NCBI GenBank assembly: GCA_976551045.1
Contig: CDPCPM010000231.1
Span: 3,100,001-3,164,000, forward strand
Origin: Glaucostegus cemiculus
Taxonomy: Eukaryota
Length of the DNA stretch: 64,000 nucleotides
Direction of reading: 5' to 3'
Below, one piece after another: positions 1 through 64,000 of the stretch (positions are counted from its first letter, which is position 1; each line of letters starts with the position of its first letter). The notes under the pieces were generated by a model, which did no database searches, had not been told where the DNA came from, and worked only from the letters and a program-made list of their open reading frames with translations. A program made the position numbers and the translations under genes.

Positions 1-159
1 GAGTTGGCAAAACCACTTTCTATTATTTTTGATTCTTGCTTTCTCATGGTTCATTCTTCTTCTCCTCATTATTTATTTTGGATCGGTAACCACAAAAGAA
101 CCCAAGTATAACAAAGCAAGCTCTTTTTGGCAAAGTAGTTATGATTTAGTATGCACAGC

Positions 160-332
160 CCAAAAAAGGTGGTGGAATAGAAATTTTCAAGAGGATATTG
201 ATTCCATGCTTGAAGAGGGAAACGTGAATGAACATAGGGTAAGAGCAAGAGATTGAGACAAAGTAGGTGGCTCTTACAAAGAGCTGGCACATGCACAATG
301 GGTGAATAGCCTCCTTTTGTGTTCTATGACTT
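160..332 (+). mobile_element. Degraded CR1 LINE 3' end
   Basis: Resembles the CR1 ORF2 terminus and 3'UTR (...aagagctggcacatgcacaatgggtgaatagcctccttttgtgttctatgac), as in better-preserved copies at 45235-45525 and 47110-47485. Confidence 0.55.
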
Positions 333-819
333 CAGTCTAGCTCCACGTTAATTAAAACTAAATTGGAAAGAGAGAATGGAATTCTTTCATTGGAAGTAAT
401 AAAAATACATAAAATGTGATGTTTTACTTTAATGCTTCACCTAATTGAAATCTAGTCTTCCACTCAATTTTCAAGAATGATTTAAAAGCAGTATACAGCC
501 AAGGGTTTGCCAGGTTCAATACTTTACACATCTTATACAGCTTCTGACATTAAACTTGGCATATTAAATTCTTTTGTTTTTCTCCTCTGCCAATTATCAA
601 ATTGCTATGCTCAGTTATTACCAGAATTGAACAGGGGAAGATAGTGGATGGTGAGGTCTACAATTTTCCACAAGTATCAGTGCATTAAATATAATTAACA
701 AAATCATGTAAATTGTCCAGGACTATTTTAGAGTAATAACATGATTGGACATACAGTATCCAGACTGGAAATGACAGTGGGAAATAGCCAAGTAAAAGCT
801 TTTCACAGCACAGTTCATC

Positions 820-1712
820 AGAATCAGAATCAGTTTTATTGTCACAACCATATACATACATAGTATGCATAGGAGTGAGATACCGTCCTCCTCAGGTGCT
901 CGTCCCATAAAATAACATAACAACCAACAGAGACACACATGCACACTCAACAGAATAAACATTAAAAAAAAACATTAAACATTAAAAGCTACGGAAGTTA
1001 AAGTTAAATTAGTACGCAGATTAAATTAAAAATGGCCGGTAAATAAATAAATAGTTATTAAAGTGAACGGGCTGGTGTCGGCATTTAAAGTGCTGGTGCA
1101 TTTCTGTGCACCTAGCATCTCTTAGTGTTAACAAAGGAAGATGGAGGGATGAGAGAGCTTGCAGTTCTGATGGCTTGCGGGAAGAAGCTATTGTTCAGCC
1201 TGGTCGTTCTTGCCCTGATACATTTAAGCCTCCTCCCTGATGGCAAAATTGTGAAGAGGTGGTGGGAGGGGTGAGAAGGGTCAGCCATTATGCTTTTGGT
1301 CTTCCTCACACAACGGTCTTTGTATATGTCTGCGAGGGATGGAAGCGAGACACCTATGATCCACTCCGCAGCCCTAACTATCTTCTGGAGGGACTTCCGC
1401 CCAGCAGCTGAGCAGCTTCCAAACCAAACGGTGATACAATGAGTTAGGATGCTCTCAATGGTCCCCCTATAGAAGGTTATCATGACGGAGGGATGGGGGT
1501 ACGCTTTCCTCAGTCTCCGCAGGAAGTAGAGGCATTTCTGAGCTTTCTTCATGAGGGCTGTAATGTTAGTGGACCAGGTCAGGTCGTCGGTGATGTGCAC
1601 CCCCAGGAACTTGGTGCTGCGTACTTGTTCCACAGCAGACCTGTTGATGGTCAGCGGGGCGTGCACATGGTGACCCCTCCTAAAATCCACTATCATCTCC
1701 TTGGTTTTATTA
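820..1712 (-). mobile_element. 5'-truncated Rex1/Babar-type non-LTR retrotransposon, young, with 8-bp TSD
   Basis: Uninterrupted ORF (NKTKE)MIVDFRR...KFLGVHITDDLTWS.N...KKAQKCLYFLRRLRK...FYRGTIESILT...PSHP...LPSGRR...RTTRLNNSFFPQAIR. The minus-strand 3' end has AATAAA plus an (ATTCTG)n tail. Flanked by AGTTCATC at 812-819 and 1713-1720. Confidence 0.9.
1112..1696 (-). pseudogene. C-terminal fragment of retrotransposon reverse-transcriptase polyprotein (post-RT, DUF1891-like region)
   Basis: 194-aa ORF with the motifs above. The frame is cut at the insertion boundary, so the listed Met is internal. Confidence 0.85.
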
Positions 1713-1729
1713 AGTTCATCTTGGATTTC

Positions 1730-2290
1730 TATGCATGCCAGGTGAAAAGCAGAATTCCAAGGTTAGCTGGAGGTCAGATGCCATTGCACCTGACCTCCCA
1801 CCCCACGGCCAGACTCATTCAACTCAGTGGCAGAGCGTTTAAGTGCTGAGGTGAGGAAATCGATATACTTTGTATCTGACACCCTTCAGCTGTTAAGTCA
1901 GAGCTGGCTGGCTCACATTTATTTGAGTGAGATCGTCGATCCAGTGGAAAATAAATAAATGCAGGTAAATATTTGTGTTACTTATTTTAATGTTGTTAAG
2001 TTATTTCAGTGTGTTTTAATTTATTTTATTATTTATTTACTTTAACTTGTACAGGGCTCCTTGATGCTACATGCTGCCTTGTTATAAGTAATCAATCTCA
2101 CCTCTTCAGTTCATGACTAAGCATTTAATGAGGTCTGTTGTCGAGATGGCCAGGTGGTGTTCAGACCGAGGCCTACTGGTGACTTGCAGCCCATTCCACT
2201 TCGTGGGGCCACTTCTGTCTGGAGCATCAACTCATTCAGCACTCTGCATCTTGAAATATTGAGACAAGATGGGTAGGCCAGACCTAATAC
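1730..2290. mobile_element. Possible old non-autonomous DNA-transposon (Harbinger/MITE-like) relic
   Basis: GC-richer arms around an AT-rich strand-biased core (1950-2050). Same layout as 24100-24490 and 42120-42720. No clear TIRs. Confidence 0.3.
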
Positions 2291-2794
2291 GATCCTGCCC
2301 TCAGTAATATGGTCAACAGAAAATAGCAAAATTCAACTTTGTTCAGAATATTTAAAAAGTATAATGAACATGGTACTGCTGTAAACTACATTTAATTGGT
2401 TTCATTTTTATTGAGATTTTTGTTTAAAGGTGATTTTATATCTAATACTTAACATTAGTTCTATGTGATTTTGAGTAATGTTCTACAATATCACATGATT
2501 AATAGTTTAATCTTTTAAAAGGCTACAAGTAATTACTTAATTTGATGCATTACCTGATTTGATCACTCTAAGTACTGGAAGAATTAACCTCATGGATTGC
2601 TTAATACTGTAAGTTACAATAATTATAATGGCATTGAAATAGGTTTGGCCGATTATAAGAATGCTATTGCCCAACACATTATCTTGCATTTTATCAGACT
2701 TTTTGATTAATAAAATTGCACCAATCAAAAAAAATCACCATGTTTGAATGTTAATTTTTTTTTTGAATAGGAACATTTTTAATCTCATTAAGTA

Positions 2795-4305
2795 ATGTCG
2801 ATATCTCTGATCAGATCACCATTTATTGGCCACCCTTATTTGGTTTTGAGAACATAAAGCTGAGCTGCCTTCTTAAACTGCTGGAGCCCAGTGGTGAGGC
2901 TGTTCTTGGTAGAGTGTCCCGAGATTTTCATCCAGTACCAATGAAAGAACAGCAACATATTTCCACATCAGGATGGGTTATGATTTGGAACATGCAGCTG
3001 GCAGTGCACATTGTACTACATCCTTCAAAGGTAGTAGCAATTGGGAGTCTTGGGTGTAATTTAGTGAAAAAAACCTTTGGCAAACCACAGTGCACTAGTC
3101 ATAGAAAGAGTGAATTATTATGGGATGGCAATTGACTGGGCTGCTTTGTTCTGGGATCAAGTTTTTTTCCAAGATTGTTGATGCTACACTCAAATAGGTA
3201 GGTATTCCCTCACATTCCCGACATCTTTATAGTTGGGAAACATTTCTGAGGAGTCAAGCAGTTAGTTATTTTTGCTTCAGAATACCCAACCTCTGACATA
3301 CCCTTCTTACCATTGTATTTGTGTCCAGTCCAGCTAAGATTCCAGTCAATTGTGACCGTAAGAAATGTTGTGGAGTGGATTTAGAAATACTGACGCTAGT
3401 GAATGCCAAGTGAAGGCGGTTCCACTCTCCCTTACTGGGGATAGACTTTGCACAGTACTTGTGCGGCATAAAGTAAACTTGCCACTTATTGACCTAGCAT
3501 GAACCTCATCCAGGCCTTGGATCATAGGGACAGGACTATGAGAAGTTGTGCATGGAATGGAACATATTTCAATCATCTTAAATATCACCATGCTTGACAC
3601 TGATGTCACACATGGTAAAAATGTTGTCCCGATGTCACGCGCAATCAATCTCCCTCCTTTAGTCTACATTTGGATCCAAGTTTTAATCATGTCCATCGAT
3701 ATCCTGGGCGGTATCCAGGCTGAGCTATCATGTTATTGCTGAACCAGTTCAGCTTAACAATACTGTTGATGGCACTTTTCATCACTCTTATAATGACTGA
3801 GGGGAGGCTAGTGGGTCAGATTAGATTTTTAGTAGACAGGACATACCCAGGCAACATCCTGGAGTTCTGTTGTACTGAAACAGCTTGGTAGTCAATTCTG
3901 AAGCACATCAAATAACACAGTAAAGATGCTGTCAAGGCCCATAGCCTTCATTGTCCATTCTGTAGTTGGCTTTTGAAATCACAGAGAGTGAATCAAACTG
4001 GCTGAAGATGAGCTTCAGTGATGTTTGGAAACTGGGGAAGAGGCTCAAATGGGTTATATACACGGCATTTCCTGTGAGGACTGTTGCAAGTGCTTTAGTC
4101 TAATTGTTCTCACCCTATCATTATGGCTGGGGATGTTTATGAAGTCTCTTGCTTCTATTATATTTGTAAACGTTCACCACCATTCACAACTAGATGTGGC
4201 AGCATGCAGAGCTTAAATCTGGTCCGCTGTTGTGGGATGATAGGCTCTGTATGCAGCCTGTCACTTCTGTTGCTCAGCTTTGTCAGGGTGGCATCTTGCT
4301 TTTAA
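2795..4305 (-). mobile_element. Degraded CR1/L2-clade LINE, 3' ~1.5 kb (RT C-terminal region and tail)
   Basis: Frameshifted minus-strand remnants (FMPHK.C..SI.SK...L.F; CQRLGILK in ORF 3266..3469). 3' tail with AATAAA near 2820-2845. Confidence 0.75.
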
Positions 4306-5324
4306 GTAAGCTTAATGGTTTACCTGGCCACGAAGTAGATGGCCCCCTGGTAGCTCCAAATCCCAAGTACTTTTTCAGATTTATTTCTGAAAGATTCCAT
4401 GATCAAATGTTCTGGCTCATGGTTCATAAATCTTAAATATGAACCACTTCAACATGACACTGAATTTCTCATTTTGTTTTAAACTTGCTACCATGCTTTT
4501 ATTTGGCTCTACGTGTTAAATCACTTGGACCAAAAACTAATCAAACCACAGAAGAGGTCCGAACATATGCATTCATTCATTAATTGGTAATGCATTAGTT
4601 TCTTAGGCTGAAAGTAAGTGTTGTGTTTGGCTCTGGTTGACACTATAGGTTCCTGCTTTACTTACACTTATGGCCTCTGAATGGCCTTGTACAAAACAGC
4701 ACATAACTTGAGATAATCTCAGTGAAAGAACCATCCAGAAAAACTGATTTGACAGTACCATGTTTATTTTAGGTTGGAAAAGACTGAACATCTGAAAAAA
4801 AAGTGTTGCTTATATGTAAATGTACCACAATTTTGGAAAAGAATGATTAGCATTACAGCACATCCTGGGGTACTGCAGGGCTCATCTTATGTATTAACTA
4901 AAAGTTATTTCAGTTTTCAACAGCTATCCTAAAGAGAAATCTTAGCTATCTTAAAATTATGTTTTTTGCAAAGCAGGAACCAAGTTTTTAAAATACAAAT
5001 TTAATATCATGTATCACTCAGAGTGTATTGAATGATAACAAAATTGCATCAGAAATTTTATGGATGTTCAGAAAGTTCTTATAAAACAAACACTTAATGC
5101 TGCAATCTGTAATCCCATTTATTTTCTCTGGTTATTGAGGTAAAAGCTTGCCCTACATCTTACTAAGTGATGATTTTTACTGTATTGAGTTTTCATTAGA
5201 AATTAGCGCTTGCCAAAATATTTCGAAGGGGTACTATAATATACCATGATTAGTATTAGCTGGTTGCTGTTGACTGGATTCTAATGCAATATACTTATAT
5301 TCTGCACTTAACCTAAAAACATTA

Positions 5325-5420
5325 TCCTTGTTTCTCCCTCTGCAGAGATTCCCTGACTTTTAGGTATTTTAGCATTTTCCACTTTATTTCAAGTTTTCAG
5401 TATATGTGGTATTTTGCTGT
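5325..5420 (+). mobile_element. Penelope-like element terminal (pLTR) fragment, older family
   Basis: Degenerate match to acagatgctgcctgacctgctgagtatttccagcattttctgtttttatttcagatttccagcatctgcag, best seen here at 44095-44180. Confidence 0.55.
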
Positions 5421-6774
5421 TGTATTTACACAGCACTAAATGAAATGAGAGATTCTTAAGTAATAAATTCTGCAATGTGTAGGTCAAACTCTTAAATCTT
5501 TTAAGAAATCTGAAAAAAATCCTCTCTTATCTTTCAAGATTTTCATATTCAAAAGACAAACTGTTACAATGATATATTTTCCTTCCTTCACTAATTATTA
5601 ACTTTGGTAAGTCAAACCACACATCTACTATAAGCCGAATGATGGAGCAGCTAAGTCACCTCTGATGCATTTATTGACAGGTTTTATCTTCCCTAAAACA
5701 CCTAGTTTCTTGAAACTGGTGCCAGTCAGCATGTGATACACACAGTGAGCTCACATTCTCATCTGCAATGTACTAGGTTTAGAAAATAAATTTCTACAAG
5801 TCAAGATGAAAGTTTGAGGCAGTTACATATCACAATCTTACCTCTGCACAAGGCCACGACGGTTTTATACCATATGACAAAATAAATGATACCTGAGTTT
5901 GAGCTTTGGGGTGATTTTAAATTCTACATTGATAATTAGTCTTACTTGCACCCAAAGTGTTTTCCGTCAATCAGTAAAGCAGACAAAGTGGTGTCTGTTT
6001 TGAACGCGATCATTCCCAACCCACTGTGGTTCACAGCCTGAGTCACTGCCTATTCAAGACGCCAGCTTGTTATTCGGCTGTCATTGTTACTCAAAAACTG
6101 CAAGGGTGTGTAGAACTTGTATCCAAGTGTAACTCACCCACATCTTTTCTCTATCTCTATGGGGAATCGCCAGCCCTCTATTTACATTTGTCCTCCCACT
6201 GGCATGGTCAGGGTGGTGAACAAGATAGGAAAATTACAAGTATGAAGCTGCTTCTGACAACATAAAAATGGCTTTTGCAAATTAAATCTTCAGAATATAG
6301 CCAAGTGGTTTTGAATTTCTTTCCAACTGATTCAAACATAATTAACAAGAATACTTAGTACCAAGAGATGAAGAATACAAGTGAAATAAACAAGATCACT
6401 ATGAAAAAGCACCAATGGTGTAATACTCAGTACTTCCCCACTGTCCCGATGAAGCTGAATACTTATAAATTATATACTTCCATGCATTATCAAAGTTCAT
6501 TCAGTTGAAAGCTCTATATATTATGAGGAAAAACAGATTTCAGAATACTTAGAATGGTGTTAACTCAGGGGGTATACCATAAATGGAGCTTAATTGTTGT
6601 TCATTTTTATTTAATTTAAAAGCTAAATACATCAGTTAAGGTAGATCAATGCTAGACAATGAGCTAATTGCAATAAAAGCTCCCTTAATTTTATAAAGTA
6701 GTAAATTATTTAAACATTAATTGCTTAAAATAAGAGAATGGAAATGTTAAAACTTTATTTTTTAAGAAACTTTA

Positions 6775-7009
6775 TTTATTCAGCACAGTAACAGGCCCTT
6801 CCGGCCCAATGAGCCTGCACTGCCCAATTACACCCACGTTAACCTACTAACCCGTATGTCTTTGCAATGTGGCAGGAAACCGGAGCACCTGGAGGAAACA
6901 CTTGCAGTCATGGGGAGAGTGTACAAACTCCTTACAGACAGCAGCAGGAATTGAACCCTGATCGCTGGCGCTGTAATAGTGTTATGATAACTGCTTCACT
7001 ACCATGCTG
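6775..7009 (-). mobile_element. tRNA-derived V-SINE (HE1-like)
   Basis: V-domain on the reverse strand (tgtggcaggaaaccggagcacctggaggaaac...acaaactccttacagacagc), B-box complement ggaattgaaccc, and CR1-like tail caggcccttccggccca. Confidence 0.85.
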
Positions 7010-8224
7010 AAGATCAAATTTCTGCTTTAAAAAGGTGAAAGATTAAAGATCACCACAATCCAAATCAATGAGCTACAAAAGAATTATATCATTGATCAAA
7101 AGGTTTGACATCTGTTTTAAGGCTATCTGAATAATCCCAAAGCATATGTTGACAACACAATGGCAAACCAATGCAATGTTTATAGTTTTTTATTTAAACT
7201 ACAATTCGATATATCTCAAAATATGAATACATAGTGGACCAAAATATCAAACAATGTCTGTTTCCCTTGAACAACTTTAAAGAGATCCAAGCATAGTTAA
7301 CAAATGCTCATAAATGATTTCCCTTCCACGTACACTGAATTTTGTGAGAGCATACTGTTGTAGCATTCATTAAAAAAAGGAAGACCATATAAAAGAAACA
7401 GAAGAATGTGAAAAGTATACTTAGTTGATTTTATGTTTCTGCAGTTTGAGCATAGGATCTGCACCAGTAATTTTCTCTTCATTAAGATTAGAATCCACAT
7501 AGATTCCTTCTGCCTGCTAATCTAAGGCTGTTTCAGTGTTTCATTTGTTTTAATTGTGTTTCAGCTGTTGACACAGCAGAGGAAAGCCCAAATGACACCT
7601 GCTATGACTGCAACCACAATCCATTCTCTCTCCTTTTGCCCAACATCCATTGTTGAAGCTGGCCAATTCATCCTTCTCTTCTATCTCTCTTCTGTTGACA
7701 GATCAGGAGGGTTCCAATTGCTTGGTTCTACTCCTGCTGATACAACTCCAGAGTCAGCATTTCAGACCTGCAACTTAGCTTCAGAATGCCCAAGGATCTT
7801 TGGCCTCGTGACTCACTTGCATCTTGCACAAGAGACAAAAGAACCCCTGCTCTACCTCCCCACCATCTCTCTCAACAATACCGATCTCGTCCAACAACAT
7901 GTCATGGTAGCCAAATCATGACGGACCACGGTTTTGTTGTTTGAAAAGAAAATAACTGTTGGCACTATACAGTGCTTTTCACAACTTCAGTAAACACTAA
8001 TATGCATTTCAGCCAATAAACTATTGTTCAAATAAAAATCACCATTGCAATACAAGGATAGTGGCAATCAACTCAAACAGTGAAGTCCAGGAACAGAAAT
8101 CCACCACAGAGCCATCGTTTACACCACACTGAACTAGATTTGCCTAGCATAATGTACAATTCCATCTCTTGCATGCCCAAAGCAGGAAAAATATTCCTTT
8201 ACTGCACTGATTCTTTTCACACCA

Positions 8225-8700
8225 GAATCATAGAAAATGTATGACCTGGGTGAAAAAAAGCTAATCCCAGGTCCACAGCCCTGTAGGTAATGTCCCTTCA
8301 AGTGTAAAATCAAGTACTTTTTAAAAAAAAACAATGGATTCAGCCTCCACTACCCATTCAGGCAAAGAGTGCCAGAGCTTTGCCACCTTCTGAACGCAAA
8401 CAATTCTCCTTTTAGCACTTCTAATCCTTCTACCAATTATTTAAATTAACCCTATTTGGTTTTTAACCTTTTACCAAGGAAAACAATCCTTCCTATTTAT
8501 CGAGGTATCTGGTAACTTCACATGCCAATGTTAAATTCTATAATCACATCCTCTGAACTAATTACGATATTAGCTCATCTATGCTCACTGATGTCTATTG
8601 CTATGTGTTACAGGTTTCCTGACTTATGTGCCAATACTTTTAATTCTCATACAAGTATTAGGTGTGGCCTATCTATCATTCTATGTTGGTTGGAACATGC
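8225..8700 (-). mobile_element. Highly degraded CR1 LINE 3' fragment
   Basis: cagcctccactacccattcaggcaaagagtgccaga...caccttctgaacgcaaa is the reverse complement of the 'F.QRVV..WN.LP..VVEA' coding motif. Confidence 0.6.
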
Positions 8701-10125
8701 CTGGAAGCTAAAGAATTGCTTTCATTATAATAGACTTGTACTTTCTCACAAGCCTGTTTAATAGATTGTAATTCCTAAGATTCAACTTACAATTTTTCAT
8801 AATTTGTAGTTACATCAGCTGCTTTCCTGTTCTCTCATGTCATGCCTGTATCCAATGAGCTTTGCAAAATTTCTGAGTGCATTCCCATCTTCATTCATTT
8901 TAATGCTCTCTGATGGATTTTATTTGGGGTTGAAGCTTTATTAACCTCTAAGCATTCCAGTTTAATGTCCAATTAATTGCTTTTCATTAATGTCTTCATA
9001 AACTCTGATCCTTGTCCCACCATTTTAGCAGCATGTTGGGAAATGGACTTTGCAGAGGCAAATAAACAGCTGTAAAAATCATTTTTAAAGTCTGCCTTAT
9101 TAATGGCTTATTTCACTATTAAAGGTACTCATTTGTTATTTAACTTTATTGATCCAAACAAGTAGTTTCCTTTCTTCTGTATAAGTTGCAACCTACTTAA
9201 TCAATCATTTCCCCTTTCATTTAGAAATGTAATTTTAGCATCTTAACTTGTTATATCATTTTCTGTGATTTTCTTCTTCTCTGAAAAATCATTACAGGCA
9301 TGTCACTATTCCACTGTGTTGCGCCCAACTCAAAGTTCTAATGACTTCTTGATATTATTGTTCTTCATTCACTAATACAATATTATGTTGACACATAATA
9401 TTATGTTTCACTAAGGTTTCCGTGTGCAGAATTTAGCAGCATCACAAAATTCAGAGCCATTAAGTGGGCTGCTGAACCATGGCAACCAAAATTATAGAAA
9501 CTTAGTTTCCCAAAATCAAGTAAAATTTGAACTTGTTGAGTAATACTTGTTGGGTAAACTATTTCTGGAGTTATTCACAGATTATCTGTAAAACATCTGA
9601 GAGTTCTGGCTAAAATGAAACACTGATTAATGATTTTCATCCCACTGATTAGGTAGTCCCCCTGGTAACAATGATCTAAAAGGGATAATCGTTTTTCAAA
9701 CTAGGGATTCTACTAGGTTATCTGGGCATGGGAGGAAGAACCTGACAGTAAGCTTATGAACAAGTCTCAAATATGTGTTCTCTCTATCAATGGGGAGTTT
9801 GGCACTTCTTTCAACTTCCTGAAACTATTCTCTAACTCTGCTTTTTCCAGGTTTTTGGTATCTCCTGCAAATAATCTGATGTTATGGATTATATAGACAA
9901 GCTGTACACGATGGCCAAAAAGATTTCACAAAAATATTTTGAATAATTTCATTTGCTTTTATTATTGGTAGATTTTTTTTCTGAGTAGTGTCAGCAGTTT
10001 TTAATACACAATCAGAAATTGTTCATTGGGATACTGTAAACTTCATCCGTATTTAATCAATACACAATTTACTTTCTCACTGTTTTATAAATATTGGCCT
10101 AGATCTTCCAATTAAAACATGATAG

Positions 10126-10960
10126 TGTTACAAAACCAGCAACAAAAGAAGCACACCAAGTCGTACTTCAGTGTTAAAGCTATTTTATTAATAACTATAT
10201 CCGATAATACGTAAAATAAGAATAAAAAGTTAGTATATTAGTACACAATAAAATGTTAGAATCTTAACCCCAAAACTATAACCTCAAAACTACTCGTCGT
10301 GTGTGTGCGTCAAGTTCCTAAACTCCAAGTCCAGGAATTAGTTCTTAAAGTTCAGTTCAATAAGCCGTAAGATGACACGAATAAAGGCTTCTTCACAAGC
10401 ACTGTCCACCGAAGACAAAATATAGATATAGAGAGAGATTAGAGAGGAATCACGAAATCCAAATGTTCCACTCGGAACTCAAACGACACTTCAGGGCTTA
10501 CTCAGTAGTGACTTTCTCACCCTGAAAACTCCTTGTATGTTGACTGTCCATGCAAATACCTGTTTTCTTCTACAGGTTAGCAGCAAAGTGAATTCCGTCA
10601 CTTTGTTCCACAGTATCTGCCACTTGGAAGAGCATCCAAAATGTGGTTGTTCACGCAAACACCTGTGTCCTTCTACAGGTTACCGACAAAGTGAACTCCA
10701 CTGGACTACTCCAGAAATCCATCCACGGATTTTAGTGACAAACACAGTTACTGTCCTTCATCCAACGACAGAAACAAAACAAGCTGCCGTCTCTCCTTCT
10801 TCTCTCTTTCCATCTGTCTGTCTGTCTCTCTCTCTCATCTTTTTCTTTCTTGCAGTGACCTCATCACGTTAGTCCCATCTTCTGCTGACGCAACACGTTG
10901 CACACACACACAATGTCCCATCTTAAAGGGATATTTGCCTAAGTAAGCTACTTCGTAACA
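10126..10960 (-). mobile_element. Solo LTR (Ty3/Gypsy-like), 835 bp
   Basis: Termini TGTTAC...GTAACA (6-bp inverted repeat, TG..CA). Perfect 4-bp TSD ATAG at 10122-10125 and 10961-10964. Minus-strand AATAAA near 10183. CpG retained relative to flanks. Confidence 0.88.
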
Positions 10961-10964
10961 ATAG

Positions 10965-11550
10965 ACACATCTTCCCCTATCCTCGCCTTTCAGCATTCTG
11001 AAGGGACCATTCCTTCAATGATGCTCTGCTGCACTATTACATCTCCACAAACACACACTCCCTCCTCTCAAGAAACTTTTCCATGCAACTGCAGGAGAGG
11101 AAATACTTTCTATTTTAAACCATCCCTTCCCACAATCCAGGGACCCAACCAGCAGTTCATGAATATCCCTTACAATTTATTACATTTGATTCTCATGATG
11201 CAGTCTCCTTTACATTGGAGAAACCAAAAACGGGTGTCTGCTTTGAAGAACATCTCCATTCAGCCTACAAGGGGGACACTGAGTGTCCTGTTGCCTGTCA
11301 CTTTAGTTCTCCATCCCATTTTCACTCCAACATCTTATGTCTTTGGCATCTTACAATGAAACCTAACTGAAGCTTGATGAACAGCACCTAATCTTATGAC
11401 ATGGCATATTATGTCCCTTCGCAATTAAAACTGAATTCAACTACATTAGATAACAAACCTTTCCAGTTTGCCTTAGAACCAGCCACTTCTGTTATTCCCA
11501 TTACAAATGCCACCTGACTTGCTGAGTATTCCTAACATCCTCTGTCTCTT
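10965..11550 (+). mobile_element. Degraded Penelope-like retroelement, GIY-YIG endonuclease region and terminal repeat
   Basis: Frameshifted remnants CSLLYIGETK (tgcagtctcctttacattggagaaacc), FEEHLHS, PVACHFSSPSH and KLDEQHLIL, followed by gccacctgacttgctgagtattcc. Confidence 0.8.
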
Positions 11551-11914
11551 ACCCTTCCAAGTAAAGCCGGTAATTCTGTGCTCAATAGTCAGCTTTTGCT
11601 TATGTAATAGGATGGACGTTCAGGAACCCAGCAGGGTCAAGGTCCAGAACATCTGCTCAACTGATCACTGATTTTAGTGGTTCTGGCTGCTTCCTCTCAA
11701 TTATGATTAGATAGTATTTTCTTCTGTTTCTTTGTTCCATGAAAGGTATCTCCATTTTATGTGGAGTAACCTTCACGACCCTATCATGGTGCAACTTTTC
11801 CAGTTCCATCAGCTCTATGATGCAACTTCCATGCATGGGTGTGAATGCTCACTGGCCTACTACAATGAAACATACGTACTTGCTTCAGGAGGACTTCACA
11901 TGGATGGCAACTTG

Positions 11915-12225
11915 GCACAACAGCTCTGGCGACCAGGGTTTGATCCTGACCTTGAGTGCTCTCTGTGCAGAGTTTGAGCATTCTCACTGAGATCGTGCAG
12001 GTTTCCTCCAGTTGCCTCCCAGATCCCAAAGATATGCTGATAGATCAACTGACCACTGTAAGTTGTCCGTGTAGGAGCTTGGCAGGAGAATCAGGGAAGT
12101 AGATGGGCAAGTAAGAGAGAGTACATTACAGGAAAGTAAATTGAGGAATGTGACTGATAGGTATGCTCAGAGCTGGCATAGACAATGGGCAGAATGGCCT
12201 CCATCTATGTCATAAGAGAAACATG
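11915..12225 (+). mobile_element. V-SINE (HE1-like), diverged
   Basis: B-box-like gggtttgatcc, V-domain gagtttgagcattctc...ggtttcctcc...cccaaaga, and CR1-like tail tgggcagaatggcctcc. Confidence 0.8.
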
Positions 12226-13002
12226 AAACATATGGAAAATATGAAGCTCCATTAAAAACAAAATCAAAGGATTCTCCCTAATTCTGACTGAGTATGAACA
12301 ACTGGTAATGATCAACTGCTTGATTGTAAGGTGGGCTGTAATATTTTTTCAATGCACCTGATGCATTCTCTAGGGTATATTTGAGGGTTTTAGGTTTGAT
12401 GCAGCTCTTTCTCTCTGTAACCACAGAGATACATTGACATCTTTCCCAATACAGAGTGTGAGCTCTGGCATGGGCATTGGTTAAACTGCACTTTTCCAGT
12501 AGTTTACAACATCATGAACATTAGCCTTTTATGCAGTGGTTTCAGTGACTGACGCTGAAGAGGGGAAAAACACAACAGGGATTGTGGGATGTTCCTCTAA
12601 GGAATGCATAATTTCCATATCCTTGGAAAACAAATCACAAACTTTACAGCTAGGTCAATTCTTCTTTCCACAGTACAGCATGCAGTGTGCAAATAACAAA
12701 GTAGGAATCACAAAGTAGGAATAAAATAGGAATCAGAGCTTCCTGCCATTCATTTTTCTTCATTTAAAAAGCATTCATTTTTTAAGAAAAACAAAGTGTA
12801 GTTTTATAGGCACTGAATAATGTGAGATAACTCATCCAAGTGTCCTTATCATTTTTATGAATCTTCTGAGTTACTATCAGTTTATTACATTGCAGAAGGT
12901 ATCAGAGTTGACCAAATCATGACCTCATCTGTTATCCACATGTACAGGTTTTTTTTAAAGTAAGAGTCCCAGGATAGGGTATTCATGCCTAATTTACCAT
13001 CT

Positions 13003-13055
13003 TTAACCCATAGTTAATTAGTATAGTCAATTAACCCGTAGTTAATTGGTATAGT
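13003..13055. repeat. Local tandem duplication, 25-bp unit, period 28, 2 mismatches
   Basis: ttaacccatagttaattagtatagt (13003-13027) and ttaacccgtagttaattggtatagt (13031-13055). Confidence 0.85.
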
Positions 13056-13957
13056 ATAGCCTGCTTGCAGGTAACTTGACTGAAAGCCACCAACTTAATA
13101 CAGATTAGATATTACAATTGCATTTCTCTGCTCTCTGCACCCTTGCTTCTCAGGGCTGCTGTGGAGGGTTATAAATATTACCTTGTCTTGCTTTGTAAAT
13201 TTTCTTATTTTCGATACCCATCTTAAAGTGACATTTTTACCAGCATCACATTCAATAATTTATTTTGAAAGACTATGCATTTAGTTTTAGACCTAAGTGG
13301 CAATTGTATTTTGCCAGTGAAAATTAAGAACAAATTGCCTCTACTGAAATTAAATCAAAGTTTCCAAGATCATTATCAATTAGACAACCCAATATCCCCA
13401 CACTTTAAAATTATACAGCACAACTATTTAATTGCACTTCTATTCAATCTTCAGATCTCACTGATGTCTAGGATATATGCCTCCATTAGAACAGCAGCAA
13501 CGTCCTGCTGGAGAAAGGAATGTCATGAACTCTACTTGTAAACACGTTGTATAGAATAATGCAGGTCACAAAATATTTCAAGGTCATAATAAATCTTACA
13601 GTTATGCTAGCTAAAATGCAATGGTTTAAAATACTGCCTCAACACTTAAATATGATGCTACAACTTATGTCGTGATCCTGCATTAAACACTTCCAGTGCT
13701 TAAAGCTAAAGTTTAAGTTGGGATGATGATATCATAACTTGCAACAATTAACTATCAAATTAGTGTCCAACACTACCCAGGCAGACAATTTAGAACCAAT
13801 ATAAAAAATCTGGATTAAATATATTTCCATTTGATCATCCATCTTCCATGAAAGTGCAAGTTGATAACCTGTCCGACAGTTGGCAATGGCATGCACCTTA
13901 AAACACAACTAAAGATAGTGAGAGTTATCAAGGAGACAGGGCGAACAGAAACTGCAG

Positions 13958-14045
13958 AACACAGATGTCGCCTGACCTGCTGAGTGTTCACAGCATTTTC
14001 TGTTTTTGTTTTGGATTTTAAGTATCTGCAATCTTTTGCTTCCAC
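13958..14045 (+). mobile_element. Penelope-like terminal fragment, older family
   Basis: acagatgtcgcctgacctgctgagtgttcacagcattttctgtttttgttttggattttaagtatctgcaatcttttgct. Confidence 0.75.
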
Positions 14046-14157
14046 AAAATGATTGCTTTCATTACAGCATTTTGTAAACGGCAGCACACCAATGGGTCAC
14101 ACAAAATCCTTGGTTTTGTGTTTTGAATGAGACCTAGAATCACTGGGTTCTTACATA

Positions 14158-14330
14158 NNNNNNNNNNNNNNNNNNNNNNNNNNNNNNNNNNNNNNNNNNN
14201 NNNNNNNNNNNNNNNNNNNNNNNNNNNNNNNNNNNNNNNNNNNNNNNNNNNNNNNNNNNNNNNNNNNNNNNNNNNNNNNNNNNNNNNNNNNNNNNNNNNN
14301 NNNNNNNNNNNNNNNNNNNNNNNNNNNNNN
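14158..14330. other. Assembly gap (173 N)
   Basis: Run of N. ORFs spanning it are artefacts. Confidence 1.
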
Positions 14331-14379
14331 CTTTAAAAATTCTGAGCAAAATTGCATGTCACATCAGATCAGGCAGAAT

Positions 14380-14478
14380 AGCAGATATAAAAATAGAATA
14401 CTAGAATATTCAGCAGATCAGGCAGCGTCTGTGGAGAGAGAAACAGCTTATGTTTCAGGTTGATGGCCTTTCCAAGGA
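14380..14478 (-). mobile_element. Penelope-like terminal fragment with partial hammerhead-like motif
   Basis: tattcagcagatcaggcagcgtctgtggagagagaaacag...tgtttcaggttgatggcctttc. Confidence 0.7.
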
Positions 14479-17400
14479 GGGAAGATATAATGGTGCAAAT
14501 GAGAATTCATCAGATCTACAGCAGACTTAAAAGACAAAAAGTAATTCTAAAAAATGTTGGAAAAGTAGCGGAAAAAGAAATTAGAAAGTGTTGACATTTC
14601 AGGTAGGGAATACTTGTTATATCCTGATTAAGTTTTTATTTAAAATATAATACTCTTTCCAAAACTAACAGTTTTATGCATTTCCTGTGTCTTTTTTTCA
14701 CCTCTGTTGAATAATGCAGGCACTTGATGTTCTTAAATAATGACATTGGAAAACAACCATGAATCACTGAACTAATACTTCATTAGTGTTAGGAAAATCA
14801 GTGAATCAAAAGTTTAACAGTTCTAAAATTGAAGAAATCGTGAAAGAATTTCAAACCAAACCACATTATGTTCTCAAGGTATCTTTTTTAAGTTGGTTCT
14901 ATTTACAATTCTGCTGCAAATAAATAGCTTTTTAAGCACCTTAAAAAGTCATCAGCAGAACTTGACAAAATACTCTTTAACAAAATTATTAATAAACCTC
15001 TCTTCTTACATGCCAATGTGGTTTTTTCAGCAATTGGCAGAACCTGGACTTGCACTTAAGTGAGGCAATGAGGAGTGATGGAACAGTGGGTAGCATCCCT
15101 ACACACACAAAATAACTGTTCATTTGGCTAAGCTATTCGGTTATACTTCTCTAAAGTAGTAACTTACAAAAATCAGGGATTTCTAACAGTTAAAGCTTAC
15201 TTATTTTTTAAAAAAGAATTTGGCTGTGGTAATTTTAAAATGTTTCTAAATAACTACTTACAATAGTTTATTAATCCGGTAATAAAGACGATTTCAATGC
15301 ATGAGATGTTGGTGGCTGACGACATATAGTTTTGGAGAAACGCATCGTGACCAAGTACAAGATTAAATATAGTTTGTTGAGCATTCAATAGGACGAGTTA
15401 TTTTCAGAATTTAATGGTCAATTTCCTTCAAGTACTGAAATTCCCAAGTAATTCACCAGCACTTCTTTCTCTTTGAATTGGCCCGTTTTTTACTATTTGC
15501 ATTTTTCCTTGGTTATTGAAGAGGTGGGAAAACTGTTGCTATCAAATTGCTGAGTTACTCAGGGATTGAGTATGATTGAATGGATGAACCATCTGGTCTT
15601 TTTCCACCTGTCTGTACTGTGCTTTGATACAGTATTTAAGAATAGGTTAAATAGGTGAAAAAGGGAAAACAAGCATGGGAACAGAGGGGTAAATGGAATG
15701 AGGGGATTGCCTCATGTAGAGAGCAAGCACCATTATGAGACCTTGTTCTGTATTGCAATTTCAGCCTAATTCATTGTTACAACTGACCAAGTAACAAGTG
15801 TCAGTTTTACTCTGGTTAAAAGCAGCCCAGTGAATACAATAATGTATAACTTTCTGTGACAGCTATTTTGGCTACTATGTGAATGTGGTGCAGTCTCACT
15901 GGCCAAATGCAAAAGCTGCTATTACTATGATAAGCAGAAGCATAGAGAAATAGATCTGCAGAAATTAAAATGTAGAGGGAGCTCTTCAACAGATGAATTG
16001 CATCTTCAGAGTGAAGTGGGGAGACATTAGTTTGATTACTGGAACAGACTATGGACTATTTCCTGCCGCCATTGACAGAAAAATGGTAAACGTTCTCATT
16101 TCATGCTAAGGGTATATATACACATTTGCACTGGAAGAAATGAAACCTATCCCCAATAAAGCACAGTTCTCCAAAGGTGACCTAAAGTGCCATAACATTC
16201 TTCATTTTCTAATCAAGCAACTTCTGCTTCTTTCAAAGCAAATTGCAGGCAACATTCCAGTATCTTGAATATCCAGATGAAGAGCTGCAGCAGATAACCC
16301 TTAAAATGTACGTTTATTTTATGGAGATCAAACAGATTGATTTGAATGACTAAATCATTGCTTTATTAGCGTGGCATTTTTCCTTTCGAGTCCCTTGTGA
16401 TAACTCAGTTGACTTTGTAGTTAAAAAATTCAAAACCTTCTCTTTACACTTGTGAATATTTAACACAACATATGGAAATGTGAAGTGGCAGTTGTAATGA
16501 GCAGTTTTATAGTTAACAAATCTCTGACTCAACTTTGTTGTCATCTATAAATCACAGCTATTTACAGACACCTGGATTTTCTGGCCTATGAAATTTTAAT
16601 CGTTTATTGGGATTTCTGCTTGCTTTCTGAATGGGTCAACCTCTTAAAGAAAGCCTCAGGGCCATTCAAATTATCAGTCATCAATTCTTTATTTAACACT
16701 TGGCCAGCTCACTACTTCGACAAGAGGCTCAATCAGCGAACTAGTTTGGGAAACAGATTCATTATTAAATGCAGTAAATCACCATTGGGAGATATTCTAT
16801 TTAACTGAACTCAGCTTACAGATCTCTCAGCTTTGCGAAGAAATATTGAGAAATGAGAATTCTAAATATCAAATTAGAATAAACATTTATAAAGTGATTA
16901 TTATAGTAAGGTGTCAGTACAATGTGTAGGTGCCGGTAGTGGAGATCTGAACTGAAAGCATCAGAAACGCAAGAGCCCATCACTATTCAGAAATATTTAA
17001 AATATCCACAATTCATTCAAAAGATTACAGTGCATTGCTGCACCAACAGGTTGGTGTTCTCATAGTTTCAATATGAAGTTAATTATTAGGTTGTAGTGAT
17101 AAGATCAAATCGGTTAATGCTGAATGCCAGTGATACAATGCTGATTGAAGAACAAAGCACACCCAAAGATTTCTGTGTGTTACACAGAATGATTCTGAGT
17201 TTGGTATCCCTATAAAAATAATAATTGTAATTTGTAGTCACTTCTTGCATCCAATGTAAGGATATCACACTCTCAGTGAATGAAAATAAAACAACTGCAG
17301 ATGCTGGAAATCTGAAAGTACCTTTTTCAAAACTGGGATTGAATAAATAGATGGTGATCATTTGGAAAAATGACTGTATCAATTGCTAGCTAAGTGCAGT

Positions 17401-18861
17401 TATTCAATGGCCCATACACTAAACAAAATCTGATCAAGCTCAGCTGAACTATAGAGCAGTTGAACTGACTGCCTTCAATTCCCTGGAATGGAAAGAAACC
17501 ACAGAGTGGTCCTGCCTTGAATCACAATCCCAACCCTTGCTACCAATACATATGTGAATTTTGGATTTTCATGCTCCATCAACCAAGCTCTTTCTTGGAG
17601 CACCAGCAAGAATGATGGTAACACAGGTGAGGCAGCAACAGACAATCAGTTACTCTGGAATCACACTCAGGACAGAAGCAATACCTTGCAAAGTTTGTAA
17701 CAAAAGGTAAGCTGACAGAAATGGCCAGAATGGACAATGAAAAATTCTTGAATGTGAACAAAATGATGTGCAATTTACATAGGTTGAATGGGTACATCTT
17801 TGTTCTTTCCTTTCAAGGTATAATCCAACTTCTTCTGATTGATTTATGTATGTATACATAGAAAATCTCATTTGTTTAGTCATGAAATATAATTCCCATT
17901 TAACGATCAAAAAAGTCCCTAAAAACCTTGAGTAATTTATGTAGGGACTCTTCAATCAGTGAATGAGAATTCTATTTCATGGTTGAATATTTCAAGTATG
18001 ATTAGTGATGTTTCGAACATTCATGAAACATTAAATAGTTTGAAAACCATTAGATGAACAGTTAGAGACTGTATATGACAGTGTGGCATGTGAGATTTCG
18101 GTTCACTAAGCAATGTAATTACTTGAGAGAACATATTAAGTACATTTGTACCTCCATTACGGAGGAGAACATTGTTTCAATCTTTATAACAATTCATGGA
18201 TAACTATGAAATAACTACATTTGCTTTTTGGTAGAAGATTATTTGTCCACTTTCTCCACACATGATACAATGAAATAATTGCACCATACTGACTTGGTAA
18301 GTGCTCATGCTTTCATGTGGAGATAGACACTACAAAGATAGATACCACACTCACATTTAAACATTGTAGGATTATACTGTCACTTTAAATAAGTCTAATC
18401 AATTTATTCTGAGCTATGCAAACGCTTTGAGTTAAGAACCTGGGTAACACAAGAGCCAGTGCAAGCACTCTATGATTGTGTTGGTGTTGTTAATTAGTTA
18501 CAATATTAAGGGTTTCTACAAAAATACCTTGCAAATTTGCCAATACAACAGGCTAAAGCATAAATACTGTCAAACAAAGTTTACTGCTAGAGAACCACAG
18601 TCAGATCCCAAAACTCAGCATTCTCTCCTTTGTGAATCCACTTTGACATAACAGGGAACCAATTTAATTATACAATCACTGTACTTATTTGATTACATGT
18701 CTATATTGTAATTGAAAATTACTGTCTTGGTCAACGGGACTGATTTTTTTTAAGCTCAATCCCATTTTATTGTTGTTTGACACCTAAAATGTTGAAGCAT
18801 TTCCAATGAATTCCATCACACCTGCAGTACAAACAGATGTTAAGAACTAGTGTTGATTTCT

Positions 18862-19168
18862 TTAGTCATACAGCATGGAAACATGCCCTTCGGCCCAATT
18901 CATCCATGACGACCACAGTGCCCAAAGAGCTAGTCCTACTTGCTCACATTTGGCCCATGTCCCTCTAAACCCCTCCTATCCATGTAATTATCCAAATGTC
19001 TTTTAAATGTTGTTATTGTACTTGCCTCAACCACTTCCTCCGGCAGCACATTCCATAGACGCACCACCCTCTGGTTGAAGTTGTTGCCCCTCAGGTCCCT
19101 TTTAAATCTTTCAGCTCTCATCTTAAACCTATGCCCTCCAGTTTCTTGTTCCCCTTCCCTGGGAAAAA
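18862..19168 (-). mobile_element. CR1 LINE 3' fragment, fairly young
   Basis: ORF 18936..19121 RFKRDLRGNNFNQRVVRLWNVLPEEVVEASTITTFKRHLDNYM is the canonical CR1 ORF2 C-terminus. 3'UTR with gcccttcggccca. Confidence 0.92.
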
Positions 19169-19872
19169 TATTATTTCATAACATTACAAATGAGGCATTT
19201 TGTTTGGTTTTTCCGAGTTCTCACTTTCTCCAGTTTATAGCATCGTATATCATTGCAAGATCAATTCCACAATTATTCAAAACTATGAAGTCCTCATCCA
19301 TACCAGTTAACTCGATTTTTGTTAAATGGTGATTGTTACATGAATTTTTCTTATTAATATTGCATAACACTACAGTAATGATGGCATTGTTTATTAACAT
19401 TTTGTATTTTGCTATGACTTCCTTAACAGACACAATCTTGTTTTGTTCCAATAGCTTAAATGATAAATCTGTTTAGATAACACATATAAATCATTAATCG
19501 GAAATGTTAACTGTTCCTCTCTTTGTAAATGATGCTTTGTCTGCTGAGTATTTCCAACATTTTGTTTTCAGTTAATTTTGTTGATCTTCTTTACCATTCT
19601 AGGAATTGCAATGCTACCTTTGGAAGTGAACACAGCCTTACTTAGCACTTAACTACGATATTTATCTACTTCTATCTACGAGCAATGCTTGTGCACTGAC
19701 AGCACTGTCAATGACTTCGTTGGTGAGAAAAATGTAACAATACCCCTTTGTTTTTAAAATAAAGGGCAAGAGCTTGAATTTACAAAACAGTTTTTGTGAT
19801 TTCAGGATGTCTCAACACACTTCACAGTCCCTGTCCTGTGTTGGCCATGTCCAAGAATTCATGGAAGAATGT

Positions 19873-19941
19873 ATTGGTATTGGTTTATTATTGTCACCTG
19901 TACAGAGGTCTAGTGAAGAACTTGTCTTGCATACTGTTCGT
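19873..19941 (-). mobile_element. Rex/Babar-like 3' tail (extremely truncated)
   Basis: attggtattggtttattattgtcacctgtac...gtgaagaacttgtc matches the tails at 32760-32810 (+) and 61698-61765 (-). Confidence 0.8.
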
Positions 19942-20244
19942 GCCAGGGTAAATGTGCACAAAGATGGGATAATGAGGACGACCTCAATGCAAACAATTAC
20001 TTCAGCCCTTAGCATGGGGACATTGTTCATGCAAAAGGAAATCAGAAGTTCAAAAATGTGCCAGTGGTTAAACAGGGGTGGCCATCTGAAAGTAGATAGG
20101 GACACTACTACAACAACAGTGGCAACAACCTCCAACCTCCAAAAGTGAGCTTGGAAGGATAGGTCACATTGTAGCTATTGGTAGATCAGCAGGCAGAAGC
20201 TGGACCACTGACCCAAGGACAGGTCCAGACATGTGATTAAATAG

Positions 20245-20455
20245 ATCTGGGATTAAAAACCAAGTATCAGTAATGTCATAAAAACTCATCCAGTTCACCA
20301 ATGTTCTTCAGGGAAGCACAGTATATCTGCCATCCTTGCCTAAATGTGTTGCTAAGCCCAGAGCATTGTGGTTGACTCTTAACTGCCCCTTCAGTTCAGG
20401 AGTAATTAGGGATAGACAAAAAATACCAAAATTACCTGCAATGTCCACATCCAGC
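20245..20455 (+). mobile_element. SINE-like 3' portion sharing its tail with the LINE family at 2795-4305
   Basis: aaaactcatccagttcaccaatgttcttcagggaag...tgtggttgactcttaactgcccct...taattagggatagacaaaaaata. The tail resembles the reverse complement of 2820-2845. Confidence 0.6.
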
Positions 20456-20459
20456 ACAT

Positions 20460-20919
20460 GACGCACACCAAATATCACAGATGGCAGGTGAACCAACATG
20501 CACTACACCCCATATCATACGAGGACACAATAGTGGAAGGACCCCACACTGGAGGAACAGACAGAGGACCTGTCTGTCAACCCTGGAGGACTTTGCATTA
20601 AAGTGAAGCATGTGGAAACTGGATAATTATTTTGGATGTTTTATTTCTCCTTTTTGTTTTTCATTATTAAAGAGCATGTAACGTATGTGGCTTATGTAAT
20701 ATTGGGCATGTACCATTTTAAGAATGACAGCATACAACCAACGTCCCTCTGAATATTGCTATAAATGTTTGGTGCTGAACTGGACAGAGCCAATTTACCT
20801 GTGTATGGAAAGGCTGCTTATCTTTCTAAATTCTTTTGATTAATAAAGCACTTGGTTATTCGAATTATTAGTGTCCTCCAGTATCTTTGCGAGTGAATGA
20901 AAGAGCAGATACTGAGACA
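20460..20919 (+). mobile_element. Probable Gypsy 3' end: pol tail, decayed polypurine tract and 3' LTR (20611-20919)
   Basis: R.RQRT...LEDFA-like terminus, then purine-rich aaagtgaagca, then TGT (20611)...AATAAA (~20842)...ACA (20919). A VVKQGWP-like remnant lies near 20065. Confidence 0.45.
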
Positions 20920-21579
20920 GTACTTTTGATCTAAACAGACTATCATTTCCCTAGTGAATTTCATCTCACCCACTCAGAGATATTTCAGATAATTACTCTT
21001 ACCATTTCTCTGTCTCAAAAACTAGTTTGCAAATGTCAAATGAATCTCCAGTATTTTTCTGTATTCACAACAGCACTCATCTACAACGCCCACTCCTTTC
21101 AACCAATTCTACCATGTCTTAATTGAACTCAGAATTGTGTGTGCACGTATGAGAGAATAATATACGACACTAATGAGTATTGAACAGAACATTTTTGTGG
21201 TACATAAAGCTAAAAGAAATGCAATTTTCAGGTATTGTGACAGGAATGCAGAAAACACACAGAAGGTCAGTCAGCCTCTAAAGCACTGATCTCCATTTCG
21301 AGGACTTACATGTTTACTCCACAGGCTTCCAATCTTATCTTACACAGTTGTCAAAGTAAATTCAGTAACCTAAGTAATGCTTGTATTATACAACTGTAGC
21401 TTCATCGAGTTACACAAATCAAACTCCTAATGTTTCCAACTTATATTCTTGAGTTAGTAGAAATCAGCATAGAAGGGGTTAGTTCCAAGGTTGTGCACAA
21501 CATTTTTTTTTAATAGAAAGTCAAGTAGACCATTTCTCTTGTAAAGATGTGCTTTGGCCAATCCACTAATAGTTTAGAA

Positions 21580-23270
21580 TAGGCCAGATCTTCCAAGGAC
21601 TCGCTAACAGTCTCTGCCTTTACTAATCAGATCATCAAAGCTGATGATCTGATTAGCTCCCCAATCACCATGTGCTATGTGCATGAGGATCTCACTTTGC
21701 TGCTGAGTTCCCCATAGACTTCAACGGGCCAGCACTCTCCTACCGTCCCTTGCGTCAGAGTATGTTTCCTGCTACTACTGATCCAAGCAGCACTGTCACT
21801 GTACCAGGCCCAGCAAATGGCAGAAACATATCCATGCCTTGTGAAACCTTGCAAGTGAAAGTGCAGATGTTTGAATTAGTCTTATAAAGCATGGGTGGTG
21901 GGTGCACCTTGGCACTGCCCTTGCACTGAAAGCTCTGGGAAGCTTCTAATCCTGCTTTCAGAGGGACTACCAAAGTACAGTAGCTCCCCCAGCCCCTCAG
22001 ACCTCCAGCTTCCCCCAGACCATGGCTAGGAAATTGTGCCTGGGAGGGTGTTGGGAGAATCACAATGTTACTACCAGTTTGCAGCTGGTGAATGCAGGCA
22101 GCTTGCTGGCTATCAGATGATTCAGTCCATTGCAAGTCAGTCATCTAAGGGGTCTATTATTTGAAATCCCAATCATCATAATGTGTTGTGAAAGGTGGCT
22201 CATTGCCTTCCAGACAATAGTTTCAAGAACAGCAAGGAAAATGCATTAAGCCATTTGGTCCCACAAAGAACATTAAAATGGTGCTGCACATTAGATCCAT
22301 GCTAGTTTCTTGTGAGGCCATGGGGAACAATTATTTTACCCGCACAAAGTGGAATGAGCAGTCTGGGTAAATAGTGTAATTCCTAGAGCTTCAGAACAGT
22401 TATACTGCTCTCTCCCTCTGCTCTGCCAAGTAGAGAGGAGATGCGGGTGTTCCTAATGGCACAAGTCAGTCTCAGTGACCTCCCTAATAAAACGGTGATC
22501 AGTAAACTTAAAGTTGTAACTGATGTCCCCTGCTGCAGACTGGAAGCACTGGTTCTATAAAGTTTGTGGTGATCTCGACAGTTATGGACAGTACGGTGCA
22601 CGCCCAGATCAAGGCAGGTGACACAGCTTGGTGACAGCCTACTTGGAAACTAAATGTACCACACATGTTGATGCTCCTCTGCAGTAAGAATGCTCTCTGA
22701 TGACCCCCCTCCCATAGATTTGATCCACATCATAATGTCCTCCCTCCTCCCAGCTTCTCCTGTTGCCTCGTCAACTTTGCTACTCTCCTTTGTCTGCCAG
22801 GTCCGAAGGCAGCCCTGCCAAACCCCTGCCACCGCAGCAAAACTGTGCTGGCACCTGACAAAAGCAGTCCACTGCCGACAAAAATAATTGTTACTGAAGA
22901 TTAGAAATCAGTTGTAGAAAGCAGAAAACAAACAAGTTCAAAGACAGAAGATGAAAACTAAATGTAGCGATTAACCTGCATACAAAGGACAAGTCCTTTA
23001 AATAGCATTACTGGAGGACTCATGCTCTTTCTTAATGCAAACAGCTGCTGAGTGAGCTTATCATACAGAAATCAAGCACATGGGCAGGCCGATTTGCCAG
23101 TACTGTCCACCAACTTTATTTAAATCATTTAATGTGTTTTTAATATTTTTGGCATGTTTCCAAAGTATCCACAAAAGTGACAAATCCAGTACTTCAAACA
23201 CCAGGCTCCATTAGTTTATTAGGCAGAGGTGTCACATCAATAAAAGTATGAACCAACCCAATTTCTAGGC
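21580..23270 (-). mobile_element. Degraded PIF/Harbinger DNA transposon with transposase pseudogene
   Basis: Minus-strand 22690-22465 translates with frameshifts to LTAEEH..., TVLSITVEITTNF and FQSAAGDIS....HRFIREVTE, matching the HARBI1/Harbinger N-terminal HTH region (GSFQ...GD...SQ..V.R.I..VT.AL). Outer limits approximate. Confidence 0.7.
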
Positions 23271-23324
23271 TGTGGTTGTCCGGGCACGTTAAACACTAAT
23301 TGAGTTGTAGTGAAATAGAACATA

Positions 23325-23470
23325 AGAAATAGATGTAGGAGAACATCATTTGGCTCTCCACACACACTCAACCATTCAGTAAGTTTATGGCTGATCTAAT
23401 CCCTCAACTCCACTTACCTGTACTAACCCCATGTCCTTTTATTCCCTTAATATTTAAAAATCTATCCATA
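23325..23470 (-). mobile_element. CR1 3'UTR fragment
   Basis: agaacataagaaatagatgtaggaga...ccattcagtaagtttatggctgatct...cctcaactccactt. Confidence 0.75.
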
Positions 23471-24216
23471 TGTGCACAAAATTAAAACAATAAATTGTCA
23501 ACTTATAATGCAAGTGCATGAAGTGCACACTTCTCTGGCTCAATTCTACTGCTAGAAGTCTATTCATTCTTTGCAGAGTATTATTAGTTTGTTTGCATGA
23601 AATGGTAGCAATAAATTTGGAAAAACATGATGAGAAAATGTCTTAATCTTAAATTTTCTTATCCCATAGCATCTAACAAGAATTTGGATGGTAATTCTAA
23701 AATTCTTTAGAATTTTTAAAACAGAACAGTACAGTAGCTCAGTAAAAGGGAGCCACAATATGTTAGTGAAGATTTCTATTTTTAATCCAGCCACAACATC
23801 AAATGGTTCAAATGTCTTTAAGGGAGAAGGTCAAATAGGTTATCAATGTCAATTGAACCCTGAGGCATACTTTGTACTTAGAACTTCCTTATTCTTTATT
23901 ATTCTATTTCTCTCTGCAGGTGGAAATCAATGTGTGGTTTTATTCGATCTTCCATTTATTTTCATCCCATCAATATCAAAAGCAAATCCTGAATAACTAA
24001 ACTTACAATAGAAAGCTAAATAAGTGTGATAATAGAGTGGGTAAATTCAAAGGTTACTGGAACTATATGTTATAAAAACACCTTTGACAGGTAGTGTAAC
24101 TTCTCCTGTGAGTTGCATTTGCTGAGGGGCTCGATCATGCAAGGCTGGATCTCCGCCGAGAATCACAGTTTATAAGCCCACTCAGTCCTGCACTTATCTG
24201 GGTGAAGGATCTACCC

Positions 24217-24255
24217 TAGCAATGTGCTCAGGATAGCAATGTGCTCAGGATAGCA
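24217..24255. repeat. Perfect tandem duplication, 17-bp unit x2.3
   Basis: tagcaatgtgctcagga tagcaatgtgctcagga tagca. Confidence 0.95.
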
Positions 24256-24659
24256 GTGGACCTTGGATGGGGCTGCGTGGAATGCCACTAACAGCCGTTG
24301 ATTGCAGACAAAATTGGGAGGTGGGCTTTGTAAAAGCTGTCATTGATATCAATAGATCAAACATACAAAAACAATTAAAATTTAATTAAAGACATTTAAA
24401 AATATAACATATAGTAAAAATAAAATACATAAAGTTTCAAACTACCCTCGCCTTTCAATTACAATCTGCATTGCTATTAATGAGGTCTCAGTTCCTGCAA
24501 CAGATCTCACCCAGCACTACATCCAAGTGGTGATCCCCAACATATTGCTTCTCCAGATCTGATGGAAACTCAATTGGAACTGCCAAAAAAAAACTCAGCA
24601 CAATCTGCTTCAAGATTTTTTTTAATATCCTATTTTGATTTGATTTTGAAGACTTTTTC

Positions 24660-25465
24660 CAAATAACAACTTTCATTTCTGTAGCACCTTTAACACAGCA
24701 ACAGTGTCTGAAGCAGGAGTACTGTCAAATAAAATAAAATGACACTGGACCACAGAAGGAAACATCAGAGCAGGCCAACACACGTTAGTCGAAAAGGGAA
24801 TGAGAAAGGTGGTGGGTTTTGGGGAGGGATTTCCAGAATCAAGGACCTTGGTAGCTCAAGGTACAGCTCCCAAAGGTGGAATGTTTCAATCGATGATGAG
24901 CAAGAGGCTGGAATTGCAGAGGCACAGGTGGCTCAGAGGGTTACAAACTTGGAAAGAATTAATCGAGAAGGACAGAGCTGGAGAGGTTGGAAAACAAGGC
25001 TGAAAATGTTAAAAGTGAAACATTGCTCAACCAGGCGTCAGTGAAGGTCAGCAAGCAGGTGGGCAATGGATGATGGGGATTTAGGGCACCAATAAAGCTT
25101 TGGCTGGTCTCAGATTTATAAAGAGTAAATAAAAGAGAGGAAGCAAGCCAGCCAGGAGGGTATTGGAATAGTCAGATGCAGCGTGACAAAGACAAAGAGT
25201 TTCAACAACAGGTATACTGAGGCAAGAGTGGAGTTAGCCATAACACTGGTGAAGATTAATTACCTTAGTGTTCATGGATATGAAATGAAAACCTTGGGGT
25301 CAAGTTTCTGTAGAGTCTCATTCAGCTTCAGATAGCTTTGAGGGAAAGAAGGGGTGTGGTGGCTTGGTAATGGAATTTATGTTAGTGACTGAAGAAAAGG
25401 TCTTCAGTCATTCCAATACTTAATTGGAGAGGTTTCTAGTCATCCAGTACTAGATGACATGCAGC
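24660..25465 (-). mobile_element. Degraded L2 LINE 3' region
   Basis: Tail aacaactttcatttctgtagcacctttaac. gagggatttccaga is the complement of LWNSL, and ttggaatagtc the complement of DYSN. Confidence 0.7.
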
Positions 25466-25744
25466 AGATTAAGAGAGAATTCTTTGAAAATTTACATTTT
25501 TCTCTCTAACAATTGTTAATGCAGTTATAGGACCTCCACTGGCATTTAGGGATAGACCATATTCGACAGCGTAACTGAATGAAGTTAGCAATACACTTAA
25601 TGTAAGTTGCTTTTCATTATACTTTGTATGCGCTGTGCACTTGAAGCTGACCCATATATATATAAAATATGAACACATAACTTAATCTGACAATCTGCAC
25701 AGAAGGCTATTGTTTCAAACTAGCTTAACTTCCTAGTTTCATCA

Positions 25745-26465
25745 CACGATAAGGGGCCATTCAGCCATTGAGAATCCAAGCTGGCTTTTGATAAAGCAAC
25801 CCACTCAGTCCTTTTCTCCAGTTCTTTCCCCAAAGCGCTGCAATTTACTTTACCTTCAAGTGTTTATCCAACTCTATTTGGAAGAAACAATTGAACCAGC
25901 ATCTGCCACACTTTCAGGCATTGCATTCCAAATTATTGCTGCTCATGGAGTAAAACAGTTTCTCTTTCTGTTACCCTAGATTTCCATCAATCACTTTAAA
26001 TGCGAGTCCCGTGGTCCTATTGTCATGTCTGCTTAGGACATAGAACATTTGACCCATCAAGTCTGTGCTGATTCACAATGCATTCCTACTCCCTCACTAA
26101 TTTTCCCTGTAACCTACTCTATCAACTTCCCCCAGATTCAACCATCACCTACACTTGGGATAATCACAGTAGCCAATTAACTTACCTAGATTTTTTCCTC
26201 TGATAAAGCCGTCATAATTTTGTGCATCTATATCAAATCTCCTCTCAACACAAGGATAACAACCCTCGTTTCTTCAGCCTTTTCTTGTTGCTGAAATCCC
26301 TGATTCCTGAAACCAAGCCAGTAATTCTTTCCTGAGCCTTCTCCCAGGCCTACAATCCTTCTGAAAGTGCAGGGATCAAAACTGGGTATAGTACACGAGT
26401 TGTGGCCTAACCAGTGTTTCACATAGGTTTGCAACCACCTTGTTCTTTGCCACTCTCCTCTTTTA
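25745..26465 (-). mobile_element. Degraded CR1 with a nested SINE tail (~26035-26190)
   Basis: tgccacactttcaggcattgcattccaaatt is the complement of the WNA.PE..AD motif. ORF 26228..26470 carries L.W..P.L-like remnants. The inner segment resembles a V-SINE 3' part (agccaattaacttacc). Confidence 0.65.
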
Positions 26466-26494
26466 ATCAACTGTTTCCACTACTTGTTTTTATC

Positions 26495-26856
26495 TTTCAC
26501 ATAATGACACAGAAGCAGGTCATTCATACCATTGGGTGCATGCCAGCTCCCAGGGGAACAATCCTATTACTCCCATTCCCTGTCTCCTTATTTCCCTGTG
26601 CCTCTACAACTTATCTTCTCTCACCTCTATAAACTCTCCATTGATCCTGAATGCTATTAACGGTCACAAAAGGCAACTTACAACAGCCAATTAACCTACC
26701 TTTTAGGATATGGAAGGAAACCAAAGCACCTGGGAGGAAACCCAAACAGTTACAGGAAACATGCAATCTTCAAACAGACAGCAACCAAGCTCAGGATCAG
26801 ACCTGGGTCTCTGGAGCTGTAAGGTAGCAACGGGAATAGTTGCCCCAACGTGCCAG
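26495..26856 (-). mobile_element. V-SINE (HE1-like)
   Basis: gccaattaacctacc...ggaaggaaaccaaagcacctgggaggaaacccaaacagttacagg...ctgggtctctggagctgtaagg. Confidence 0.8.
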
Positions 26857-29419
26857 CCTCTGATCGGTAAGTTTTTGTACCAACTGCAATTATTCTACCA
26901 GGAATAGTCTTAAGAGTACTTTTGAAGACATTTACAAAATCATAATGGGCTGCTGAAGAGAAGAATGCATTTCCAAAGCTTCTTTCAACTTACCAAGCAC
27001 CCCAGTAGCAGCCAGCAAAAGTGAAAAGAAATTTAACAACAGGGTCTTCAGGAAGTACATTGTTACACAATAGACATATTCTATTTGTCAATGAATTCTT
27101 TTCTGTAGCAATTCAATATTAAGGTAAAATATATGTGATTCCAAAATGGCTCATTGTTAAAAGCAAGTCAAAAATAGAATAGTTTTTGAGAGTAAATGCT
27201 CATCCAGTTCTCCCTCTGTGTGGCCACATTCATTAAGCTGTTGCACACTGATGCTCTTTACAGCTTTTCTGGCAGGTCACTACTGTAATGTTACTTTCCA
27301 TCTTTCTATTCAGCAAACATATTATTCTAGGAGACTTTGAGTCATAGTTACATTTATACTTGTTCAAAGGTCACAGTCTGAGCTGACAATTTGAAAAAAA
27401 AAGTAGGTCCAGGGAAGTTCAATTCTTGGGTCATCCATTATTCCATGGGGTTAATAGCAAATGAATAAAAATATACAAACATACAGATACACCAAAATAA
27501 ATGAGGAATTCAAGGCAACACTGATAATATGTGTGAACACTCATTGCTATAAGAGATACAAATTTTGTTGACAGAATGCAAAAATAGCAGCAAAATCCAG
27601 AAGTTCTAACCATGTTGACAAGACTCGAGATTATTTTCCTTACTGTCATGAGAAACCTTAAAATCAAATGCACATATCATATTCTATCAGTATTAATTTG
27701 TATGCATTCAACCAGATCTAAATTTACTTAATTTTTTCAATGACAGCTCAGAGAAGCAAAGACAAGTTGTACAGCAAGACAACCAGGCCACTGAACATTA
27801 TGGCAAAATATCTTGCCACAGCTTTTCTAAATATTAGATTACTAAACCAATTACTCTGTGGAACTGTTTTATTGTGACGCTGAAACAATTTCTTTCCAGC
27901 AAAATGAAAACTGCTTTCAACATGGATTACTCACAAATTCAGCTAATTTAGTTACATTACATGTTTAATCAAGATGTGGAATTTTGGGGTTGGAATTCTC
28001 CCATCCTGTGTGATCCAGCACCCAGACCAACATTTTGCAGCCCCATGGATTGAAATGAGGTGGAGGCTTCACCGCTGGAGCGGTCCAGCAAGGTCTTCGT
28101 TCTCCATTGGACTCTATACTGAGTTCAGTACAGGAGGTTAGATACAAAAACATCTGACCAGCAGTGGGGATCTAATTTCTGATACACGGGCACAGATGTC
28201 ATAATGATTTGACCTACAGGTAAGATGTGTTCTGAACCACTGGTATAAAGTAAGTTTGTCCTAGCCCATTCTTTTGATAGTCAGCAATCCAATTACAACT
28301 TATTTGTAATCACAACAATTCACCATTTGTATAAGAGTTAGTTGACACTGGCCACACAGGCATCTTTCTCTAAATTAGGAAAAAAGAAGTCTGTTCCTAT
28401 AGCTTTCTCTTTAAATCACAGTGATGAGAAAAATGAGTACAAAAAGCATGAAACAGGTAATTTAGAAACAAAAAGAGTTAGCTCCAACCAAATACAATTG
28501 TGCATCTCAGTGGAATCAAAACAAGTAACTGGAGGCAGCATAGTTTGGAAAGAGAGTCTAACAAACTCTCTCTCCCTCAGGAGTTTTCATCTTCAGAGTT
28601 GTATGAACATAGACTGAACTGAGTCTTGCTGGTAAATGGTGCATGGTAAATGCAGCTGAATTCAGGACATCAGCACATGTGCATCTAAAAGTAGACATCT
28701 CAACCTTGCTGACAGATTCTGGCAGAAAACCCTTCAGTATGCACCGCCGCCAGACTCCACACAGAGTCCAATGTTGGGGCATGAACTTCCTGCGATTTCT
28801 CAGCCCATGCTTATGGATCCTGCTCCAAGTCTAACTCACTACAGGATCCATGAGCCCACTCACTTGTGGACAAAGAATGATAAGGAAAAAAAGCCAGTTT
28901 AATTATTTGTGTCTGCAGTAACATTTTTAATTATTTACAAGGACCTTTTCTTCCCCCAGGACATACTGATTTATCAACTGTTATGATGAATTCTTCCAAG
29001 AATTAAAAATCTGCCAAAGAATGTTATGACTGAATCAGAACTGCTGTATAAACATAAATATGCACTGAAATTAATGGTAGCATGATCAGTAAGAGTTACT
29101 GACAATTCACTAGATTTCACTTACTCTTGTACACTGTATTCTAAAAGTTACATAAGAGGCCTAAGAGATTAGAGTAATCAACCAAACAAATAACATTTAT
29201 TTTTATTTGGCCCACTACTTGCAATCATAAGCAGAATCAAAACTACTGCAATCAATGGGAATGGCTCATGCAATTGAATCTTGGCTAACTTATTGAAAAA
29301 ATAGCCACATTACTCAACAAAATGTGACACTAATTAAAAGATAATTCCCAGCTTTTCCCAATGGCTAAGCACTTTTATTCACTAAATAGGAAAGATCAGA
29401 AAGATCATCTCAGATTCTG

Positions 29420-29620
29420 AGACGGAGCATTTGGGAAATACATAGCAGAGGGGGCAAAAGCACTTCAGGTTAAACTCCTCTTCAGAAACAAAAAATTAAA
29501 GATGAACAACTGGAGTTAGAATCATAAAGGAGGGAGAGAAAACAAACATAATATATGCCAGTGAAAGGTGGGAGTTAATGGATCAAATTATCTGACACCA
29601 CTAATAGATTGTTAGATAAT
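29420..29620 (-). mobile_element. Old Penelope-like terminal fragment with CTGAAGA hammerhead-like core
   Basis: Reverse complement of 29455-29490 reads gtttCTGAAGAggagtttaacctGAAgtgc, followed by a ctctgctatgtatttcccaaatgct tail. Confidence 0.4.
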
Positions 29621-32309
29621 ATGAGAAAGAACTTGTCTTTGGGACAATTAGACGGTAAGAAGACTTTTCCAATATCTTTTTACTCATTGATTTTAAATTA
29701 TCTAACTGTTCATTACTTTTCTTTTAAACAAGTTTTAGTTTATTCAATCTATTAACCTCCTCCCTGTAATTAGAGGTTTACTTGCACTTCTTGCAACAAA
29801 GTTTAACAACTTACTGCAAGAATGGTAAATCGAAGCTTTCATCTATTAACTGAGTTCTGAAAGTTATGCTGGAGAGTGCAAAGGAACAACACATGGAAGA
29901 GCAGTGCATCACTGACTGTAACTTCTGAATTTCCACATTAAACTATAGAATTTCACATTGTAATTTTGCCACCTCTAAGTTACATCAACATTGCAGTCAG
30001 AAAATACATGTCAATATGGCAGCTTCATTACAGAAAATAAAGGGTAAACTGACAATTATCGTTATGCTAACATCAGCTATGAGTAAACAATTAATAAGCA
30101 AGAATGTTAGGTATTATATTTTGGGAGGAAACGTACATAAGGGTATGTACACTTGAAAGAAAGGCACTGAAGCATGTAGAAGAGAGATGATAGTAGGTAT
30201 TCATTTATTACTCGACTGCTGGGAACTATTTAAACTACCCCCTCAAAATCATCATTGACCGGATACACTTCCTTATATTGTCCTTCACAGATCAGGATCC
30301 ACAAGATGCATATTTCTTAACCACCAAGAAAAAGGGATTCATTTATTAATGAAAAGGCTTGATTAAAAAATTCAAATATATCAAGCTGATACCAATGCCA
30401 TGTCAGCCACACACAGATTCCAGCCCACAGCTGTCAACGCACATTATGCTGCAAGAGATCTGCTATGTCTCAGCTGAGTCAGACTAAATTACACCAAGTC
30501 ATTGCAAGATTAAACTGAATTGGAAAAGAGAGCAGAGGTGGAAAAGGTGGGGTGGTGGGAAGCAGGAATATTTCCCTCATTAAAGTGAATAGCTTAAATA
30601 AGTGCAAGTACATAAGATACTACACCTGTAACTTTCAATTTCTTCTGAGGAATGAAACTCTGCATATAAAAATCAAACCGTCAAGCCCAATTGAGTTGAA
30701 TTGTAATTATCATCACATTATTCCATTAAAATTAACCCAATCCTAAATGTACAAATCCAAAATTTTCAACTGCAGAATTATATAAGCAAGTGCAGTAAGA
30801 TTAGTGATCTCAATGCAATCTTTTGTCAAGGACTGCAACAGCACACCCTGTGGACAAGCAGGATATTTCTCTCAGCATCATTTGGATTTTTTGCATATTG
30901 CAGAAGCTGAATGTTACTGTCAGATTTACTCTGAAAGGACCATGAGTTTTGATAATACCGCTGCTATTATTACAGATTATTGTCATTAACACAAACTGCT
31001 GGTTCATACACACCTGACACATTATGCTGAATGCATTCTGAGTTCTGTCTTAATTTAAGAAATAGGAGAACATTTTGCTTCTTCTAGCCACTTGTTCTTT
31101 ATACCAATACCAATCAACCATCCTTGGGAAGGACTGAGTTCATACCTCTAATTAGCAGATTTCACTCACGTTGAGAGGCATTGGCCAACCTAATGCAAAG
31201 GTATACTCAAAAACTTTGATTTCATAGATGGCGGGAGGAGTAAAACAGAGCTAATGATTGGAGAGAAATCAGCTCATATTGCTGTTAGACAGCCAGACTG
31301 TTGCCAGATTTACATCAAAGACAGTAGGAGCTAATGTCAAGTAGCTGGCATAAAAATACAGACCACGTAGGTTGGATTCCCTTTTTAATGTCCTTGAGGA
31401 TGGGATGATGCTTTTAACAAAGGAGCCATTTGAGTAATCCAGAAAGCTCTCGTGTATAATAATTACCCTATTAGTAGCTAAAGGAAGTTTTAGCTGTTAT
31501 TTTTAAATCCTTCTTTACTGCCAATGGAACTTTGTTTCTTTATAACAGTATAATGGCTCATTCATTAGTAGTCGCATTTGTATTTTTCCTGGAAACCTGT
31601 TGGCTCATTCAGTACCAAAATTCTGAAAGGGAATCCATAACATCAAGGTAACTTAGGTGAGACTATGTAGGTTAAAATTCCAGTGTCACTGAAATACACA
31701 AGGGATCATGATGTATGATTAAACAATGGCTATAGATTGCAGAGGAGGCAGTAAGCCAATATCACATGCAGTCAATAGTGTGAGTACTAGCTAACGTTAA
31801 GGCCAGTTTACCCTACCTAAAGCTGGCATGCAACAGTGGTGCCTTGTGTTTAGAACAGCGATGGCTGCCGTGCAGGAAGTGAATCTCACTGGGGAAGCAG
31901 TGAAAAATGAGAGACCAGAGAGCAACATTGTTGAAACTGCAACGGCAACCATGAAAGAAGCACAAAGCAGAGAAATCCAGTGATTTCAGGGAACCAGAGG
32001 CCATCCAGACATTTGCTCACAATCCACTGAAAGCAGATGGACTTGTAACCTCAACAATGGAGCCTTGAAGACCAGAATGCGAAAAGGTCAATGATTCATG
32101 TGAATGTGCCTTGAAATATTTTATTTCAGCAAGTACATCACTCGTTTCAGACACCACTCACCTCACTCATCTGTCAGAAATTGCCAATAATTAGGACTTG
32201 AACCTACATTCAAAAAGGAATAATAAGAGAAAATGCTGGAAATACTTGGGTCAAGCAGCATCTCGACTATTCCTCTTCAATGTTCTTTAATGAGTTTCCA
32301 TTAAGACAA

Positions 32310-32907
32310 CTGGATTGGTAGGTTAAATGGTCACTGCAAAATTCCCCCTGGTGTATAGGTGAGTAGTGTGAGTGGTAGAATCTGAGGGGGGGGGGGGTGG
32401 GTTGGGCATGGGTGGCACATTATGGGAATGCAAGCCACCCACCCGGGACATTCTCCCTTCTCTCTTATCGAGTAGAAGATATAGGAGCCTGAAGGCACGT
32501 ACCACCAGACTTAAGGACAGCTTCTAGCCCACTGTGATAAGACTATTGAACAGCTCCCTTATACAATGAAATGGACTATGATCTCACGATCTACCTTGAT
32601 GTGACCTTGCACCTTACTGCACTCCACTTTCTCTGTAGCTGTGACACTTTACTCTGTACTGTTATTCTTTTTACCTATACTACATCAATGCACTCTGTAC
32701 TGACTCAACATAAACTGCACTGTGAAATAAACTGACCTGTACGATTGGTTTGTAAGACAAGCTTTTCACTGTACCTTGGTACAAGTGACAATAATAAACC
32801 AATACAATAAAATAAGTTGTATGCAAGATTAGTGTAAATGGGTGCCTGGTGGTCAGCATGGACTCAGTGGACTGAAGGGCCTGTTTCTGTGCTGTGTATC
32901 TGTGACT
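32310..32907 (+). mobile_element. V-SINE 3' half split by a Rex/Babar insertion
   Basis: ggtaggttaaatggtcactgcaaaattcccc...gggaatg (to 32430) resumes at ~32811 with gattagtgtaaatgggtg...tggactcagtggactgaagggcctgtttctgtgctgt. Confidence 0.8.
32431..32810 (+). mobile_element. Rex/Babar-like 3' fragment
   Basis: THPGHS...LSSRRYRSLKARTTRLKDSF*PTVIRLLN, then a 3'UTR ending gtgacaataataaaccaatacaata. Confidence 0.88.
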
Positions 32908-35096
32908 ACTTATTCCCACAGATACAATGCAATCCATGTGGAATGCCTACTATTTTACCTTTGTGTGGGAGCAACTGATAGTGCAGCAGCTTATATGTCA
33001 GTTTAACGTCCCGATGCAGCTACCACTCCACTCTCTGTGGATTTTTGAGACTTGAAACAACTATATAAAGCATCAAACACTGGTAAAATTGTAACAATAG
33101 CTAGAAGAAATCAATCAGCAACTAACCTATAATAATGGATCATCCCTATAAGCAGTGCTGGTGGGGGTGTACCTTCCTGCTGCTGAACACATGTTAAGCC
33201 ATGTGATGTTGAGACACGGCAATGACTGGAGTGTTGAGCTCCAAAATGCCAGCTTTGTCATCAGCTCAGCTTCCTATTTGTTTTTACTTTATAAGCTGCC
33301 TGCTCTGCATACTTCCAGCTCATGTTAAGGCCCACACCAAGATGGTGTCTACCACAAATCATTTCACAAAAGGTGCATGTGTGCAAGAGATATCTTTTGC
33401 AGCCAATCATACCGACCAAAAGTGGATACCACAAAACCTAATTTTTGCTGTGCATCTTGGTTTAATATGGGAACTTTAGCTGCTTCACAATCTCCAAATA
33501 ATTCTGATCTTATTCTGTTACAGTCGCTCTGGGTGTTGTAGGATAACTAATCTTTTTGAAGAAGTCATTTATCCTAACATTGCTTCTCTCACTTTAGGGA
33601 AAGAAGAGACTCCAAGATATATTTTAAAGGTTTAAATCTGACAGTGGCTATTGAGGCAAATACAATTCATCTCCTAACTGAGACCAGCCATAACAATTTG
33701 TTGCTAATATTAATTGGCAGCTGAGGTGACATTTATCTGAAGAATGATGAGATGCAGACTTCAACCAAATCAACTATCATTTCTCCCTGAACATACTGGC
33801 TCAGAGTGTGGGGGTGTGGTTAGGTTATTGGTGGTAGGGATCTTCCTCTGTGCACATTTTCCTCATTAAACCAATGTTACCACAATTAGAATCAAACATG
33901 ACAATCAGATTCAACTGTGTTCCGTTAAAATGCAGATTTAAATAACATTCCCTTTTGCTTTGAGTAATTGTATGAACAGCTCAGTCTCCCACCCCCCTTC
34001 CCCCCACAACTCTTTACAAATACAACTAGAATTCTCACATTAACAAGTGTGTGATGAAAGAGTAACAAAGACATCAGGGGCTCCAATTGCTCAAACTCCA
34101 GCTGATTCTACCTGGTTTATACCACCATCTGACTACTTCACTCTCACTAACATTTACAGTAGTCTGTCTTTTATGTCTCCAGTGATCTTTATTTCAATTC
34201 ATATCACACACTTCTACAGCATTGTGATTCCAAAGTTTCTTGCTGAGAATTCATTTTTCATCACTGGGAGAAGTGGTAGAGCTGTATAATTCCAAACTAG
34301 AATTCCATGAATTTGGTCAACAAAGAAAATAAAATATATAATAATAAAATGCTGTTGTATATAACCTAGGAGCTGGAATTGCCTATCAAAATCGCAATCA
34401 TAGTGCAACAAAGATGTTATGAGGCTCAAGCTTTAAAAATAATAAAGATGCTCGATGCCTTTGAGCTGCCTATGAACAAAATGAAAGTAATGTCCTCAGA
34501 AGCTCGGATATAATTTTGTCTTTGAGCCATATAACGAACTGGAAGTGCAGTCTGCCAGGGGTTAAGCACCTGTCTATGGTGGATTTATTGAAGGTGGCGA
34601 AGAATCGCTTCAGTCACTGTCTCATCACATATGTGCAGTGTGCTGTCCTCTGAGGTGAATTACATCAAAATAAATGCTGTTTTAAAGGAAAACCTTGTAG
34701 CATTCCAAGAGTTAAAACCACGTTACTTTCATTGATTAAAATCAAAAGCACCCAAGTGCTGTGCTAAATGCAGACAGCAGTGATGTTATCAAGACGTGTC
34801 GCTGTTGTATTCCTGAATGTGAACAGAGCAGCTAGCAAGCATACAAAGGAAAATCTAAACACTTGCTCCTTTTATCCATTCTTCAGCAGCTCTGCCACAT
34901 GATAGACAAGTTATTTCATCCAACCAGACTCAAGCAGTTGCAAAGGATACACCTTGGCTCTAGGAAATCATTGGCTCCTCTCTGGGGAGTGGAGGGTGTT
35001 CAGTTATTAATGACCGCTGAGCAGGCAGCGCGATGTCAATGTGACAACTGATAGTGTGAAGCATGCACCACTAAGGACTCTGGAATCGAGGGGAAA

Positions 35097-35330
35097 TATA
35101 AAGGAGCTTAGCAGTATTTTCATACACTGGATTGTCAGTCTCGGTTAGACAGCAGATTGCAAACAACGCAAACAGATGCTTATTGTTAGAACACAGCTCA
35201 AATATTGCTGCACATCAGAGAGCAGAATACATGCTTATGGAAACCAATAGTATTTAAAACAAACCCTCGATCACAAGCTCAGAGGAAACCAAGCAAACTG
35301 AGATAGATGTTTTAGGATATTAAGGTAAGC
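35097..35330 (+). promoter_or_regulatory. Candidate TATA promoter and non-coding first exon
   Basis: TATAAAG at 35097-35103 and a strong donor AAG|GTAAGC at 35324/35325, in a repeat-poor, CpG-retaining block (34440-35300). Motif-level evidence only. Confidence 0.22.
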
Positions 35331-36154
35331 TGAATTTTTTTTGAACTTTGATGCTTCATGCTGAATTTTGCTTTGCACCTTATTTCTCATATTCTTATGG
35401 CTAAAACATGTACAGTGAATGCGTGCATTAATTAAACTCTGGTCTTCTGGATCCCCCTCCCAACCAGAAGTATAATGACAATTTGAGATGTGTAAAGTTC
35501 TGATACTTTATTTGCAATATGAAAGGAAAATTCCTCTCTCTCAAAAAAGAAAATGTAACACTGAAGTTAAAACTAAAAAGGATAGTCAATACAAGTACGC
35601 TACTAAAGATATCTGAGGCTTTCATATAGCTAAACCACTGCAGTGAAAAGAAAGCTGTAGCATGTATACCCAGCTAACTGTCTTATTTTTTTTACCAGAA
35701 ATCAACATGGGGCAGGCAGCATTATTTTTAATGATGGACTGGGGTTAAAGCCTCTGATCTTGTCTTTGGAATCAACAGAACCCATCATAGCACTGAGGCA
35801 AATTAGCTTATTACAAAAGCTTCTTGACATTTTGTTTGACTACATTAGCAGGTTGATAGTTAATGATCATCTTTAAAACCAAAAATAGGGCAGTTTTAAA
35901 ATCTGATTACAAACACATTTTGCAGAGGGGTACGATAAGTGTGAATAACACTGCATACACCAGATACTTCCGACTTCCACTGATAATGAAAAAGATCAAA
36001 ATAGGGAAGATTTTAAATAGATTTTCATAGCAGGTGTCATTTTTCTTGTGTGCATTTTGTCAGGCTATCCAGAAATCGTATTGTGATGCATTGCGATGTA
36101 CCAACAAAAGCATTTTTGCTTTCCAATATTGGTAATAAAGCAACACAAGGATGT

Positions 36155-36265
36155 AAGTAGTAAGAAACTGGAGTAGGCCATTCAGCCCTTCATCCCCACT
36201 CTACCTCAGTGTCACTTTCCTGCACCAGCCTTATGTCTCTTCATTCCCTTAACATCCAAAAGTGT
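36155..36265 (-). mobile_element. CR1 3'UTR fragment
   Basis: ggagtaggccattcagccctt...cctcagtgtcactttcctgcac...cattcccttaacatccaaaa. Confidence 0.65.
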
Positions 36266-39019
36266 CCATAATATGCTGCAATTAGCTTCTTTTCCACAAC
36301 TGAATAATTAAATACAGAGCATTGTTTGAGTGGGTCTATAATGACAATAAGGACATTGCCTTTCTGCAGTTAGTTCTAATAAACATTGCACTGGATCAGC
36401 CTTTCTCCTAAATTTGTAGCCCCTTAATGCTGTAGGGCAATCTTATTGGCAGGGAAATTAATATAAAGTCCAAAGCAACATTTCATACATCATTGCAGTG
36501 GCTGGGGAGGAGGCGAAGCAATGTTAGTTGTCTCTTTAACTTTAATGAACCACAGCCACTTCCATTTTCCATCAGGTTGTCAACAAGGCTTCACTTTCAT
36601 TCAAACCACTTTTGTTTAAGGTTTTAAATGCTTATCGAGTGCAATCAAGCAAGACAACACTGATGCTTCTGTAATTGTCATCATTGAGTGTACAAATGTG
36701 AACAGTAGTGGGTGGTATACACATGGCAATAAGTTATTGCCTTCCCTATCACACTGTAACAACCGTAAGACAACAGCTCTTATACTGACAGCTGAAAAAT
36801 GACTATGTATAAATTCTTCAATGGGAAACTGCTTTCCAACTAGTCACTAGCTATGGTCTTCCAAAATGTCACAATCGAAGCAAAGTATGAATTTCTTTAA
36901 TCAAATTCAACTGCCCATACAAGAAGACTGCAGATTATGAAGCTAATTGGTAGTAATATTTGAGAACAATTGTAGTTGTACTTAAGAATGTATAGAGAAG
37001 GTAAAGCGTTAGTAACATTCAGTAAAGAAATGAAAATAACTGCAACTTAAAATATCCTTGTGAGCTATCACAATTCATCAATAAAACAGAATACTAGAGA
37101 ATTTTATAAAGAGGCATAATATTTAAATTGTACATGTTTGCCTTTTCATGCCCACAATCAGTAACTCAAAAAATAACTTGTGTTTACAGCAAATTGAAAA
37201 AAAAAGTTGTCCAGATTTAAACATTGAACAGGGTGCTATCATTGCTTCCACTGTCGTTACATGGGCTTCCAATTTAATCATCTATAACATACTCATTATG
37301 TAAGAGAATTAGGTTTGGAATGTATCACCAAATTGAGTCAAATTCTTTTATGGAATTTAAAGGAAACTCATTGGGTGCCCACTTTAATCTACGTCTACTC
37401 ATTCAGAATAACTCTTAGAAAATTATCAGCAATGGATAAACGTTTGCTGTAAAACCACCATCTCCATGTGCTTCTGTTCTTTTTGAAACACTGGTGGAAA
37501 CTGCTAGGAATGAAAGAACTATCCCAGCAGTTTTTTCCCCCTGACTGGTGGGAAGAATAACTGTAAAATGTTATGACCCCCCCCCCAACCAATTTTGAAA
37601 TTAACATTCAAGTACTATAGTATGCCTGAACACAAAAAAGTGAAAGGGACACACAATTAGTATGGCAGGCTATTGGTACAGGGCTAAATTCTTTCTGTAT
37701 GGCTAAACTCAGCAAGTTCACAATAACAAGTACAAGACAAACATTGTGAGCAGGATAGATTTCACAGACAGCAACATTGTGCTTCATTTGAAGGGAAAAC
37801 AGTGGACACAGTAAAACGTGGAAACATGAGATCTGACAACGGCGGCAATTTGAGTTTGATCTATAAAAATAAATACAAATTGATGATGAATGTCCAAGCA
37901 AGGGCATTTTTATACAATTTACGTGCAGTACCAAATATATAACATTTCAAAATAGTGCCACAGGTGCCAAAAAGAACTTTAAAACCAAGTTTTAGGGAAT
38001 AGAGTAAAGTTTCATTGAAAGATAAACACTCTCATTCCAGGCACCAGCATTCATATTTTATGTGATAAAGTGGTATGAAAGAAGCTTCCCAAGAGGTTGA
38101 ATGAGAAATTAGGAGGACTCACTTTGGGTCAACTTGAGCCTATCCTTATTAACCACACAGAACTACAAATAATTAGTTTGTTCAAATTTGCACTGTTTCA
38201 TGAGTAAAGAACACTAAGTATTCCTAGGACAATGAGCACTTCAGTATTTTAGTTTTATAACATTTTGCTATCAAATATTGATATAGGAAATTATTAACTT
38301 TGACAGTGTTTAGAAATGAATTGATTTTAAATGCCAGCAATCAACAATCACTGATATTTGTACCTAAATACAACATCCTTGTACAGGCACAGTATCTTGT
38401 AAAATTGTCAGAAATAAATCCATCTAGAAGGACAGGGACAACAACAACTTCACGTTTCTACCTGTGTAAACATCATGGTTTATAACAATGAGCACAAATG
38501 TCATCAGGCTAGCACATCATATGGTGTGTAAGCATGGCTGTTGATCTTGAGAGTTAAACTAGAGCCAGAGAAGAAAAAAAGAAATGAGAGAGAGAGCGCA
38601 AAAAACCCCACAAGGATGATAAATGAAGAGAAATTTAAACAACGAGGCAGAGAGTGAATAAAACTTGGAGAGATATAATACAGAAAAAGGAAAGGGCAAA
38701 AATCAAGTTAGAGCATGAAAAAGGTTAAAAAGTGCAACATAATTTTAATTGTGGAAACTGTTTTTATATGCTTTCTTGGTGTGTTTAGTCTTTAAATCCA
38801 AAGGAAAAACAAACTGACAAACCAAATGAAAACACATGTTAGGGGAAAAAGGAGCTGGTGGAAATGATAGCTATGGAACAAAAGCCAACAAGTTAAAGAA
38901 AACTGCCAACACCATGGATTTGAATCAAAACTGGCAACACTGGAATAATTCTCACATGGTACCTTAGGATCAAAGATAACTTGATTCTTCTCCAGTTTTG
39001 GGGAAATAATGTCACTGTG

Positions 39020-39835
39020 GGAAATGAAGATGCTTTGGCAGTTGATGCTGAAGGTGCTTGATGGGGCAAGCATTTAGCTAAGTAGCTGTGAGTTGGTGCA
39101 ACCTTCAGCAATTTACCAAGGCGCCTGTGTGCTCTGTATGCATGGAATTGGTCCTCAATACCATTCCAAATGCTCCTTCTCAACTTTGAGTGTCCAAGGG
39201 TCAGGGATTCCCAAGATCCCCAGGGATGTTGGATTTCTTCAACGAGGCATTGAGTCTTTTCCTCTGTTCTTATGGCAATCTCCCCCTACGACTTAGCTGA
39301 GGATAGAGCATCTGCTTTGGGAACCTCGTGTCAGGCATGCAGATGACTTGGTCTGCCTAATGGAGCAGACTTAAGTAACCAAGACCTCAGTGCTGGAAAT
39401 ATTGGCCCGTGGCAGGACAATAGACAATAAACAATAGGAGCAGAAGTAGACCTTTCGGCCCTTCGAGTCAGCTCCGCCATTTTGAGATCATGGCTGATCA
39501 TCTACTCTCAATAACCTGTTCCTGCCTTGTCCCCATATCCCCTGATTCCCCTATCTATAAGAAACCTATCTAACTCTTCCTTGAAAGTGCCCAGTGTATT
39601 GGCCTCCACTGCCCTCTGAGGCAGTGCATTCCACAGATTTACCACCCTTTGTGAGAAGAAGTTTCTCCTCACTTCTGTCCTAAATGGCATACCCTTAATT
39701 CTTAGCTCATGCCCTCTGGTCCTGGATTTCCCCAACATCTGGAACATATTTCCTACCTCTATCCTGTCCAAAGGGATGTTGGCTTTGTTCATCTTTCCAG
39801 CGAAATTGGAGGATTTTGCAGAAAAATCAAGTGCA
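39020..39835 (-). mobile_element. RTE-clade LINE C-terminal fragment interrupted by a CR1
   Basis: Minus strand reads KILQFRWKD (39830-39790) | VLPRANISSTEV...GRPSHLHA / MPDTRFPKQMLYPQLSRRG...QRKRL...WESLTLGHSK.RRSIWNGIE, which fits RTE 'L.W.GHV.RMPD.R.PK..LY.QL'. Confidence 0.8.
39420..39770 (-). mobile_element. Young CR1 3' fragment nested in RTE
   Basis: Open frame LDRIEVGNMFQMLGKSRTRGHELRIKGMPFRTEVRRNFFSQRVVNLWNALPQRAVEA...FKEELDRFL. Tandem tail acaatagacaataaacaatag. Confidence 0.95.
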
Positions 39836-40499
39836 ACACCCAAAGCTTCATATCAATGCACTGTTTTCACCAGTTTTGCCCAAAGATTCAATTACTGTCT
39901 TTTTTATACAATGAGGCACATAAATCTTCACTTTAAAAAAAATTACAGTATTCATATCTGACTCATTAACCTTTATGCTGGCTGAAAAGTAAAGCTGATA
40001 GTTACTATAATTAATGTGGTTTTCTCACCAATTACCTGTATTTTACCTAATGATAATATATTTCTGCTTTAGTAATTGGCTCACTGTTCCATTGCTTCTT
40101 TTAGGACTTCCTATCCAAGAAGCACTAGCAGAAAAAGAAATTTTTGTTATGTCATTTCATTGCTACAAAGTTCTGGATGTACAGCACTAGCTACTTTACA
40201 TTCGTTGCACACCTGTACACCTTAAATGCTGCTGCTCCAATGTTGGTATCAAAGCAGCAATGTAAATGAAATGGTATCTGGTGCTGGTAGAAGGATATTG
40301 CATCATTGCCAGACATCAATCCAGTGTCTCCTATAGTTGCCATGAAACATGCTATTTGGCATTTTCATGAATTGAAACATCCAAGAATATCCTATACAAA
40401 CAATTTAGATTCATGTAGCAGTATATTACTGAAGACATTTTGCAGAGGAGAAATGAATGCCATGTAAAAATATTTCAGAAGGGCGAATAAATAGAGAGT

Positions 40500-41010
40500 A
40501 GAAATGATAGTTTTGATGAGGTTTTCAAAGGCTTTGAAAGCAGCAGAGTGGAAGGCTTTAGGGAGACAATTCCAGACAATAGGACAAGCACCAGTGGCAC
40601 AGCAAATAAAGGGTGGCATGCTTTTGAGATCAGAGACTTAAGTACCAATGTACAAGTTGGAAAGCGGGGCTTCAGGGGGTTTGCAGCAATGAGACAAGAG
40701 AGTGGGAATGTAATGGGAATGAAAAGGAATTTTGAGCTTTGAAAATGCCATTAGAGGGAAAACAGAACATCTCAACAATCTTTGTACAAAGTTTTGGTGG
40801 AAAGTTTGATGTGTGCTGGAACTCAGAGCCAGAAAGGAGATTTTTGGAGATATTGAGTCTGAGCACTTGACAGGGTGAGGCCAGTAAAGAAGTACTCAAT
40901 GTTTTAATTGCGGAAGTATGCACTTAATAATGCACAGAGCGTGGCTTTTCAAGCTTGAACTGAGTTTTTCACCAAAGGGGTGATGGTGGCAGTTTTGAAG
41001 GTAGAGGAAC
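40500..41010 (-). mobile_element. Degraded L2-like LINE fragment
   Basis: ORF 40392..40619 contains PIVWNCLPKAFHS..FK..LIKT.I, an L2 C-terminal pattern. Confidence 0.55.
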
Positions 41011-41240
41011 AAAAGTTCTATTCAATTCCAAATGCAAGTTGCTGAAGCCTTATAGATGTGTATTCTTCTCTGTCACAACCTGAAACAATCACTTGCTTAA
41101 GATAAATGCACCTCCCAATGACAATGAGAAAGCAGATAAAATAATGCTCTTCCTTTGTGAAACTATGCTAAAATTCTTTTTAGAAGAGGACAGATGAACT
41201 GAGTATCAAACATTTGAGAAACTGCAAGATGTACCAAAGG

Positions 41241-41290
41241 GGAAAAAAACATGTCAGATAGGAAAAAAAACATGTCAGATAGGAAAAAAA
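41241..41290. repeat. Tandem duplication, 20-21-bp unit x2.4
   Basis: ggaaaaaaacatgtcagata ggaaaaaaaacatgtcagata ggaaaaaaa. Confidence 0.95.
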
Positions 41291-43675
41291 TACAGAAAAC
41301 TTGTTAAGAACTAACAGCTCTTACTAGTCACAGCTGCAAAATGGAAAGGGCATCCAAGTCAAAACCTGCTAATTAGGTTACTTGGGAAGAACAACAATTT
41401 GCATGTATGAAATACCTTTAACAGAATAAAAGCAACCCAAGATGCTTCACAAGAACAGTAAGAGACAACTTTTCAAACAAGCTATTTTTGACAAATGGGC
41501 CTTGAAGGTTTCCATTGTGGAGGATAACTTTTGCCTGAATTTGCTTGTTTTTCATGGAAATAGGTAAAGCCAAAATATTTATTGAAATTTAGTATTTTCC
41601 ACACTATTTGAAAAAATACCATGATTCAGTCAATGCACTCCTTCTAGAACAAACATATATACAATATAAATTCTTTGTAACATTTTCTGCTACCAGTGTA
41701 ATCTTGATTTTATAAAACTCTTCTAAAGCAGTTTTTATGATTTACAAAATTAACAGCGCATATTGACCTTTTAGAGGTCTCTTGCTGAGTTGAACGGTTC
41801 AGTGAAGTAAGTCTGAGCAATTTATTTCCATAAACAGTGATTCTACTTCTCTGAAAGAGCAGCACTGAAATTCCTAAGGGAAATGAGCAGTGACAGTCAG
41901 AAATCCTTGTTTATCTCCTCAAAATCAGTGGTTTGTAAATTTATAGCACAGATGCTCAGTAACTTCCTTGAGTGATGCTTCTATTTTTTTCATAATCATG
42001 CCTGAATTTCAAATCTAGGTTAATGTAGTAAATTGTTCAATCACCCTTAACTAGTAAATGCCGGGATAATGATCTCTGTTAGGTTTACAGTACTCATAAT
42101 GAGCTTAATTATGTTTGATTTGACCCACAACACCTTGCCTCCACCATGCCTGTTCTCTCTCGGTATCAATGCATGGACTCAATGGCACCAGATCTCCTGA
42201 TCCTGGAGGCAAAGTTTTGCAACTAGGTTTCAGCTAGCACACTGCTGAGGGCCCATCCCCACAGCTCCCTGACTGCCCTCGACATTAAGCAGTGCTCGGG
42301 GCACAGCCTTGTCTACTGTCAAATTTAAAATGCTTCTGTAGAAGTTTTTAAATGTTCTTGATCAAGACGCGTATTAACATAAGCATTTTAAAACAAATAT
42401 TTTTTTAAATCAATAAAATCTTTGAAAAAACATTACAAGACTGATAAATAACTAAAGAATAAAATAAAAGGAAAGTGAATACAAACTGAATTTACACTTC
42501 TTTTCACCTCAATCTCAAGATTGGGCACCCCCGTTCAATTTGGAATTCCATGCAATTGGGCTCTTCTGTTGGGCGCTACATGGAGTAGAGCATTGAGTGA
42601 AGTGAGAGATGTCCTGGTGTCTGTCACTTACTCATTCCAGACATAGAGCAAGGCTGCATGACCCTTGGATATACTTAGTGAGTGGCTGAATGCTGGTGCT
42701 TTCCTTTCTGATTATAGGCCATAACCAACTTCATCTAACCCAATGGTTCATACATATAGAAGTCCTTACCTGGTATGATATTGCTATAATATGAAAACCT
42801 GCAGCCAATTAATTATAATATTTTTAAGTAGTTGAACTTTCATTGGAAAACTTTATCTAAACTATCTATAGTGATAAATTCCATAACCTATTTGTACAGA
42901 TTGTTATGCTTCATTAGAAATACAATGCACATCTAATAAAGCATCTATAATTATCAAAGCTGAAGGATATACTACATATAAAAAATATTGAGTTGTTAGT
43001 CAAACAACCTATACATCAAGACATAACTTGATTGATTTTCATATTTATAAACCTAGATTTTATGACCTCTCTGCACCAAATGCTGGTAATTGAGGGTTAG
43101 CACCATGATCACGACATCAGTTTAACAGTGAGAAATAATATATTGTATCATCATATCAATGACTGTTGCAATCCATTGTACCACTAAACAAGCAAGGTTG
43201 ACACCTAACTTGAAATATGAAATTTATAGGCTTTGAGAATGGTTGCCTTAAAGTTTCTTGGATCATGGAATTTATTACAAATTTTCTTTAGATAATTAAA
43301 GCAGCAAAATGAATGCATATTAATCAAACCTTGCCATGATTTCTCAAAAGGACATAAAAAACAGGAGCAGGAGTAGGTCACATCATCTCTTGAGCCTGCT
43401 CTGCCTTTCAATGAAATCATAAATCCATCTCTTGTGGGCCTCAGCACCATTTTCTTGCCTGTTGACATCAACCTCCAACTCCATTGGGGTCCAGTAAACT
43501 TGCCCGTCTCCTTGAATATAGTCAGCTTCCATGGCTCTCTAGGGTTAGAGAATTCTAAAGATTCATAGTCCTTACAAAAGAAATTCTTTCTCATCTCCAT
43601 TTAAATGGTCCTGCCTTATTCTGAAACTATGTCTAGCTCTCAATGTCTACTCAGTCATTCCCTCAAAGAATTATG

Positions 43676-43912
43676 GAGGCACAAGAGACTGCAGATGCTA
43701 GAATCTGGAGAGACCCACAAAAACTAGAGGAACTCAAGCAGTTCAGGCAGGCACATGGAGGGAAATGGACAGTCGATGTTTTGGGTTGAGACCCTTCAAA
43801 TAGACTGAGACGAGTCTAGATGAAGGGTCTCCACCCAAAACATTGACTGTCCATTTTTCCCCATAGACGCTGCCTGACCTGCTGAGTTCCTTAAGCATTT
43901 TGTGTGTTGCCC
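43676..43912. mobile_element. Palindromic (fold-back) Penelope-derived insertion: two inverted terminal repeats, 12-bp TSD
   Basis: 43712-43806 is the imperfect reverse complement of 43813-43910. Flanked by caaagaattatg (43664-43675) and caaaaaatcatg (43913-43924). Confidence 0.85.
43813..43849 (+). ncRNA. Decayed minimal type I hammerhead ribozyme motif (mirror copy on - strand, 43770-43807)
   Basis: agtc-TAGATGA-a-gggt-ctcc-accc-AAAA-c-att-gact versus the core CUGANGA-stemII-GAAA-c-GUC. Stems I and II are intact, and most core changes are CpG-type transitions. Confidence 0.6.
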
Positions 43913-44074
43913 CAAAAAATCATGTTTCAATAAGATCATCTGTCGTTCTCCTAAACACCAATGTGTATAGACCTAACCTGCTCAACCTCTTGTTGTAAGA
44001 TAGTCTTTTTACCCCTTTTCTGAACTACCTTAAAAACAAGCATATAACTCCTCAGCATCAAGACCCCATTTCAG

Positions 44075-44185
44075 TCTGAATCATTCACTCTATTTCTCTT
44101 TCCACAGATGCTGCTCAACCTGCTGAATGCTCCCAGCATTTTCTATTTTTATTTCAGGTTTCCAGCATCTGCAGGTTTTTTTATG
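44075..44185 (+). mobile_element. Penelope-like terminal fragment, older family
   Basis: ccacagatgctgctcaacctgctgaatgctcccagcattttctatttttatttcaggtttccagcatctgcagg. Confidence 0.8.
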
Positions 44186-45234
44186 ATGTTTCAGTTACTA
44201 TTGGAACTGATAAAGCTGCATTGGTGCAATAATTGAACAACTTATTAGTTTTAGTGCACTAATTTGACAAAAGGAAAATTACAACTCGCCATTATCAAAG
44301 TTTAGTGTATGTAATGTGGTTACAGTTATCACTTATTACCAAAAGGAACCTGCTTGTCCTTGATCCATTTTGCATTAAGAGAACAGCATTCAAGTTTTTG
44401 CTTTACACTGTGCTCATTTTCTTTGCACTCATGATATCGGTTTTGGAAGTTTTCTTTTATTCATGCTATTGTCAGAAGGGCATTTACATTTTAACTCAAG
44501 ACTTCAGGTGGTCAAAAAATCTTCCTGGACAGTAAACATCCTCTCCATGCGATGGTGGTCAGATGCATTCATAGTTTCAAGCAAAGTCAGAACAGGCAAT
44601 AGCAACCCAGGAGGCTAAATAAATATTGTTCTCTCCACTTAAAGAAACAGTTTGAAAGGATCATTGCAATTAATGGTGTGCATGTAACAGACTATAACTC
44701 TGCAAATTAGCACACTCATAAAAGGTCCCTTCAAACAAATTTACTATTTTCTAGAAAGCTAGACCATTCAGTGACCGTATTTTACGCCGGGTCATCAACT
44801 TGGACCTATGACCCTCAGCAGCAAAAGCTCCTAATTTTCAACATACTTTTCAGTTGAAGAATAAAGGTATTTGCTTCTTTGCGATGAAGGAGAGATTTTG
44901 GTGAGTCATCTCAGACACTTTCTAGTAGTTGAAACAAGAGCTGTTACGGCAGAAATTAATAAGATAACATTTGTACAGTGTTTGATTATGCAGGATATAA
45001 TTCAATTTTTAATCCTTAAGAGTTTGGTCCCGCAGTTTGAAAGAGCAAACTTAGTCCATTCTCTTTTATTCATCTTGCTATGCTGCCCATTCTTCTCAGC
45101 CTTTCTAACAAGTACTAAAGTTGCACAACTTCATTTCACCATAGAGGCAAAGTTTTAAATGTAAAAGGCTTGTTTATATCATACCATAAATAGATACATT
45201 ATTTCTCTGGTAACCATCAGACAAGATGTAGGGG

Positions 45235-45525
45235 GAATTTTTTCTCCGACTGAGGACTCTAGGACAAGAAGGGAAAGTTTGAGAACAAGAGGTTGGTTGT
45301 TAAGGCCTGAGATGAGGAAAAATTTATTCACTCAGAGTATGGTGAACCTCTGAGATTCTCTACTCAGGAGAGCTGGTTAATTGAAAACACAGTTCAATAG
45401 ATTTCTAGATATGAAGGGAATCAAGGGAAGTGGTGATAATGCTGGAAAATGGTGTTGATAAGCTATGGCAGAGCAGGATCAAAGGGCAAAATGGCTTACT
45501 CCAGCTCCTCTTTATGTTCTAATTA
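45235..45525 (+). mobile_element. CR1 3' fragment
   Basis: SRTRR.SLRTRG...RPEMRKNLFTQSMVNL*DSL remnant and 3'UTR ggcagagcaggatcaaagggcaaaatggcttactcc. Confidence 0.85.
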
Positions 45526-46764
45526 TATTTGGAATGTAATTGATGAATCAATATCAGCATGTCATCTACACTGCACCTTCAATTACAACAAAAATGGTTC
45601 AACCATGGAACACAGGGAACAGTGGTACAACACCAATTTTGAAAACTCTGAAGGTCAAGGATTATTTCCTATTTTGTGGAGCTCTATGGTTTTAGTAGGA
45701 CCAAAGGTCAGAACAATAATTTAAGGTCACATAGGAGTCATGATCTTTTTCTTCAAAATGCCTTGTAAAATATGACTGGAAAAAGAAGACCCATCAAATA
45801 TGAAGGATCAGGGAAGTAATAGCCTTAGCCAAGTAGATAATGAAAGGAAAATGTGGCACAGGCTAAAATGGAATGGTTAGCAACATCGGTTGATAAGCCA
45901 TCCCTCATACTTGATGTTGTGTTTTCAACCAAATGTTTTATAATTTCATAAAAATTAAATAGTTTACATTCAAAAAGTTGCATTCATCAATGAGATAAGT
46001 TTGAAAACATTTTCTAGAATAACACTGTAATTATAAAAAGCAGAACGAAAAGACTCATTAATTAGTACAAGGTAGTACTCTTGTCACAGGACTAACAAAC
46101 TCATGTCAAATAATAAAATGCAGATTTGCTCCTGATTCCCAAAAAGGTCACATTTTGTGAATTCTTGATGTCAGCTTGGTGGACTGGAGAAGACACTTCC
46201 ACAGAGGGAGAAAAAAATATTGGGTAAGTCATCATGGTTCAATGTCACACACCTCCTAGTGATTTACATGAGCTGCATTAGAAGACTCCAAGCGGGTTGG
46301 AATGGAGAACACTTGGGAGGTAGAAAATAACAAAAGACAAAATAAAAATCAATGACAATTTACTTCAGATCACATACACTTCCAAGGTCCACACTAATGC
46401 ACTCAAAGTTGAAATTTTGCCATTTAACTTTAGTATTTTGCAATTAAACTAATTTTTACCTTCGACCGTTAGATTAACCAAATTTTCATGCCATTGTTTG
46501 AATTATTAGATGAGCAAAATACTCTAAGTGTTCTATACAAGGGAAGAACGACAATATCACTTCCAGAGATGATAATTACAGGAGGGGTTGGGGGGAGGGA
46601 CTGAAATACTGTGCCTTTCTAATGAAAATCTGAAATTCTACCTCTTTGTGATCAGGAGAAACAGGCTACAAAATATGGTATTTTGTTGAACTCTTCCCAC
46701 TGCAGAAATAAAAGTTTGTTCATCTTTTAAGATTTTGTCAGATGGAATATAAAATGTGAAAAAT

Positions 46765-47840
46765 AAAAGGTCATCCACTTTGGAAAGAAGACTGAATGAA
46801 CAAATTATACAAATGGAGTGAGGCTACAAAACAAAGTCATACAAAGGGATCTGGAAGTTCTAATGCAAGAAATACAGAGTTAACATGCAGGTACAGCAAA
46901 TAATTCAGAACACCAACAGAAAGTTAGCTTTTATTGCAAAGGGTGTGTGTGGAATGTAAATGTAGTCTCGGTCTCCATGTCTAAGGAAGACTAATTGCGT
47001 TGGAGCCAGTGCAGAGAAGATTCATTGATTCATGGGATGATATATTAAGAAAGACTGTGTATGCCAGGCTTGTGGTCATTGGAATTTGGAAGAATAATTA
47101 ATCTTTTTGATAGAGTGACAGACAGAGTGGACAGCCAGCATCTCTTCCCCACAGTGGCAACAGCCAACACTAGAGGTCACCCATTTAAGGTGCATGGAGG
47201 AAAGTTCAGGGGAGATGTCAGAGGTAGGTTTTCTTCCCTCCCTCCCCCACCCCACACAGAGAGCGGTGGGTGTCTGGAATATACTGCTGGAGGTGGTGGT
47301 AGCGACCAATACGATAGGGTCATTTAAGAGACTATTAGATAGGCACATGGACCAAAGAAAAATAGAGGGTTATGGAAGGTGAAATAGAGAGGGGGATAGA
47401 TTGAATAGGGATGAGGTTTATGTAGTTTGGCACAACATCGTGGGCTGAAGGGCCCGTACTGTGCTGTACTGTTCTCTGTTCTATGAAACCTAAGACTGTA
47501 AGGAGGACTGAAGGTTGAATGCTGAGAAAATGCTTTCCCTTGGGGTGGGGTAGTCAGTAGAACTAGGGGGCACCGTCTCCAAATAAGAGAGATGAGGAGG
47601 AATTCTTCCCTCAGACTGTCAAGATTCTTTGACATTCTCGATTTGAGAAAACTGAGTAGGCTGGGTCATTGAATATATTCAAAATTGAGACTGACAGACA
47701 TTTAAACTACAACAGAGTTGAGGAATATTGAGAGAGGACAGGTAAGTGGTATTCAGGTCAAGATTGGATTTGCCTCAACCTTTTTTGAATAGGCAGCAGA
47801 TTAGCCTATTCCCATTCTATTCCTATATTGCTATGTTTCT
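46765..47840 (+). mobile_element. Older CR1 RT-downstream region, split by a younger CR1
   Basis: QRDLEV..., LEPVQRRF and GLWSLEF remnants to ~47110, resuming at 47486 with aaacctaag...gctgagaaaatg...RTRGHRLQI...EMRRNS. Confidence 0.8.
47110..47485 (+). mobile_element. Younger CR1 3' fragment nested in CR1
   Basis: DRVDSQHLFP...NTRGHPFKVHGGKFRGDVRGRF / TQRAVGVWNILLEVVVA..TIGSFKRLLDRHM. Tail gggctgaagggcccgtactgtgctgtactgttctctgttctatg. Confidence 0.92.
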
Positions 47841-48204
47841 CATGTCATGTGAAGTGAATGGAATGAATTTTGAAGATTTGTATATCGTATTTAGCGCTAA
47901 TAACTGGGAATTAATTTCTTGACAATTATTCTTTGCCTGAACCATTCACTTCACAGATCTTCAGTATTATGTCCACAAGATAGTCTTCGAACAATCATAG
48001 AGACTCTCATTCCACTGCTCAGAAAAGTTTTCTTAGCTCAGACAGAAATGAGAAAACTTTTAACAATCATGTGAGAGGAAAGTCAGAGCTATTGTTTCAA
48101 CAATGAATTAATTATTTCCAGGATTAGCATGGCCCCTACGTAGTTAATACTGAGCAAAAGCAACAATCTAAAAAAGAATGGCATGCATATTAATTTCCAT
48201 CTGA

Positions 48205-48420
48205 AAGGTTGAAATAAAAACAAAAAATTGCAGGAAACACTTAGCAGGTCAGAAAGCATCTGTGAAAACAGAAAACAGAGTTAATGTTTCATATCAAGGA
48301 CTCTTTATTCAAACTGGGAGAGGCAAAAAGTTAACTCTTTTTTCCTTTCCACTGTTGCTGCCTGACCTGCATTTTCCAGCATTTTCTGTTTTTATTTCAG
48401 ATCTCCATTTGCAATTTTTG
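48205..48420. mobile_element. Second fold-back pair of Penelope-like terminal repeats (older family)
   Basis: gaaataaaaacaaaaaattgcaggaaa...gcaggtcagaaagcatctgtg...gagttaa pairs with ttaactc...gctgcctgacctgc..tttccagcattttctgtttttatttc. Confidence 0.75.
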
Positions 48421-50557
48421 ATATCTAAAAGATTCATTGATCTCATAAAAAGTGAACATTGTTGAGCACAATGCTGTATGACTCAAAAATTAAGGAAGGC
48501 TGTGCTAAAAGATATATTAATCTGATTAGAGAATATTTGTACACTGATATTGAAATAGTTAATAGTAAACCTGGAATCACAAATGGGTATAACTGTCATT
48601 TAACTTTAATTATTGCTTTGAGCATAATAGTCATTTTCAATTTTAAACCAAGCCAAAATGCAGAGCTTGCAACAAAGATAAGATTATGTTTAATAATAAT
48701 ATTCCTCAGCACTTTTGTAGAACTGAATATAATTGGAGGTATCAAGTTAATATTTCAGTATTTGTTCTTAAATCAATTGTAAAAGATGTGTCAGAATTGA
48801 AGTCCACTGCTTAATTTTTCTCATTCTTATTCGTCCTTTCACTATTAGAGCAGCTGTTTTTCTACAGAAACTTTGTCCTCTCTTGATGACAAAAGCTTTA
48901 TGGTTTACAATTCTCTATCAATACCAAGAGTATTATCTGAAAACTGACGTGAGAAATTACTAAACTGCTGTATTCTATTTGTAATTTCTCCTCTTACCAT
49001 ACAATAAAGATGTGAGCACCTTTACAAAACACAAGAGACAATTTAAACAAAATTATATTAATTGCCTTCAAAATTGCTAACCAGCATCTCAGAGGTTTGG
49101 GGAAATGAAGTAGGGTAGCCAACTGCGTTCAAATGAAATGAAATGTAGAATTGCTTTCAACATGATACAGAAAAATCTAAATAGGAATCACTAAAAATAG
49201 ATCATAGACTGATGCAAAAGAGTCTTGTATCTGTAATAAGTGGAAAAGAAATTAATTTGAAGAACAAAGGATATAGTACTTAAAAGTAGATATCTGGCTT
49301 TTTTGATCCTTCATTTGCCATTCATAATTCTCTTAGAGGTACATGTTCAAAAAGGAGAATCTGTCTGCTTTGAGTCCAAAGGCAGGTAGTAGCATAGATC
49401 TGCCAAACTACAGCTCTTTGGAAAGAAATCTCAATAAGAACACTTGGTAAGGCATGGATAATATCCCAGGTCATTACATTGGAGATTTAAACTAACTGTT
49501 CAAGTTACAAACTTGTCTGCGTGCAAATAACTTTATTTGTAAAACATCCCCTAATCTGCATAGAGAATATCTTCTGTTAATTCCACAGAACATTGACTAA
49601 TTATGTACCACCCAGCCAGAGCATGAATTCCAACAGGTCTGTGTCATAACAGAAGAATATCCAATACTCACACAATAGTATCTATTTTTTATCTTGTTGC
49701 GCAGAAATAGAAATCTGAGATTGATTGAGCTGGATTAAACGTCTTCTACTTGGTCCTTTTTGCAGATCTCAAGTCCACATTGAATACAAGAGAGGCTCCA
49801 ACTAATTGTAGCCTGGTTGATTTAATTTCTGAATAAAAATTAATGGTGCTTCATGTTGTGACTTGAAAGGTTCTCGCCACATTTCTTGCTCCAACTAACA
49901 AAGGCAAAAATTAGTCCAGTGCAAGTCAATACAGGCCTTCTGAATATCTACAAGTTCAGCATTAGCTTCAGCACCTAAAGGCATTTCAACTCCCCACACA
50001 GAAAAGCTACATTTTCAGACACTATTTTGATAGATTTGACAACTGTCATTTGCATTTTAAACAATAAAGTAGAAGACATAGAAATCATTACTGTAGGACC
50101 CATGGTTCTTGTCGTCATTCAGTTATGCCTCCTTGCTTAGCACAGGGGAACTTGAAAGCTTGAAAACAAGGTCAAAAATGTCTTATTCCCATATCATTTC
50201 ATACCAGCTATGATCATCTGACAGAGATGGTTACTAACAAGATCTGTCAATTCCTGTCAGGATTGACTACAAACCTGTCTGGAAAACTTATGATTCAAAA
50301 GGAGCTAATCTGTTGGAGCAAACTTTCTTATCCCAGTTATATTTGTGACTCTGTTGATCCAGTGCAGTCTTTAGATTCAAGAATGAAAACTGACATGAAT
50401 GTAGATGGTTCAGTAATTCATTTTGGCTCTTTTGCTACATTTGTTTGCAAAGGCTCACAGCCACTTTTCTCAAAGCATGATGTGCAGTTTGGTCAAGGCA
50501 CCCATGATTTCTGTACCAGATACTTGAAAGCCAGAGGAACAAAGCACTTTCAAAATT

Positions 50558-50613
50558 AAGACACAAGAGATTGTGCAGATGCTGGAATCTGGAGCAACAC
50601 ACACAAAAGTGTT
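50558..50613 (-). mobile_element. 56-bp Penelope-like terminal insertion with perfect 12-bp TSD
   Basis: aagacacaagagattgtgcagatgctggaatctggagcaacacacacaaaagtgtt, flanked by ACTTTCAAAATT at 50546-50557 and 50614-50625. Confidence 0.9.
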
Positions 50614-51886
50614 ACTTTCAAAATTGAAGTCTGATAAAGTCATCAAAACTTTGTACAATTTTGCTAAGTAGACCCCCACCTCCTGCAATTATCTTCTCCA
50701 GTTCTGCTCATGTGCTCTGCAAAAATCGATAAAGATTCCTGAACCACAGCTGGATTCCATGTGGGATCCAGAGAAGATGTCCAGCCAGGAAACCACTGGC
50801 AGGGTTTCTGCAGTAGGTTCAGGGTTTCTGCTTTTGTGCAAGAAACCCAGTGAGATGCAAGGCAAGGATTGTGAATACACTTTGTTGAGTGATGAGGTAC
50901 TGGCTCAGATTTATAAGGATACAGACAGTGTGTGAGCAGTTGCGGAAAGGACATGTACTGAGTTTTGTACAGATATGACTTCAAGGAAGGTGGCAATGAG
51001 AGATCAGAATGGACTGTATTAGAAATAACATAATCCAGAATTGTATAATTAATTGTAACCTAAGTCCACCGATTTAAAATTTGTGGTTGTATTTATTTGT
51101 TATTTTGTAGCTATATGGACCAACTAGCGGGACATGGGATTAAACTGGGTAACTCTTTCTGACCATCAATGCATAACAATCAGTGTATTAACCATAGTTT
51201 TTTAATATATTATTGAAAAATGAATGGAACCCAAGAACTTGATAGCAATAGCACTCTGCATGAACCCTGTGACTAAGGGTAGAGGTGTACAAATGTAATT
51301 TTCCTAAGGTTGACAGAAACTTATGGTGAGAGATTTGAGGAAGGTGGTCTCATTTTTCTGGGTACATATTTTGCTTTTAGGTATTGAGTTTATCAGTTGT
51401 CTTTTCTATTGGATAACAAATTACAGGTTAAAGCTTAGTTATACATTCTTTACTTAGGCACTTAATTGCTAAGTACTGTGGTATCTAAAGCTATGCGCTA
51501 GAGTTAGCATTAAACAGTATAGTGAAGGGAGGGGATGCCTTGGGGTTCAACTAGGAAAAGAGTAAAAGCTGGAGGATCATTTGTTTTAGTTTGGCAACAC
51601 CTTGGCAGGAGATAAGGGAAGTTAGAGTCCAGTGTCCTACAGAAAAGGAAGTTTTGGTTTGTGGCTATTAACAGGTTTCTAAGTTTGAAAAGAAGCTCAC
51701 TGGAATTTGGTAAGACTGTTACCTCTAGTTTTGCAGCACATTAATAGTCCTTGGAGCATATATGCACTTTATATTTCATATTTGCCTAAACTTATTGTAG
51801 TGTGCCTTTTAAATGATGCTTTAGTTCAGTTTATTGCTTCAGACAGTTACAGTGTCATAAGTTAAAATTAATGTGACAATGTTATG

Positions 51887-52462
51887 AGGACATACAAGAG
51901 ACCGCAGATGCTGGAATCTGCAGCAACTCAAAAAGCTGGAGGAACTCAGCAGGTCAGGCAGCATCAGCTGAGGGAAATGGTCAGTCGATGATTCAGATTG
52001 AGACCCTTCATCTGGACTGAAAGATAGAGGGGAGATAGCCAGTTAAAAAAAAAGATGGAGGGAAGGGGTGAAGCAAGAGCTGGTAGGTGATAGGTGGATG
52101 CAGAATTGTATAATTCATTGTAGGTGGTTATAGGTGGGGGGGCAGTTGAGGGAGTGTTGCTGGGAGGTGATAGGTAGAAGTGACAAGGGGCTGAAGATGA
52201 TGGAATCTGACAGGAGAGGAAGGTGGAGTATGGAATAAAGGGAGGGAGCCGGGGAGAGCAGATGGGAGTAGTGGGGGAGAGGGACCAACGGAAAGAGTGT
52301 TTTTGGTGATGGGCAAATGGAAAGGGGAAAGAGACAGGGTGATGGGGGCTAGATAGATCAGGAGGAGAGTAGAGGGAGCAGTTTACCAAAAAGTTGGAAA
52401 ATTCAATGTTCATGCCAGCAGGCTCCAGACTACCCAGGAGGAATATAAGGTGCCGATGCTCT
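51887..52462 (-). mobile_element. 5'-truncated Penelope-like element (GIY-YIG C-terminus and pLTR), 9-bp TSD
   Basis: LEHRHLIFLLGSLEPAGMNIEFSNF (in ORF 51964..52530), pyrimidine-rich UTR, hammerhead-like motif at 51982-52019, and the same terminus as 43676 and 50558. TSD AATGTTATG at 51878-51886 and 52463-52471. Confidence 0.92.
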
Positions 52463-53390
52463 AATGTTATGGTATGTTTTTTAATCCAGCTATTCAAGTT
52501 TAAAGTGATGCACCATGCTGTTGCAAACAAATTTAAAGAACGTAGTAGTATAAGAATACAACTTTGATTTTAGTAGTATTACAGATTGTGGCAATCAAAA
52601 ATTAGAAAATTAAACCATGAGAACAAGAGATTGCTGTTATAAAGCAGATTACATGACACTGTCAAAGTTAAAACAGTGTATGAAACTGTTTTAGAGAATT
52701 TGGTAATATTGAAGCCAAAGAAACATTTTTGATTGAGAGAGTTCTTTTTAGTCAGTGAAAAATGATAATTATTTCATTCTAAAATGTCAAACATGTGAAA
52801 GCAATACAAACCTGTTAAGTAACGCTTTTTCATGTCTCAGAGTGAGAATCACTAATCGATTGTTTTTTGCTAGATATAACGTTAAGTGCAGGTGTTATTA
52901 AAAGTACTGCAGGTCTTATCTGAGAAAACAACTGGCATATAGAAGGTACAAGTTCCTCCCTAATTATTAATTAAATTAACATTAATGAAAGCATTTTACC
53001 AACTGTTCTATGCACCAGCATAGAACATTTTTGTATTACGTTGACCACTATCATAATGCAATTTCTAAAAGAGAAGCAGATAAATTGAAACTTTGAGCAC
53101 CGATGGTTCTGTTTATGTGGCAGACCCATGTCCCATAGGTGGTTAACTCCATGTTAAACACCGTCATGTGTGGGTCAGTTCAAAATTTAAACAAAGTCCT
53201 GAAAAAGTAACTAAATAGTTAAAAATCCTGAAGACCTGAAAGCATTACATGTACCTGGCTTCTAATCTGCTACCAGCTACCTTCCAATCTCACAAAAGAA
53301 ACCTCATTTGCCCCAGCTAATTTTACAGATGGTTAGCTGAATGTGGGAATTACAAAAATATGATTTTTTTTTTCATGCTTTAGTGAACAT

Positions 53391-53468
53391 ATGAATAATG
53401 CCTGAATTTTGAAGCCAACCCATTAAAAATTGTAACAAAAACACTGCATTTCAGCTTTTATCAGCTGA
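53391..53468 (+). repeat. 78-bp unique segment duplicated at 54715-54792 (3 mismatches)
   Basis: atgaataatgcc(t/a)gaattttgaagccaacccattaaaa(a/t)ttgtaacaaaaacactgcatttcagcttttat(c/t)agctga. Confidence 0.95.
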
Positions 53469-54554
53469 TAATCAGTACATGCCAAAATTATATTTTCAAA
53501 TCACATTTAAATAGTGTCATGTGACTATTTGTATGAAATAGAAAACCCACAAAATTCAGCTTGGAGTTATGAAATTCCTACAGCAATGACAAATTTACAT
53601 TTCATCTTAATCATTTGACACAAAGCAACTGTAAAATAAATGCCAGTTATAAAATAATTATTAGACTAGAATATTATAGTGTGGATTGTATTTAAGAGTT
53701 TCTATTTTGTAACATAAAAATTCATACGAGTTTATGTGTTGAAACTTTTATTTACTTAACATAAAAGGTTCTGGTACACAGTAGACTAAATCATGTCTTA
53801 ATGCTCGCATGGTTAAGCAATATATATCTTTCATCAATCAGTCTAGAAATAAGGCATCAAGTAAAGATGATTAAGTTTTGGTTGATAGTCATTTACCATA
53901 TCAATGTCTCCTTGCAACATAGAAAGATCAAATTATCTTTTACTCCAATAATCATCATATTACAAGTTAAAAATGTGTTTCTAGGTGATGTTTTGAAGGG
54001 AATACTATAAGTCATTAAATTCTTAGCATCTGGAAATCACTGAATGGAATGAATGTCTTAAAAGGACGATATTGCACTTTTTACAAATGCCAATCAAGGA
54101 TGGACTCCTAGGCATAATTCTTTCTATAACATGTTAGAAAAAAAAGTGGGGCTATGTGAAATGAATTGTCATGACTCAAGACTGGCTTTAATTCACTCTT
54201 GAGAAGTTGGAGACACGAGCAAGGCTGTCATTTTTTTTGCCCAAGTCTAACTGTCATTAGAATGTAACATTGGGCACTGAGTATGGTGCAGATCTTCCAC
54301 AATGATGTGAGCAAGTTCCAGCATTTTGAACCAGCGATGAAGCAGCTCAGTGGTCCTGGTGCAACACAACTAAGGAATAGTGTCATGCACTTGTGAGTAA
54401 ATGCTGGTTGAAAACATTGCCAGAGTCCTTCTGTTGATATGCTGCTTTTTGGGACTATGTAGATAGTCCTGCTTTGTGTGGCCTGACTATATCTTCCATA
54501 TATTTTGAGAGTTAGGTGTGAGAATTATAGTTGCACAAAAGTAGCTTGAAGAGG

Positions 54555-55325
54555 GTGAGGATATTGAGAATGTAAAGGAACAGAGGGACTTTGAAACGCG
54601 TGTCCAGAAATCTTTAAGATGTAGTAGGACAGATAATAAAGTGATATGCCTCACTTCTGCTCACAATCAAGCCAAAAGACTCACTCTGGTGTATTATGTG
54701 GAAGTTTAATATGAATGAATAATGCCAGAATTTTGAAGCCAACCCATTAAAATTTGTAACAAAAACACTGCATTTCAGCTTTTATTAGCTGAATGGGGTC
54801 TATTCCACTATTAGCCAAGGATAAAAAAAAAAGCAGCAGGATTATGTTAGAAATGTAAAATCTAACATGTTTGGAGATTTACAAGAATGTTGCCAAGACT
54901 GGAAACTTTTGCTCTGAGGCAAGATTCAATAAGTTAGGGTTCCTTTCTTTGAAACAGAGGAAGCTGAGAGGAGACTTAATTGAAGTATATGTGAGAGATT
55001 TAGGAAGAGTAAATTAGAAGGTCCTGTTTTCCTAAGTAGAGGAGCAAAGAGGGAATAGATTAAAAGTAATTTTTTTGAAGGATTAGAAGAAAGATGAGGT
55101 AAATGGGTTTCATGCAAAGGAGGAAAATGGTTTGGAATTCACTGCCTGAAAGGGTGGGAGTGGCAGGAACTCTTACTTTACACAGTCCTTGGGTACGTAT
55201 CTGATGAATGGTGATGTGCTGGGTTATGGATCTACTGGTTTAAGTAAAATGGCTCTTTCTGACCAGCACAGACATAATATCCAAATGGCCGCATTTGATG
55301 ATGCAAATTTTCTTTGATTACATAA
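54555..55325 (+). mobile_element. Degraded CR1 containing a foreign insert at ~54640-54792
   Basis: NVKEQRDFETRVQKSL before the insert. After it: RFTRMLPRLE..., L.SLKQRKLRGDLIEVY and WNSLPERVG, then the 3'UTR. Confidence 0.85.
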
Positions 55326-55432
55326 CTTAGTCCATAACAGCCCTCTTTTGGGAGTTTAGCATGCTGAAGTCCTATGTTATAGTTTCCTCAGGTTTGCCTA
55401 GTGCTTTCCTTGGATGTCCTTTCATACAATAA

Positions 55433-55483
55433 ACCAGAGTGAGTCTTTTGGCTTGATTGTGAGCAGAAGTGAGGCATATCACT
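55433..55483 (-). repeat. 51-bp segment present as a perfect inverted copy at 54640-54690
   Basis: accagagtgagtcttttggcttgattgtgagcagaagtgaggcatatcact is the reverse complement of agtgatatgcctcacttctgctcacaatcaagccaaaagactcactctggt. Confidence 0.95.
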
Positions 55484-58400
55484 GGTTTAAATGCTAGACC
55501 TGGTTGCTATTGGTAGAATCTCTATACATCCTCAGAGACAAGGGTACTTCTAAATCAATTAGCACACCAGTCATTTACACTATACCTCTTCCAGATGCAG
55601 AAGGTAGAAATCCTTACAAACAAAATCTATGCAATTTCAAACATATTATATTCAACAGCATCTGTTTTGGTTATGCATAATTTCATTAAGAATTGGATTA
55701 TTAATTAAAATGGCATCAGTGCAGTGGTGTATTGTAATGCATATTCTTCTCAATATCCCATTACAACTTGTTCTCCAACATTGAGATATTTCTCATTAAT
55801 GGGCAAAATCTTTTGCAATCTTTGTAATTCTTTGCAAGATCTTTGTAACTCTCACAACCACTGCAAGATTAAAAAAGATACTGGTTTTATGACCAAATCA
55901 CATAATTGATCTGTTTGCACCATCTCAACTAAGAGATACAGCCTGTGATGTACCAAGTAAATTAGCTGCTGCTGTATAAATTGTTTTAAACCATATGACT
56001 GGAAGATCAGAAATGGGACTTATATAGAAATAACCACACCACATGATATCAGACTACATAATTCCTGAGCTGAATGCCAAGTGTACTATTTAAATAACCT
56101 AACACTACCCTATTTAGATACAGATGTTACAGTTCTTGTGTCATGTCATACATTTAAAAAGTAAATGTTTGTGTAATTTTAAGGATATAGATTTTCACCT
56201 TAGTTCATTAAGAGGTTTTAAATTTACATTCCCAAGCCTCATATTGGCACAAATAGATATAGGGATGCGAGTTAGTTTTCCTTAAAGTTGGATATTTAGA
56301 CTGTTTACAGGAGCAACTGATACCACTGAAACCAAGAAACCAATTGTGGCACAATTACTACTAGCACTTACTTAATAGAAGCACAATTATTTAATGTTCC
56401 AACTTCCTATTACCTGGAGAAGTTACACCCTTCACTGGTAAATTTATATATTATTTATTTATAACAAAAAAAAACTATAGTGGTCTTTTTCACATCATCA
56501 CATTTCTTAAAGAACTTACCAAACAATGAATTACTTTTGGAAAGGACATCGTTGTTGAGGAGGAAACGCAGCAGCCAATTTGCACATAACAAGGTCTCAC
56601 AATTAAATAAAGAGCTGGCTAATGTTTTAATTACATGTGGGCACAGGACAATACTGTCAAGTGCACAGAGAACATCCTTCAAAAGTGACATCCAAATAGA
56701 TGGACAGGCCCTTTGTTTAATATTTTATTCAAAGTTAGTGTGATAATTCCTTTGTAATGGACTGAAATAACAAGCTAAATTATTTGCCTATATGAAGAAA
56801 ATCCACTGACTTAGTGCACACAGATATGTTAACAAATGTGATAAGGATATGGCAAGTATTGCAACCTCTAAATATATGTAGTCTTGATGCAGCCTTAACT
56901 GCATTAAGTTAAATCTGCATGCCTTCTTCATGCATTGTTTCTATGCATTGCTACTTCCATGAGGGATGAGATGGGAATACAGTTGCCTAGATTTGACATT
57001 GTTTCATATTTAAACTAGTTTTAATTATTGCATGCAATTTGTCATCCAAATATCTCACTTAGTAGTAAGCACTTTAAAAAAACATTTACAGCAGTGACAT
57101 TTCAGTTTTTCTTTGGATGTTAAGTGATCCGAGACATTAGGGCTCCCATATGTTAGAACTATTGCAATACTTTACATATCGTTATCAGATATGTTAACAT
57201 ACCTTTTTCACTGCACTTTTACTTCCAAGTCCCCTTCTATAAAGAACAAGCATTCAGGTTTTAGAAGGAAAATTCTAAATGTAATGGTACAATAAATTAA
57301 AATCCGAGGATTTTTGAACTTTATTTGAGTGTAAATATTTTGCCATTGACCAGTTATGTTGATGACTTCCAAAAATATACATAGGTCCTAAAATTTTATT
57401 TTATTTTTAACTAGGTAGTTTTCACTCTTTTTCTTTTAAAACTGCCTAATTAATATATATTCCTTTTTCTGTGTGTATTTGTACTGTAACTTCTCTGTCA
57501 CATAAAATATGAACAGATAAAGCAATTGATTTTCAGGTTCTTGTCTATTGCATATTCTAATCTAATCCCTCAGTCTAATTAGCAACGGCACTATTAAATG
57601 CAACTGGTTTACCCTTAATATGGCTGAGGGCTGGAGTAGACTAAGGTACAGGTTATTGTAAATATTATGTAGCCAGAAGACTGAAGCTGTTGTGCATTTT
57701 CTTTTAATAATTATTGCCAATAACAGATTCAAGGCAAAACAATGAAATCAAGTATCTCCTTCTCCCTCTTAAATTATTGCAAAAGTTCCAACCAGCCATT
57801 TGCTACTTCTGTTTGATTATGCTGGAACAAACCTACTTGTGGTTTGTATGTGGCACAGAGCAGTGTGAAAAATACACAATCTGTAAGTTTCCAAAATATG
57901 CAGAAAGCCCAAAAACATCCATGCTCAATCCTACACAAAAGCTGATTTTTAAAACATAAAGCAAGGTAGCCTCTTTCAACGGAGTTCCAGAAAATCATCA
58001 TGGAGCAATTGTGAAGCAGTGCAGTTTAACCATCATCATATGCAGGAAGTCATATTCATCATGCAACTAAAGCCCAAACCAATTTGATAGTGTTTTAATC
58101 ATGTCAAAAATACGTTATGCAAACCAACTGCCCAGGTCCCCAGGGCATCTTTATACTGTACAATAAAAAGTAGATTATGAAAGTAAAAATTAAATTCTGT
58201 TTTTCTTAAGCATTAATTTCAAGAGCCATTCCTTTTTCACAATGTGCAGTTTTGCACATTATGTTCCCCAATAGCAGATCAGTAGTTCAATTCACATATC
58301 AATCAGCCTAACAGCCTAATTTGACAATAAAAGCATTACTGCACACAACACGTCCATTTTGATAATGCATGAAGATCTTTAGACAGAAAGTCCTGAAACT

Positions 58401-60369
58401 AGCTATTACTGATGATAAAGGACAACCATTCCAGAGTACCAGCCATTGTTCCCATACCAGATAGTAAATTAATTCATTTTGTAATATGCAATTACTACTT
58501 TTAAAAAACTTGATTGTCTTTTATATCTCAGAAAAATACATTTTTAAGCAGTCTGTGAAGTAGTTTTCCTTCAGAATTATGAGTGATAATTACTTAAAAT
58601 ATCATAATGAATCAGGCCAGATCTTACTAGAGAATAAATTACTAATTGAGTAACATATACCTTCTCCTCAGTGGATAAAAAAAAAAGTGATTTTTTTGGC
58701 TTCTATTGGAATAGAAAGTAGACTGATCCACTGTTGAGAGCAGTAAAACACAATGAACAGTAGCTCTTCCAGCAGGTTTCTTTTCAAACCTTTTTTTCAG
58801 CTTAAATAATATAGTGAAGTATTAAAAGAAACAGTAGGAGAGCCATAAAGAAGCGGTTGATTCTTATTAGCCATGCTATGATTCCTCTCTCGTGCAGGCC
58901 CTCAGAGCTACAGTGACTAGAAAATTTCTTGCTGATAATCTGGAGCAAAGGCGCTGGGAGTGTGGACAATCAACATTGCTAACCTATCCTTCACAATTAC
59001 CCATTCCATTTTTGGTTCAATGCACTAAAGTCGTTCATGTGAATGTTAAAACTAAAAGGCATTCCCACATCTTCAGATTTCTTTCCCGCTGGCAATAGCA
59101 CCTGTTAACGAATGAATCATTGCAAACAACAAATCAGGTGGCATCTTAAAATTAACCCTGAAGGAACATTTAGCCATTATATTCATCTCTGGCAATGCTT
59201 TCAGTAACTTCTGGCTTAATTTAAAATGGAAAAATGATAAGTAAAAGTAATAATAACAGGTTAAATGGAATACTGAGAACCGTTATATACCAGCAAAAGG
59301 ACAATGAAATTGACTATTTTTATCTAACATAATTACATCCAAATAAATAGATTGGTTTTTGTAATAAAAATATAATTTCCCCATCAAGTTCCACTGTACA
59401 AATTCATTTCTGAAAGTAATAATAGACAAGATTTCTTCAGTGCAAAACATAGTCAAATTTCTCAGTTAACTGTATTTCAGAAAGCCAACATGGTGTTACA
59501 TCATTCTTTTTCTCTCTTTCTGTAGATGGGTTAACAAGGCTCTAGAAGTGATACTGTTAAAACGGCTGCATAGACAAAGATTGCAAAATAGTTTTTTTTA
59601 ATTATACTTGAAGAAAGGCTATTGTGGACAACAGCTGTGCTTTTAAAATATTTACAGCCTATAAAATGGTGCAGTGAAGTGAACTGCTTGCCTTACCAGC
59701 AACAGGGCATGGTTTGATGTAACTGTTACATTTTTTACTTTTTCATCACCATCTCTCTAACTGTTGATATGGAAACAGAACAAGTGCCAAGGCACAACAC
59801 ACTTTTCTTCTCTCCCTTCCTGCTTGTCTTGCTTTACTTCTCTGTTGCTCTGGTGACAAACAACAATGCTCAGCTTATCCTGACTGAGAAGGATTTTCCA
59901 TCAGGAACAATGTCCTCTCTCCACATGAATTGATGCATGAAATATACAGACTGATTGGATGTGAAACAAACCTAATTACGAGATACCAATCATATTCTAC
60001 TGCTGTGATACCATAGTTATCCGTCCAGAGTTGCATTATTTATTGCAAAGGGATCCTTTCAAAATTAAACATATATATTAAGTAATAGGAAATATTCTGA
60101 GACTGGTGGTGTGGAATTCTAAAGCTGTTGTTGCATTACAGATGTTTTGAATATAAAGCAAGTCATGTGATCTACAAATTTACCTCAATCATTATGCTAA
60201 TCAGTTTTGATCTAGGATTGAAGGGAGGAACAAGCAATACATTATTCATTATATAAACTAACAGCAAGATGGGTCATTGAAGAATATTTACAACTGGCAG
60301 TTAGCAATAATCCTGTCATATTAGGTTTTATGAAGATTTTTCTGTGGTAAACATTTATAGACTACAATT

Positions 60370-61125
60370 CGGCATCAGATGGCAAGATGAGCAGAAAAGT
60401 GGCAGATATTTAATATACAGAAATGTGATATGCTATGACAGAAAGAATAAGTAGAGACAGTATAAACTAAAGGAAACAGAAGAACATGAGTGTACATGTA
60501 CATAAATTGTTGAAAGTGACAAGGCATGCAGAAAGAGTAATTAGCAAACCATGCTGGATCCTGGCATTCATAAATAGAGGCAAAAAGAAGTAGAAAAATA
60601 GGTAACCCATGTGGAACCTGTACTCAACACTGGTTACAGCATGAGGAGAGTATTTTGTCCAAATTTGGTCACCTGACTTGAGGGATATGAAGGCCCTTGA
60701 GAAGATGTGGAAAAGATTTACCAGAACAGTTCCAGGGATGAGAGATTCAGTTGCAAGTTTAGCCTGAAGTTTTTTGAGCAAAGAAGAATGAGAGATTTGA
60801 TGAAGGTGTATGAGGTAATGACTGATTTAAATTGGGTAAATTGAGGGAAATTGTTCCCATTAGTGGGGGTCACAGACAGGAAGCACAGATTAAATAAAAT
60901 CTGGACAACGGAATACAAGGGAGATAAGAAGATAAATGTTTTCATTCATAAGTTAGTTACGGTCTTAAACACAACGCTAATAAGGGTGATGGAAACAGAA
61001 TCAATCCTAAGGTATTGGATACAGCCAAGACAAAAAGGGAATGGAACTGAATGAACTGCTCTGCTCTGAGTCAACATCGAATTACTAGGCTGAATGTCTT
61101 CCTCCTGTGCCACAATTCTACAATT
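60370..61125 (+). mobile_element. Degraded CR1 RT-downstream region and 3'UTR
   Basis: EKWQI.FN.EKCD..., MLAFINRG, YFVQIWSP..RDMKALEKMWKRFTRTVPGMR and RMR.DLMKVY remnants. Confidence 0.8.
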
Positions 61126-61697
61126 TTAGTCCAACCTTCCCAAAGGAGTCTTCTCTTGATTTCAATGAGTTTACAATCAGTACAAATGCTGAAGAATGCA
61201 GATTTAATCAATCAATCGTGGGATATTTAACTTTTTAAATTTATATAAAATCACCCGAACTAATTCTGTAACAGAGTCAACTGAGTTAAACAAGACACTC
61301 CGAGGCTGAAAGGATATCGACACAGCCCAGCGCTAAGCCGTTATGTAATCACCTGTTCAACCAGCCGCTCGAAAGCATTGTTGTGACCCTGATTCTTCGC
61401 TATTCATAATCTCCCTGCTTGACACAAGTTGAGCAGAATACCAGATCAGAACTTGAGCCAGTGTACATTCTTGTTGAACACTGATGACTAGTTCCACGAT
61501 GAGCACTTTTACAGGTCATATCTGCTTAATTCCAACAATGAGACCATTTAGACTGTGTACTCAAGATCCTCCTGGAATCACAATCATCCTATATTTTTCT
61601 TTATTACATCCTCTTAAGATTAGAAAAGATGTATCAAATTTGATAATATACAATAATTTGCTGGTTCTTATTTAGCTCTAAATTTGATATAAAAGGT

Positions 61698-62094
61698 ATT
61701 GGTTGGTTTATTCTTATTGTCACATGTATCGACAACGTGACAGTGAAAAGCTTTTGTTTGCGTGCCATCCAGGCAGATCATTCCATACACTAGTACATCG
61801 AGGTAGTAAAAAGAAAAACAGAATGCAGAACATAGTGTTACAGTTACAGAGAAAGTGCAGTGCAGGTAGACAAATAAAATGCAAAGACCATGATGAGATA
61901 GATTGGGAGATCAAGAGTTCATCTTTTAGCATACTAGAGGTCCATTCAAGAGTCCGATAACAGCGGTATAGAAGCTGCCCTTGAACGTGGTGGTACCTGC
62001 ACTCAGGCTTCTGTATCTTCTGTCACATGGGAGAGGGGAGAAGAGAGAATGACTGGGGTTTGAAGGGCCCTTGATTATGGTGGCTGCTTTTCTG
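61698..62094 (-). mobile_element. Rex/Babar-like 3' fragment
   Basis: RKAATIIKGPSNPSHSLFSPLPCDRRYRSLSAGTTTFKGSFYTAVIGLLN (ORF 61926..62231). Tail ttggtttattcttattgtcac. Confidence 0.9.
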
Positions 62095-64000
62095 ACTATC
62101 ATTACAGCTGACCTAAAATGATACCTTTTCACGGTATTGTACTTTGAAAATAACAATAATTGTTGTACCCACTGACTGCAAAAGAAAATAGTGTTTGTTC
62201 CTACTTTGACTTCTATATTAGCTCCTGGCAATATGGCTCTACCTGAACACTTGGTGGCAAGTGTAGTTCCTTAGAATATACAGCAACAAGGGCAATTTAT
62301 GTAAGGAAAGGGAAGAGAGAAAATGGCAGCAATCACCCCATTGCTACTAAGAGGGGAAATTTTCAACATGCCTTCATAATTAGGTCTGGCCAAGATGTAA
62401 TCAATCCAAGTTAAATGCAAGCAACCACTTAACATCCTATTTTAAAGTTAGAAGCTATTACATCACACATCATAGGGATAAAACTTTCATTTTCCACTTG
62501 GACTTTTCAGTAATTTATTTTTATTTTAATTTTCTATTATGTCTGCATACGGACAACTCATTTGCTGCATTTCCACTTTCAACCAGGAAGTCAATAATAA
62601 TTAATTCACACATATGGCATTAGTGAGGCACTGAGATTGGTTAAGAGCAGCAGTGTACTTCTGTGGGATACCAAATATTAACTGCTGAATGCATTCTATT
62701 CACCCTTTGTCTCAAGAGGGAAATTTCTGCTGTTGCACAGACTATTAAACTGAATATTCCTGCAAGGAACAGATATAATGTACAAACATTATATCTAGGA
62801 TATCAGTGAAGGCTGGTATTTTTTCCCTACCATATTTTTACTCTGGATGTTAGCCAAAACTGATGATCTATAGGTCATCACAAAAAGAATGCAATCTTTC
62901 AGTTTACCAATTTTCATAGCTTCTGTATAATTTACCTTTCCTGAAATAGGAAGTGCTTTCTCTATGTCCAGAATGTTGCCATGGTTACACTGTTGGCTGC
63001 TTAGAACTGATACCTTCTTACACGCCAGCCATTGCAGTCAGCATTTCAACTCATGTGCGAGCTTGTCAGCATTTCACAAGGAAATTCTTTTTTAATCTGG
63101 GATTGATGGCATCAAAGAATCAGATTAGTTGCACACAGACCAGGAGACTGTCAGAACTGATAAGGTTGGCTGTTTATTTTAAACAGGCTGCTGATTCTAA
63201 TTAAATAGCAGTTATTTAAAACAGCAGTAATTTCTACAATCATATTTTAAGGTTTGAAGAACCAAAAAAAGCTTTGAAACACATTGTCAGTATTTATGAG
63301 GAAAGGAAGATTAATGTTTCACTCTGACTCCTAATCAGAATTCAGTTGCAAAGTTCAGCTTAATTTATGTCAACAATTATTTTTAGCGTTATTTTCACAT
63401 CTCTTCAGGAGGGATATCTTGTTTATATAACAAAAATCAGAATATCCTCAATCTACTAACCAATGCCACCCATCCTTCCTACTCTGCCTGGCTCTGACCT
63501 GCTTTCAGTTTGTGTTGGACTTGTGTGAGAGTGAGTTAATTTTAACTAATGGAATTCAGTGACAGCTTACTTACTACAGTCAGTTAAATAAGTTTAGAAT
63601 CCTGTTTCTTTCATTGGAAATCTATAACCTACTTATTTCAATGAAGTATTTGTGCCTTTTTAGAATTATTGTTGTTTACTTTTAAACTACAATTATGGAC
63701 TACTCAACATCTGCTAAAATGTTGTGCTAAGCATGCCAGAATCAAAATTCTCTGGTGCTGGAGGTGAGGTGGGGGAGCGTAGATGCTCAGGAAAAGGTTC
63801 TCTTGTATCTCCTTTGACAGTAACACTAAGGCTTTCAGCATCCACTTTTCTCTTTAGTAAATATTCCGCTGCTGTAAATTACACCTTTATGTACTGTAGA
63901 TTTTATCCTTGGCAAAGAGTTAAACAGCTATGTTTAAGCTATAATGCATTCACATCCTACAGAGCCTACAGTCTAATTCACTCTTAATACATCATGATCT

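Follow-up and report, generated by a model that had tools for sequence, protein, structure and literature searches.

A decayed head-to-head hairpin of a Neptune-type Penelope-like retrotransposon in Glaucostegus cemiculus and a family-wide hotspot of 5' ends at its hammerhead-like motif

The fold-back at positions 43664-43924 of the window, by which we mean the whole stretch of 64,000 nucleotides that was analysed, represents a Neptune-type Penelope-like retrotransposon (PLE) that inserted as a very short copy and has since decayed. The copy is inert debris and the locus itself is ordinary; the part worth following is a family-wide hotspot of 5' ends, together with the independence of the two arms. 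The best explanation overall is probably that cDNAs primed on the two target strands run to the likely 5' end of the element RNA and are joined head to head.

The hairpin and its host LINE

Throughout, +1 denotes the A of the CAGTCC motif in the 5' strand of hammerhead helix I, with cleavage predicted after +32, and the tail-bearing and tail-less copies of the repeat are called the long and short arm, respectively. The insert comprises 237 bases (43676-43912). Its long arm (43676-43806, reverse strand) is the terminal repeat (pLTR) end of the element from +1 (43806) to approximately +132 (43676; profile E 3.4e-32), and its short arm (43813-43912, forward strand) extends from +1 to approximately +100 (profile E 5.8e-29). 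The arms start on either side of a 6-nt junction spacer (43807-43812), of which the first one to four bases may continue the long arm and which was not found whole at another locus. Positions 43706-43806 pair with 43813-43914, and the fold of 43664-43924 has an energy of -142.3 kcal/mol (z -16.2), equalled by none of 200 shuffles. The insert is flanked by a 12-bp target site duplication (TSD), read directly, whose right copy (43913-43924, forward strand) matches the left copy (43664-43675, forward strand) at 10 of 12 positions.

The host is a decayed C-terminal fragment of a CR1-like LINE ORF2 (43590-44003, reverse strand), recognized from its paralogues and a peptide match and split by the insert; the label CR1 is assigned from the peptide motif. 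All six aligned LINE paralogues cross the insertion site without an insert and with one TSD-like copy. When the insert was removed by script, the match to a CR1-like ORF2 C-terminal peptide spanned the junction (E 2.5e-4). The sequence-only reading had described an approximately 237-bp fold-back of inverted Penelope-like terminal repeats in a CR1, a spacer of about 6 nt and a 12-bp TSD with two mismatches, and had named an empty site with a single TSD copy as a check; the fold and the six empty paralogues agree with this. Its description of two inverted copies holds for the head-to-head arms and fails for their equality, since a 30-nt piece of the PLE 'tail' (43676-43705, reverse strand) is unpaired and present on the long arm only, as is seen from the arm-arm alignment, which starts at 43706, and from the family-wide ends. 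The tailed arm thus has a length of 131 nt (profile positions 2-133) and the tail-less arm one of 100 nt (2-103).

The two arms are identical to each other at 78 of 95 positions and to the subfamily reference at 80/95 and 86/97. Selection on the hairpin was considered and rejected because both arms share only three changes, two of them at CpG. Elsewhere in the window, a partnerless long arm from +1 to +132 (51889-52018, reverse strand) ends at the hotspot described below, an older fold-back of a related subfamily (48226-48310, reverse strand, and 48323-48411, forward strand) has a different centre, and further remnants of the arm lie at 44076-44176, 50560-50607 and 19496-19565.

Transcription was assessed in three runs of ordinary paired RNA-seq from one study, with 18-24% of each run sampled. 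The bins flanking the element had a depth of 0 to 0.54 across the three runs, and 96-98% of aligned reads continue unlike the window and therefore originate from other copies; the proposal that this locus makes hairpin RNA is not sustained by its nearly readless flanks. At the level of the family, reads were found on both strands and include some that join opposite strands within the arm, which indicates transcription of some hairpin loci.

The element family and its hammerhead-like motifs

In the genome of 2.85 Gb, the arm profile has 95 matches in 590 kb of stretches chosen regardless of repeat content, and a 20-nt tail motif occurs exactly 8,739 times genome-wide. Longer copies show approximately 300 nt of pyrimidine-rich sequence upstream of the arm, preceded by the end of an ORF whose translations contain a CxxxxCxxC linker and a GIY-YIG-type domain. 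A 525-aa frame spanning RT to EN is preserved in one copy, and its best relatives are shark and ray proteins, with PF01541 in 4 of 79 matches; a direct Pfam scan gave a weak RVT_1 match (E 0.011) and no GIY-YIG match, and Pfam and PDB searches on the ORF returned little. In other longer copies the tail is directly continuous with the start of the ORF, so that the arm constitutes at once the 3' terminus of the pLTR and the 5' leader of the element. The head-to-head, one-tail layout recurs in long insertions, with arms of 160-2,550 nt.

These features correspond to the known layout of EN+ PLE insertions, which have an inverted 5'-truncated pLTR, a one-sided tail of 30-40 bp and a TSD (PMC8557442; PMC3846280). 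The family, although not the ORF-less stub itself, links its pLTR to a single ORF with RT and C-terminal GIY-YIG, and it contains inverted and partial-tandem pLTR layouts and pLTRs overlapping the ORF start. The sequence-only reading of a Penelope-like terminal repeat, with one pLTR copy inverted and partial, is therefore supported. Neptune clade PLEs are described as RT, a CX2-5CxxC linker and C-terminal GIY-YIG (PMC8557442), and such a linker between RT and EN, seen here in translations, points to the Neptune clade; Nematis has the linker too. Four walks for an intact full-length element reached only truncated, inverted or internally deleted copies.

Several observations were made beside the family assignment. 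Many ORF-start copies (L202-L225) are pLTR-ORF-pLTR units that internal deletion has reduced to 200-1,600 nt. Ray gene models annotated as kinase, chitinase-domain and mucin isoforms (P0002, P0006, P0042 and P0075) match the PLE ORF with 54-61% identity and are either exonised PLE pieces or annotation errors. A segmental duplication with a PLE fragment accounts for four loci (L186, L194, L195 and L196), which match one another at 97.5-99.7% identity across 3.2 kb, flanks included.

Each arm begins at the helix I 5' strand of a minimal type I hammerhead-like motif, recognized by alignment and folding and decayed in both arms. In the usual hammerhead residue numbering, the long-arm motif (43770-43807, reverse strand) has five core changes, C3U, U4A, G5U, A6U and G12A, and the short-arm motif (43813-43849, forward strand) has C3U, U4A and G12A together with an altered cleavage triplet. 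The intact core (CUGAnGA, GAAA, NUH) is absent from both; each arm can still form helices I and II, and the family profile has these two helices together with a palindromic helix III. At the locus, an Rfam search (E<=1) returned a chance match to a miRNA hairpin but no hammerhead, and a strict hammerhead-core regular expression gave no match. The earlier proposal of a hammerhead-like motif at the inversion point of each arm is thus right as to position at the 5' edge, with the qualification that both cores are broken. Pairs of minimal hammerheads on opposite strands, 100-700 bp apart, have been reported before (PMC4209133). Among 291 arms of the family the core variants include CTGAAGA (55), CAGATGA (48; U4A), CTGATGA (22) and CTGATGC (22; A9C), and non-canonical cores have spread as whole subfamilies.

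Scattered centres and a hotspot of 5' ends

A search with the whole element, the check suggested by the sequence-only reading, returned 28 distinct loci, nearly all with one centre; it is misleading in this form, since these matches share a centre because the query selects for it, and they were not used for the centre distribution. The 590 kb of unselected sequence contained 18 head-to-head pairs, with arm starts anywhere between profile positions 2 and 90; two pairs, separated by gaps of 138 and 190 nt, may be neighbours by chance. A subfamily sample was then defined by a 43-nt tail-side pattern alone, taking the first 70 of 101 copies, one of which is also among the whole-element matches. 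Fold-backs account for 44 of the 70, with six long arms beyond -100 left unscored for a partner. The long-arm 5' ends of these 44 range from -31 to +77 and the short-arm ends from -277 to +87; downstream, the long arm extends to +132 and the short arm mostly ends at +80..+107 (34/44). All 30 spacers of at least 4 nt differ from one another. TSDs of 7-17 bp were found in 23/44 fold-backs vs 0/44 shuffled controls, and this variable length is not the fixed short TSD of a DNA transposase.

These data bear on the proposal of a MITE-like or retrozyme-like palindrome that lacks coding sequence, moves as a whole and yields hairpin RNA, which now appears very improbable. It would account for the many near-identical layouts with different TSDs, for the fold-back joints in RNA reads from other loci and for the 73 loci genome-wide at which both arms start exactly at +1 within 30 nt. 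However, the spacers of the 50 loci listed among those 73 are different, with two pairs similar and many re-copied from the arm. One locus ends with the same six bases as 43807-43812, and yet it shares only 1/14 and 0/8 arm variants; none of the 11 loci with the most similar centres has this spacer, and no sibling copies of the hairpin at 43664-43924 were found. Furthermore, fixed length, ends and centre, as in a MITE, are replaced here by scattered centres (-277 to +87), unique spacers and unequal ends, a tandem array is absent, the cores are broken, and the flanks are almost readless in RNA. Neither the self-mobilised palindrome nor the centre and spacer shared across loci that the sequence-only reading had considered is supported, and a propagating palindrome was rejected on its scattered independent centres, unequal ends, unique spacers and variable TSD. 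Junction spacers in the family often repeat the last 5-12 arm bases, as could result from slip-back and renewed copying at the boundary of a template, or from a repair-templated insertion.

The scatter is far from uniform. Long arms ending at -4..+9 of the ribozyme 5' edge number 27/70 vs 2.5 expected from the end rate over +10..+90 (P 4e-19); the range was picked after viewing 30 copies, of which this set is independent. A mixed-subfamily replicate (70 of the 8,739 occurrences, including those 30) gave 23/70 vs 2.1 expected. The most frequent long-arm end is -1 (seven copies), and the pile-up falls off steeply on its upstream side, with 2/70 in -50..-5 and 8/70 further upstream; the hotspot is passed by 10/70 long arms and by 15/70 in the replicate. 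The first endpoint caller over-extended by chance, and stricter scoring and a simulation were used, in which uniform truncations produced no pile-up (19 called vs 18 true, of 300); a few degenerate arms are still miscalled. Partnerless copies end at the same hotspot.

Short arms also use the hotspot (18/44 vs 1.9 expected). Among the fold-backs, both arms end there in 6, only one arm in 8 and 12, and neither in 18 (Fisher P 1.0); the two arms reach the hotspot independently. The present copy belongs to the minority class, about one in seven fold-backs, in which both arms stop there. The idea of a non-random inversion point is accordingly upheld as a strong hotspot and not as a fixed point, both arms using it in only 6/44. 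A literature search, conducted mostly at the level of listings, gave no description of this hotspot or of PLE twin priming.

The further idea that the inversion point is tied to the ribozyme is correct in that the hotspot lies at the 5' edge of the motif, but ribozyme cutting fails to explain it because the cleavage site is approximately 30 nt downstream. Self-cleavage by the hammerhead, creating an RNA 5' end and thereby fixing the centre, is scarcely credible. Eight of the 70 long arms were indeed called at +32..+35, adjoining the cut site; however, three of these are miscalls, at least one of the remainder is a helix I microhomology join, and the main pile-up is elsewhere. The U4A change in the subfamily core (48/291 arms) also argues against cutting, as does the report that in vitro cleavage is dispensable and that no reads end at the site (PMC11167929).

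Candidate start site, priming mechanism and known systems

The 55 ORF-linked copies show an alternating TATA at -31..-24 and TTCAGT across +1, the C at -1 being invariant; one subfamily contributes most of the TATA count, and the box is a weaker match in the subfamily of the present copy. Judged by the general spacing and consensus of TATA/Inr promoters, the spot reads as a TATA/Inr-like or splice-acceptor-like motif and is a candidate promoter. A TATA and Inr-like pair has been noted in a rotifer pLTR (PMC3846280). In a hand tally of 100 arm ends, the next base beyond +1 is C in 60, G in 22, A in 12 and T in 6; the excess of G among the non-C bases (P 0.004) fits cap copying and could also stem from local re-copying of the arm. 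Among local loci, G is the next base in 18% of 34, the 'extended' class being contaminated by inverted arms.

In 3 of 390 arms, +1 is directly joined to downstream ORF-start sequence, which is present only behind the 5' pLTR copy. A spliced-donor origin of joins between ORF start and arm was rejected, as they are not at GT donors and most retain part of the upstream tract. At three loci (L242, L250:1426 and L290:582), arm +1 adjoins 30-70 nt of ORF start in the same orientation and the two form mini-tandems; another locus (L270) has approximately 110 nt of RT-region-like sequence between its arms.

The same stretch reads, over the 55 copies, as a polypyrimidine-AG acceptor (C 100%, A 89%, G 95%) with GTAA at the ORF stop. 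In several subfamilies (L136, L156, L068 and others), the region from ORF stop to hammerhead is mostly 230-350 nt and is bounded by GTAA and a polypyrimidine-CAG, resembling a retained intron. It can be asked, therefore, whether priming on two strands holds and the pile-up instead reflects an RT block at a protein-bound polypyrimidine-AG acceptor in a longer unspliced RNA. This is unlikely, although the tract with its GTAA partner favours it, the intron of D. virilis Penelope ends at the corresponding place, the 5' end of helix I (PMC4209133), and approximately a quarter to two fifths of the cDNAs that reach the spot pass it. Against such a block, none of 275 edge-starting arms carries ORF-end sequence directly upstream, as a spliced genomic copy would, no intron-skipping joint was found among the 15 joints listed of 59 in RNA reads, and the TATA spacing and the G excess suit a start site. 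Against the start-site reading, the start site of D. virilis Penelope lies further upstream, approximately 120 nt from helix I, and its promoter is TATA-less (PMC4209133; PMC2377424).

We favour the explanation by two cDNAs. The enzyme of the element would prime one cDNA per strand at a staggered target cut, and the two arms are very probably cDNAs primed on opposite target strands. Both cDNAs would run off the likely 5' end of the element RNA and would then be end-joined head to head with short templated or untemplated filler, afresh at each locus. Given the two-cDNA step, the odds are slightly better than even that the pile-up is run-off at a start site set by the TATA-like sequence at -31 and the Inr-like sequence at +1. 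Two cDNAs would explain the arm ends at approximately +132 and +90-100 as well as the TSD, and the hammerheads would lie back to back merely because the motif comes first in the RNA, with no need for cutting. The purified protein of a Poseidon PLE nicks and extends both target strands, starting at two tail-bounding internal sites, and ribozyme cleavage is unnecessary in vitro (PMC11167929). Against the start-site step, the commonest end is -1 rather than +1, and no RNA 5' end was seen, with no read-start pile-up listed in the three ordinary RNA-seq runs, which are weak for this purpose on a repeat.

The alternative that a single cDNA reaches the RNA end, snaps back and copies itself, with later centre-break deletions and repair scattering the centres and spacers, is decidedly improbable. 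Long perfect palindromes are unstable, which would suit such later deletions, and in 28 loci the arms of the same locus share 45 non-CpG variants vs 18.6 ± 4.0 for arms of different loci, a number compatible with a single template lineage and also with snap-back copying or gene conversion. Self-priming has also been proposed for inverted PLE junctions (PMC3846280). On the other hand, 15 of the 44 fold-backs have a tail-less arm that outreaches its tailed partner on the 5' side by 20 nt or more (a hand count from which a 16th, a miscall, was dropped), in one case by 246 nt, and in long copies the difference is several hundred nt; copying of a single cDNA alone cannot yield such arms, though later central deletions could mimic them. 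The partnerless copies ending at the same hotspot, the independence of the arm ends and the extension of both strands in vitro (PMC11167929) also stand against snap-back.

A PLE step resembling 'strong-stop' can be proposed tentatively on the two-cDNA explanation: on both target strands, RT may often start on the 5' pLTR copy at a distance of 95-132 nt from the cap, run off, and have to jump in order to proceed. If this were true, failed jumps joined head to head would have left tens of thousands of mini-hairpins, hairpin centres would map the start site to a few bases, and the tail, the inverted pLTR and the partial tandems would be one mechanism. The results bear on an open question, the origin of the inverted pLTR and the 5' junction in PLE insertions, for which self-priming was the suggestion of PMC3846280 and for which PMC11167929 leaves both steps unvalidated. 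The independent arm ends, the longer tail-less arms and the sharp template boundary at the hammerhead 5' edge provide in vivo constraints. A rough extrapolation from the 18 close head-to-head pairs in 590 kb gives a number of the order of 80,000 such hairpins genome-wide, a possible large passive source of double-stranded RNA.

The arrangement can be compared with several known systems. In L1 twin priming, primers from the two target strands produce an inversion inside the TSD, and the present layout is alike in both respects; the L1 cDNAs cover different parts of the RNA, whereas here they cover the same part and give a hairpin. Among PLEs, Poseidon of Anolis (PAc) similarly has two fixed 3' ends, beyond the hammerhead and at the start of the ORF, with approximately 33-35 nt between them, although it belongs to another clade and the starts here are at approximately +95 and +132; the main text of PMC11167929 does not treat the 5' junction or the inversion. 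Published EN+ PLE insertions share head-to-head pLTRs, a tail on one end, a TSD of 7-17 bp and variable arms, whereas here both arms are approximately 100-130 nt and ORF-less, and a sharp 5'-end hotspot is not part of the descriptions consulted (PMC8557442; PMC3846280). Unlike the Neptune clade as described in PMC8557442, the present family yielded no intact copy, and its clade assignment is by linker. The motifs resemble the minimal type I hammerheads of metazoan PLE pLTRs in their short helix I, longer helix II and palindromic helix III, but differ from the pairs 100-700 bp apart in being 6 nt apart with broken cores and a subfamily U4A (PMC4209133). Finally, non-LTR retrozymes are likewise non-coding, hammerhead-bearing and related to PLE pLTRs, but they are head-to-tail tandem repeats with working ribozymes (10.64898/2026.07.22.740005), whereas the present copy is a single head-to-head pair whose cores are broken.
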